A stretch of DNA of 64,000 nucleotides from Botryllus schlosseri (GCA_051294905.1 CM119371.1:26166001-26230000); one strand, 5' to 3'. Counted from the stretch's first letter, positions 1 through 64,000 are shown. The notes: generated by a model from the letters alone, not told the origin. Translations and numbers: made by a program.

Positions 1-282
1 GTCATCACAAATCGGTGTTCCCAAACATACCATGCATCGTGCGCGGAGGCGATTGAAATATCTGATGCTGTAGAATTTTTGGGTCAACTATTTGAAATGA
101 TGTATTGGTAATGCATATTTGAAACGTGCATTGCATTTCACAAGCCAAATGTAACTCAATCTGAGAGATTTACGATACAGATTGTCGTATCAATTAAAAG
201 AGATATCCGGTTGAAAACACTTGAATGTCATGCTCATACCATAAATGTTGTCGTATTCATGGGAAACACTGCTGTGTTGCTC

Positions 283-1464
283 GACATATGAGCATGCGAC
301 ACAATGGAAAACGACAGTTCAGCATGGAACACATCAGCATGCGTCACTTAAGCATGTGACTTCATAACCCAAAAAACTTGGCACTTCTTCGATAGTAGGT
401 AGACATCGAAAAGTGTTCACCATGATCACCAATGAATGTTTCTCATGAATACGAATAAAAATTTATAAACGTCAAAATATATTGTTTTTGCGTTTGGGGA
501 GGGTTAGGGTCAAAGTTGGGTTTAGGGTATCCCAAGATTAGGGTTGGAGTATTAGGGTGGGAGGGGGATATTAGGGTTTGGGGAGGGGGGATATTAGGGT
601 TGTGGGAGGGGGGATATTATGGGTTGGGGTTAGGGGGATATTAGGGTTGCGGGAGGGAGATATTAGGGTTGTGGGAGGGGATATTAGGGTTGCGGGAGGG
701 GGATATTAGGGTTGCGGGAGGGGGGATATTAGGGTTGGGGTTAGGGGATATTAGGGTTGCGGGAGGGGGATATTAGGGTTGGAGTTAGGTGGATATTAGG
801 GTTGGAGGTGGGTTAGGTTCAACGTTGGGATTAGATTACCCCTACCCGGGGTTTAACCCACCTCCAATCTCCCTTTCACCCAACCCTAATATCCCCTCTC
901 CCACAGCCCTAATATAGCCTAACCCCAACATCCCCCTCCCACAACCCTAATATCCCCCTCCCGCAACCCTAATATCCCCCCTCCCGCAACCCTAATATCC
1001 CCCCTCCTGCAACCCTAATATCCCCTCTCCCGCAACCCTAATATCCCCCTTCCTAATCTCGGGATACCTAACCTCAACTTTGACCCTAACCCACCTCCAA
1101 TCCCCCTTTCCTCAAACCTTAATATCCCTCTTTCCCCAATCCTAATACCCCCCGACCCGACCCTAATATCCGTCTCTCCAAAGACACAAAAAACAACAAT
1201 TCAATTTGACGTTTATAAATTTTTATTCGTGTTCATGAGAAACATTCATTGGTGATCATGGTGAACACTTTTCGATGTCTACCTACTATCGAAGAAGTGC
1301 CAAAAACTTACCCTAACCCGAAGCATAGCCTAACCTAACCTAACCTAAAGCCTAACCCAACCATAAATCCAACCCTAACCTACCCCTAACCCATAATTTA
1401 ACCCACATGCTCATGTGTCGCATGCCAAAGTCTCGCATGCTGCAATGTCGCATGCTCATATGTC
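283..1464. mobile_element. Non-autonomous DNA element with a 19-bp inverted repeat and CCTAAC-rich interior; host of the foldback at 380-1301
   Basis: GACATATGAGCATGCGACA (283-301) is inverted at 1446-1464. GCATG motifs repeat subterminally, and CCTAAC repeats lie at 1310-1400. True termini and TSD not resolved. Confidence 0.5.
380..1301. mobile_element. Foldback MITE (Merlin-like termini) with telomere-like internal repeats
   Basis: ~97-bp near-perfect TIRs start GGCACTTCTTCGATAG (380-478 / 1205-1301). Perfect 8-bp TSD AAAAACTT (372-379, 1302-1309). Interior is ~23-bp GGGGGATATTAGGGTTGCGGGA units, then their reverse complement. Confidence 0.85.
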
Positions 1465-2967
1465 CACGGACCATCCATTCGCAACTGCAGCGCCTGCATA
1501 AGTCGGCTATTTTTGAAATCTTTCAACTGTAATTATTGTCGCATCAAGCTTGCAGCCTCAGACCGGTGTCAGGAAGTTCATCTCATGTTAGTTGGGTAAC
1601 GTCGCATTGTGACTTGAATTAGAAAGAAACATTGAGCTGCTTCATTTATGGTCTTTTCATATAATAATATTTTCACTGTTAAAAATTTCAGTAGTCAGGC
1701 TGGGTAGAATGCTGAGTTTTTCAAGTACTGTAATCACATTCCTCTCTCCGCTAATCGCCATATTACCGTACCACTGCCATACACCAGTGTTGGAAGTGAA
1801 GCAAATATCTATTGTAAGCCTAATTTCTCTTCTTAAAATGGAAAAACTTCCTTATCATTTATCTATGTTATTATGCGGCTATTACCATTTGGAAATTAGG
1901 TTGGTGTTTTCATGCTGCCAAGATAATGCAAATAAATTCAGTGAGTCATACAAATTACTCGCGTGATGCTGCGTGACTGCCTGTTTCTTAGCGCGACAGC
2001 AGAACTGGATACCGTAATTCTAGCCGAATTAGAGCAAAATATAGGTAGCCTATTCTAATTGGAATCTCATTTGTGAAATGTTTCTATGCTGACATTTTAA
2101 TTCTGATTTCCGCTCGTCTTAAAACTGCCACTGGAGAACTGTATAGTGCAGAACAAGCCAAGCTTGGTGTACAGACATTTGCCAATATCATGCTTTTGAG
2201 AAGGAACTATGACTCGATATGAACTGAGCATGATTTTTGTTGTTGTCGCGTTTGCATGCGGATTCAGTAATTCTAATTTCGTTTGGAAAAAATGTGTAGC
2301 TATATTTCTAATTTAAGTCTAATTTGAAAATGCTCAGAATTTTCTAGTTGTGCATCTATGTGCCGCAGAACGATGTTAATGATCTGTTTCAAGCACAGTT
2401 GTTCTTAAACCGAGTGTAGCGCCCCGTTAGGGGTCATGATTGATTGTAAGGGTGCTGCGAAACCGTCTCGCAATGCATTCTTGAGGTAGGAATCAATCGT
2501 GTTGACCTTTGCCATCAAAGTGTTAAATACCTGCTATAATGATTACGTTAAATTACCACAACTACCATATACACCAGTCGTTCATACGCGTGAGTGTCTG
2601 AATACCCTGTGAATACCGCTGGTCCTTGGCAACTTTCCTGCCGGCCTGCCAAATAGCCTGTATTAAAATTGAATATCTCAGTTTAACATAGTGCGAATCT
2701 TGACTCTTCTGCAATAATTAAAGAAATGAAACGACCAATTTTCTATTGCTTCAGGAATCTGGAACGTATCAGCACCGTGTTGTATAATTGAGTCCATGGT
2801 CCACCTATGACTTAGACTTAGCATGGGAATAGCAAACAGCAAAATCGAATTTCACTTAAAAATCAATCAAAATCTAATAAGGTTAATTTAACATGATTTA
2901 GCACTTGGCTTTGCAAAAACTTCTTTCGGTTCATTAAACTGGATTTAGCACTTGGCTTTGCAAAAAC

Positions 2968-3375
2968 CCCATGACATCAACAAATGTTTACCATGAACAC
3001 GATAAATTTATAAACGTCGAAATAATTTTTTTTTGCCTTTGGAGATATATTAGGTTTGGAGGTGGTTGGCCTATTAGGGTTGGAGGAGAGGAAGATATTA
3101 ATGTTAGAAAATGGGGGACATTAGGGTTTGGGGAGGGTTTGTTGATGGGTTAGGGTCAAAGTTTGGGTTAGGGTATCCCAATCTTATGGTTGGGGAGTGC
3201 GGATATTAGGGTTGGATATCGCGTCCCTCACCCCAACCCTAATATCCGTCTCTAAAGCAAAAAAAAACATTTTATTTTGACGTTTATAAATTATATCATG
3301 TTCATGGGAAACATTTGCTGGTGTCATGGAGAACTTTGTTTCGATCTGCGGCGTCGCCGAAACTTCAATTGCACC
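2968..3375. mobile_element. Second, diverged and left-truncated copy of the TTAGGG-rich foldback family
   Basis: CCATGACATCAACAAATGTTTACCATGAACACGATAAATTTATAAACGTC is inverted at ~3277-3330. Interior has ATATTAGGGTT / AACCCTAATAT units, homologous to 380-1301. Confidence 0.7.
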
Positions 3376-4123
3376 CTATAGCCTATTAACACGGCTAATA
3401 TCGAACTGGTAGCATAACACGAAGTTTCCGATATTTGCATTTGACTGGCATGCATTTGTCATAATGACATTTTGGCCTAATTTGTCTGTTCGCCGGTCTG
3501 CAATATTTGTTTTGAAGTTTTACCTGCTCGAAGGGTAAAAAAGGGTGGAGTGGAAAAAGAAAATATTGAATTTTAGAAAACGCTATGGATATTTGGTCCC
3601 AAATCTCAAATGAATTACCATACTTCTATCATGATTTCTGGTTCCTGCACTCTCTAGTGGCCGTTCAGTTTCACCGAACAAGCCAGAAATGGTAATTTTG
3701 CCATATCTTGATAACCTCTTATGCTAGAAAGCTAGTTTTGGGATTGAAAGCTGCGGAAGCAGCATGTTCCTATCTCACTCCCATAGCACTTTGCCTTAAA
3801 AATGTGTAGAAATAAAGTTGCAAGCAAATTGTTGGTTGGTTTTACCAAGTTTGCAATGCTAATTTGCATATAACAATATGCCACATTGCTGCTTTAACAA
3901 CAAAATCTTGCTTGGCGGATCAGTTGATTTTTATATCAACTGAGCATACTTTTGATTAGGCCTAGTAGAAAGCATCATTGAACTTTCATCATGTTACTTA
4001 TTACATCATCCAATAATATCAATAAGCTTTAGGAATGTTGCATCATCACGAATCTTTGTCATGATCCTGGTGGAGGAGAGGGTATATTTCTGTTCAACTC
4101 TACAACAAATGATAGGCCTAGAT

Positions 4124-5066
4124 CAGGGGTGGGCAGACCTGCTGCATGCACGAGCCGCACATCAAAAATTTAAGTTTAAAAAGAGCCACCACACCAAAAT
4201 ACGAATTTAGTACGTCACAATGAAATGTAGGCTTTCGAATGAGCTTTGTTATTGTGTGGTGACTGGTGATACGCTGGGTCTGAGACTGACGTGGCATCAA
4301 AGTCGTGCGGAGCAGTCGCTTTAGGTGCTGCTGAGTATTTTAGGATGATTTCAGCTCGGTGAATCTGTCTTAGTTGGGTAACTAGTGGAAAAGTTTTACT
4401 GTATGGTTTTGAAATGATGTTTCAAGTTAGTAGCTCTTTAATTATTGAGCGAATCTTCCTCATGTTCTGTTTTAGAAGTTACATTTTCCTGCTCATACTT
4501 TCTTTACTTGGAATTATTTCTTAACAACATTTTTTGTTGGTTATACTTTGTAGTTATTGCTAGTCTTTACAAAACAAATGGAAGAGTTATATTCACCAAT
4601 GTTAGCCCTCCAATAATTGTGACCTGCGCTGCTGTCATTATTTATCAAGTTCATTATTGTTGAACACGATGATTTATCATTGATTGAAGACCAATTGACC
4701 ATGCACCATTGTTGCTGGTGAAACGTTTATGTGAACTCAATTCGAGAGTTCTGTTGCAAAGTTCCAACCCTGTGGTGCACAATCTGCACAGTGCACGCTC
4801 CCCCAGATTTTACAAGTCAACCATGTTAACCAAGCCAACAATGTCAACCAAGCCAACAATGTCAACCAAGCCAACAATATGTCAACCAAGCCAACAATGT
4901 CAACCATAAAGAAATAAACAATAGGCATATTGTTAACATGTGATAGAACGCATCAGTTTATAATCAGTTTAAACTTCTTTAGCAAAATGGCGAAACACTT
5001 GTGCATTGTGCAACCATTAAAGAGCCACATTCAAAGGCTCAAAGTGCCGCAGTTTGCCCACCCCTG
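4124..5066. mobile_element. hAT (Charlie-type) MITE
   Basis: TIR CAGGGGTGGGCA...TGCCCACCCCTG. Degenerate TSD GCCTAGAT/GCCTTCAT. Confidence 0.7.
4816..4906. repeat. 18-bp minisatellite (GTCAACCAAGCCAACAAT, ~4 copies) inside the MITE
   Basis: Tandem repeats directly visible. They explain the repetitive TKPTMS ORF. Confidence 0.85.
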
Positions 5067-6988
5067 GCCTTCATTGTTTAAAAAGTGAATCAGTTGCAGT
5101 AAATCAGGTATATATACCTTCATGTTGTGTTGAAAATGATGATTTACATATTACTTAAGACGTTGTTAAACACTGTTTTATTTATGATGCGTATTGCACA
5201 CGCTGTAGTACTAATGTTTGGAATATTATGGAACTCTGATAGTCAACCTCAAGTCTCCCAGTAGGATTGATTGATGATTACGACTCATTTTGAAAGCGTT
5301 ATGGATTCTGGTGTATCTTCGAGTTGATCATATAATACTCTGCTATCTTGGTTCTAAAACTTACTCCTTGCTCTGCAGTACCATAGACCTCTATCTGTAT
5401 GAACAAGTCACTGCAATATACTCTGCTATGTGTGTGCATTAAACTGATATTTTCTAGTAGAGGTAGCCTACAGTTCAGAATTTCATCATGATCGACTTAT
5501 AGCCGCAAGTAATTGACATATGTTAACGAGAAATAGATACAAGTCTGTTGTCGCTTGCTTGTAGTTTTTTGCAAGTCTGTTGTTGTGACACGTCTTGCAA
5601 ATTGCTACTCTTACTTGTAATTGAGCGGAAAGAAATTTCAGGCATTTCAGGATTCATTTTTTTTTTAATATGGAAATGCCGCGACTTACCTTCAGTCAAT
5701 TCATGCACTAACTCGACTTCTACTCCAGTCATTGTGCATGACTCTACCATTGATATGACTCGAGATATATATCCGGCCAGAAGATGTATTTTATCTGTTT
5801 GAATAATCCTGTTAAAACAGTTGAGGACTTGAGTACCAGCGATGACTAGAAGTAACAATGGAAATTGATGACTTTTGAGTACAAGTAGAAGTAGGGATCC
5901 CGAAGTAAGTACTAAAGTACTCTAACAAACTGAAAACAGTGAAGTAGAAGTGGTCTAAATTCATAACCACTCAACTTAGCACTGCAAATGGACATAAACC
6001 AACTTGAGTATTTGACTAAGAGGTTTGTTTCATGTGCAAACATAGTAATGGCTGTAAAGATTATAAATGTATTTATGTATGTATGGAAAGACGCCTTGAG
6101 CTAGATGCCATATATTTTGAATATCCGCTCAATATATCGGAATTTTCAAACAAGTTATCTGTTTCGTTGTTATCGGCTCAAAAATTCGACACCATTCGGG
6201 CTCGGGCTATCTCCCTGTCTGAAAGTGAAAATGGTGTGAACAATTTTAGGAAGCTGCCATTATCCTCAGAAAGCCATTTTATTCAGACTGAGCTACAACA
6301 TCCTTCTGAGTGGTACTTTCCATTCTAGCTTATCGCTGTGGTGTCAAAGTCACGCATCATAACTTCTTAACCCTTTGTGACCGTACGCCAAATTGCAGTA
6401 ACTTGACCACCGTGCTTCGTTAGACACCTTTTTTCATAATATCGGCTGCCAACAAATCATTTAGCTGCAGTTTAAATACAGTGGCTTTCTGAGATAAACG
6501 TAACACTTCAAAAAAAATTTTCACACTGTAAATGGTGAGTGACCCCCCCCCCCCCATCATTAGATAGAGAGCAATGCCGTCTTAATAAAAATGAGCTCTG
6601 ATTTGATTTGAACCGAACTTAATTCAATTTCCAAGTTTTCAGTAAGTCTAATCTACTTTGAAAACAAAACTGTGTAGCTCTAATTCTAATTCTAGTCTAA
6701 TTTGCATAAAAACTGTGTAGGTCCATAATTATATCACGATTCACGCCAAATGGTAGCACGTGTTTCCCAGTTGTCCTTACTAAATCATGTTCTTTATGGT
6801 TAACTAGAACTACAACTACCGTAATTTTCCATGTATAATGCGCAAAATTTTACCGATTTTTTGCCCTAAAATAGGGGGGGGGGTGCGTATTATACATGGG
6901 TACAGGAAGCCTTGAAAAAAAATCCCTCGATCAAAAACTTGAAATCACACCTTTCTTCATGTTTGTTTAAATCGCGCATCACCTATAG

Positions 6989-7807
6989 CAGGGGTCGCGG
7001 GCCACTTTTCAAATTTCGTAGCGGCCGCAGGCCGCATGAATTCAAAATCGATACAAAGTAGGCAACCACGTTATAGAACTCTTCGTCAGTACAACGCTGT
7101 GCTACCTAACATGGACGATGGGTGTGGTATAGTGACCACAGAAGAAGTAATATTTTATTATTAAAGGAATACAAATACCACGAAGGATCACTGTCACCAA
7201 TTTCATGTTATTTTGAGCTCTGAGCTGTGCACGATACCTGGACACGCTTTTTGGGGCTAGCGAGATACGGTACTAGCGGAAAGACCATCTCCACGTAAAG
7301 CTTGATCTCGTGGTGAAGCCCTAAGCTAGTGTTTTTCAAACCTTTTTAGACATGCCCCCTTTATGATACTGAAAAATCACCCCCCCCCCCCTTATCGTCA
7401 TATCACAAAATGCATCCATAATGCTAACAATCCCAACGGATATTTTGATGGCATGGAAGGTTATGAATGTTGATGAGACAATTCTATAATATGAATTCCT
7501 GATTATACACAGAGCAACGTCTATAACTATGAACTGTAGGTAAATCACGCGGAGCGCGAAAAAATTTTCAGTTGGCCACAGCTCCGCGTTCTTCAGATGC
7601 TTTTACGCTCCCACAATGGGGGAGCGCACCCCAGTTTCTGAACCATTTCCCTAAGCCGTTTTCTAAGCGTCTCGGTCTTGCCAGTGTTTGAGCCATTGCG
7701 CGTCAATTTCAGCATTTCAAAATGTTTTCTTAGCTTTTTTCCGAAATCTCAAATCACGTCGGGGGCCGCAAAATATGACCTCGCGGGCCGCGTGTTGGTG
7801 ACCCCTG
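6989..7807. mobile_element. hAT MITE nested in 6819-8967
   Basis: CAGGGGTC...GACCCCTG termini. Perfect TSD ACCTATAG (6981-6988, 7808-7815). Confidence 0.85.
7327..7648 (-). mobile_element. ~300-bp hAT MITE (CAGTGGTTCTCAAAC family), nested in 6989-7807
   Basis: TSD CCCTAAGC (7319-7326, 7649-7656). Reverse-complement homology to 12795-13086, 36667-36933, 41356-41700 and 63580-63863. Confidence 0.75.
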
Positions 7808-8411
7808 ACCTATAGCCATTGGGCCCCGTAATACGTAATATAGAGTGTAACGTGCTGCCAAGTAGAGAAGTTAATTAACGAAAAGCGTGTTTCTAATTAA
7901 TGAGAGTCGTCTGCAAAGCACGCGATCTCTTGCTGAGTTGGTTTGCAGTTTGTACGCGAGCGAAATCAGGTCGCTGATTGCTACAAGCGTGCGCGGCAAT
8001 TCTTGTTGATTCGTCGCTTCAACGACAGGCCTTAACAATCGCATACACAAGAGGCCATGTGCGCAAAATATAATCGCTTGCATAATCAGTCGCATCTCTA
8101 ACAGGATTGGTACGCCCGGCATAACCGTTGGCCTGAGCAAACGCATCTGTAATTGTAATAGGCCTCGATGTGGTGTGTCGCTAGCCTGCACTATCGCGTC
8201 GCCGACCTCGCAGGCTTTGGCTACTATCTACTCTCGTTTAGAGACAATGCCGTTGATTGTATTATGATTATGTCATGATTGTTCGACAATGACATCGCAA
8301 AACAGAACAACATCGAATACTAAACCGCAACTATTCATATACTCATGTACTGTACTGCGAATGCAGGGTGCGTACTATACATCGGTACAGGCTTTTCCCC
8401 ATAATATACAC

Positions 8412-8903
8412 TAGGGATGGTGTGAACGTGAGGTTCACGTTCGCGTTCTGTGTGTGAACCTCGGAAATTCAGAGGTTCGCGTTCACAACAGAACCGTTAA
8501 GGCCAAGACCGTTAAGGCGTTTCTGATATTCCCTGGTAAGTCCTCGTCGAAGTTGTTGGCAAAGCGACAGATAATATTGATTTTATGGAAGTATTATATC
8601 ATTTGATTGCCTCAGTTGATACATTCAGCGACGTTTAAAACGCCAATATGTACGACGTAAGTCCGCATTGTGGGATTATGTGGCCCGAGTCGTCGCTAGG
8701 TATCGTGTACGTACATGTACATTGTACAGTACATGTACAATTGTACATTGATATAGGCAATCACTTCATTGAAAGATAGGGTTAGAATTAGCAATATGAC
8801 GTCACGTGACGTCATGAGGTTCACGTTCGTGTTCACACAGAACCTTTCAAAAAGGTTCGCGTTCACACGAACCTGAACCTTTCAGAGGTTCGCACCATCC
8901 CTA
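8412..8903. mobile_element. hAT MITE (TAGGGATGGTG termini, GAACC/GGTTC subterminal repeats)
   Basis: TIR TAGGGATGGTG...CACCATCCCTA. Perfect TSD ATATACAC. Confidence 0.9.
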
Positions 8904-9711
8904 ATATACACGTCATTTTAAGGGTGCGTATTATACATGGGGGCGCACTATATTCAAAAAATTACGGTACTCACTTTTTTCAAAATTCACAACTAGAACT
9001 AGAACTACTAAAATTACTAGTATGTCGACCGTCAATTTCATCAGACAGTGTAGGTGCACTTTTACCACTTAAGCTCCATATATTTTTAAGTTGATGGACG
9101 ATTTTTGCTGTAATTTGAGAAGTCCTCTTATTTCTTGATAGTGTTGCTATCTTGTGAAAGTTTTAACTGTTCAAAATTTGATATTCATATAATACAGAGG
9201 TACGCAATCTTTTTGCTATTCACAACCGCATTTCGATTATGTATGAAGCCAACCGCCGCATTCCAGGGCATAAGCAATAATGAACTAACTTGGCGCCAAA
9301 TACCCATGTTAAACTGCCATGTCCATTTCCGGTGAACTCCGGACTAATGTACTTTCTCATACCGGCTTACTACACGCACCGCAATCGCGAGCGGCCATGT
9401 TTTGGATAGTTACTGGTCTAACTAACGGCCGCGCGAAGCGCAAACATTTTTTCAAATTCACGAATGAATTTTGTCATTATTAGTAAATTCTCATATTACA
9501 ATCAAATATTCATCGTTTATCAGCTCATGTGATAGGATTCACTGGTGGAGTTGATGGAGGCAGTGTCTTCGGTAATTTAGGGCAAGTTATAAATGATGAT
9601 GCATCTTAGGATGGACCAATTGTTATTGGTGACATTGCTACAAGCTGCTATTTGTTCCCCCCCCCCCCATCAGGATTGTCGGTAGGCCATAGTGCAGTGG
9701 TTTGGAACCCA

Positions 9712-10524
9712 CAATGCTCCCTCTAAGCTGAGCACGTGCGCTAGGGCTGTTCAAAAATAACTTTTTTTCCTGAATCTTGCTGGTTACTTGATTAAATCGT
9801 TAGGTTGCCTTAAAAAACGACGCATACCAAATTTGAATTCATTCCGACAAATATTCGCGGGTTACGTAGAGCTTGAAAATTTTGGATTTGCCCGAAAACG
9901 CAAAAAAAAAATTTTCTCAAATTTTTTTGCCAACCCCATGAAATTGTTGGGCTGTCTTCAAAAAGTATGCAAAACAAATTTGACTCAATTCCAAGCTGTA
10001 GAACCGGAGTTATTCCAGTTTTTCGGTGATAATTCTTGGATTATCCACCAATCAAGGATTATCCCAGAATTATCGAATAAAAGCTGAAATAACTCCGGTT
10101 CTACAGCTTGGAATTGAGTCAAATTTGTTTTGCATAGTTTTTGAAGACAGCCCAACAATTTCATGGGGTTGGCAAAAAAATTTGAGAAAATTTTTTTTTT
10201 GCGTTTTTGGGCAAATCCAAAATTTTCAAACTCTACGTAACCCGCGAATATTTGTCGGAATGAATTCAAATTTGGTATGCGTCGTTTTTTAAGGCAACCT
10301 AACGATTTAATCAAGTAACCAGCAAGATTCAGGAAAAAAAGTTATTTTTGAACAGCCCTAACGTGCGCACTGCTGACACGGTCTCTGCGCACAGAAAATC
10401 TAAGTAGCGCACAACAAATCCGAAGTAATGACCTTTTTTTTAGTCGTTACGCACTGTTGTCCAAGAGTCTGCGCAGTGAGTTGGTGAGTGTTCGCAGTCT
10501 CGTCAAAGATTAAAGGGAACATTG
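9712..10524 (+). mobile_element. ~200-bp MITE (CAATGTTCCCTCTAAG family) split by the 9742 palindrome
   Basis: Homologous to 30298-30494. TIR CAATGCTCCCTCTAA...TTAAAGGGAACATTG. Confidence 0.8.
9742..10360. mobile_element. 619-bp near-perfect palindromic hAT-type MITE
   Basis: TAGGGCTGTTCAAAAATAAC arms of ~280 bp with only a few mismatches. Perfect TSD ACGTGCGC (9734-9741, 10361-10368). Confidence 0.95.
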
Positions 10525-10938
10525 CTCGCGAGCCATATATGGCTCTTTTGGGTATAAGATATGGCTCTGTCAAATTTTTAATTTTGTACTTAATTTAGCT
10601 ATATTGCAGCAAATTGTTAGTAAATTTTCATGGTGGCGAGAATAATTATTCTCATGGCAGCACAAACATTTCTTTGATAGGTCAAGACAGTGGGGTTTGT
10701 ATGCCGGGTTAGGGGCTCGCACCGCCCTCTTTCAAAATCTCATAATTTAAGTTGATGTCGCACGGGCGACTAATACCACTCGCTAATTCGGTCCACCAAC
10801 CACCACGCGCCTAGCAAGCTTGGATTGCACGATACCTTCATTGACGAAAGAGAATAGCGGACATGGCGACACTGCTACAATGCAGTTCTCAAATACACAA
10901 TGTCTTCCTGATCTACACGGAGAAATGAAAGGCCTTAA

Positions 10939-12386
10939 CCGAATGGCAACGGCTACAATTTTAGAAAAATTTTACTTCAATTTTCAAAATCGAAAAACTG
11001 TGCTTTAATGGGATTGGAGCCCGGTAAACAAGGTAGCGTTCGATTCAGAATTTCAACGCGGATCCGATTGCGCCACTCAAATCATTTCGAGCTCTGTGTC
11101 TGGCCACTTATATCAAGAGCAAGCCGTGAAAACGTTGGTTGGAAACAGAAATGCTAAATTGCGGACCTTATGAACCTTAGTATAGGTATTCGACGACCAT
11201 ACAGTCTGGTGTATTGTATAGGCTCAGAATTCATCGTTCTAGAGAGCCCTGAGTCGACGGTCTACGTCAAGCAGGCGCGAATTTCTAATCAAAACAATGC
11301 CGACCGTTTTAGTCAGCTCGCGGCAGACCGCAGACAGAGTGAGTCATGGCGCGTGATTCGCGCGCGCGTATGGTAACTTCGAAGGCTTATAACTCTAACT
11401 GTTGTGACCCTATATTAGTCATTTTAGTGTTCGTAGACGGATATTTACAGTCCATAATGATACCATAATACCATAATTATTTACTGCAAATGCTTATCAT
11501 TACTACAACGTAAGATATATATCGATGTACGACAGCTCTTTGTATACCCAGACGCACGCTTTTGCGTAGGTATAATCGCTGAGTAATATTGTATGTATTC
11601 CGAATTATACTTTACTATTAGCCGTTATTTAGAATCATATAGACAACAACAATTCACAGACACAATCTATGAAGGTGTATGCCTATTAGAACACGATATA
11701 TTTCACGTTATGTGACGGGTATTCAGCCATGTGCTTGAGGCGGGTACGGTAGTCTGACGGAATTCGCTTCCCGGTTTTCAAATGAAACCTTGAGCGGTAT
11801 AGAACTAACTAGTATAGTTGCTTTAGCACAATATAAACAGAAACTGACAATCGCTATTCATAGCAACAAACTACAGCTGGTTATGACGAATAAAACCAAC
11901 TAAACGACAGTGTATATGGCGGGTATGAGGAACGCGCGTGTCTGCGAAATGATGCTTCGACGGATATTTTTGTCACGCGGCCTATCACATAGCCTTTGAT
12001 CAGCTTAGATGTAGCTAATATCAGATATGAAGATATGTGTGGACTTGTATGGACACTAGCTATTGACATAATGAAACAACTATGCCCGAAGGCGGCTAGA
12101 ACGAAACATACAGAACGTTATCTGAGAGTGGTCAATGACGCGCGAATTGCCGACACAGTGCATTTTGCAACATAATTATCTACGGTGTTTGATATACGAT
12201 TTTGACGTCTTCGATATAATAAATATCAAATAACAAGGTATCAATGAACTTGTACGAACAATATCTATTCACAGAAATGAACAACAACGACCTAGCACGA
12301 TTAATATGTAATATATCGTGGTTTCAATTACGGCACCCTTCTCTCGTACCGGCATGTCGAAAAATAGACACGCCGGTGCGAAACGG
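10939..12386. mobile_element. Putative piggyBac-type non-autonomous element
   Basis: TTAA on both sides (10935-10938, 12387-12390). Imperfect TIR CCGAATGGCAACGGC / CCGTTTCGCACCGGC. It interrupts the 9695 element. Confidence 0.55.
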
Positions 12387-12654
12387 TTAAAAGTGACATT
12401 CACAATTACAAATTCAAATTAAAAACAACGCTATACCTACGTATCATTTTTCTTGTTGGTTGTTACAGCTGAGTGTGTAACACAACGTCACGTTACACCG
12501 AATATTTTAGGAGTCCATTAATACTTAGATTTTCAGAATCAGTGCGACAATTGCATTAGATTACTATCAGTGATTATAAATTCTAAGCTATTTACAATGA
12601 GCTGCGTTGTCACAGGTGAGGCTTGGCCCGTCTGTGCCTCATCTGAGTCTTACC

Positions 12655-13684
12655 CAGGGGTGGGCAAACTACGGCCCGCAAGAGTCTACAAATTTTTTTT
12701 TTTTAAATTGATAAAATGTGTATACTAAAAATCGAAATAATGCAGGGACTTGATTAACTTTTTCTTAGTATATTTTACCATGGAAATTCTGAGACAGTGG
12801 TTCTCAAACTGGTGGGCGCGTCTCCCTTGGGGGCGTGAAAGCATCTGAAGGGGGGGCGCGAAGCTGAGCTCAACTGAAAAAATTTTTATTCCAATTAATT
12901 CCAATTCAAAGTTATTGCTCTGTATTTAGTCTCTCACCCACAGTCGTAACCTTCCACGCCATCAAACTACCCCTTGGGTTTGCTAGCATCCTGGTCGCGT
13001 TTTGTGATATGACGATACGGGGACACAAAATCTTTCATCAACATAAGGGGGGAGGGGGCTTGTCCTAAAAAGTTTGAGAAACACTGATCTAAGGTAAATA
13101 GCCTACTTAATATCACAGCGGGATAGCTGCAACGAGATTGACATAATTTGGATCACGAGTGGGATTCCAGATTGGCCACTCAATTTTTAATTATTTCAAT
13201 GTTGTGCTTATAAAAACGGCGTGTCTTAGGTAGATTCATTGTCTGAATGCGTAGAATTGGGGTATTAAAATTTTATCTACACACAGTACAAGCGTGTTTG
13301 AAGCTAACATGGTTATGATGCTGTCAGAATTGTGTGTCCTGAAACTGAACCAAAAGTGGACAAAACGCTGCTCACAGATTTAACTTTCAATCCTGTTCTA
13401 ACAATCGGGCCAACCGACTTTCATCTCCATACTTTTGATAAATTGGTTATTGAGGTCCGCTAGCCTGAAATCTCGTCACTATATGCTTCTGACGCGTGTA
13501 CGATATCATCAAAGCAGTGTTTGGCTTGTTTTAAATAAGCACATATATTATCTCCATGTCCTCACTATATAATCAAATTTCAATATTGCGTTTTGGTTTA
13601 TAATCCCAATTTTACATAGTGCGGCCCGCGAATGGATTCAGATGTTGAATGCGGCCCGCGAGTTCAACAGTTTGCCAACCCCTG
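12655..13684. mobile_element. hAT (Charlie-type) MITE nested in 9695-14088
   Basis: CAGGGGTGGGCAAACT...AGTTTGCCAACCCCTG. Perfect TSD GTCTTACC. Confidence 0.9.
12795..13086 (+). mobile_element. ~300-bp hAT MITE (CAGTGGTTCTCAAAC family) nested in 12655-13684
   Basis: TIR CAGTGGTTCTCAAACT...AGTTTGAGAAACACTG. Five family copies in this window. Confidence 0.8.
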
Positions 13685-14762
13685 GTCTTACCTCTCCTTT
13701 CGCGCTTTATTTTCGAACAATAAATATGAAAATTCCCGTGATTTTGGGAATAAAAATGTTCAGAATCTAGTCATTCATAAACATCATTAGAACATACCAG
13801 GAACCATTGATTGGTTCACAATTTTCCTTCACTCGTCCCTGAAGACATCTCAGGCACTGCCTCACTTGCCTCCCATAACCCCACGTCACTGACGTAGCAC
13901 ACGGTGGGTATGTACTGCTGGTGTGACTATGGCCATGTTTGGCTCTACATACGGATATGCTGCCAATACGCGTCACGGGTGTTCAATTGTGACGTAACAT
14001 CTGATTGACATGTATGGCTCGTTGGGAGTTACAATTGAAAATATTGGACTAATATGGCCCTTCGGTCAGAAAAGGTTCCCGACCATTGCTGTAGTGGATA
14101 TATATTGGAATCGCCTAAAGGTAACAGAAACAAATCTATTTTGTGAGAAGCAGACGATTCCAAGTTGGTATATCTATATGAGCCGCATCATTTTCCCCTG
14201 CTGTTCGCATCTGCACTGTGGGCCTCAGATTGCAAAGGACGATACTGAATTAAAATCGAAAAATGAAGCACCCCACTGAACCGCGCGCGCGGAGAGAAAA
14301 TTGCAAGATTAATTGAAATCTCTAAAAAACTCGGGAGGGAATTCGTAAATTCAATTTGCCTGTCGACGCCCGCGACCACATATTAATTAATATCCGTGCC
14401 ACGGCCGCACAAACTGTCATCTACGGCCGCAGGTTGCCCACCCCTGATATAATATAATCCTGTTGTTGAGATCCGACTGAATCTAACAGTAACAATATTA
14501 CACAAGACAATGATATTCAGACTATCAGTGGTGCATTCATATCATTTCATTGATATTTTTGAATGTTGCACGATATACTGTAATCACAAATGCGCTATTC
14601 ACAATCTAATGTAATTTGTTTAGATTAGGTATGTAGGCTACTTCAATACATATATAAATTTGTTCCTAAAAGTTTGAACTTGAAGAATTGTATTCGGATT
14701 TTGTCCCCGCTTTCATAGTTAAAAGCCATCCTTGAACCTTTGATTATCACTTCCACAATAAG

Positions 14763-15998
14763 ATGGAAAAGCGCCCGTGTGATGTATCAATGAAACCGTT
14801 TTCTCGAAGAAATCGTGAATGTTATATATCAGGAAATCCATTCACTCATGAGAGAAACCTCAAGCGTCACATGGATATGCATGTCATCGTCAAACATCAT
14901 GAATGTGATATTTGTGGAAAATCATTCACTCAAAAGTCTCACCTCGAGGCACATATGGATATACATGCTGGCGTTAAAAAATATGAATGTATTATATGCG
15001 GCAAAACATTTACGGCAAAGGGAAGTCTTAAGCGTCATATGGACGTGCACGTGCATGCTGGCATCAAAAAGCATGAATGTACATGTACTATATGTGGAAG
15101 AGCATTCGCGTGTAAGTCTGCCTTCACCGTTCATTGGGATACACATGTTGGCAAGAAGAATCATCAATGTTGTATATGTGGTAGAGCATTCACTCGGAAG
15201 GGTCACCTCGAGAGCCATATTGATGTGCATGCTGGCATCAAAAATCATGAATGTGATATATGTGGAAGAGCATTCACTCGGATGAGACACCTCAAGCAAC
15301 ATTTGGATATGCATGGTGGCGTCAAAAATTATAAATGTGATATATGTGGAAAAGCATGTGCCCAGAAGGAGAATCTGAAGCGTCATATGGAAGTGCATGC
15401 TGGCATTAAAAATCATAAATGTGATATCTGTGGGAGAGCATTCGCTCAGAAGATTGAGCTCAAGCGTCATTTTGATGTGCATGCTGGCATCAAACGTCAT
15501 GAATGTGATATATGTGGAAAAGCATTCTCTCACAAGGGTTACCTCAAGCATCATGTGAATATGCATGCTGGCATCAAAAGTCTTGAATGTGATATATGCG
15601 GAAAAGCATTCAATCAAAAGCAGAAACTCAGGTATCATGTGGATATGCATGCTGGCATCAAACGATTTGAATGTGATATATGTGGAGTAGCATTCATTCA
15701 GAAGGATGAACTCCGGTATCATATGGATCTACATGCTGACATCCAAAATTATGAATGTGATATATGTGGAAAGGCATTCACTCGGAAGGGTACCCTCAAG
15801 CATCATGTGGATATGCATGCTGACATCAAAAATTATGAATGTGATATATGTGGAAAGGCATTCACTCGGAAGGGTACCCTCAAGCATCATGTGGACATGC
15901 ATGTTGACCAGTGGCGTAGACAGGGGGGGATAATCGGTGTCCGATACCCCCCGTTTCCAAGCTCGAAATACCCCCCGTCTTACGTATATTTCCATTGA
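14763..15998 (+). CDS. Tandem C2H2 zinc-finger protein (1 degenerate + 12 intact fingers); last ~29 aa come from an inserted transposon
   Basis: 411-aa ORF with a 28-aa / 84-bp period C-x2-C-x12-H-x3-H. The linker is HAGIKxxEC rather than the usual HTGEKPY. The ORF reads into the hAT element at 15909 and stops inside it. Confidence 0.9.
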   Translation: MEKRPCDVSMKPFSRRNRECYISGNPFTHERNLKRHMDMHVIVKHHECDICGKSFTQKSHLEAHMDIHAGVKKYECIICGKTFTAKGSLKRHMDVHVHAGIKKHECTCTICGRAFACKSAFTVHWDTHVGKKNHQCCICGRAFTRKGHLESHIDVHAGIKNHECDICGRAFTRMRHLKQHLDMHGGVKNYKCDICGKACAQKENLKRHMEVHAGIKNHKCDICGRAFAQKIELKRHFDVHAGIKRHECDICGKAFSHKGYLKHHVNMHAGIKSLECDICGKAFNQKQKLRYHVDMHAGIKRFECDICGVAFIQKDELRYHMDLHADIQNYECDICGKAFTRKGTLKHHVDMHADIKNYECDICGKAFTRKGTLKHHVDMHVDQWRRQGGIIGVRYPPFPSSKYPPSYVYFH

Positions 15999-17379
15999 TC
16001 TAATATTTCTTGTTCTAATTCGATAATCCCCAATTGCCGCGCGGCATCATCACGCCATCGATCAATCAGACAATGCATTGCGGTGATGCCTTTTTCTCAT
16101 ATTGTTCTCTCGTCTACGGAAGCCCGAAAAACGCCTCTCACACGGCTCTCCCGTCTCATCTGAACGATATTATCCAGTTACAGAACCAGAAGTCACAGTA
16201 ACAATAACACTCGCATTGAAATTTCGATACCGCGCGAGTTGGTTTTCGTGTTTGACAGTCTATTGTCAACAAACGTTTAGGACATGCGCGCTAGGCTTGA
16301 ATCATTAGAGATAGCAGATCCCTACAGTACCAAAACAGATCGTACTAATCAAATGTTCTGTATGGAATCTATTATGTATTGATCCAATTTGCGATCATTT
16401 AGTTCGGTTGTTGTGTGTGGGTTTCCAGATCTCCAGCCGTTTCGTGTCTCAGGCCTCTGGCGCATCTGCTGACTGTCCTATCATAACGCGCTTGGCTAGT
16501 AGTAAAACATTGGAGGCTAGGAAAATTAGGCCGCTCTGCGACTCGCGGCGCGTGATAGTGCTACTCGATGTGCTATTGTAATAACCAGAAGTTATAGTCT
16601 TGGCCTCGACAATTCGCAATTGTCACTTCTACACCGCAAACGCGTTTAGGAATGCATTTTGATCGCGAGCCTAAGCCTGCGCCAGGCCACTGTTATTCAC
16701 GTGATGCAAGCACAAGCTCGAGCGGTAATTAGTCTTTACCATTTCCACACACCATCTTGGCAGACAGTAAAAATCATATTGATTTAAAACAAAATTAAAC
16801 CAGAATTGTTTGTATCAAACGGCAACCGACTATAATTCATTTGCGTATCTTCACTGTTCGAGTGTTCGTCTTTGAGCGCAAAATGGAGAGATCTTCCACT
16901 GTGTTGTAATATGATCTGCGCGCACTTTCGTGATTATATCCTCGCTTTGGTAATTAAGGTCAAGATACCTCGCTACCATCGAAATTTGTTTGCTACTTCC
17001 ATCTGATCTGATACATTGTGATTTGCGAGGTGATCATCGATCACCTGCTGCGTTGAGTCATGATTCGAGCGCGCTTTGTATCAAAATCCGCGCGCATGAA
17101 ACTCGCTGTCGGCAAATAGTGGCGCGCAAGGGAAAAGCGCCTTCTGTTTGTTACTGTAGCATGCGACTGCGCATAATAGAGCTATATTTTAAGATAACTG
17201 GCAAATGTTCATGTGTATAAAGACGTAAACACAAACTAGATTATCTTAACCCTCGTTGTATCGGCATTTGTGTGTATTAAACCGCAATAAAGTGGTTAGC
17301 ATAACGAATATCATCTTTTCAAAAAATATCCCCCGTATTAATAAATATCCCCCGTTTTTTTCGGCTGGCTACGCCCCTG
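15909..17379. mobile_element. hAT-type non-autonomous element inserted in the zinc-finger array
   Basis: TIR CAGTGGCGTAG...CTACGCCCCTG. Perfect TSD ATGTTGAC (15901-15908, 17380-17387). Zinc-finger codons resume in frame after the TSD. Confidence 0.95.
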
Positions 17380-17387
17380 ATGTTGAC

Positions 17388-17996
17388 ATCAAAAATTATG
17401 AATGTGATATATGTGGAAAGGCATTCAATCGGAAGGGTAACCTCAAGCATCATGTGGATATGCATATTAGGGTTGTCCATAATTTAGAAAATCTTTAAAA
17501 TGCTCCGCTGTAATGTCTTGTTCTATAGATTATTAACAAAAAACAACAATGGGCCAGAAAGAAGCACACAGGAAAGCGTTTGAAAGTAGCTGCCAAAGAA
17601 TGGGCTTTCCTGTGTGCTTATTTTTGGCCCATTGTTGTTTTTTTGTCAATAATCTATAGAATAAGACATTACCACGGAGCAGTTGTAAGATTTTCCAAAT
17701 TATGGACAACCCTAATGCATATGCATGCTGGCATCAAAAGTCCTCAATGTGATATATGTGGAAAAGCATTTAATCAGAAGGATAAACTCAATATCATAAG
17801 GATCTGCATGCTGACATCAAACAATCACATATGTGGTATATGCGGGAAATGACCAGAAATGGGATCTCAAGCTTCATATGGAGATGCTTGTGCAATGTTC
17901 ATGGAGGTATCAAGAGTCCTAATTGAGATTACTGTGGGAACTCATTTGTTCATAAACCTACCCTCAAGCGTCGTATTGATATGCATCCAGGCGTCG
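17388..17996 (+). pseudogene. Disconnected 3' part of the zinc-finger array: one intact finger, then ~3 decayed fingers
   Basis: IKNYECDICGKAFNRKGNLKHHVDMH at 17388-17465. After the second MITE comes HAGIKSPQCDICGKAFNQKDKL, then a frameshift, CGICGK*, and GGIKSPN*DYCGNSFVHKPTLKRRIDMH. Confidence 0.85.
17468..17714. mobile_element. 247-bp palindromic hAT-type MITE inserted in the zinc-finger array
   Basis: TAGGGTTGTCCATAATTT...AAATTATGGACAACCCTA, with imperfect arms of ~110 bp. Perfect TSD ATGCATAT (17460-17467, 17715-17722). Confidence 0.95.
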
Positions 17997-18363
17997 TATG
18001 TTCGTAAGAAATAGTCTCGTGTCTTTGATCAAGTGTCATTTGTGGTGTCTGGAAATGCATTTTCTCGAATTAATTCTATATGCTCATTTCGGTTAAATAA
18101 TAATATCAGAAAACCAGAAGATTTTTATTAATATGTAGTATTCTTTCAAGACAGCTACAAATGCAATGTTCATTGAGGTTATAACAAGCACTGTTCAACT
18201 CCGCCGATACGCATTCGTACAATCATAGGTGCCGACTTACCAGGTGGCGGCCACCTCCTACGAAATGCCCAAACGCCCAAGTGATTTGTGACCAGTAGTT
18301 AGTAAGCAGGCGGATCGATGCGACCTCGTCAGAGACGTCTTCGATTTCGATACGCGCTTGTGC

Positions 18364-19328
18364 CAGGCGCGTAGCCACGGTGGTTTCGGGGGTCGAACTT
18401 CCCTATTTGAAACACGAAACCCTGTCATTTTAAAATGACCATTCTAAGTCTAATATTCAATTGCAATTCAATAATTGTGTTATCAGTGTTTCGCGCGGCT
18501 GATTTGCGAGAAACGTGTTGGCAATTAGCGAGAAGGGTCAGTGATGATCTCCCTCTGAGATGGTCGCGAAATTAGGTCATTCATTCGCGTGCGCGTGGCA
18601 ATCGTCGCTAGTCTGCTTTATCGCGTCTCGAACAAGCCTGGTACCCCAGGCTTGAACAATCACATCTGCAATAGGCTCAGTTCACATTATATCATGGCTT
18701 GCCTGCGCAATCGCATCTTCATTGGCGGCTTCGGCCTGGTGTGAACGATATCATCGCTGGCCTACACGATAGCATCTGCAACAGGCCTGGTGTGAAATAT
18801 ATCATTGCTGGCCCAACTATCAGGTCCTATCTCTCGCTGGTTTGGAGACAATGTGATCGAGTGTACGCTAATTAGTGATTGTTTTATGTCATATTGATTA
18901 ACAAGCGACATCGCATAACTGAATAACATCGAATCGCTACAAACAGACTTTAACGTGCGTAATTGATTCCCACAAATACTTGAACGTAACGATCAGAAGA
19001 TGTGTATCACTGTATCATGGCTTGAGTTCTGAAAGACGACAAAGGTATGAAATCGGTGCCATCAAGTTTGGACATTTTGATTTGCGAAAACTGTCGCCGA
19101 GACTGCGTAATACGTGCGGTATTTAATTGTTCACCGGAGATCAGGGACTCGCTAATTGACAGCACTCCCCGACGCTTTGGCAAGCTTATCATAGGCCTAA
19201 AATCGCCAATACGAGAGATTATATGATCGCCAAAAACACTTGTACTTAGCCCGAATTGAATTGATGCTATTTGGTAAATTTGAAAAAATCCAAATCCCTC
19301 CCCAATTTTCCGACCGGCTACGCACCTA
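18364..19328. mobile_element. hAT-type MITE
   Basis: CAGGCGCGTAGCC...GGCTACGCACCTA. TSD GCTTGTGC/GCGTGTGC (7/8). Confidence 0.75.
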
Positions 19329-20420
19329 GCGTGTGCTGAGAAGCAGCATCCTAGATCTTCTTTCCCGATCGGGACCCCAAATATACGTTCTGCTGTTCTG
19401 AAATCTAAATTATGTGGGCCCATATTCGTTTACAAAACCATTGGTGAGCTGGCTAGCTTCGTCTTGGTAATCGGAGCGCGAAATTGGAGGGTGTGTTGGT
19501 GTGTGCCTGCAAATTGGAATTCATTTCTGCGCAGATCCGTTTCTCTAACAAGGCTTTGCCAGTGACATTATTTGGGCAATGCAGCAATGAAAACAATTGT
19601 CGCGACGAAAGCTATTCAATACTGTGTCAGGCTCAAAATCCTCTTGACTTGATCAACCAACGTATCTTGCAATCCAAGATTACGCAGTGCACGATGCCGA
19701 GTACATCAAATTCGCTAGGGATATTGGTCGCTGGCACTACAGCAACTTAAAATTGAGGATTTTGTTACGGCGTCCGAGCCCATAACCCAGTATACGCCGC
19801 TTCCTTCACCTCTCAAATACATTTTTATGCTGCCAGGTGATTAATTATTCTGGCCGTAATAAATTTTACTAACAAGTTGCTGCAATATCGATAAAATTCA
19901 GTACAAAATTAAAAATGTGTCAAAGAGCCATATCTTATTCCACAGTTGGCTACAGTGAACACTCTTAGACTAAAGTATCCAAACGGTTTCATAAGATATT
20001 CAGTTGACGTCCCTTCATCACTGCTAATACGGTTGACTCATTTATGTACATTCTACATAGATTTGAGAACATTTTCTATATGCATATATATTTATTCGTT
20101 GGAGGTTCCCACATCATAATCAAGGCAACTGGTTCCAATAAATCGTGTGAAGCGCGGAAAAAAATTTCAAGATAAGTAAAATCCGCCCTAAAAGACTCTG
20201 TTTTATGTTGATTTATGAAATAATTTTGGATCGCCAAGGAGCTTTGTACATTTTGAAAAGTTCTGTTTCACTTTTTGCAAAAACACGGTCTCAATTTGTC
20301 GTTTGTGTGAAATGTTTTGGCGTGTCATGAAATATCATCTCGCGTGCCACAAATGTGCCTGAGTTTGCCGACCCCTGCTGTGGATCATACCACTATACGC
20401 TATCTCGCCACACATATAGC

Positions 20421-20798
20421 TAGGGTTGCATTTAAAACAAAGATCAATTCAAAACAAACATGTTTAAAACAAGGCCCTCATTTAAAACATTTTTTTAAGC
20501 CCATGTCGTCACGAATATTCAATTGTGACATCATAGTGGATTGACATTGACAATTAAAAATACAGCATAAATATAGCTCCTTTGAAAAAATATCTGTACT
20601 CATAATGTTGGACCGACTATTTCGAGGATTCCAACCAACCCATATCAATATACATCGGCTATATTGGGCGGTTGTCGTCCGTAAGCTCATACAGCGTGTT
20701 TTTGGAATGTATTTAGACAATTATGGCATAAATTTACTACTTGAAATTTTTTTTTCTAGGCCTCTGTTTAAAACACCGCTTGTTTAAATGCAACCCTA
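20421..20798. mobile_element. hAT-type MITE
   Basis: TAGGGTTGCATTTAAA...TTTAAATGCAACCCTA. TSD CATATAGC/CCTATAGC. Confidence 0.8.
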
Positions 20799-23559
20799 CC
20801 TATAGCTATGATAACTAATGTAATTGGTTTTGCGATATGCCACTTGAATTTCATAACATGGTATGTCAGGATTTATGGTAACCCATGCAATTGTCTTGGC
20901 AGTCTATATAGAAATGGGTCCGTTGCATATCCGTCGTATCCTACCCAATAAAGATAGCGAAGAGTATATCAAAATATACGCTCGTCTTCATTAACTTGGT
21001 GTTTACAGCGTTGAACAAGCTCGTTTGTTAAGCGAAAAAGACCTGAGTGGAGTATTGCTTCTCATTCCCGCCCGAATGCTCATCGCCGGATTTAGAAAAC
21101 AGTACGACAAATCGACAACAAAGGATTCCAACTCCTCCACAAGCTTGAAAAGTACTCCAAACACGGCCATCAGCTCTGGAACTTCTGATGCTTCGAGGTG
21201 TTGTTCATTTCAAGTGCCCTGGCAATCGTTTCCTTACAGACTGATTCAATGCTGCCTGAATAATGAGGTTCCTCCTGCCGGTGAGCGCAAGCAGATGGTT
21301 CGAATTCTTGTCGATAACATATTGAATGTCAAACGCAACCCCAAACGGAAATACCTGGACACCATTGCACATGCGATCGTTTCCAAATACCCCAGGTCGT
21401 TAATGGATAAAATGTGCGGTGCTGTCATTGGAAGGGGCCATGAAGTACTCACGGATCAACTGTTCTATCGAGTGCAAAACGTGAATCGAAAGATGAAATC
21501 GCGGAATGCCTACCAGTGTATAAAAAATTCGAGGCAGAGAAAATGAAAAAGCATGATGTCCGATGGTACGGTTGCATCAATTGGTCGCCCCCTATCACAA
21601 ACGCGATCGAAATGGAAGTGAACCGTTTGTGGCTTCTCGAAGAAAGCAGAAAGACTCATAGAGACACAGAAAAAGTGAAAATGATAATGACATCAACCTA
21701 CCCATTGCAGAGATCAAAAATCAATGAGCGTGTTCCAGTATCAACAATTATGGCTAGGTGGCCTCTTCTCTTTGAAAATGAATTTATGTTTCAACATTTT
21801 TCTATTCTTACTGGGAAGAAACATGCGAAGGAGCTCATCGTAGGTAAGATGGACAATGTCTGCTCTCGCATTCAAAAGTAAGCAAAATTTGTTGGTTACT
21901 TGTAACTACTCGTTATCCGCATATTTCGATGTCAGTAATAATCCGTAGTCACTGCACATTGGCGAGTGGTCAAAAGAACTTGCGCAGAACTCGATAGGTC
22001 GCTGCAAATATGTTCTCTCAGTGGTGTATAAGAGGGTGTGCGAGGGAAGCAACTGCATCCGCAACTGTTTTAAATCTGTCGCGAATGGATTATTTGAGTT
22101 TCACTAGAGTTATAAAATAATATTTTACTCCTTTTCCTCACTAATGTAATATAAATGTGACATGAAACTGATAAACAATACAAAGTAAATATCTATTTTC
22201 ATTAGCACGTATATTTGTGTTACAAATACAGGCTACATTCATTGTGTATCTATTATTTATCACCCCAAATACGTTTTGTGAACCCTTATTAAGAGCATAA
22301 TATAGTGTCACCATGGCACGTTGCCAGCACATGACCAAAGATCCAAATGAAAACCGACGGAGGCGTGGACATTGAGCAATTGCAATCAATGATATGAATA
22401 TGACAAATAGTTTCAACCAAAATCTAGCAACAAATTGTGTTCGCTTATATTTCTTATACATACATATTTCAGTTTTAACTTTTTTGAAGTCATAAGTGTG
22501 TATAAAATTCTCCCAAGCGCGTAACCACTGTTACGTGAGTTTAACTGCGTTGTCGTCAATTGTCTATTTGACCGCAGGATAGCTTTCGTATCCCCAAATG
22601 TTTTCACTCCCACACGCCTATGCCTACTCCCTTTGCTCCAATTTTGGATGAAATCCGGATGTACCGTTTGCAGGGCATTAGAAGATGTGAAGTACCTGAA
22701 AGTACTAAACGCGCTGTCAAGAATTTCAACTATATGCGAACTTCTGGGATCAGAATTGTATGCTTTCTCTTTTGGCATGCTCGACCTGCTCTGTGCATAC
22801 TTTGACGAGCCAACATCTCAATTGTTCAAACCGATGGTAAGCAAAAAATTATCATGTGAGAGGTGGTCAGTTTCGAAGTACTTATACATTTTTGAAGTAC
22901 TCAGGTAGTTTCCTCTACTCGCAGTACTTACCCAAGTAAATCTAATTTCCGCTTTTCTACTTATACATCGTCATATTTGGTGAGTTGCTTCCTTTTCACT
23001 ATTTACCGTTTGTCAAGTAAGAGTATTATGTAATTCCAATAAGAAAGATACAGAGACGGAAAATTCAGGGTCTGTTTTCGTGGAGAGTCCGTAAATTCCA
23101 TCATACTCTGCGCCGAATGGATATTGAATGACCAATATCTTCCTAAATAAATTCGTGTAGCGGCTGCGTGGTTCATGAGCGCAATTTCGGGCCGCATATA
23201 GTCTCGCATATGACAATTTAATCACAGTAAGCAGAGCTAGGCAAAACTTTTGTAATCATACAATCCACCATACTTTCCATGAACTCCCCAATCATGCACT
23301 GCGGTATCCGATACAACTAATCCTTGTAGCTCATCGTCTTATTAAATACGGGCACGTTAATACGAGGACGGGTCCAATATCATAACGGGGTAACTGGGGT
23401 GATACGAAGGTATGAAACCACTGTTCTATAGCAAAGGGATTATTTGTATCACATGATGCGGTCGAATCCTTAATCTGTTCAAAATATACATCAACATCAC
23501 TTGCATGGGGAGTAATTGCAGCACATACTGCACCGTCCATATGTGTCAATTTCTAGGTT

Positions 23560-23935
23560 TTGACGGACCATGGGAGTATTGTATTAATGGGGCACAGCAC
23601 AGGCTTCTCGGCTTTTTAGGCCTTGTGCTCCACGACACAAATGTCATAATGTTCATGGGTCTTCGATCTCGTGTATTCTCGGGAACGTCCTTCAACTTCT
23701 CTTGAGGTCATTCTCTAGTCGCTCTCACTGCCATGCGTCCCGATCGTGTTCTTTGTTGTCAACTTTGAACTCGGCTCACTTTTTACTTCTGGGCTTTTCA
23801 ATGCAATGCGGTTGCAGTGATCTCCACTATAAGGAGCCCAGATAAACCTCCGACATGTAGAAGTTGGTCAGAACCGGGATTCCAAAGCACTTCCCTTGAT
23901 GTCGCTGTTGTTTAACCAACTGCACCACTCACTAA
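23560..23935 (-). mobile_element. Degenerate tRNA-derived SINE
   Basis: Minus strand has A-box-like TGGTGCAGTTGG and the core TGTCGGAGGTTTATCTGGGCTCC shared with other SINE copies. Boundaries approximate. Confidence 0.5.
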
Positions 23936-24156
23936 CGCGAACTGCGCATTTGTTTTCAGGAAAATGTCGAAGGAGGCATTGTGGCCGAGGCGCCAAGCCA
24001 TCCATTTCTAATTGCAGTCGGTAAGCAGGCTACTAATTTTGAATGATGTGGGCTTGTCACACTTTATGCAACGTAAATCTTAAATTAAGCAAACCTAATC
24101 TTCTTTGTAACTTTTTATGTACGCGTTCCTTATCTTGTCATAAATTCTTGTCCTTT

Positions 24157-24346
24157 AGTATTGCTTTCACAACTACATTCATTGTAGCAAAGAATTTATT
24201 AACTCGAAGACTTCTCGTAAGACAACGCACAGACAAATAGCGGTATGCTTGTTATTGTGCCGTTAACTCTCGATAAGGGGCACACCAAAAGTCTTTGAGT
24301 TAATATATTCTTTACTACAATGAATGTAGTTGTGAAAGCAATACTC
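24157..24346. repeat. ~56-bp inverted repeat with ~77-bp spacer
   Basis: AGTATTGCTTTCACAACTACATTCATTGTAG... is inverted at 24290-24346. Confidence 0.75.
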
Positions 24347-27022
24347 AAGTTTAGTACCGCCAACCATATTTTCAAATTCTTATCCCCATGCGTTACTGTA
24401 TAATCTATAGTGATAGTGTGGAAATGCCAGTTTGTACTTGAATATATACGACTAGCTCATCCCATCTCCTAGAAAACCAATAGACTACAATTTTCTTCAT
24501 ATTACATGTGACCAGTATGGAGTTATTCTGACGATAATACCCGTGTCTGTTTTAGGCTCAACCATCTTCTATGCAAAGGAGTTCGTGGTAACTGTAGAAA
24601 GATCAGTCATATTTTCGACTGACTCCTTCTACTGTGCATTAGCATATTTGTTTGTCGCTTTCTATGTGTTTAACGCAATATCTAAGAGCTACATTGGAGT
24701 TCATGCAGAGGTTAGCTCCGATAGAGTCAGGTCAATCCAAACAGCTTTGACTTGATGACTCGTTGTACATGCGTTTATAAATGTGTGTCTGTAATAAGCC
24801 TCGCTCACGTTCGTGACGATTTTAGATTAAGCGCGCCCTGTATAACAGCGAACAAAGTCACCACATATTAGTGTAGTTCTCGTGAAATGGCGCACACTGA
24901 CTATTATAGTACACAACATCCCCTTTTGCTCTCAGCCCCTCCCCCCAACCAACCAGCTTGTAGCTAGCGCACTGTTCAAGGTCGCTAACGCCTCAAGGGG
25001 GCCTGCAGCCCACTTTGGGAACCGCTGGCATATATAAACATGCCTTTTTATTGCTTGTCCTTTTCATTCTATCTTCTGGTACTTGTAATTCAGTGCGCGA
25101 CTGCGCGTGCCTCTGATTTACTTGTTCAACAAAGTGGGCGTTGTATTGAAGAATTGTTGCAAGTAGTTTCGACTCCGCCCGCCCTTACATTTTATACAGT
25201 CTTCTGGTGTTTTGACATGATGAAATAATCATTAGACTCAACTGAACTGAACCTCTAAATCCGTGGTAATGCCGGGGATGATTGAGAGCTATATATTCAG
25301 ACCAGTGGATTTTGCTCGGTCGGAAGTGCCCCCCTCCACGTCATGGGATATAACACTCTTCCGGATTGGCTGTGTCGGAATAATTCATGATCAATATTCT
25401 CTTCAAATTTTGTCTTCAAAACTAGGAATGTGGTTAGAGTCGGTGTAGTTGCGTGCGCCGCACAAAATCTTCGTGACCCACGGCCCCTATTGCTGTGGAG
25501 ATTTAGATTATGTTATATACTTATGTGAGCAAAGAAGTCGCCGTTGCTACTCGTGCAGAAGTAGGGTTAATGCAGTAATAACTTACTCATTTACAAGTAA
25601 AGTCAGCAATTTTCAAGATGTGTCAAAGCTACTTCAGTGTCAGTGGAAACAATGGTCTTTAAAGTATAGGCCTACTGGAGTGAGTAGTTTCAAATAGTAG
25701 ATTAAGTCGTGGTTCGCATAATTTTAAGGGTTAATCGGCGGTGGCTGCCCGCCAAATCGCATGATGTATCTTCGCGACCGACGCAACAACCTTGAAAGGT
25801 ATTTTCATTGACTGCGATAATGAGGCTTTGTCACGTAGTTTTTACCCCATTTAACTCATAAAAGCTATGTAAACTCAGTCAAAATCCACAATGTAAAAAA
25901 GGAGTATTTTGTCTGAAAATCTGCTCCATTAGAAATGGGAGTAGTCAAAAACAGGACCATCTGCGCAAGTAATGCAGGTACCCAAAACGTAGCCAGTATA
26001 TCGTAGAAGTAGGAGTATTTTGTTACCTATAGCATATTGGTTATATAATAATTTAATAGAGCTCTTATTCTTATAACAGGTTATTTGCTGTGATATCGGA
26101 CGACGGTTCGAAGTATTCTCAAAAAAAGAAAATGGGCGTGCATCCAAAAGTTTTGAAGCTTGTTATGCTCATCAGGAAAACTGAAGTCTGAGGATATTCA
26201 AGTAACGTACATGAAGACGACAATAAATGCTTTGACGCGGTATTATTGAGTTGTGATTACAAGTGGAGTCGCAGAAAGGCAGACGTGGTCAAAGTCAGAG
26301 CTGGTACGCAAGCAGCAGTAACAGTAACGCTTTTTACCCTGTGACAAGAGCAAGTGAGAATTTCCAATAGCTGTCAAAATTATCTCCAGTAGAAGTAGGA
26401 AATTAATAGCAGGAAAGTACTCAAAAAGTTATTTCAAAAGTAAATTTGGTTAATAGGTCACATAGTATTAGAAGTTAATCGGAGGTTCACGGCTACAAAT
26501 GCATAATGCATCTTGGCAGCTATCGACAAATGACCAATAATTCCACAGATAGACGCGTTTCGGTAAATATGTTCAGTTACAGTGATACAGGGGCTCTTTC
26601 CCGCACTTTTCATGACAATTTCACTCATAAGAATATTGTAAACATATCCCCAAACTACTCTCACCAAAGCGTGAAATGTAAACATTTTTGCCTTCAGTCA
26701 ATTTAGTAGAAGTTGGGACAGTTTAAGACCGTAAACACTCGAAAAAGTATTACAAGTAACCAAAACCTACTTGAGTATACTAAGAGTCGGAGTAATTCGT
26801 TACTAGCCACTTGAGTGGTCAGATATGTGAAGGCGTTGGATAGTGCTGGGGTGAAAGGTTATTTAAATCATTAGCAGAAATCAGATAACTGCGCGAGAAC
26901 AGTAAATTTACAAGCAATTCAGTAAAAGCACAGTAAGAAGGTTAAGTGAGGTAAAATATTCTATCTGCCGCCGATTTTGCCGTATGAATCACGTTATAAC
27001 GCATAGTGGGATGGGTTGTAAG

Positions 27023-28311
27023 CAGAGGTGGTCAGTAACGAAGTACTTTTACTTTTTCGAAGTACTCAAGTAGCTTTCCTCTACTTCTGGTACTTACTCA
27101 AGTAGATCTGACTTTCGCTACTTCTACTTCTTAATATTTTGTGATCTACTTACTTACTTACTTCGCTATTTTTAGTTTGTCAAGTAGAAGTAGTTCAATC
27201 TTTCAATCAGGAAGATAGCCTGAGGAATTTCGGAGCTGTTTTCACGGAGTATTAACATTTAATTTTCATACAAGTTTAGTAAAGCCCAGAATGTTCGTCG
27301 TGCTTCGCGCGCAGTGGATACGGAGTAACCAGTATGATTTCACGAAAGTATCGGTGAATATAATTTAGGTGGAGGGTTGGCGTGGCTCCGTTCACGCCAC
27401 ATTGTCGCCCTTCGCCCATATGAAATAATTCATCACAGTATATATGAATCATCATAACGTTTGAAACTGATGTTTCGCAATATAGCATTTTCTTGTCATA
27501 TCGTAATTTAGCATGTCCATGGCGTGTCCTAATCTGGAAGAGTGGACTTTGACTTTTTTTAGTTTTAGAGCTGTTTTAGCATACCACCTTTGAAACTTTC
27601 TGGACTAAAAACATGAAATACATATTCTGCTTTTAGAAGTAGTATTGATATTTCACTTTCAATTCCCAGTATCATATACTTTGAGTTATAATTAATATAA
27701 GTTCTTTTGTCTGGATAACATACATGTTGAAGTATAAAAGCAAATGCAGTAATGCCTTCAATTTATGGAAATACAGCTACGTAATATAGCATTTTTACAG
27801 TCCACCATATTTTTTATTAACGTTTAGTAATCGCGCAAAGTGTTTACACCGTATCCTATACAACTTCTCCGTATTGCTCTTCGACTAAACTACGGGCCTT
27901 ATAATATGAGGGATGACGCCATACCATGCTATTTTCCAAAACGTGCTGTTCGAGAAAACAGAGGATTAGCATCGCATTTCCTTATCAATACTATCATTTT
28001 CATCCCATGATGTGGGCGAATGCTTATGCTATCGAAAATTGGATACCTGCTGCTATGCATCAATATGAATCGAGCTCGTCACCTATCACATATAGCTCAA
28101 TTTGCACCTTTTTATAATCCATCCAATCAGGATCGTTTTCACAACTACTTACTTACTTGAGTACTTTTAAAGTCAGACAATTCTACTTCTACTTCAAGTA
28201 GTTTCAGGTTGCTTATGAAAGAAGTACTTCTACTTGTACTTGAGTAGATTTTTTTCGTCGCTACTTCTACTTCTACTTGAGTAGCTTTCTTGACTACTTT
28301 GACCACCTCTG
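27023..28311 (+). mobile_element. hAT MITE with TACTT/AAGTA subterminal repeats
   Basis: CAGAGGTGGTCA...TGACCACCTCTG. Perfect TSD GTTGTAAG. Degenerate relatives at ~22859, ~25540-26810, ~5580-6010 and ending at ~40549. Confidence 0.9.
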
Positions 28312-28743
28312 GTTGTAAGGCAGTTCCTGGCTGCGTGTATAGACTTTCTGATTTGTTTAGCTGCGAACTTATTTAAGAAAATGCTGATCCGTAATGAATA
28401 CCATGATTTTGGAGAAGAGTGTAAAAGGTACAGTTTTGACAATATGTATGCGCACAATGTTTCGAGAACTAGAGTCCGAATTGGGTGTTTGTTGCCACGA
28501 TTCGAGTACATGAGTAAGAGCAGAGGTCTCAAACACGCGGCCCGCGAGAGCATTTTGTGCGGCCCGCGACGGCATTTTGGAATTTCAAGTATTCAACAAT
28601 ATATTTAAGTGCCATATATATTTTTTTAGATATAAGAACTTAAAGTTCACGCTAAAACTACGATGAAAATCACTGAAATCTCAACAAACTTCACTATCTC
28701 ATCACTTGTAAAAGCTACCATGCGGTAGAAGATCAGCTATGAC

Positions 28744-29995
28744 CAGGCCTGTTTATTTTTGGATATTGGATTTTATTTTTGGAGATTCTCCAAAAATAAG
28801 ATTTGAAAACATCCAAAAATAAGATTTTTTTGGATGATGTTTTTCAGTAAAATAAACAAGTCAGAGCGATGTAAACGACCAGAAAACTCATAAAAACACA
28901 CAAAACAGCATCTATGTGAGGGAAGGGGTCACCGAAACGCTAAAACCACTTCCACTCAATCCACTTCACGTTTCTGCTGACCTTGCCTGCCCGCCCCTCC
29001 GCCTTTGTACTCCTATAAGTTTCACAGTGCGACATGTAGAGAAGACGGGAAGGCAGCTTGAGTGAGGCAAAGGGAACGGCGAAATCATATACAGCCACCT
29101 CTGTCACAATCACTTCGTCCACACGATGACGGGACTCATCTGCTGATGCTTCAGACGGCAACACAACTTGATCCAGAGTAGATGGAAAGCGTGCGCCCCA
29201 AGTTTGTTGACGCTCGTTTATTGTCAATGAAGAGGGTGGCCTCTTGGTTGACTGGAAACCGTACCAAACTCCTTGATGTTATGGACGAAAACAGTCCGGC
29301 GTGTGCAACTTCGCTGCTGTGGTCCATCTGATCGTTCTCGATGGCATGGTCACGCTCGCACATAGCTGAGCACCACCGTCACGAAGCTTCATGGTCTTGA
29401 CGTTCTGATCATGGAGCAGCAGGAGCTCATGCGCCTGGTCGAACGCCTGTGTCCAGGTGAGGACTGGGACGAGGACCGCCACAAGGAAGGTCAGAGGGTG
29501 TTGGGGTGTTGGGCTGTCAAGTTCAATGAGGCACGCATGGGATGAGGTTTCAAGCGCATTACTGACGAGCGCTTTTCAGGAGCAAAGGCTTGGAACATTG
29601 GAAAGTTTAAAGAGTTAGACATTCCTCCATTTTTGGACCCCTAACCTCGATGTTTCCCACAATTGCGACGTTCGAGGCCGATATCTCAAAAATCAAGAAG
29701 GAGGGGGGGGGCGTCTCGCAGTGATTAATATTCTTTAGAAGGCATCCTCCAGGCCAAATACTAAATTTGTGAAGAATGTATTGGAAAGTTAGATCAAGAT
29801 CACTGATGATGCCTATGTGTTGGAGGACTTGAATACATGATAATAACATACTTTTGGTGGATTTTTTCAGTAGTATTAGGGCTCAAAACACCTTCAATTC
29901 TTATTTTTGGAGATCCTCCAAAAATAAAATTTGAAAACATCCAAAAATAAGCTATTTTTGTTATTTTTGGAGAAATCCAAAAATAAACAGGCCTG
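28744..29995. mobile_element. hAT-type element with TCCAAAAATAA subterminal repeats and a GC-rich interior
   Basis: CAGGCCTGTTTATTTTTGGA...TCCAAAAATAAACAGGCCTG. Perfect TSD GCTATGAC. Confidence 0.9.
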
Positions 29996-30297
29996 GCTAT
30001 GACCCGTTGATGATTCGTGACTCAAAATTGTGATTTGGTTTTGTGCGAACTTCTCGTAAAATGACTCGATTTCGGATTGACTGGGTGATCAAATAAAAAT
30101 GACTCGAGTCAAACGGTAAAATCAGAGAAGTACTTGCGACTTGGAACGGTGACTTGGTAATCCTATGGACGCAACAATCTATGAAACTGTCATGTGGAAT
30201 AGTAATACATCAAAAATCGTAGCATGCGTTGCGTAGGTTATACAGCTATCTAATCAGGTCAGTATGGCAACGATTGGTATTCTGTGACCCCCGTGAC

Positions 30298-30494
30298 CAA
30301 TGTTCCCTCTAAGCTGCGCACGTGCGCCAATGCGCAGTGCTGACACGGTCTCTGCGCACAGAAAATCTAAGTAGCGCACAAAAAATCCGAAGTGATGACC
30401 TTTTTTAGTCTTTACGCACTCTGTTGTCCAAGGGCCTGCGCAGTGAGTTGGTGAGTGTGCGCAGCCGCGTCAAAAATTAGAGGGAACAGTATTG
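30298..30494 (+). mobile_element. MITE (CAATGTTCCCTCTAAG family)
   Basis: TSD CCCGTGAC. Homologous to 9712-10524 and partly to ~40700-40815. Confidence 0.85.
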
Positions 30495-31714
30495 CCCGTG
30501 ACGTATATTTAGTTACATGCGGGGTGTCGTTTGTTCTCTTTATCCATGATATTATCGGTGGCGAGGAAGATAGTAGTACGCTCTACAGCGGTAACACCAA
30601 TGAATTCTTCGCCGATTGGACATTTCTATTCTAGGGGTTCTTAACCAGGGTCCGTAGACCCATCGGCGTACGAAGCACCACATCAGGGTGTACGAGATGC
30701 AATGTGGAATTAGGCGTATATGCTGTGGAATATATGTTCTTGGTCGATTTATTCAACTGGAAAATAGTCTTCGCGCTACGCGCGATTTTATGCGGATGGG
30801 CTTTCAGATTTTAATATAGGTACCATCAGAAATTGTGTTGAAAATGGAGAGGGGCTACGAGAAATCCTATTGGTTTTGGAAGCACAAGGGGTACGATCGC
30901 TGAAAAGGTCAAGAAGTAATGCTATTACTATGGCTCAATAATGATTATATTTCAGTTGTTATTGATATGTTCCAATAATAATCGAAGGCAAAATCGAACG
31001 CTGGTTTAATTTGACTTTGGCAATGACTGTAGCAATAGCCTATATCCTTATCACGACTTTATCAAAACCAGGATTAGGCTACACCGTTTAAATGCACTGA
31101 TATCAGATCAATCTTCAGTGGATTTCAAAAATTGTGGCACGTCAAAATTCCAATAGCTGCATATATCCCGACAGTTTTACGATGTCATGATGCATCCTCT
31201 CGCATGATGTCTATAACTCATTTAACAAAATTACGTCCGGCACAAAAACAATTTTACTGGAATATTTGAAAATGCGATTTTTTTCGTGTCAAGCGTGAAT
31301 AGTACAACAGTAAATTACATTTCCACGATGTTTGTGGAATGCCTGTCGGCAAGGTCCCTCAAATAAGGCCTACCTGGGAATGATACATTGAATATCCCTA
31401 TTATTGATGATGCGGCCTGCGGCGTCATCAAAAACTAGGAAATTGGCCCACGAGCACATTTGAGTTTGAGAGCTCTGAGTAAGAGGCTATTTTCCGACTA
31501 CCGAAATTATACGCCTTTCACAGAGTTACATTATCGCCAAATAATGTAGTTCTGATACTTTTCTCCCAACACAACATCTAATCTTGTGATCAACCCGCAG
31601 CATTGTAACAAAGTACAAAGAAATCGGTAGCCTACGTGATTTAATTATGGCTGTCAATATTTTCTTTCTGGTCGGATAACAGGAACATATTTTGACTTTC
31701 GGCATCATCCAGAC

Positions 31715-32099
31715 CAGTGGTTCCCAACCTTTTTCGACTCATCGCCCCCTTATCAAGCCCGACGCAAATTTTTGACCCCCGTCTCCCCATATTTTCGGAA
31801 CCGAAAAATACGACATGTAAACGGGAAACTTTACACAACTAAACTCTGATCGTTGGTGACTTGACTAAAAAGGGTCATTTTTTCGACAGCATTGGAGTTG
31901 AACTTTTTTTAGTAATCTTTCGAGGCAGATCAAGATCAACCGGAATTTCACGTGCATTTCGTGCCGATTGGTTGAATATCGCCGTTCTAACATTTTCACC
32001 CCTCCCTATGGCTTCCTTCGAACGCTCTCGCTCCAATCGTTCATTCGTTTCTCAAAATCGCTCACTAGGGGACGATATCACCCAAGTTAAGAACAGTTG
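31715..32099 (+). mobile_element. hAT MITE (CAGTGGTTCCCAACC family)
   Basis: Perfect TSD ATCCAGAC. The first ~35 bp match the start of 51799-53014. Confidence 0.85.
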
Positions 32100-32139
32100 A
32101 TCCAGACTGCTGTGGTGTCATATGGAGTGATAGTCAACT

Positions 32140-32693
32140 TGACGCTCAATATTCGTTTCATGATCGAAGCACTCAGCTATAGTGGACTTTGTCCAGTATT
32201 TTCGACCGCTTGTATGCTAGTCTCCGCAAATCACAACTCATCAATTTTAACCCAGATATTACTGCACCTACATGTCTTAATAACAACTTCTAAATTGCGA
32301 TATCAAATATGCCGGACCTGATGTGTGGAACAGTATCCCGCCGGCCATCCGACAGTCGACGAGCATGTCCACATTCAAGTCGAAATACAAGCAATTACTA
32401 CTAAATAAATACAGTCCATCCTCAAGATTACCGGACCACGACTGACCTATCGATCTCGCTTCCCATGACATGCCGCCTTATTTCTTGTCGCTTTCTTTTT
32501 CTATACTGTATTTTTTACTTTCATTCAGTGTGCATGCCTCCTCTTTACTACGCCTAGGCCAAGGTGGGTGTCCGATTCCATTGACAAATCCAAGTCGCTT
32601 CGACATCTTCCTGTCTATTCATTGTATCGCATTTTTTGTGGTGTATTGAACTGATAAAATTGCTAATAAACCAATGATGATGATGATGATGAT
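32140..32693 (+). mobile_element. 5'-truncated L2/CR1-group LINE 3' end with (ATG)n tail
   Basis: Translates to KYAGPDVWNSIPPAIRQSTSMSTFKSKYKQLLL, the W-N-x-[LI]-P...FK motif typical of the ORF2 C-terminus. Then AATAAA and (ATG)n at ~32664-32693. Confidence 0.75.
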
Positions 32694-35586
32694 ATCATAG
32701 AAGTCCTGCACTGCGGTTGGAATATTATTCGGATTTTCAAGGGACGCGTGCTTCGCAAGGATACCAATCACTGAAAAATCGACGGTACACGACTTCAGCG
32801 GTGGTCAAAGTAGTCAGGAATGATTATGTAACACCATCACTCAGTGACACGCGAAAAAGTTTTTAGTGGCCCGGGAAGTATTTCCCGAAATTAGTTATAA
32901 TATCAAAAAATAAATTTCCCAGCAGGTAGTTTAATGTGAACTTGCAAGGCCAAACAAATATTCGATCACCCTTACCGCGAAATTTGGGATGCTAATGACT
33001 AAATATCAGTTCCGACGCATTGTCGTAGCCAGCGGTCAGCCACATTTTCGTAGATCTTCGTATATGAACATAAAGTAGAATATTTCGTGAAAGATTTAGA
33101 TGACGCACAGTATTTTTATAGACGATTTATTGTCACCCGATTTCTTTCATTTTGTATTGGTGCCCATCCTGAAAATTAAAATTGCACCGGTTCACAGAAT
33201 TGAGTCTGACTATTCGCAATTATGAGAGAACGTGTCACCCCATGCATGTAGCTTCGCGTCTACACTTGCAGACAGATCGTCGGCGATGAAAGCTGATTGC
33301 ACGAAATGATAGACGCATCTTCGCCGAAATCTTCGATATTTATATGTCAAAGCGCCGGATAATCCTGTCCTTGCCCAATGAGCCAGGCGACATACAGAAG
33401 CGACCCGAAATATATGCAAGTGACATTATTATTATTGCCGGAATTCATTCATCAACTTTGAATAATTTTCCGGGTTAGCACAGTAACTTTTCATGACATA
33501 ATTGTTATTGATTTTGATGTGTACAAATACAAGTATTGTTTCCACCGCTACCTAATCCGATTCACTCCTATCGGAAGATTGGAAAGAGGTCATCAACATT
33601 CAAGTTGCCCGCGCAATAATTCGTAAATGTCATGTGGCCATTTGGCCGAAAGGGTTGGCCACCCCTGTCGTACACCGACATCGTGCAACGTTGATTTGGT
33701 TATTGCTAGTCGGTTTATCTTGAGTTATTAGAAATATCTCAATTGCTCCACTACCTGTGCCCCCAGCAGCTCAATAGTTTAAAGCTATTTACTATAGTCT
33801 TGCTGTTGTGGATACATCGTAATTTTATGAATGCGATGCCTTCGACATTCTCAAGAGTCTCACTTAAGTATATTAAACCTGACATGAAGTCGATGATGAC
33901 GATTGAACTCTATGACCTGGACTCGGAATCAATCATCCCGTTGGATCCGACTTGAATGGGTGGAGAATTCAAAATGCCTCGAAATATAATTATAGAAGTA
34001 AAATTGCCTTGTGAATCGGGACTTGGTCGCTAAAAGATTTGCGTTTATCATAAAATGCAAAACGTTCTAAATCACCACTACCCAGATATATTTCATGATT
34101 TTATTTTAGTCACAGGAATAGACACAATAACTTTGTGCGCCAGAAACTGTAAAAACGATCGATAAATAGGTATTCTACTCATTGTAAACGAAATTGACAC
34201 ATATGCACATCGCGGACAGTGAAAGAGCAAAAATACTGAAGAAGACAAAATAAGATTTCCTGAACTGCGAGAAAATTGGCAATAATATAAGATAAGACAT
34301 GAATTCAAGTTACTAACGGTACCATGCATGGATTCGAAAATGTAGAACTGTGTGAAAATGTGAAACTGAAGCTGATGCCCGGACATAACAGGAATAAGGT
34401 CCTTCTACAGTGGAATTGCAGTACGTCATTAGCAGATCCCTGCTCTTCACTTGCAATTCCAGATAACTACTTTAAACGATTCTAATGCTGGGAAAATGAG
34501 TAACAAAGTGTATCGATTCGGAGCAGAGTATTAGGCATTGATTTAGAGTCGAGTATTCGAGCAACACCCCAGATTACGTAATAACAATAAAACGACTTCG
34601 AAAGTTAAAATATATGTTTCAATTTTGAGGCCACAAGGAAAACGATGCCAGGTATTCTGTATCCAATCTGGTTTTTATGGTATAGAACTTGAACACAGCT
34701 TTTAGATTTCAGCAGTACGTTCATATTTACATTTACAGACCCGAAGAACTTTACGCAAACCACTCCTTTACGTTGTTTGGGCAGACCTTCTTCACGCGCG
34801 AGGCGCATATCAAACATCTTAGTTTTAAAAGAGGCATAACAAAAAAATTCAAAGATACTATTTCATCACGTCACAATGATATGGGGGATATCGAATGAAA
34901 ATCGTTATTGTGTGGTGATACAGTGCGTCTCCACATGGACTGCAAGGTGTTTGAAATCAAGCTCACATGTCGTTAAGGCACCATGGAGCGGTTCCGACAA
35001 GTGCTACCGAGCATTTAAGAGGAAGACTTCAGCTCAGTAATGTTATTAATCCCTAAAACGTATATGTGAACTCGATTAGACAGTTCAAATGAAAGTTCTA
35101 ACCCTGTGTTGCCACCCTCCCCAATAATTTTTACAAGTGTTACGAAAATCACAAAGAGAGAAACAACACGGAAACAATAAACATATTGTTAGTACGTGAT
35201 ATGATGTATCAATTTATAATTAGGTTAAATCTCTCTAGCAAAATGACAAAATGCAATTGCAATCATTTAAGAGTCGCAACAAAAGGCAAAAAGAGCCGCA
35301 TGCGGCTCGCAACACGCAGTTTGCCCACCCTGGTAGAGTATACACGCTGTATTGTTGCTATAGTTGAGTTTCCATTCGTGCGATTTATAAATTCTCATTA
35401 TTGAGTCACAAGCCACCATGTGGTTTTGAATGTAACCATGTTCTATGTCCTTTATTGGGCCGGTAACCACCGATAAGAGGCATGCGAAAATTTCTTTTAG
35501 TCAATAAACGATAATATGAAAGTACTGTAGAAATCTGGTTTTGTACATCTTGACTATAGCTAGCGTTGTGCCACCGTTGTGAGGGT

Positions 35587-36436
35587 CAGTGTTTGGATCA
35601 AGTCATTACCTTCGAGTCACGAGTCATTTCGATTCATGACACATTTTGATTAGGGTCAAGTCAAGTCAATCGATTTCCGAAGGTGACTCGAGTCAAGTCA
35701 AGTTGCCTTTTCGAAGTATGAGGCATGATTACGTCAATGCATTATGCTCGCTGTTTGAAAAACAGCTTGAGTGGTGATTGATTTTAAACCGACGAATGAA
35801 TATAGAGTTCAATATGCACACAAGAAGGCGCTGTATTGCTCACATATACGCAGAACTGCTAAACTACGTAAGTAATTACATAATGCATAGCCTCAGTTTA
35901 TAGTTACCAGCCAAAATAAAGAACGGAGAAATGAGTTGATGAGATGCAATGTATTACCCATTTACAAATTGATATGATACAATTCGAACCTGCACCAATC
36001 GTTGAGGACTATAAATTATATTCCGAATTCAATTTCAATATAACAAGAGGTTTGGTTAAAGTAAGAACAGAGAACATAAATATACATTTTGCTATTAAAT
36101 TACTTCACTATACTAGTTTACGACAACGTAAGCTGTAAGCTTCGTTCACTTCGTTTGCGATCAATTTATTTCTGAAAGAACAACGAAGGTTCAGTAAAAA
36201 GCACGGTCATTGAATGATAGGTCGGTCTCACGGGTTGCACCAGCGTTTCGCGAACAATCCGAACATATGCAAGATACAGTGATTTTACCGACACCGATTA
36301 CTTGATGACTTGTAATTGACTCGTGAATTTTGCTCCGAGTCACGAGTCAATTCACATTTCTGATACGCCGAGTCAAGTCAAGTCATTTTAGCAAAGTGAC
36401 TTGAGTCAAGTCATGACTCGATCTATCCCAACACTG
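35587..36436. mobile_element. hAT MITE with GAGTC/AAGTC subterminal repeats
   Basis: CAGTGTTTGGAT...ATCCCAACACTG. Perfect TSD GTGAGGGT. Confidence 0.9.
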
Positions 36437-36666
36437 GTGAGGGTCAATCATCAATTGACAGAAATAAGGTTCCATGGATATGTGTAGCAATATGTTTGTC
36501 GTCGATTAAACTGCGACCGTTGTGTCGAAGCTCCAATGGTGGAAATATAGTATTCAAACTATAAAATCGGTTCAGTTATTCGTGGCGAAAGGTTACATTT
36601 TCTACTCTCACGATGCGACTCGAATATGTACGACTGATAGTCCGCTCTGATCCGAATACTCTGATC

Positions 36667-36933
36667 CAGTGGTTCTCAAACTGGAGGGGGCTTGAAAGCA
36701 TCTGAAGGGGGAGGGGAGCGATTTACCCCCAGCTCATGGTTTGTGCTCTGTCTATTTTCCGAATTTAAAATTTGACAATTTTTCATCAACAGCCATAACT
36801 TTTAACGCCATTAAACTATCCGTTAAGATTGCTAGAATTCTGGTTGCATTTTGTGATATAACGATAACCAAGAACGGGAAATAATTCACTATCATACAGG
36901 GCGGCGTGTACAAAAAAAGTTTAAGAGCCGCTG
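36667..36933 (+). mobile_element. ~300-bp hAT MITE (CAGTGGTTCTCAAAC family)
   Basis: Homology to 12795-13086. TSD CTCTGATC/CTCTAGTC. Confidence 0.75.
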
Positions 36934-36984
36934 CTCTAGTCGTTGTGACCAGTAAGCCCTACACAGTACATTAAAATTACGACG

Positions 36985-37171
36985 TTAGACATTACAAGAT
37001 GTGACCGCAGACGGTCTGCATACAATACAGTCTTTCAAATCAGCGATGCACTCGGAGCAGTACGCTGGCGGGTGCGTGCAAGCTACGAACGACTCGTTCG
37101 TGGCCATCCGTGAACGACATTTGATGCACACATAGTTTTTACGGTCCTCCTCATCTTCCGATCCGTTCAAT
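36985..37171 (-). CDS. Putative terminal exon encoding a C-terminal C3HC4 RING finger
   Basis: CIKC-x12-CTH-x4-CSEC-x6-CIVCR, then a stop. Preceded on the minus strand by the pyrimidine-rich acceptor CTCTTTTACACCAG. Confidence 0.7.
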
Positions 37172-37689
37172 CTGGTGTAAAAGAGATGATTTGATGTATA
37201 AACGAACCGACAGATTGTTGACGAATCGCAATTAAACTGTTTCTAATTATGTTTCATACGAACTCGTTTGAATAAAACGTTATTAGATAAATTTCTACGT
37301 CCCATCAAACAGCATTAAATATCTTTTAAATCTCCAACATATATGACGAACTAATATGAAACGTACACTGTGATGTTATATGTAGCCCATTGATAATGGA
37401 TTCGCCTCATACACTGTAGTCGAAAATGCATTTCGGACTGGAATCCGGCCGAAGGACCAATCGACAGCCAATATACGTTGTCGGTTTGTACCTATGTACA
37501 GATACCATACGTTTGTAGCCATACGTCAAGTTGAGTGCTACCCAACCATGCATGAATTATTCACTATGGAGAAAAGGAGCAGAAGGGAGTAATTTCATAA
37601 AATCTTTAAAATCTTTACCACATGTCTTGTTTGTTTTATTCACTACATTGTCGCTTATCGCCTATGAGGTTATTTGCGCCCAGCACGGT

Positions 37690-37925
37690 AATTGCATTAA
37701 CTGACACAATGTCTTTTGCAGCCTTGCTTCGTTTTTCTAGTCTTTAGCTGCCATCTTTCCAGAGTTCGGCTCTCTCTTCTCCTAGGCTACTCAAGGCGCT
37801 GTATTTACAGCGGGATCGGCCCAGATAAACCTCCGACACATAGAAACATGGCAGAGCCGAGCATAGAACCAGTAACCAATGGCGTCGTGGCTGCAATGTT
37901 TAACCAACTCATGCGCCACCGCGGC
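37690..37925 (-). mobile_element. Degenerate tRNA-derived SINE
   Basis: Minus strand has a GTGGCGCATGAGTTGGTTAA head and the TGTCGGAGGTTTATCTGGGC core. Boundaries approximate. Confidence 0.45.
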
Positions 37926-38018
37926 CACCCACTTGTAATTGTGTTTCAGGTCATTTCAAATCGGCTGATTTCGACTTCGACTGGAGTGATGGTTTAGATA
38001 AGCCAAACTAAAACTGAC

Positions 38019-38093
38019 TTGATCGATAATTTTTCTATGCCGTCGGCTGCGCGGAGTAAGCGGTCGGTCACTGATCCCGTTTTTACAGGCGAT
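38019..38093 (-). CDS. Putative 75-nt internal exon of the RING gene
   Basis: Acceptor ACACTTCAG and donor AA|GTCAGT. The phase 2/2 frame SPVKTGSVTDRLLRAADGIEKLSIK joins in frame to LNGSEDEED of the RING exon. Confidence 0.45.
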
Positions 38094-38902
38094 CTGAAGT
38101 GTCAACGGGAGCCTGGCATGGTGGTTTCTACTTGAATCACGGGAATTGCAAAGAAACCAATTTAATTGAAATGCTTGGTATTCTCCAGTTTGGAACTCCA
38201 TATTTTTGAAACATTGGACAAATGTATAGTTTCAAAGTGGATAGATAACGTACGTAACAACAAAGGCTGGGAACCACCACGGGATAATTCTTCATTTCTA
38301 GAACGGGTTGAAAAAGACAAAAACACAGTTTCAAGTATCAAACCTACTTTTCTTCCATATATCAATCGTGCGAATGCGACAATAAACAAGTCGTAAGACG
38401 GCACAGAGGACGCACTGTCCACTTACCGCAGCATTGAAGAAAGTCAAAGTAGAACATTATTGCAAAACAGAGATTGGTAACGCACCTCTTGTTTCGGAGC
38501 ACCCAAGTTGACGTTGCCTCGTTGCACTACTTTCTCGGGTGTTAATGTCTTCACACTACATTCACGTCTACATTACCGTTTTTGACGAAAAACCAATTAC
38601 TTTTTGAAGTTTTGATTTTGAAAAGTAGGACTTGGTTTTGAGGGTAATATTGCATCACTTTTACGAGTGAACCTGTCTTTGAAGCCTCTTGAAATAGACC
38701 TTGTGTTGGGACAACTGAATACAATTGCAAAGACCGTATCTATTTGTGCTTCAGTCGTGAAATGACATATTAGAATTGAGAAAGTGGTCATCTCCGATTA
38801 ATTCGCTGAAAAGTATGCGACACCTTGAGCTAATCTACTTTAGAAACTTGTAAGTATATTTTGTACCTTTCATTTCCCACTTCCACTTCAAGTGGTTATG
38901 AC

Positions 38903-40454
38903 TAGAGCCCGACCGATTATCGGCTCGCCGATAATATCGAGTCGATATCACGCTTGGAGAGAAATATCGGTATCGGCCATTTTAGTTCAAAAAATATCGG
39001 CCATTTTCGTGGCGTCACAACATGGTGGCACGGAGTCAGAGAAGTCGATAGAAGACGTGAGGATGGTAAATTATAAAAATAGATGGCTAAGCTGCATAAA
39101 GTGCATACTGCATACAGGGCAGTAGGCGTGCCTATCTGAAAAATATTGTAGATAACTATATAGCTCAGTGAACTAACCACCGTTATGCCCCACTGATTTC
39201 GTGGGAATCCCCCTGCAGTAATCGACCACCAAAGACAGAGAGCAGCTGGATGGATAGTTGTCTGCACTCCGCAGAAGATTTAAATCAGTAACAGAAATGA
39301 GAACTTTAATCATGCTGGACTGACCCTCGTGATGATAGAGAAAAGCGTCGCGTCGAAACATTTCTCAGAAGATAGTGCTATTGGTTCGGTACCAACAGAG
39401 CTAATTATACCAGTAATGTATGAAGTCGTCTGACTGAGGCCTGCGGGGCCACCATGATAGGACATATGCGAGCATAGAGGGCAAGAAAATCAAGCAAACG
39501 CGGAGTAAAGCCAATAATTGATACGGAAATTTTTGATTCCGTGATGACATCGGCCAATTCTGACAAAAGAGCGTAAAATATTGATCAATTGATTGTTGAA
39601 ATGCTGGTCATGGTCAAGGCCCAAGGGGGATGGGTGGAGCAGTTGCAGACGTGGACAATTTGAGTTGTTCTGCACTTTCTCTTCAGCTATTTGTTAATGA
39701 TGTGCTGAAGGCTCCAGGTGCACTGCCAGCAGAATATCAATATTAATATCAATATTTCGTGAAACCATTGAAGGAAAGATCCCCTGCAAGGGAGCGGTGG
39801 AACCGAAATAAAGAAAGATTTCCAATTCTTGCTGTGCCACTAACTATGGTACCAAGTGAAAGACTGGTCACAGTGTGTAGTACTATATACATCATTTATG
39901 GAAGACCACAGAAGTTCACTCCTTGGAGAAAGGGCCGAGAAATTCTGCTTCGTGAACTGTAATCTGCAACTGCTGGATTGGTGCTTTTGATATATTTTTA
40001 CAGCCCGTAGATTGTTTATTTCATGTTCAAGCATGTCAATGGCTGTAAAGTTGTTGAAATAAATGCTCTGAGGTGTTAAATATGGCCCCCGAGCGAGATA
40101 GTGTAATGGTTATGCGTCCGGCTTCTCGAGCGGTAGGTCGTGGGTTCGATTCCCGGCCGGGTCATACCAAAGACTCGAAAATTGGTATCCGCAGCTATCC
40201 TGCTAGGCGCTCAGCATTCACGGATAGCATGGAGGAGAAAAAAAACGGGGGCGCAGACTAGATGACCTCAGGGCCGTATCGCAACTCCGTCGTCAAAGCA
40301 TCTCGATGGTGCAGGCGAAAAAGAATATCATATCTCTCTCTCTCTCTTGAGCGATCTTTTGAATATCGGCTGAATATATCGGGGTTATCGGTGGAGGTGC
40401 TGGATATCGGTCTTATCGGTATCGGCTCAGAAATCCAATATCGGTCGGGCTCTA
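38903..40454 (+). mobile_element. Internally deleted hAT (Ac-type) element retaining a C-terminal dimerisation-domain remnant
   Basis: TIR TAGAGCCCGACCGAT and perfect TSD GTTATGAC. ATATCGG subterminal repeats. 39760-39990 translates, with frameshifts, to WNRNKERFPILA..VPSERL..EDHRSSLLGERAEKFCFVNCNL. Confidence 0.9.
40088..40347 (+). mobile_element. Full-length tRNA-derived SINE with (TC)n tail
   Basis: A box TAGTGTAATGG (40099-40109) and B box GGTTCGATTCC (40143-40153). The central CATACCAAAGAC...CCTGCTAGGCGCTCAGCATT resembles my recollection of the Meta-SINE domain (unverified). (TC)n tail. Confidence 0.85.
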
Positions 40455-41355
40455 GTTATGACACGTCTTGGAAATTTGTACTTCTACTTGTAATTGAGAG
40501 AAAATTTTGGCAACTTGAGTAGCATCACGGAGTACTTTGACCACCTCTGTTACCCGCATACCATACTGAAAGTCAATGTCACATCATTACAGCGCGGTTT
40601 CGTATCTAAGTTAAATAAACAGCATCCATGAAAACATAGAGCATGGCATTAAATCTGGGATGTGCGATTCAATGTTTTCTGTGAGCTGACAGAGTCGCCG
40701 CGCCAGTAACATCTATGCCACGCTAAAAAAATCCGAAGTGATGGCGTTTTTTCAGTCGTTATGCACTGTTGTCCACAGGACCACGCTGTGAGTTGGTGAG
40801 TGCGTGCAGACTCAATGGTGCGCTTGTCTAGTACACAGAACGGTAGAGTAATTGTAATTGTAACCTTTCTGTTGTAGAGTCGCTGGAAACCGCCGCAAGT
40901 TTCGGCTCGTTGGACTCCGTACCAAGACTCCGTGAGTGCCGACTGTCAGCACGGTTGATTGACATGCTGGATATAGGCTGCTGCAATACACAGTCGAACT
41001 GAAATTCGAGCGTTGAAATAGATTCCTGCAATTGTAGTATGAGGCTTTTCAACTGAATATTAATAATTATCTCCACTTCGTCCAACGATGCTACGGTTCG
41101 TGCACGCCGGCTTGTCTCGTGTAATCAGCAATCCATCAATTACTCATCCGCCAGAGCACCCGGCAGCTAACCGACTGATAACTATTTGCTAGTGACCGGT
41201 TGGGTATCTGTACATCGAAAGTGACTTTAAAATTGCGTAAAAACCGTACGGTCACGTCCGTCAGGGGACAAGTTGTGCGATATTAAATCTTAATTTAAGA
41301 ATTGCACCTTGTGTTGATTGATCAGAGAGAAGCAGACATGGAGGTACATGTATGA

Positions 41356-41700
41356 CAGTTTTTCTCAATCTGGAGGGGGGCGTTAAAGCATATGAAGGGG
41401 AGCGCAAAGTCACAGTAAACTGAAAAAATTTTCGCGCTCCGCGCGATTCATCTCCAGCTCATGGTGTTTACTCTTTCTATTGTAGAGCTTTATGGAGGAA
41501 CAGAACTTCAATATAGAATTTGAGAATTCTCCCATCAATGGCCATAACCTTTAATGCCACCACACTATCCGTTGGGATGGCTAGCATTCTGATTTACCTC
41601 TTTAATATTTGTAACATCACAATAAGGGAGTAGGGGCGGGCGGGCGCTGAATTTTTGACTATCAAAAGCGGGGCGTGTTAAAAAAGTTCGAGAACCACTG
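41356..41700 (+). mobile_element. ~340-bp hAT MITE (CAGTGGTTCTCAAAC family)
   Basis: TSD ATGTATGA/CTGTATGA and family homology. Confidence 0.8.
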
Positions 41701-43080
41701 CTGTATGACAATGCTGTTCTCAAATCCACATTCTCTTCGTCGTTATCGGCGATAAATTGATTTGAAATAACATTGCCTCGTTAAAATACCTTCATTAAAT
41801 ACAATTTATTCCTTGTATATGTGAATAAATGGGCAAATAATGTATCGATTCAACAATCCGGCCCGCCAAGTATAATTTTCCTATATCCGGCCCTCCGACT
41901 GGAGAAGTTGCCCGTCCCTGCTATACGGTATAGGCTATAGTAGACAAAAAGTGCGATGCCTGTTTCGCGTGTGGCTGCGTCGGCAAGATGATTGTGATCA
42001 GACTGACTCACAGCCACAACAGTTTAGGTGTTGTGCGATGTTTTACGTCGGTTATGATTCTGTCAGATTCTGCCTACCTGATGAATCAGCGCTAGTAATC
42101 ACAGGACTACCTGTTATTTACATATTGTGCGCCATATAGCAAATGAGAACCTAGTTTGGGTGTTGAAGGCTGGTAGTATTGCTTATTCTTGCAATAACAT
42201 TTCCTTTTGATCTACTATGTGTTCGGAATCATTAGTACATTGATGCATGCATTTTCACTGCATAACGTTTTGGGGCTGTCTTTTCAACCTTACTTCATTT
42301 GTAGAAATATATATATATACTATATGATCCGTTCCTATACTTAAAAAAAACAATACACCTGATACCGTTTTTATACAGGTTGGTACGCCACTAATTTTCA
42401 CCACCAATCACCATGTTACGTCACGTCTATCGCTGTTCGCTCTCTCGAAAGAGCTGTTCGCTTACGACTTTACAGGTTTGGCTTAGGCTATGTTCATCGT
42501 GACAATACATGCGCCATGTGCATACAATACACCCGATACTTTTTTAACCGGTTGGTACGCTGCTAATTTTCACCACCATGTTACGTCACGTCTATCGCTG
42601 TTCGCTCTCTCGAAAGGGCCGTTCGCTTTCGACTTTACAGGTTTTGTCAAGGCTATGTTCTTTGTGACTATATACTTGCGATGTGCATTCTGCATACAAT
42701 ACACCCGACATCTTTGTTCACTGGTTGGTACGCTGCTAATTTTCACCACCATGTAACGTTACGTCTATCGCTGTTCGCTCTCTCGAAAGGGCTTTTCGCT
42801 TACGACTTTACAGGTTTGGTTAAGGCTATGTTCATCGTGACAATACATGTGTGATGTGCAATGCACCCGATACCCTTTTTACCGGTTGATACGCTGCTAA
42901 TTTTCACCACCATATTACGTCACGTCTATGGCTGTTCGCTCTCTCGAAAGGGCTCTTCGCTTACGACTTTACAGGTTTGGTTACGGCTATGTTCTTTGTG
43001 ACAATATATGTGCGATGTGCATACAATACACCCGATACCGTGTTTTTACCGGTTGGTACGCTGCTAATTTTCCCCACCAG

Positions 43081-44038
43081 CAGGGCTGTAAAAGTAGGAC
43101 CGTAAATGCCGCACCCGAACCCCCCTATTGGGGAGAGGCTGCGCTCGAAGGGGGCCCAAAGTTATTTCGTAAATTAGCTTAAATTATGGAGTGTTTTGTA
43201 GGGAATTTATGAAACTTATAGATGTTCGCGCCACGCGCGAGAGTTTTTGGGTACTCCCCCCCCCCAAAGAATATCGCATGATTTACACAAATGGCAATTT
43301 CGGCTCGGCCATTACTGCGCCACGACGCATCAACACATACACATTATTACCCCATATAATATGCGACTCCAAGAAGTGTGCCAGAACAATCAGCGACAAG
43401 AAAATCCGGGCCGAAAAGGACTTTCCTTGTGCTGACCGAATACTTCGATAGATATATATAGGCCTATATGTTTAATGTCCATAGGCACCTAAATGGCTGG
43501 TGCCGAATGTTCCTGTCCTGGCAATCTGAAACCCAGAAGACAAATGCTTCGCAGCAAGGAAAATTTAATTGCCAGTGAATAAATACCAATTTGAAATCCG
43601 GTGCGTCTTATAGTTTAGTACGTTTGGTCGATTTCAATTTTTTTTGACATGGCATACAGGAGGTCACGAAACAACATCACGTAATGAAGTTAATATACCG
43701 CCCGAATATGTTTGATAATTATTTACGGGCCCGACAGTTTCCAAGACACCTCATTCAGCTCTACCGGGGAATCTAATTACGTGAGTAGGTAGGGAAAAAA
43801 TTGATAGCAACATATATGCAATTCTCGATCATATTGACCGATTCAATCATGAATTGTTGAAAATTTTGGCGCTAGGCGCGTGTACGCGAAGTAATGCGTC
43901 TCACCAGAGAGTACTGAAATGTCGGTGATGAGTTGCGGCAAACACGTCTAATCCTTGGGGGCGGGGTGGGGTTGGGGGGCTGGGGGCCCAAGACCAACGT
44001 TTTTTTGGGGGGCTGACGAAATGCTGTTACGATCCTGA
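43081..44038 (+). mobile_element. Non-autonomous DNA element interrupting the satellite
   Basis: Imperfect TIR CAGGGCTGTAAAAG / CAGGATCGTAACAG. Body homologous to ~47130-47770 and, in reverse, to ~51945-52900. No TSD seen. Confidence 0.6.
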
Positions 44039-44398
44039 GCAAACGTATGCCACACATCGACCAGTTGGTGTAAAATAAATAAATGCAGCCATCGCATTAA
44101 ATAAGTTGACTTTTATTGTTATACTTGTAGCAGGCGGTGAAAAAACAATTCCATGCATCCCCTCAACCCTAGCTGAAAACGTCTAGTTTTGTTACTACAA
44201 TTCGCTCGCATATGTCAAACACGTGATTATGGCGTCATAAATAGTGGAAACGTTTTTAATCGCTTTATTCAGCACGCGTAACTTTTGTAGGTGGTACGGG
44301 ACACTGCATAAAATCCCGAAATGTTTGCCATGAAAGCAGTAACACCGCACCGCAGCAATGCAAATACGTATTGACGAGTTGGCCTGGCAAACCTGGCA

Positions 44399-44979
44399 AA
44401 TGAACTGTATCGCTTCGAAGTATCAAAAGTTGTTCACAAATATTTTTCCAATAGTCTCCCTCCTGTGTTTGATGACTTTTTCATACCTGCTAAACATGTC
44501 CATTCCCATTACACGAGATCTTCGTCTAAAGGAAACGTCTACTTACCCCAACCCAATAGCAACCTAACTAAGAGATCTATCGACTACTCGGGACCTATCA
44601 TCTGGAATGCATTACCATCACATATCCGTGAATTGCCTTATAATAGATTCAAAAAAGCCCTACTTGATCGCCTCTTGTCGTTACACTAACACTGTTGCCC
44701 TACCTCGCCCAGACATTGCTTCATTGATCATTTGCTACCATTGTTTAATTTTTTTTTATATTTTCCTTTCCTAACTAAACATTTTTTCACAGCCAGACTG
44801 TTCTGAGTCAAGTGTACCTGTTTGATGCTGGTGTGATCAGACTAGATGACCTTCACGGTCTTATCGATCATTCCTATCTAATACCGAATACTGTGCACGC
44901 ATATTTTCTGTACCACCATCACTGCCGTTTGTTATGTATTTTGGTTCGATGAAAATAAAGACTCTCTCTCTCTCTCTCT
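44399..44979 (+). mobile_element. 5'-truncated L2/CR1-group LINE 3' end with (TC)n tail
   Basis: Open frame NELYRFEVSKVVHKYFSNSLPPVFDDFF...HSHYTRSS...YSGPIIWNALP...FKKALL...* (stop 44689). The 3'UTR ends AATAAAGA(CT)n. Confidence 0.85.
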
Positions 44980-45919
44980 TGACACGTTCGATTGGCACAA
45001 CGGATGCAGCACGTCACGTCGGGGGATGTCCCTCAACTGATGAAATGATTCATGACAGCATAGTGTCCTATAATGACATCGTCATTTACTATCTGATGAT
45101 ATCATACCCGGCATATTAGCTAATTATAGACGACGTAACACAGGCCTACACGCCACCTTTACGTGAAGCACAGCTATACATAAATTACACCCACTAAACC
45201 GGCGCCACTGTATCTTATACCGGATACCTCGCTAAGTCAAAAGCGTAGCAAACATACATCGCGCATTGCAGTCAGTCATAAATTTATTATTCTGCCACTC
45301 GCACTTTTACTTGACTATCTGTGGATACTGGATAGTTTGTGATAGGCGAGCCGCAGGCTCTGGTTATGAAGTCCGGCGATTTCTTCTCTCAAACAAACAG
45401 ATAGTTTCTCTTTACGAACTCTAATATTTCTTTATCCATCGCTGCTCGCTCGCCGCATGAATTCAATATATGTGTACAATAGGCGACCATGTTTTAAAAC
45501 TCTACGTCAGTACAGATTTGTGGTACCTAACATAAGCGATGGGCATAGTGACCACAAAAGAAGTAACATATTATTATAAAGGAATACAAACACAACAGAA
45601 AGTCATTATCATCGAATTCATTTTGTTTTGAACTCCGGGCTGTGTCTAAGATACCGGGAAACGCTTTTCATCGACTAAACTAAGGAACCGATATTGGGGC
45701 TAGCGAGATATGTAACTGGCTGAAAGACCATGTGGATATAGGTCATGCATCGTTTGGGACGCAGGTATCACGTCTGACGCATGTCTGTCGTACATTAAGC
45801 GCGCAGATATCCGGTCCGGACCATGCCTGGAGGTATTTAGTGCACAGGTATCAGCACCGAAGCATGTCCGGATAAAAATATTGCGCAGATATCAGGTCTG
45901 AGGCATGTCTGGCGCAGCA

Positions 45920-46570
45920 CGAACATATCCCAGACACGATGTTCGAGTCACAATACAATCCGAACACACCTCAGGCATGATGTCCGAACACCTCCAGACA
46001 CGATGTCCGAGTGGCAACACATTACGACCACACCCTAGGCACGATGTCCGAGTTACAAAACTGTCCGAACGCACCCAAGACATGATGTCCGAATACAGCC
46101 CAGACACGATGTCCGAGGGGCAAAACAGTCCGAGCTCACTCCAGACACGATGTCTGAATGGCAACACATTCCAAACGCACCCCGAGCATGATGTCCGAAC
46201 ACCCCCTGACACGATGTCCAAGTGACGATACAATCCGAACACACCCCAGGCATGATGCCCGAACACCCCCAGACACGATGTCCGAGTGGCAGCACAGTCC
46301 TAACACCACAGACATGATGTCCGAACACGCCCTCAACACGATTTCCGAATGGCAACACGTTACGAACACAGCCTAGGTACGATATCCGAGTTGCAAAACT
46401 GTCCAAACGCACCCAAGACATGATGTCCCGAACATACCCCAGACACTATGTCCGAGGGGCAAAACAGTCCGAACTCACCCCAGATACAATGTCCGAATGG
46501 CACACAGCCCGACCACACCCCAGATATGGTGCCCGCACACCCCCCAGACTCGATGTCCGAACACGCCCTA
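45920..46570. repeat. Minisatellite of ~23-bp and ~41-bp units sharing the core CAYGATGTCCGA
   Basis: About 19 copies of the core. The linker sequences recur in order, giving a higher-order repeat. Confidence 0.85.
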
Positions 46571-49546
46571 CTAGTACTGCATTTCCATCTACAAATGAAG
46601 TGTGCTCTTAAAACTGCAATTTCATCACTTTACAATTTCAAAACCAAAATCAAACAGCTATGAACGAATTCTACTTGAAGCAAACTTTCATTTAAGATCG
46701 TTTTTTCCAAAATATTTTAATATGTTTTTGAGCAATCCGTTGTCTAAATCATGTAACGCCTGGCTGGTTTTAGATTTCCCCCTCAATTTAACCTTTGACC
46801 CTAACCTGCAGGGTATTAAATTTCACTTGGAAATATAGACGATCAGACAATCTTCAGATAAATCCAAGTGCGGTATCTCAACTGTCGTCCAACATCTAGC
46901 TAGACCTTCTTGAATATTTCATTGATAATACCTGAGATGTACAGACCCGAAATGAGCGGAAAATTGGCAATTTTCAAAGTAACGTAACTTTTGACCCCAA
47001 AGTCCAATTTTCATAAAATAAAGTTCATCCTGTTTGGAATAAGCTCATCTCTGCGTGTACCAAATTTTAAGAGATTTGAAGAGGTAGTGATGTGAACATC
47101 GTTTGTCTGTGTATGGAATGGCCCTCCAGTCAATATGGGACTCCGAGAAGTGTGTCAGAAAGATCGCCTGCGAGAAAACCTTAGCCGAACAGGATTGCCC
47201 TTATGTTGACCGTGCACTTTGATGTATATAAATCTAATTGTCCATAGGTGCTTAAATCGCGCATGCCGAATTATCATGTCGTCGCAATCTGCACATCACG
47301 GACAAAAACATCTATCAGAGAAAATTATTTGCCAGCGAAGAAATACCAATTTTGAATCGTGAGCTTACTGCTTACTTTAGTTTATTACGTTTATGCGTTT
47401 CAATATCTTTTGACCATATAGCGGACAAGAGGTTACGAATTAACAACATATAACGAATATGTTCAATTAATAATTACGGGGCCTTCATTTTCCAATACAA
47501 CAGCTCACTCAGCGCTAGGCTACTGGTAAATCTGATTACGTGGGCTGAAAGGGTAAAATGTTTATAGAGACATATATATGCAATTACCACCTATTCATTC
47601 ATGCATTATAGAAAATATTTTGGCGCCTGGGGCGACCAGGTCACACGAACATTGCTGACCATCGAAATCACGCGACGGGGTTCTTGGGGAAAAGCCCTCA
47701 GAAGTTTGATTGGGTGCGCAAGACAATCGTTTTTTAGGGGGGCTGACGAAGGGCTGTTACTGCCATCCCTCTTATACCCATTGTCTTTATTACAGTTCTT
47801 ACAATATAAGGTGGGGTGCGCTGGAGCACGATAATTTTTGAACGGGGGCGATGGAGGAAAGAAGGTTAAGAACCAGAGGTTTAGGCTATATTCTTTGTGA
47901 CAAATACGTGCGATCTGCATACAATACACCCGATACGTTTGTTTACTGGTTGGTACACTGCTAATTTTCACAACCATGTTACGTCACGTTCCATCGCTGT
48001 TCGCTCTCTCGAAAGGGCTGTTCGGTTAACGACTTTACAGGTTAGGTTTAGGCTATGTTCTTCGTGACAATATACGTGCGCTGTGCATACAATAAACCCG
48101 ATACCGGTTGGTACGCTGCTAATTTTCACCACCATGTTACGTCAAGTTTATCGCTGTTCGCTCTCTCGAAAGGGCTGTTCGCTTACGACAGGGGTCGGCA
48201 ACCTTTTGCTAGTCGCGGGCCAAATTTCGGGTGTACAACTTTTTGGCGGGCCGGAATTTTTCTTAGTACTATATTTTACGCTCACTTCGGTATATTATCG
48301 TACATTGCTGCAATCTCAATCATACCAATCAGAAGACACATGTATTTACACTTCAACAACACAGAATAATTGTGACAATTGACGCAGCTTGCTTTTTGAA
48401 AGGTTTTCAACTTCTGGTAACAAGTCAGATGAAACAAGAATCAGACCCTATTCAAAATGGACGTCCGAAATACTTAGCTTGCTCTTCGTGAATTTCATTG
48501 TTCAAAACTATTGTTCACATGCGTACGTGCTTCCAAAAATCGATGCAATTTCTTTTGCATTGCTGGTCAAGCTGGGATAAAGACCAATTTGAAGAACGTA
48601 CTCTTTGTCAAAGTCATGCAGCGATATGCTCTTTGTATGAAATTTGTCATTCAATTCAACTGCCTCGCATTTCAGAAAGGCCCATTTGAAATTTTCAGGC
48701 AATGGTATTGGCGTCAACATTAAACAGACTACTGAATAGTCAGAATATTCATGTTGTAGAGAAGGAATGTCGGAATTAGCGGGTGAATATTCAGTAGTTA
48801 AATTTCGTATCACAGTTACAAATGTAGTGTTGGTGCTAGGTTTCCTCTCCTCCAGTATAGGAAAGTGAGCATAATTTTATTTGTACTGTTGACATTTCCA
48901 GAGTCACAGATTTGTTTTGAATGCGCCTCAACATCTCATGTATTTAGTTGTTTTTCCCCTGAAGTTGCAAATTCAATTTGTTCAGATGTGACGTTAAATG
49001 TACCAGGAAAGCAAGATGAGATACCCATTTTCGATTACAAGATCATGAGTCGGCGATATTTGTGTTTTCGAGGAAAGTTGCTATTTCATTTCTCAGTTCA
49101 TACACTCGTGTAAGCATAGCTGCTCGACTTAATGAGCGAACATGACAGATATAGGCCTACATGACATCGCCATATTGATTCTCTGCTTCTAGTAATATCT
49201 GGCGTAACTGATTCAGTTAAGGAGACAAAAATCATATTAACAGTTTTCACCATTGTGGCCAAAACACTATTCAGGTTTTTTGTCTTGACACACAATGCCT
49301 ACTGAAAAATTAAACTATACACAGGCTAACTAACATACGGAGGCTAGTTATCTATAATTGAACAGTTTGAGATTCCGTCATTGCGTCTGAGATGTTCCAA
49401 GCGTTTTTGAAGCAAAGGAAGAACACCTTTATTGTCACACCCCGTTAGAGTGGTAAACCCTTTAAAAAAGTATGGAACACATTCGGTTGCGAGATACACC
49501 CGATTGATAAGCACTGATCCAATCTAGTCATCTCCATCTCCTACTT

Positions 49547-51029
49547 CAGTGGTTCTCAACCTTTTTGGCTTCGCGGACCCCTTTTGACCGTCACGGACTC
49601 TCGCGGACCCCCTCAAGTTTTAGTTCAATTTCAGCTCTATTATGGTGCAACCTTCATCTGTTTTGTGCAAATATGAACTGTGGGCTTGTGATAAACAGCA
49701 AAATAATAATTATTCTTGAAAATAACATGATGGTATTTATGTAGAAATTTGTAGCCTTTTATTATTTTAGTAATTTTGCTGCTGTATTTCTTGAAGTACG
49801 TGGTCGTATCTTGAAAATCCGCGTCTTCGTTTTGATATGAACGAGGAGTGCCGGAAACCATTTCCGCAAAGATAGATGGAGGCTAATGCAATATTAACGC
49901 TTCCGAAGATACTTTTGGTGTGGTCGTAACATTTATGGCACCAAATTGAGGAAACATATATTTTATGAACATATCACGCCCAGCATCTAGCGCAGGGACG
50001 GGCAACATACGGGCCGCGGGTCGGATTTGGCCCGCGACGGCATTTTGATCGACCCGCAGAGAGTTTCTACCGTCAAAGTGAAATCCTAATCAAAAAGTAT
50101 AGACAAATGTTATGCGCCAAAGAATGGATCCAAGTTTTCCAACCTGAGAAAGACTGTCATGAAACGACTTGTTCTGTTTGGGTTTACATATATATATTTA
50201 CGAGGAAACATTTTCGACCATGAACAATTAAGCATTAACAAGACAAGGCTGCATACCAATATAACTGGTGATATGAATGACAGGCTTGGAGCATGATTCT
50301 TTGATAGCAACGAAACACTCCTTGTTCATCAAAAAACCAGCCTTGTCGATAGGGCATCCGCAATAAGAATGCACCAAATCTGATAGTCAAGCTTTAAGAG
50401 CTGGTATATCATTGTCCAATTTATGACGAATGTCAGCCGAAAATATTCGGGTTCATTTCAATATGAATATACTATTCAATAGTATATTGAAGTTCTGTAC
50501 CTCCAAGAAGCTGTTCAAATAGTGGTTCTGTATATTACAGGATATAATGGGTTTGGTGGCGAGGTTTCAATTCCGGCAATGGGACAAATCAGGGAAATGC
50601 TTTGGAAATTTTTATTTCAAGCCACTGTTCACTAATTTGATGAGACTGACAACTTCAAATCGAGAAGGTTTCGCAGACATTACGAAGTCACCCTGATTGA
50701 CGTTATACTATCTCCATATTTTTATTTTTTCCATAAACCCCAACAAAGCGTCTCTAAACAGCAATATGTTTCTATTAGCAGGTTATTGGAAAATTGGCAA
50801 TCAAAATGAATTTTGACACTACGATAGTTCATGTCAGACGATTATTATGATGATATGAGTCATGAGGTTTTAGCAGTTGTGGTGCGAAACTGCCTCATGC
50901 TTTCTCAAATTAAAAAAATAAATAAAAATTAGGTTATCAACCATTCTAAAAATTTAGAGGTCTCGCGGACCCCCTGAAATTGCTTCGGGGACCCCTAGGG
51001 GTCCGCGGACCCCCGGTTGAGAACCGCTG
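49547..51029. mobile_element. hAT MITE nested in 48189-51259
   Basis: CAGTGGTTCTCAACC...GGTTGAGAACCGCTG. Perfect TSD TCCTACTT. CGCGGACCCC subterminal repeats. Confidence 0.9.
50290..50425 (-). mobile_element. Possible Penelope-like retroelement fragment (region N-terminal to RT)
   Basis: Minus frame LDNDIPALKA*LSDLVHSYCGCPIDKAGFLMNKECFVAIK resembles the segment preceding the KPDKG motif of Penelope-like ORFs (recognition only). Confidence 0.45.
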
Positions 51030-51798
51030 TCCTACTTCAACCACCTGCGTTTTATGGCGTAACAATAGACTAATACGATGTAGGCTACTATTATATCGTA
51101 GCAATGCCGCATTTTTTCATGCAGCGCTGCACTGCAGATTGAAACTCATTATGAAACGGCGGGCCGTATTCTTGTGATAACTAATTATTATGTCGCGGGC
51201 CGGACGATTTCGCTTGGCGGGCCGGATCCGGCCCGCGGGCCGTAGGTTGCCGACCCTTGGCTTACGACTTTACAGGTTTGGTTTAGGCTATGCTCATTGC
51301 GACAATACATGTGCGATGTGCATACAATACATCCGATACCGTTTTATACCGGTTGGTACGCTTCTAATTTTCACCACCATGTTACGTCACGTTCTATCGC
51401 TGTTCGCTCTCTGGAAAGGGCTGTAGTGTTCGGTTACGACTTTACAGGTTAGGTTTAGGCTATGTTATTTGTGACAATATATGTGCGATGTGCATACAAT
51501 ACACCCGATACCGTTTTATACCGGTTGGCACGCTGCTAATTTTCACCACCATGTTACGTCACATATATCACTGTTCGCTCTCTTGAAAGGGCTGTTAGCG
51601 TACGACTTCACATGTTTGGTTTAGGCTATGTTCTTTGTGACAATATATGTGCGATGTGCATACAATACACCCGATACCTTTGTTTACTGGTTGGTACGCT
51701 GCTAATTTTCACAACCATGTTACGTCACGTTCTATCGCTGTTCGCTCTCTCGAAAGGGCTGTAGTGTTCGGTTACGACTTTACAGGTTAGGTTTAGGC

Positions 51799-53014
51799 CA
51801 GTGGTTCCCAACCTTTTTCGACTCATCGCCCCCTTCTCAAGCTCCACTCCGATCATCGCCCCCCAAATATTGGGAACCGATAAATTGGCATACAAACTGT
51901 AATCTCTGGTCATTTGACTGAAAAAATGTCATTTCTCCCCCAAAAACGTTAGTCTTGGTCCCCCATATGGCGATAAACCAAACTTCTGGGGGGCTTCGTC
52001 CCTCAGACCCCTCCCCTGATACCACTTTACCGCTACTCCTAAGCAAAAATTGTTGGACTCTTTAGTTAGTCGGCTTAATTTGCGTGAAGCGTGAAAAATG
52101 TCTGTCATTCATGATTGAATCGGTCAATATGATCGGGAAATGCATATATATTGCTGTCAATTTTTTATCCTCTCTCTGTCATGTATTCGGATTTACCGGT
52201 AGAGCTGAGTGAGGCGTCTTGGAAAATGTAGGGCCCAGAAATAATAATTAAATATATTCGGGCGGACCCTTGGGTATAATGACTTCGTTATACGTGATGG
52301 CATTTCGTGGCATTTCTGCTATGTCAAAATAATATTCAAATCGCCCATACGTACTGAACTAAAAGACGCACACGATTTAAAATTAGTATTTCTGCACTGG
52401 CAATTAATTTTTCTCTATGGGGTGGCATTTGTCTTGTGGGGTTCAGATTGCCAGGACAGGGACATTTGGCGCCAGCCATTTATGCGCCTATGGACAATTA
52501 AACATATATGTATATCGTATATATATCGAAGTCGGTCAGCATAAAGGCTGTCCTTTTCCGCCAAGGTTTTCACGTTTTGGCACACTTCTCGGAGTCGCAT
52601 GTTATATGGCCTGAATTTTCATATGTCTTGCTGCGTCATGTTGTGGCAATGGCTGACGCCGTGATGCTCATTTCTATAACTCATGCTTATCATTTCTTGG
52701 GGGAAGGGTATCCAGTAAGCGAGAACTCTGGCCGCATTAAATCGCGCAAAGCGCGAAATTTTTTTGAAAAAGTTGCATATATTTCCAAAATAATACTCTC
52801 CAATTCAGGTTTATTCATGCAAAAATTTTGGGCCCCCTTCGAGTTCGGGTCCCCCATTCCAATCGGGGTTTGGAGCGCGACAGTTACGGTCCTAGACTCC
52901 AATATAGACGTTTTAACGCGTCATCGCCCCCTTCGTCCGTTTTCGCCCACCTATCGCCCCCTTCGCTATTTTCGCCCCCCTGGACCGCCTAATCGCCCAC
53001 GTTGGGAACCACTG
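51799..53014 (+). mobile_element. Composite hAT MITE (CAGTGGTTCCCAAC ends, body related to 43081-44038)
   Basis: TIR CAGTGGTTCCCAAC. Perfect TSD GTTTAGGC. Confidence 0.9.
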
Positions 53015-53837
53015 GTTTAGGCTATATGTTCTTTGTGCCAATATATGTGCGATGTGCATACGATACACCCGATACCGTTTTATTCCGGTTGACACGCTGC
53101 TAATTTTCACCGCCATGTTACGTCACATATATCACTGTTCGCTCTCTTGAAAGGGCTGCTCGCGTACGACTTTACATGTTTGGTTTAGGCTATGTTCTTT
53201 GTGACAATATACGTGCGATGTGCATACAATACACCCGACTATGTTTTTTACCGGTCGGTACGCTGCTAATTTTCACCACCATGTTACGTCACGTATATCA
53301 CTGTTCGCTCTCTTGAAAGCGCTGTTCGCTTACGACTTTACAGGTTTGGTTTAGGCTATGTTATTTGTGACAATATACGTGCGATCTGCATACAATACAC
53401 CCGATACCTTGTTTACTGGTTGGTACGCTGCTAATTTTCACAACCATGTTACGTCACGTTCGATCGCTGTTCGCTCTCTCGAAAGGGCTGTAGTGTTCGG
53501 TTACGACTTTACAGGTTAGGTTTAGGCTATGTTCTTTGTGACAATATATGTGCGATGTGCATACAATACACCCGATACCGTTTTATACCGGTTGGTACGT
53601 TGCTAATTTTCACAACCATGTTACGTCACGTTCTATCGCTGTTCTCTCTCTCAAAAGGGCTGTTCAGTTACGACTTCACAGGTTAGGTTTAGGCTATGAT
53701 CTTCGTGACAATATACGTGCAATGTGCATACAAAGATACAATACACCCGATACCGGTTGGTACGCTGCTAATTTTAACCAGCATGTTACGTCACGTCCAT
53801 CCCTGTTCGTTCTCTCGAAAGGGCTGTTCGCTTGCGA

Positions 53838-54536
53838 CAGGGCCGGCCAACTCGTGGCCCGCGAGAAGGTTTTGAGTGGCCCGCGAGGTCATTTCCGAAA
53901 TTTCTAATATCAAAAATGGATTGCACAGATTGTGAACTTGCAAGGCCAACCAAAAATTTGACTAGTTTGGCCGCAACACTTGAGATGTGATGACTAAAAT
54001 ATCAGTTCCGACGCATTGACAGATCCATCAGCCAGTCACATATTGGTATATCTTCGTACACTACAATTAAGCAGAATAATTTGCGATAGATTTATCAAAA
54101 GTAAAAATTTTCTGCAAGCTTAGCGCAACATGTTGTCACTCGATTCCTTGTTTTTAATATTGTTGCCCTTTTTGTGAAAACGGTAGAACGCCTGATGTAT
54201 CAGATTGAGTCTAACTATACTCGCGATTACGGGACAAAGTGTTGTTCAACATATGCGACTTTGCGTTTGCGCTCGCAGTAAGATCGTTGACTATGAAACC
54301 TAGGCACGGAAATATTGACGCATGTTGGTCGCAGTTTTCGATATCGATATGTCCATGCGCCGAATAGCCCTCGCAAACTTAGCCCAGCGATATACAGCAG
54401 GCCCGCAATATTGTCAAGTGACAATATTATTGACCTATGAACTTCAAAATTTTTTCGCGCTTCGCGCGGTAAGTGGCCCGCGCAGTATTTCGTCAATCGA
54501 ATGTGGCCCTTTGGCTGAAAAGGTTGGCCGGCCCTG
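53838..54536. mobile_element. hAT (Charlie-type) MITE
   Basis: CAGGGCCGGCCAAC...GTTGGCCGGCCCTG. TSD GCTTGCGA/GCTTACGA. Relatives at ~32840-33666 and from ~62676. Confidence 0.9.
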
Positions 54537-55697
54537 GCTTACGACATTACAGGTTTGGTTTAGGCTATGTTCATTGTGACAATATGTGTGCGAAGTGCAT
54601 GTGCAATTGTGCATACAATACACCCGATACCGTTTTATACCGTTGGCACGCTGCTAATTTTCACCGCCATGTTACGTCGCGTCCAATGATATATTATACA
54701 ATGATTGGAAACTGCCACGCCCCTTAACGTTATAAGAAATCAGTCTGTCGCGGGATATGCTTGAGCAGAGGTACGGGATTGCGTATGTCGACTGTGGTGG
54801 AGTGCTGCAATCGACCTTGCTGGAGTACTAATTCACTGATTTTTTCCCAGTCGGTTAAGTTTTTGTTGGTTTCTTGAGCATAGTGAGGCAGTGCTGCATT
54901 CTAGGACGTAATATAACTTTTAACAATGCACATTTATGAAAGTACCGACTAGCTGCGAAGCATTTTAGCATCGGTTGCAACCATGCATGTACGACACAGC
55001 CTAAAAAATTAATAGATACTGTGGGTGAGCGTCAATACAGATGTGCAGAGCCTAGAAGGATTGTTAAAAGAGGATTTGAAAAATTTCTGGCAGCATTTAC
55101 GTCACCTGATTTTTTAAAAGAGAAGGGTTGATTACGATATTTGTGTGAGCAACTAAGTTGTTTTAAATAGTATATATTGTAATATTGTGGGGCCGAATTC
55201 ACCAAAGGCCGAGTTCACTGGCAACCAAATGCTAACATATATAACTTTTTACCGGGTCAGGCCGTTAAATCCACATCAATGATGAGAATCGGCATTGTAC
55301 CAAACAATATTCAATCAGCAAAACAATGCATTATATGACACTGAGGATAATCACTCCATAGTTGGTATTGTTCACATCGACCTGGCGTGATCTGTCGTAC
55401 TCCTCTCAATAGTTGAATCTTTCACACCGGGGTGTCCGAAAACGTCTATCAATGCCCATTTATTCAAAATATACCTGGTAAACGTTTGGGCACTTCTTCG
55501 ATATAAACTACACGTTGTGAAGTGTTCCCCATGAATTGCCTGTAAACCTTGAAAATTACCAAGGAGTACTCGTTAAGAATGATAGCTGGAAGGATTGTAC
55601 AAAATAGATGATTTATGCATTTGCGAGCAACATTCTATGGCGTCTTATTAATTGAAAGGTTAGGAAATGATTTTGTAACCTTCATCATTGTATAGTG

Positions 55698-56945
55698 CAG
55701 TGGTCGGGAACCTATGGCTCGCGAGTCATATATGGCTCTTTTGGGTATACGATATGGCTCTTTGCCAAATATTTATTTTTTTACTGAATTGATCAATATG
55801 GCAGCGACTTGTTGGTAAATTTTCATCACGGCCAGAATAATTATTCTCGTGGCAGTATAAACATGTCTTAAAGAGGTAAAGACAATGTCGTTTTCAGGAT
55901 TAGCGGCTCGGACCCCCTCGTTTCAAAATCATCAAATTTAAGTTACTGTCACGCCTGCGGCCAATATCTCTCGCGAATTCTATGTACCCGACTCGAAATC
56001 TCTAATTGTGCGATACGTTGATTAATCAAAGAGCATAGCAGACATGGCGGCGCACATTTTGAAACGCAGTTTTCAGATACGATTGTCGTCCTGTCGTCCT
56101 GTTGTGGATGTGCAATTACAAACTCGAATTACAAACAACGTCGGAGGTTTATCTTGGCTCCTCTTCCCCCGCCGTTGCCGTTCTTATACGGCGACAAAAA
56201 AGCCCAGAAAAAGACCCGATGAAAGAAAACACTCATAAGGAATGGAAAGAACTAGTAGAAAGGGCCGCAGCTTTAACAAGATCAACATCGAAAAGAACTG
56301 TGACATGGGGTACTATCGGCCGATGTGGATGTTGGAATAAAAGGATCGCAACTGCGTGTCGTTCGACATCCTCCTGTCTGTTCATTATATCTCATTGTGT
56401 CTTATCGCACTGTACATTGTGTGTGCCTTGTTCAGATGAAATATACGACACAACACGATTATTGATATTATTGCTACCCACGTTCTTGATTGGTAGCCTC
56501 CGTATAGCTCTGTGTAGTACCGACGATAAAATGTACGGGTGTAGCGCAACATTATGTTACCGCCTAATACTTTGTGAATTGAGAAGTCGAAAAGTATCTA
56601 GGTTTTCGGAATCAGTGTGACAGTCACAGTCGAATAATATCAGTTATAGTATAATAAATTCTAGGCTACTTACGATGAATTGCGTTATCAATGGTGAGGC
56701 TTGGCACGTCTGTTCTACACCTCTCGTTTCGATTTCTATTTTCGAACAGTAGATACCAGTTTTTACAGAGAAAATATGGCGCACACGAGGAATCCCATGT
56801 AGTGACTTCGAATTAGTGTTACCATGACGTCACGAATTTTCAATTGTGACGTAACAGTTGATTGGAATGTATGGCTCTTTGGGAGTTGAGATGGACAAAA
56901 TAGGGCCAATATGGCTCTTCGGACAAAAAAGGTTCCCGACCACTG
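55698..56945 (+). mobile_element. hAT MITE (ATATGGCTC subterminal repeats)
   Basis: TIR CAGTGGTCGGGAACCT. Perfect TSD GTATAGTG. Confidence 0.95.
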
Positions 56946-57111
56946 GTATAGTGTGTACGTCTATGGTATTTTATGTATAACCTTCATAACTTTTCGCTAT
57001 TTGCATCACGCTTTATGACCTGAGCATGAGCATCAACTTGTATTTGTATGTACTGCTGCCTGAAATACCCAGGTTATTTTTTCAGCAATGTAACTCCACA
57101 ATCCTCCAATG

Positions 57112-59107
57112 CAGTGCTTTTCAACCTGTGTGACGGTTCGCACTTGTGCGAATGAAAAAAATTGCAGTGCGAATGACGAAGGTGGTGCGAATAGTGCGAA
57201 TGAAAATCCGGATCGAGTGCGAATGACGAAGGTAGTGCGAATGGTGCGAATGAAAATCCGGATCGAGTGCGAATGGAAATCGTGAATATTAATTGTTAAT
57301 TTTTTGACCTGGAATGATTCAAATAAACCTAATTGGAAATTCAAGGTCAGTGTAACTTTTGTTGTTGCGAGGAAATTGTAAAATCTTGTTTAAGTTACGA
57401 CGCACCACTAATCGTAGCTCTCACAAGCCGGAGTTAATTATTATATTTTCGCCCTATAATTATTACGTCACCAAAAACCTGGTTTGGAAGCTTGTGTAGT
57501 GGCAGACATACAGTATATCATCCCGTTTGAGCCTGCGACAGGCTGAAAAATAACATCAAATTGACTTTCTGCTTTATTTCGCTAAACAATCATCATACTT
57601 TCGTAATAACTGTTCGATTGGTGCGAGGCACGAGGATAGCAGTATATACCATCATTACAGACTCACACATGCAAGTTGCTGTAACGCAAATTTTCACCCC
57701 TTCAAGATTTATTGAAGTACAGTATGGACCGCAAAGGGTATAATTTTGGGTCGACACGGTGCCAGAGCTATCCTCTTACCATGTATGTAATATTTCTTGA
57801 ATTTACTGCAAAAAATCCTGTGATAGATTTTACAAATCCAAGGTCACGGTGTTGGGTACTGTAGCCAATGAGCGAGAACGCATAAAATATGGTTTTGTCA
57901 TAACAAATGATGATAAGATTTGTCCGACTGTTTTTCTGGAAAACAAGGTCGAAGACCGTTGGGATGAACTAGTGTAGGGGCTAGGGATGTGCAACGAGCG
58001 AGTTCAGGTCTATGAAACTCATTCATTTTGGGGCCAACCCCTTCTGCGTCGGAACACATGAATATACGTTAGGTTTTGGCCAACAAACCGCTGATAAAAT
58101 GCGGTGCCAAAACATAAGCGTCGACAAAACCTTGACCAAAAATGACCGATGCTGGGTGGCACCATTCATTCGATATCGATATGCTCCGTTGTCGGCACGG
58201 AATAATACCGATCTTGCAATCTGAGTAGACAGTAGTACAACTGCGTCTGCGACACGCAGAGGAATTTAATTCACCCTAATTTGAAATCGCGTGCGCCAGA
58301 CATATTTTGAAGAGCTGTGTTGGATAGAATTGTAGTGTGCGCGTGTTGTATGTCATACATGTCCGTAAAATCGTAGCATACCACTGTAATATATAAAATG
58401 AATTCCTTTCCATGGGTTTGCCTCGGGTCGCGAGATGCCCCAAAAACTCAGATTTTGGTGGTAGTCTAAAAGGCTGCTTTAACTGTTATGAATTCTCAAG
58501 ATAAATTGAGCTAAAGAGCAGAACACACAGTATTGTGAGTTCAGTTGCTCCTCCCACATACTCGCGTGACAGAAAATGGAAAATCGAAAAAAAAGGTAGC
58601 GAGCTCTAATTTGCCTACTCTCCTTGATCGTTTGGACCTTATTTTCCAAGACATAAAGGCAAAAGCCTCAACCCAAATAAGTGGGCTTTTCACTCTTTCG
58701 ACATGCTGGAGCATTCTAGACCTTTTTTTAGCTCTCAAAATTGATTTCGTCCAGCAAGCATTTTTCACTCGTGAAAAATACGATGTATTTTGGATAGCAG
58801 TGCAGAACAAATTTTAAGACCTGACCATCCAAGCACTAGTACACGTTCTTGTACAAAACCCAACAACTTGTTTGGCCGATAAGGGTTTTAGTGACATAGT
58901 TTAAATAAAAACCAGCGAAAATAGTAGCTTTTTTTAATGAGAAACTTGATACCTTAAGATACATAGTTGTCAATTTGTTGCACATCTGAACAAATAAATG
59001 TTGTATTTTCATCTTTTTTTGTATAATAATTTTCTGTTCGTTTGTGCGAATGAAATTTATTTTACAAAAAAAGTGCGAATGATGCTCGAAAAGGTTGAAA
59101 AGCACTG
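57112..59107. mobile_element. 2-kb hAT-type non-autonomous element with GTGCGAAT subterminal repeats
   Basis: TIR CAGTGCTTTTCAACCT. Perfect TSD CTCCAATG. Confidence 0.9.
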
Positions 59108-59938
59108 CTCCAATGCAAAATCTCTCTCTTGAATATGCTCATTTCTCATATATATTGCATATGCGGTAATACGGCTTGAATATTTACCTTGATTTCAATT
59201 GTAGTTTACTGGCAAAACTGTGACATAACAAATTCCCATTCTGTAAATGTCTAATGCATAAATCTTTTACAGGACCGTTATTAACATTTTTTATACATTA
59301 TAGTCCATTCTAACTTTCAAGAAAAGATTGTTCGTGTATTGAAACAGTCGCAAAGTAACCCACAACCGCGAGGAAATTGAAAAGAATTTATGGATCCTAA
59401 TAAAAGTGCAAATCATTATCTTATGGGATTCTGACACGGCGGGCAGTCCGTGAGAAGCAACCGTGTCATGTTCCACTCTGCTTCAGACATAGAGATATTT
59501 CCAAAGATTGTAGTCAAAATGAATAATACTTTGACGATTGGTGCCAGATTGGATTGATACTCATTGGATCGATTGATGCAGAGAAAAATAGTCTTGCTGA
59601 AAGACTATGCATATTATTCGAGTGCGAGAGGTGAGGAGATGGACACTACAATGCAATCTGTGGATAATTTCGTGTGCCTTGTGAATATGACAACCAAGTT
59701 CAGCTACAACTGCCATTTAAATGCGAGGCCCCATGATGGCATACGTGGCTGGAGCCAAACATGATCACAAGACATTAGTAAGCATACCCATTTGTGATGC
59801 GTCAGAAGTGAGGCGGTGCCTCACCTATCTACTAGATTTTTAACATTTTTACTTCCAAAATCACGCAACTTGCGTATTTATTGTTAGAAAATAAAATATA
59901 GTTCGAAACAGAGGCTAAGGCATTGTGATGGCGCAATT

Positions 59939-60215
59939 GTTGATGTTCGTGGTATTCATGGTGTCTGTCGACTATTATGGTCATTTACACCAGACTGATA
60001 TTCCTTATTTTTGATCCCGTATCTTCCGACTTCTAGCACGACACACTTCTAGGCTTTTTGTAAGAAACCGCTTACGCGGATGAGATGGCTAGTAGGAGCC
60101 TAGATAAACCTCCAACACTTAGGGAGGAATTCGGAAGTCGACATCGGTCGGACTTGAACCCACAACCCATTGGTTTTGTAGCTGTAGATTATACCACTAC
60201 GCTATCTCGTCACTT
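59939..60215 (-). mobile_element. tRNA-derived SINE (second family)
   Basis: Minus strand A box TAGCGTAGTGG and B box GGTTCAAGTCC. 13-bp TSD TGATGGCGCAATT/TGATAGCGCAATT. Confidence 0.85.
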
Positions 60216-61436
60216 TGATAGCGCAATTCATCGTAAATATCATAGAATGTATATTAACTGATATGATTCGAATGTAATTGTCGCACTGATTCCGATTCGG
60301 CTTCTCAATTCTCAGAGTATTCGGCGGTAACATTTGCGCAACACAACACGCCTACATTTTAACAGCGACTACAAAGTTACGTTGTCAATCAAGAAAGTAA
60401 ATAGCTATGGCGTTGTTTGTAATTTGAATTTGTAATTGTGAATGTCAGTTCCATGCCAGTTTATTTCTCGCCGGAAATCAGAAAGACAATGTATATTTGA
60501 AAACTGCATTGTGATACAGGCGCCGCCATGTCTCCTATAGTATCTTTGACCAATGAATGCATCGTGCAATTCAAGATTTCGTACCGAGTTATCGAATTTA
60601 CGAGTGATATTGGTCGCCGGCGCGACAGGAGCTTGTATTTGAGGATTTTGAAAAGGGGATCCGAACCCCTAACCGTCAATACGTCATTGTATTAACCTCT
60701 TAAAAACATTTTGATACTGCCACAAGAATAATTATAGTTCGCGGATATGTGGTGGTAATTTGGTCAAGTTCCATCGATACTATATACACGAGACACACCA
60801 TACCTTATTGTTGCTAAATCCGTACCCAACGCCACTGTAGGCACAGCAGATGGTAATTCTTGTGAGTTGAGTCTCGTGTTGCATCATGAAATGCTTCAGC
60901 AGTCAGATTTGATCCGCTATAACCGACAAAATAATATGAAGATCACTGGGGATTTACGGAGCAATGCCCTGCATTGTATTTAATCCCGGATTTCAACCCC
61001 AGATATGCAATGCCGCCACTGTCAACAAACTCGAACATTGTTTTAAAATAAAGGGATTAACATACTCACTCATGCAGTTCGCGCAGTACCCCAGAAAATT
61101 GCTATATTTTCAGTAGCATGTGAAATTGTATATTTTGAAGGTGTTTCGATCAATTTAGTTTACAAAATTGCCGCAGGGAAATGCAAATGCGAAATGCGAA
61201 CAGAAGGTACCATCGAAGGGTGTGACGTCACTTTCACTGGGGTTAGTGGTGATCCCCTGATCCACAACTAACTGTCCTATTCACCAGCAACCAAATTTCC
61301 AGATCATCTACATTTTGCCTCTTAGGCACTAACTTTTCCGACTATCCATGTTCCTGGAGATTTAACAGCAGAGCAGTCACGTATTCAATGTTCAATTTTA
61401 ATACACGATTGCCGAACCTCGGTATGCTAGATGTAT

Positions 61437-61721
61437 TAAGGTTACCATATTTTGGAAATCTGAAAAGAGAATTCTTAAAAATGGTAAATTTTTCTCACTT
61501 TGTGGCCGGTTGTCTCAAAAAAAAGACAACTTTCCACTCAGCTCCCGAAATCGCCGCCGTAGCGTCACTTTGGTGCTGATTTACGGCATGTTAGTCGAAT
61601 TTTGCTCTAAATATGACCAAACTTCTCAAAAAAGAGGACAAAGGGGCGTTCTCCGAGGACTTTTTCAAAAAAGTCAAAAAACAGGACAATTCCTCTTAAA
61701 AGAGGACGTATGGTAACCCTA
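61437..61721. mobile_element. hAT-type MITE (TAGGGTTACCATA termini)
   Basis: TAAGGTTACCATA...TATGGTAACCCTA. TSD AGATGTAT/AGATATAC. AGAGGAC repeats. Confidence 0.65.
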
Positions 61722-62380
61722 AGATATACGCCTGTGATTATTGTGGGTGTTCGCCATACCCGCAATTTCATCATCAGCACAAACTTGTTGGGTAATTGTA
61801 CGCTTCGAAAATTATGATTACTATGTATTACGCGAAACGGGACACAGCATAAAAACGTGGTCTCGTTGCACATGTCGATTTAGACGAGCACGCCCTTAGA
61901 AATACCATATCATCTCTTCTCTGAATTAGATGAGCAAATACTCGTTCTTCCGTGATGGTTTTGTAATCGGGACGCGGAATTGGACAGGGTTATTGAATTG
62001 GAATTCATTCCTGCGAGTGATCGTCACTCACGTCAATGAGGATTTTCGAGCGTTATAAATAGGGGAATGCAGAAGAGTAGCCCAATACGCCGTTAAACTC
62101 AACAAACAATTGTCGCGATGCGAGCTACTCAATGCGACGTCTGAACCCTATGGTGTTTTATGTTAAAGACAAAATTTCTGATTTGATAGGCGATTTCCAA
62201 TTTGTAATCATCTGTGCCGTGTATTCATTCTTCTCGTCTGCCTGATACTCTGGTATTCGCGAATTATCGAAACAAAAAAAGGTCCTGTCCCGCCCATAGG
62301 GTGATAAACCAAAGATGAACTCCCATCAAGCTGTACGTTTTTGCCGCCACTCAGCAGCCAGATATGTTGTACAGTCTAGT

Positions 62381-62660
62381 TTTTGTTGTTGTTTGTTTAT
62401 GATACTCATGGTGTTTCGACTACATTGGTCATTTTACACCAGACCGATACTCTTTATATTGATTCCGTATTTGCCGACTTGTAGCACGGCCCACTTCTAG
62501 GCTTTTAAGACACCGCTCACACGGATCACGTGGCGAGGAGGAGCCTAGATAAATCCCCAACACTTAGGTAGGTATTCCGGAGTCGACCTCGGTCGGACTC
62601 GAACCCGCAACCCATTGGTGCTGCAGCTGTGGATTGTACCACTACGGTATCTCGCCACAC
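62381..62660 (-). mobile_element. tRNA-derived SINE (second family) with (AAC)n tail
   Basis: Minus strand B box GGTTCGAGTCC and AAC-rich tail. Perfect 13-bp TSD TGTACAGTCTAGT (62368-62380, 62661-62673). Homologous to 59939-60215. Confidence 0.9.
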
Positions 62661-63579
62661 TGTACAGTCTAGTACAGGGGCGGCCAACCCGAGTACCGCG
62701 AGATGGTTTTGAGTGGCCGGCAAGTTAATTTTCTAAATTAGTCATATTATCAAAAAATGAATTACCGTGGTTTGTTTGTTTGTTTTATTAAAACATCATT
62801 GGCGCTTATCGCCTATACCAGACCTGGGCAAAGTGCGGCCCGCGAAGCTATTCTGCGCAGCCCGCGAAAGGTTGCTTCGAATTCAAAACATAAAACTTGC
62901 TTTTGGAATGACTAAAACCACAGACTGTATCAAATGAACAGGAAATACGTTTACTTTGAAGCCTGTTCATTAATATGCCACGATTACGCCGCCTACGTAC
63001 CTCGTATGCGTATTCCAGATTCAAAATAAAGGGAATGTGACAAAGTATGAGTAGCAATTGAAGTCACAAGAAATCACTCTATTCATATAGATTAGTTCAT
63101 ACCTTCTCTGTTGTCATTGTAAAGTTACGCATTATACGGTACGTGTTTCCAATTGTTACGTGATACATTTCCAAATCCCTAATTCGTAAAACAAGTCAAT
63201 CAGTGCTCGCGAATACTATTTGACTCATGACTCATCATATCTATCACCCATAAAGGATTAACGGGCATGCCAAAAAAGGTAGTCGAAAACTGAAATTCCA
63301 AGAAGTTTTAGGTTTAGACTTTAGAACACTAATTATTTGTATACTGGAGTCAGGGGTAAACCCATCCTTTTAGTTTTTGCCGAGCATGTCGCCAAGATTA
63401 AGGATTTTAATTAAAGTCGGTCTTATGACAAAAACACTAAACACTCGGTCAAGGGAGGGTGAAGTTCAGAAAAACTGAAAGCCTCGCTCAACCTACAGGC
63501 TATGTAAACTGCACACTGCTCGGAAGGCAGCGACCAAGACACAAAGCTCCTAGCGATTGCATATTCATTTCAGTGCAGT

Positions 63580-63863
63580 CAGTGGTTCTCGAACTGGGGG
63601 CCTGAAACCAACCAAAGGGTGGCGCGAAGCCGAAGTTGAAGCGACTAACATCCACCATAGTGTTTTTGCTCTGTGTATTGTCCGACTGTGATATTTCAGA
63701 ATTCGCTCATCAACACCCAGAACCTTCCATGGCATCAAACCATCCGTTGGAATTGCTAGCATTCTGGTTGCAATTTTTGATATTTTGTAATATATGATAA
63801 GAGGGCGCGAAATTTTTCACTATCATAAAGGGAGGCGTGCCTAAAAAAGCTTGAGAATCACTG
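63580..63863 (+). mobile_element. ~300-bp hAT MITE (CAGTGGTTCTCAAAC family)
   Basis: CAGTGGTTCTCGAAC...GCTTGAGAATCACTG and family homology. Confidence 0.7.
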
Positions 63864-64000
63864 TTTTGAAGTCTTAATAGAAGAACGTGGATAGGGGTTT
63901 AAAGAGAGTTAAAAATGTACCATGCTTAAAATTGTTTCCAATCATGGCGGCAAACATATATATTTTTAATTAACCGTCAATTTCTCATTACCTAATATCA

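Follow-up and report, generated by a model that had tools for sequence, protein, structure and literature searches.

Two hAT-like insertions in the 3' end of a tandem zinc-finger array of Botryllus schlosseri

C2H2 zinc-finger arrays that have lost their 3' end are known from human ZNF252, for which a published account (PMC2865497) describes a truncated array, complete and degenerate fingers in the 3' UTR, and fingers gained and lost by duplication and deletion. The locus described here resembles ZNF252 in these respects. Compared with ZNF252-type genes, its stops come from DNA transposons, an effector domain (KRAB or other) was not found, and its linker is HAGIK-like instead of TGEKP. The zebrafish FiNZ-ZNF genes (PMC10547256) are similar in their conserved ligands, variable base-contacting residues and transposon-rich genome, and the work on them treats conserved ligands with variable contact residues as usual in fast-evolving zinc-finger families. 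That work concerns zinc-finger proteins that bind and repress transposons, whereas here insertions may alter finger number. hAT elements are defined by an 8-bp TSD, a short TIR and their size; a target of nnnTAnnn is given for Buster elements (PMC3517528) and nTnnnnAn for Hermes and Ac-type elements (PMC10368747).

We analyzed a 64,000-nt stretch of the B. schlosseri genome (GCA_051294905.1 CM119371.1:26166001-26230000), hereafter the window. An earlier note on this DNA had proposed that a zinc-finger gene was trimmed stepwise from its 3' end by two hAT insertions at the same finger boundary, that each product kept only whole fingers, and that transposons are thus editors of finger number and of DNA-binding specificity.

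The array and the two inserted elements

The array consists of 84-bp units joined by a HAGIK-like linker, and C-x2-C-x12-H-x3-H units are repeated 12 times in one frame, which places it among tandem C2H2 arrays. In register, F0 is followed by F1-F12 on the 5' side of the first element (E1), F13 between the two elements, and F14-F16 past the second (E2); coordinates are collected in Table 1. No second zinc-finger array was found within the 64-kb window. The open frame matches Pfam zf-C2H2 in 11 stretches (E 1.6e-69), zinc-finger families being its only Pfam matches of note, and it contains no KRAB-, SCAN-, ZAD- or BTB-type N-terminal effector domain; an upstream exon may exist. Protein searches retrieved generic zinc fingers and no close relative: the best identity was 52% among the best 120 of 253 matches, 41% among the 150 matches listed in a further search, and 46% among the best 120 of 331 in another. 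None of 17 short candidates was a close relative, and HAGIK-like linkers numbered two at most in each of 270 proteins compared.

Table 1. Features of the locus, in window coordinates
Coordinates	Strand	Feature
14763..15998	+	Open frame of 411 codons: short leader, F0, F1-F12 and a 29-residue E1-derived tail; 14763 is the putative start
14820..14882	+	F0, degenerate finger at the 5' edge of the array, second Cys lost
15043..15054	+	Exact tandem duplication of 6 bp in F2 (phase 55), giving two extra residues at the last His; either a footprint or slippage
15077..15088	+	Exact tandem duplication of 6 bp, linker/first Cys of F3
15741..15908	+	F11 and F12, linkers included; tandem copies of recent origin
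15901..15908	+	Left TSD of E1, 8 bp, phase 61, fits nTnnnnAn; identical copy at 17380-17387
15909..17379	.	E1, non-autonomous hAT-like element, 1471 bp
17388..17465	+	F13, intact finger stranded between E1 and E2
17460..17467	+	Left TSD of E2, 8 bp, phase 57, purine-pyrimidine alternating, fits nTnnnnAn; identical copy at 17715-17722
17468..17714	.	E2, fold-back hAT-like MITE, 247 bp, TAGGG ends, high copy
17723..17995	+	F14-F16, decayed fingers
17844..18074	+	One-orientation pile-up of X21 reads over sequence that is near-single-copy in X5

Both insertions described in the earlier note were found, with TIRs and identical 8-bp TSDs, and its account of the reading frame is borne out. Once E1 and E2 are taken out, each with one TSD, the frame is continuous; each element supplies a nearby in-frame stop (15996-15998 in E1, 17496-17498 in E2); and F13 keeps all four zinc ligands, while the three fingers past E2 are frameshifted, stopped or changed from His to Arg. 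The damage to F14-F16 comprises a -1 near 17791, a +1 at 17822, a 5-nt loss at 17849-17854 (aligned as -4 and -1), a +13 at 17887-17899, a Cys-to-stop change at 17924-17926 and a His-to-Arg change at 17972-17974.

The terminal arms of E1 are 15 nt long and 87% complementary (an imperfect TIR), with two subterminal repeats of 13 nt at each end. E2 has arms of 78 nt (90%) and 40 nt (95%), with perfect termini of 18 nt inside the long arms and a fold z of -23. The longest internal frame of E1 or E2 has 88 codons, from a frame scan independent of Pfam. Both elements have 8-bp TSDs, short TIRs and lengths under 4 kb, and are multi-copy and non-coding, and both TSDs fit nTnnnnAn, as do 8.8% of the 8-mers in the window (one copy per family is compared here, so that this fit is not a family consensus). 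They thus resemble the non-autonomous hAT elements and MITEs of the sources quoted above, a likeness known from ends and TSDs and not through a transposase. E2 departs from a typical hAT element in being a full fold-back, and its type seems to favor targets of alternating purines and pyrimidines. A second 8-bp repeat surrounds E2 (17458/17719); taking it as the TSD gives a plain 84-nt unit but requires extra letters beyond the TAGGG ends, and this boundary was rejected. With the boundary used here, the empty E2 site is an 84-nt unit plus 6 nt, the extra 6-bp duplication beginning at phase 55.

Four of the 24 listed sequencing runs were compared with the locus (X5, X6, X21 and X23). The even depth of X5 on unique pieces (56-83) suggests that it is genomic DNA, and its word depth, a rough measure and not a copy count, is about 4,500-7,600 on E1 and at least 20,000 in the bins of E2, far above the unique pieces, so that both elements belong to multi-copy families. 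Pattern scans retrieved no copies of the E2 ends from viral or metagenome collections, and zinc-finger and element patterns had no match in the viral and metagenome contigs scanned. No Rfam match was found in 12000-20000.

E1 carries AATAAA at 17286 and 17340. No convincing in-frame donor and acceptor pair able to splice out E1 was found, either computed or by eye, and among the 15 of 139 joints listed there was neither a splice joint at the locus nor a joint skipping E1 or E2; all listed joints have a depth of at least 145, above single-copy, so they permit no inference on empty alleles. Letters of E1 that are private to the window are absent from the X5 and X6 contigs, and this was rejected as evidence for an empty allele, since contigs lose rare variants. 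The last 43 codons of E1 are open in frame with F13, as part of an 82-codon frame at 17250-17498 that ends in E2; no good splice acceptor for it was seen. Upstream of the array, the region 14379-14660 is a possible upstream exon or 5' UTR: seven sense reads of X21 lie at 14460-14499, and an X6 contig ceases to match at 14639, beside an AG at 14635-14636.

Transcription and the order of events

X21 is a single-cell RNA run (about 3% sampled), X23 a bulk RNA run (about 6%) and X6 a run of unspecified type. Over the pile-up listed in Table 1 the depth of X21 is 13.2 in one orientation, which is sense given the usual library rule, and 0 in the other (23 reads, 15 starts at 17996). The stretch 17541-19300 is free of A-rich priming sites, which makes a genuine mRNA 3' end just past F16 likely, and the end is probably just downstream of the pile-up; weak signal-like hexamers are found at 18095-18104. 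Transcripts of at least one individual, which may or may not carry the insertions, therefore end downstream of both insertion sites. X23 has very low depth, mostly sense in the open frame and almost nothing on the tail, and 169 of its 170 reads aligned only partly, 9 of them continuing into another gene. X6 contigs cover 14639-15267, 15540-15699 and 17823-18109. A silent gene, which the earlier note had named as fatal to its proposal, is not what these reads indicate.

Fingers were gained as well as lost. F11 and F12 with their linkers differ at 3 of 84 bases, and F13 differs from either at 3 of 78; by these counts F11-F13 are a young triplication, and finger number has risen as well as fallen. 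Their divergence is about 1.9% per copy, which places the gain of two fingers at about the time when E1 arrived: in the listed pieces E1 differs from its family majority at 7 of 436 positions (X5) and 10 of 759 (X6), or about 1.3-1.6%, and among the unique pieces listed the pairwise distance between alleles and the window is about 1.5-1.7%. Between the arms of E2 there are 10 mismatches and one indel in about 110 pairs, which sets an upper limit of about 4.5%. At the indel rate of E1, 0.9-1.9 indels would be expected in the tail, and the probability of at least four is 0.015-0.12. This excess suggests that the decay of the tail probably predates E1, which fits an order in which E2 came first.

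A second allele bears on how much each element removed. The X6 contig at 17823-18109 has six substitutions, none at the F16 stop or at the His-to-Arg codon, and five gap letters, which implies that its allele has the same F16 stop, His-to-Arg change and +13. It exceeds the corresponding part of the window by five letters, the size of the 5-nt loss in F15, although their location within the contig is not given. With the F15-F16 lesions common to another allele, E2 removed at most F14, and it removed no finger if the frameshift of F14 itself came first. E1 removed F13 from the protein, provided that E1 is not spliced out. The fingers lost are thus at most two, one of them a near-copy of its neighbors. 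Of the stepwise trimming that had been proposed, an E2-first order and the removal of F13 by an unspliced E1 fit these data; the triplication of F11-F13, which added fingers, runs the other way. At 17823 the same contig matches rightwards and has 35 unlike letters leftwards, and its allele may differ at the F14/F15 linker.

The shared phase and target preference

Phase was taken as the position in the 84-bp unit, counted from the first Cys codon. The TSDs of E1 and E2 lie within about 4 bp of the same phase, as had been noted (61 and 57), and without any target preference two insertions would agree this closely with a probability of 0.107. Under target classes (nTnnnnAn, RTnnnnAY or alternating purine-pyrimidine) the same agreement has P 0.149-0.458, and under a matrix built by pooling the TSDs of the 16 other elements in the window P 0.136. 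A single cut leaves whole fingers with a probability of 0.26 if sites are uniform, 0.40, 0.44 or 0.68 under the classes, and 0.256 under the pooled matrix. For both cuts the products are about 0.07 without preference and 0.16-0.30 under the class models, an overall range by target model of about 0.07-0.30, so this result is not significant under any model. Two insertions in a 1.5-kb array have a probability of 0.06-0.11 at the element density of the window. Element density was derived by searching the window for inverted repeats that end in CAG/TAG and are flanked by 8-bp duplications, which gave 19 candidates, namely E1, E2, 16 others and one at 9195-14446 that was left out of the count for its weak arms and for ends that are part of other elements.

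Several observations point to the codons around the last His as favored targets. In F0-F13, 30 of 44 RYRYRYRY 8-mers and 17 of 39 RTnnnnAY 8-mers start at phases 55-67. RYRYRYRY TSDs occur in two of the three other TAGGG-ended elements of the window, against a window background of 0.006; we would note that this alternating class was picked after E2 was seen and rests on those three elements. Other copies of E2, with flanks outside the window, match 9-10 letters into this TSD and flank (14 reads of X21, one contig of X6). The pooled matrix, which mixes families, ranks the target site of E1 21st of 1194, in line with target preference. Against preference, it ranks that of E2 only 372nd, and whole-finger cuts are not in excess under it, at the same value as for uniform sites. 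With two events, preference, chance and selection cannot be separated. The suggestion that the shared phase and the nearby stops reflect selection for whole fingers finds no support here. Over the 12 frames of E1 and E2 the first stop comes after 0-59 codons (median 8; 29 and 9 in the frames used), early stops are expected in any frame, and their proximity is uninformative. Target preference, which by the earlier note would undo its proposal if it explained the phases fully, explains them in part, from a small sample of TSDs.

Readings of the locus

We lean towards a tolerated 3' truncation of a transcribed 12-finger gene, with the shared phase resulting from target preference plus chance. On this account the locus would be a tandem C2H2 gene specific to its lineage that is still transcribed and very probably still yields a 12-finger protein, in which two independent hAT MITE insertions struck a dispensable 3' end. 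The shared phase would follow from the periodicity of the array and from its Asp-Met-His-Ala codons, which offer the best 8-bp targets for these elements, the remainder being chance. The tail F15-F16, and perhaps F14, would already have been dead or been severed by E2; unit duplication would then have given F11-F13; and E1 would finally have severed F13, a near-copy of F11/F12. The outcome would be a nearly neutral truncation with dead fingers in the 3' UTR and no selected editing of specificity.

Small insertions in the array suggest an extension of this account with which it agrees, and which we regard as less likely than not: that hAT elements hit the Asp-x-His codons repeatedly, insertion truncating the array and excision leaving +6 (a gain of two linker residues), while purifying selection retains in-frame outcomes in the live part. 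Three small insertions lie at the same Asp-x-His codons as the elements (+6 in F2, +13 in F15 and, where E2 entered F13, another +6), and two more lie elsewhere in the array: F3 has a +6 at its first Cys, and one linker of the tail has a +1. Five of the seven insertion-type events fall at phases 55-67, with P 0.0014 if uniform and 0.14-0.60 under the class models, the range of phases having been picked post hoc. The two +6 duplications at His sites each begin at phase 55 and correspond to a pair of 8-bp TSDs less 2 nt, and the element at 9742 has a TSD whose first six letters are identical to the F2 duplication. As read from the letters, this +6 pattern could have been left by hAT excision joined on microhomology. 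Excision footprints that stay in frame and add residues are known in maize proteins. Short deletions and microhomology are frequent in Ac/Ds footprints (PMC5873905), and partial TSD retention combined with them would yield +6 duplications; in a rice study real footprints are mostly messier, 8 of 94 being perfect (PMC4423477). The likeness to Ac/Ds is limited in that the donor element is not seen at the F2 or F15 sites, no allele in which the F2 site is occupied was observed, and slippage at short palindromes produces identical six-base duplications. Slippage, or the purging of insertions elsewhere in live fingers, which alone would bias the phase, also explains the insertions. It is doubtful, though conceivable, that the last-His and linker codons of this zinc-finger family are generally a periodic hAT target, at which insertion truncates arrays at finger boundaries and excision extends linkers by two residues, and that DNA transposons thus supply, throughout the family, phase-locked variation in finger number and linker length on which selection can act.

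That the insertions were kept for leaving whole fingers and retuning DNA binding, transposons thereby editing finger number, seems to us very unlikely. The last His does survive both cuts, with the probability of about 0.07 without preference given above, the gene is transcribed, and contact positions vary freely; F13 departs from F11 in helix positions -2 and 3, and its loss may alter binding, given that contact position 3 differs from F11/F12. Set against this are the lack of significance under every target model, E2 having cost F14 at most, and the likely small selective difference from a mid-finger cut, which would lose the same finger, E1 adding 29 foreign residues. F13 is a near-copy of F11, only 2 of 63 core bases being different, and the phase is best ascribed to preference and chance; the role of transposons as editors of specificity is unsupported. 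It is also rather improbable that the locus is a young transcribed pseudogene which lost its function around the time of the insertions and whose 5' frame has not yet been struck. Consistent with such decay are the degenerate F0, a Phe-to-Cys change in F6, the two tolerated +6 duplications, the mostly non-synonymous differences among F11-F13 (by eye), an allele diversity of about 2% in the F0-F5 part of the open frame, and the missing effector domain and close relative. Allele differences in the open frame are 10/452, 13/629, 1/193 and 2/160, overall not below the flanks. What speaks against a pseudogene is the integrity of the 5' part, which seems alive: F0-F13 have no frameshift or stop in 1,169 bp, compared with 4-5 indels, one stop and the loss of a His in 273 bp of tail (P 0.001-0.0002 if lesions were uniform), F1-F12 retain all 48 of their ligand residues, and none of the four listed allele pieces over the open frame has a gap. 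Uncorrected pN/pS among F1-F12 is 0.05 at ligand and core positions, 1.18 at contact positions and 0.73 elsewhere, values that compare related units in non-independent pairs and reflect old, not current, selection.

Read as a tolerated truncation, the locus is another zinc-finger array without its tail, here by DNA transposons. If the repeated use of Asp-x-His codons held family-wide, a coding repeat would steer transposons to domain boundaries, and there would be a mutational route besides unequal crossing-over for finger number and spacing. Phase-locked transposon insertion in zinc-finger arrays was not found reported in the literature covered, which mostly excludes subscription journals.

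The 16 other elements of the window, with CAG/TAG-ended inverted repeats and 8-bp duplications, lie between 6989 and 59107, and three groups can be told apart among their TSDs (nnnTAnnn-like, RYnnnnAY-like, and alternating purine-pyrimidine), which seemingly track TIR type. A 965-bp element with E1-like ends (GCGTAGCC core) and one mismatch in its TSD is found at 18364-19328, 370 bp beyond the array. At 12655-13684 a 1030-bp hAT-like element with a nested insert lies inside a repeat, and X5 joints there skip about 1040-1050 letters, which means that the host repeat also exists in copies without the element. Tandem repeat arrays with units of 161-172 bp occur at 42350-43079, 51262-51798 and 53013-53838, the last two divided by a 1216-bp hAT-like element (51799-53014), and inverted arrays of a 22-23-bp G-rich unit with TTAGGG-like motifs are present at 559-1280.
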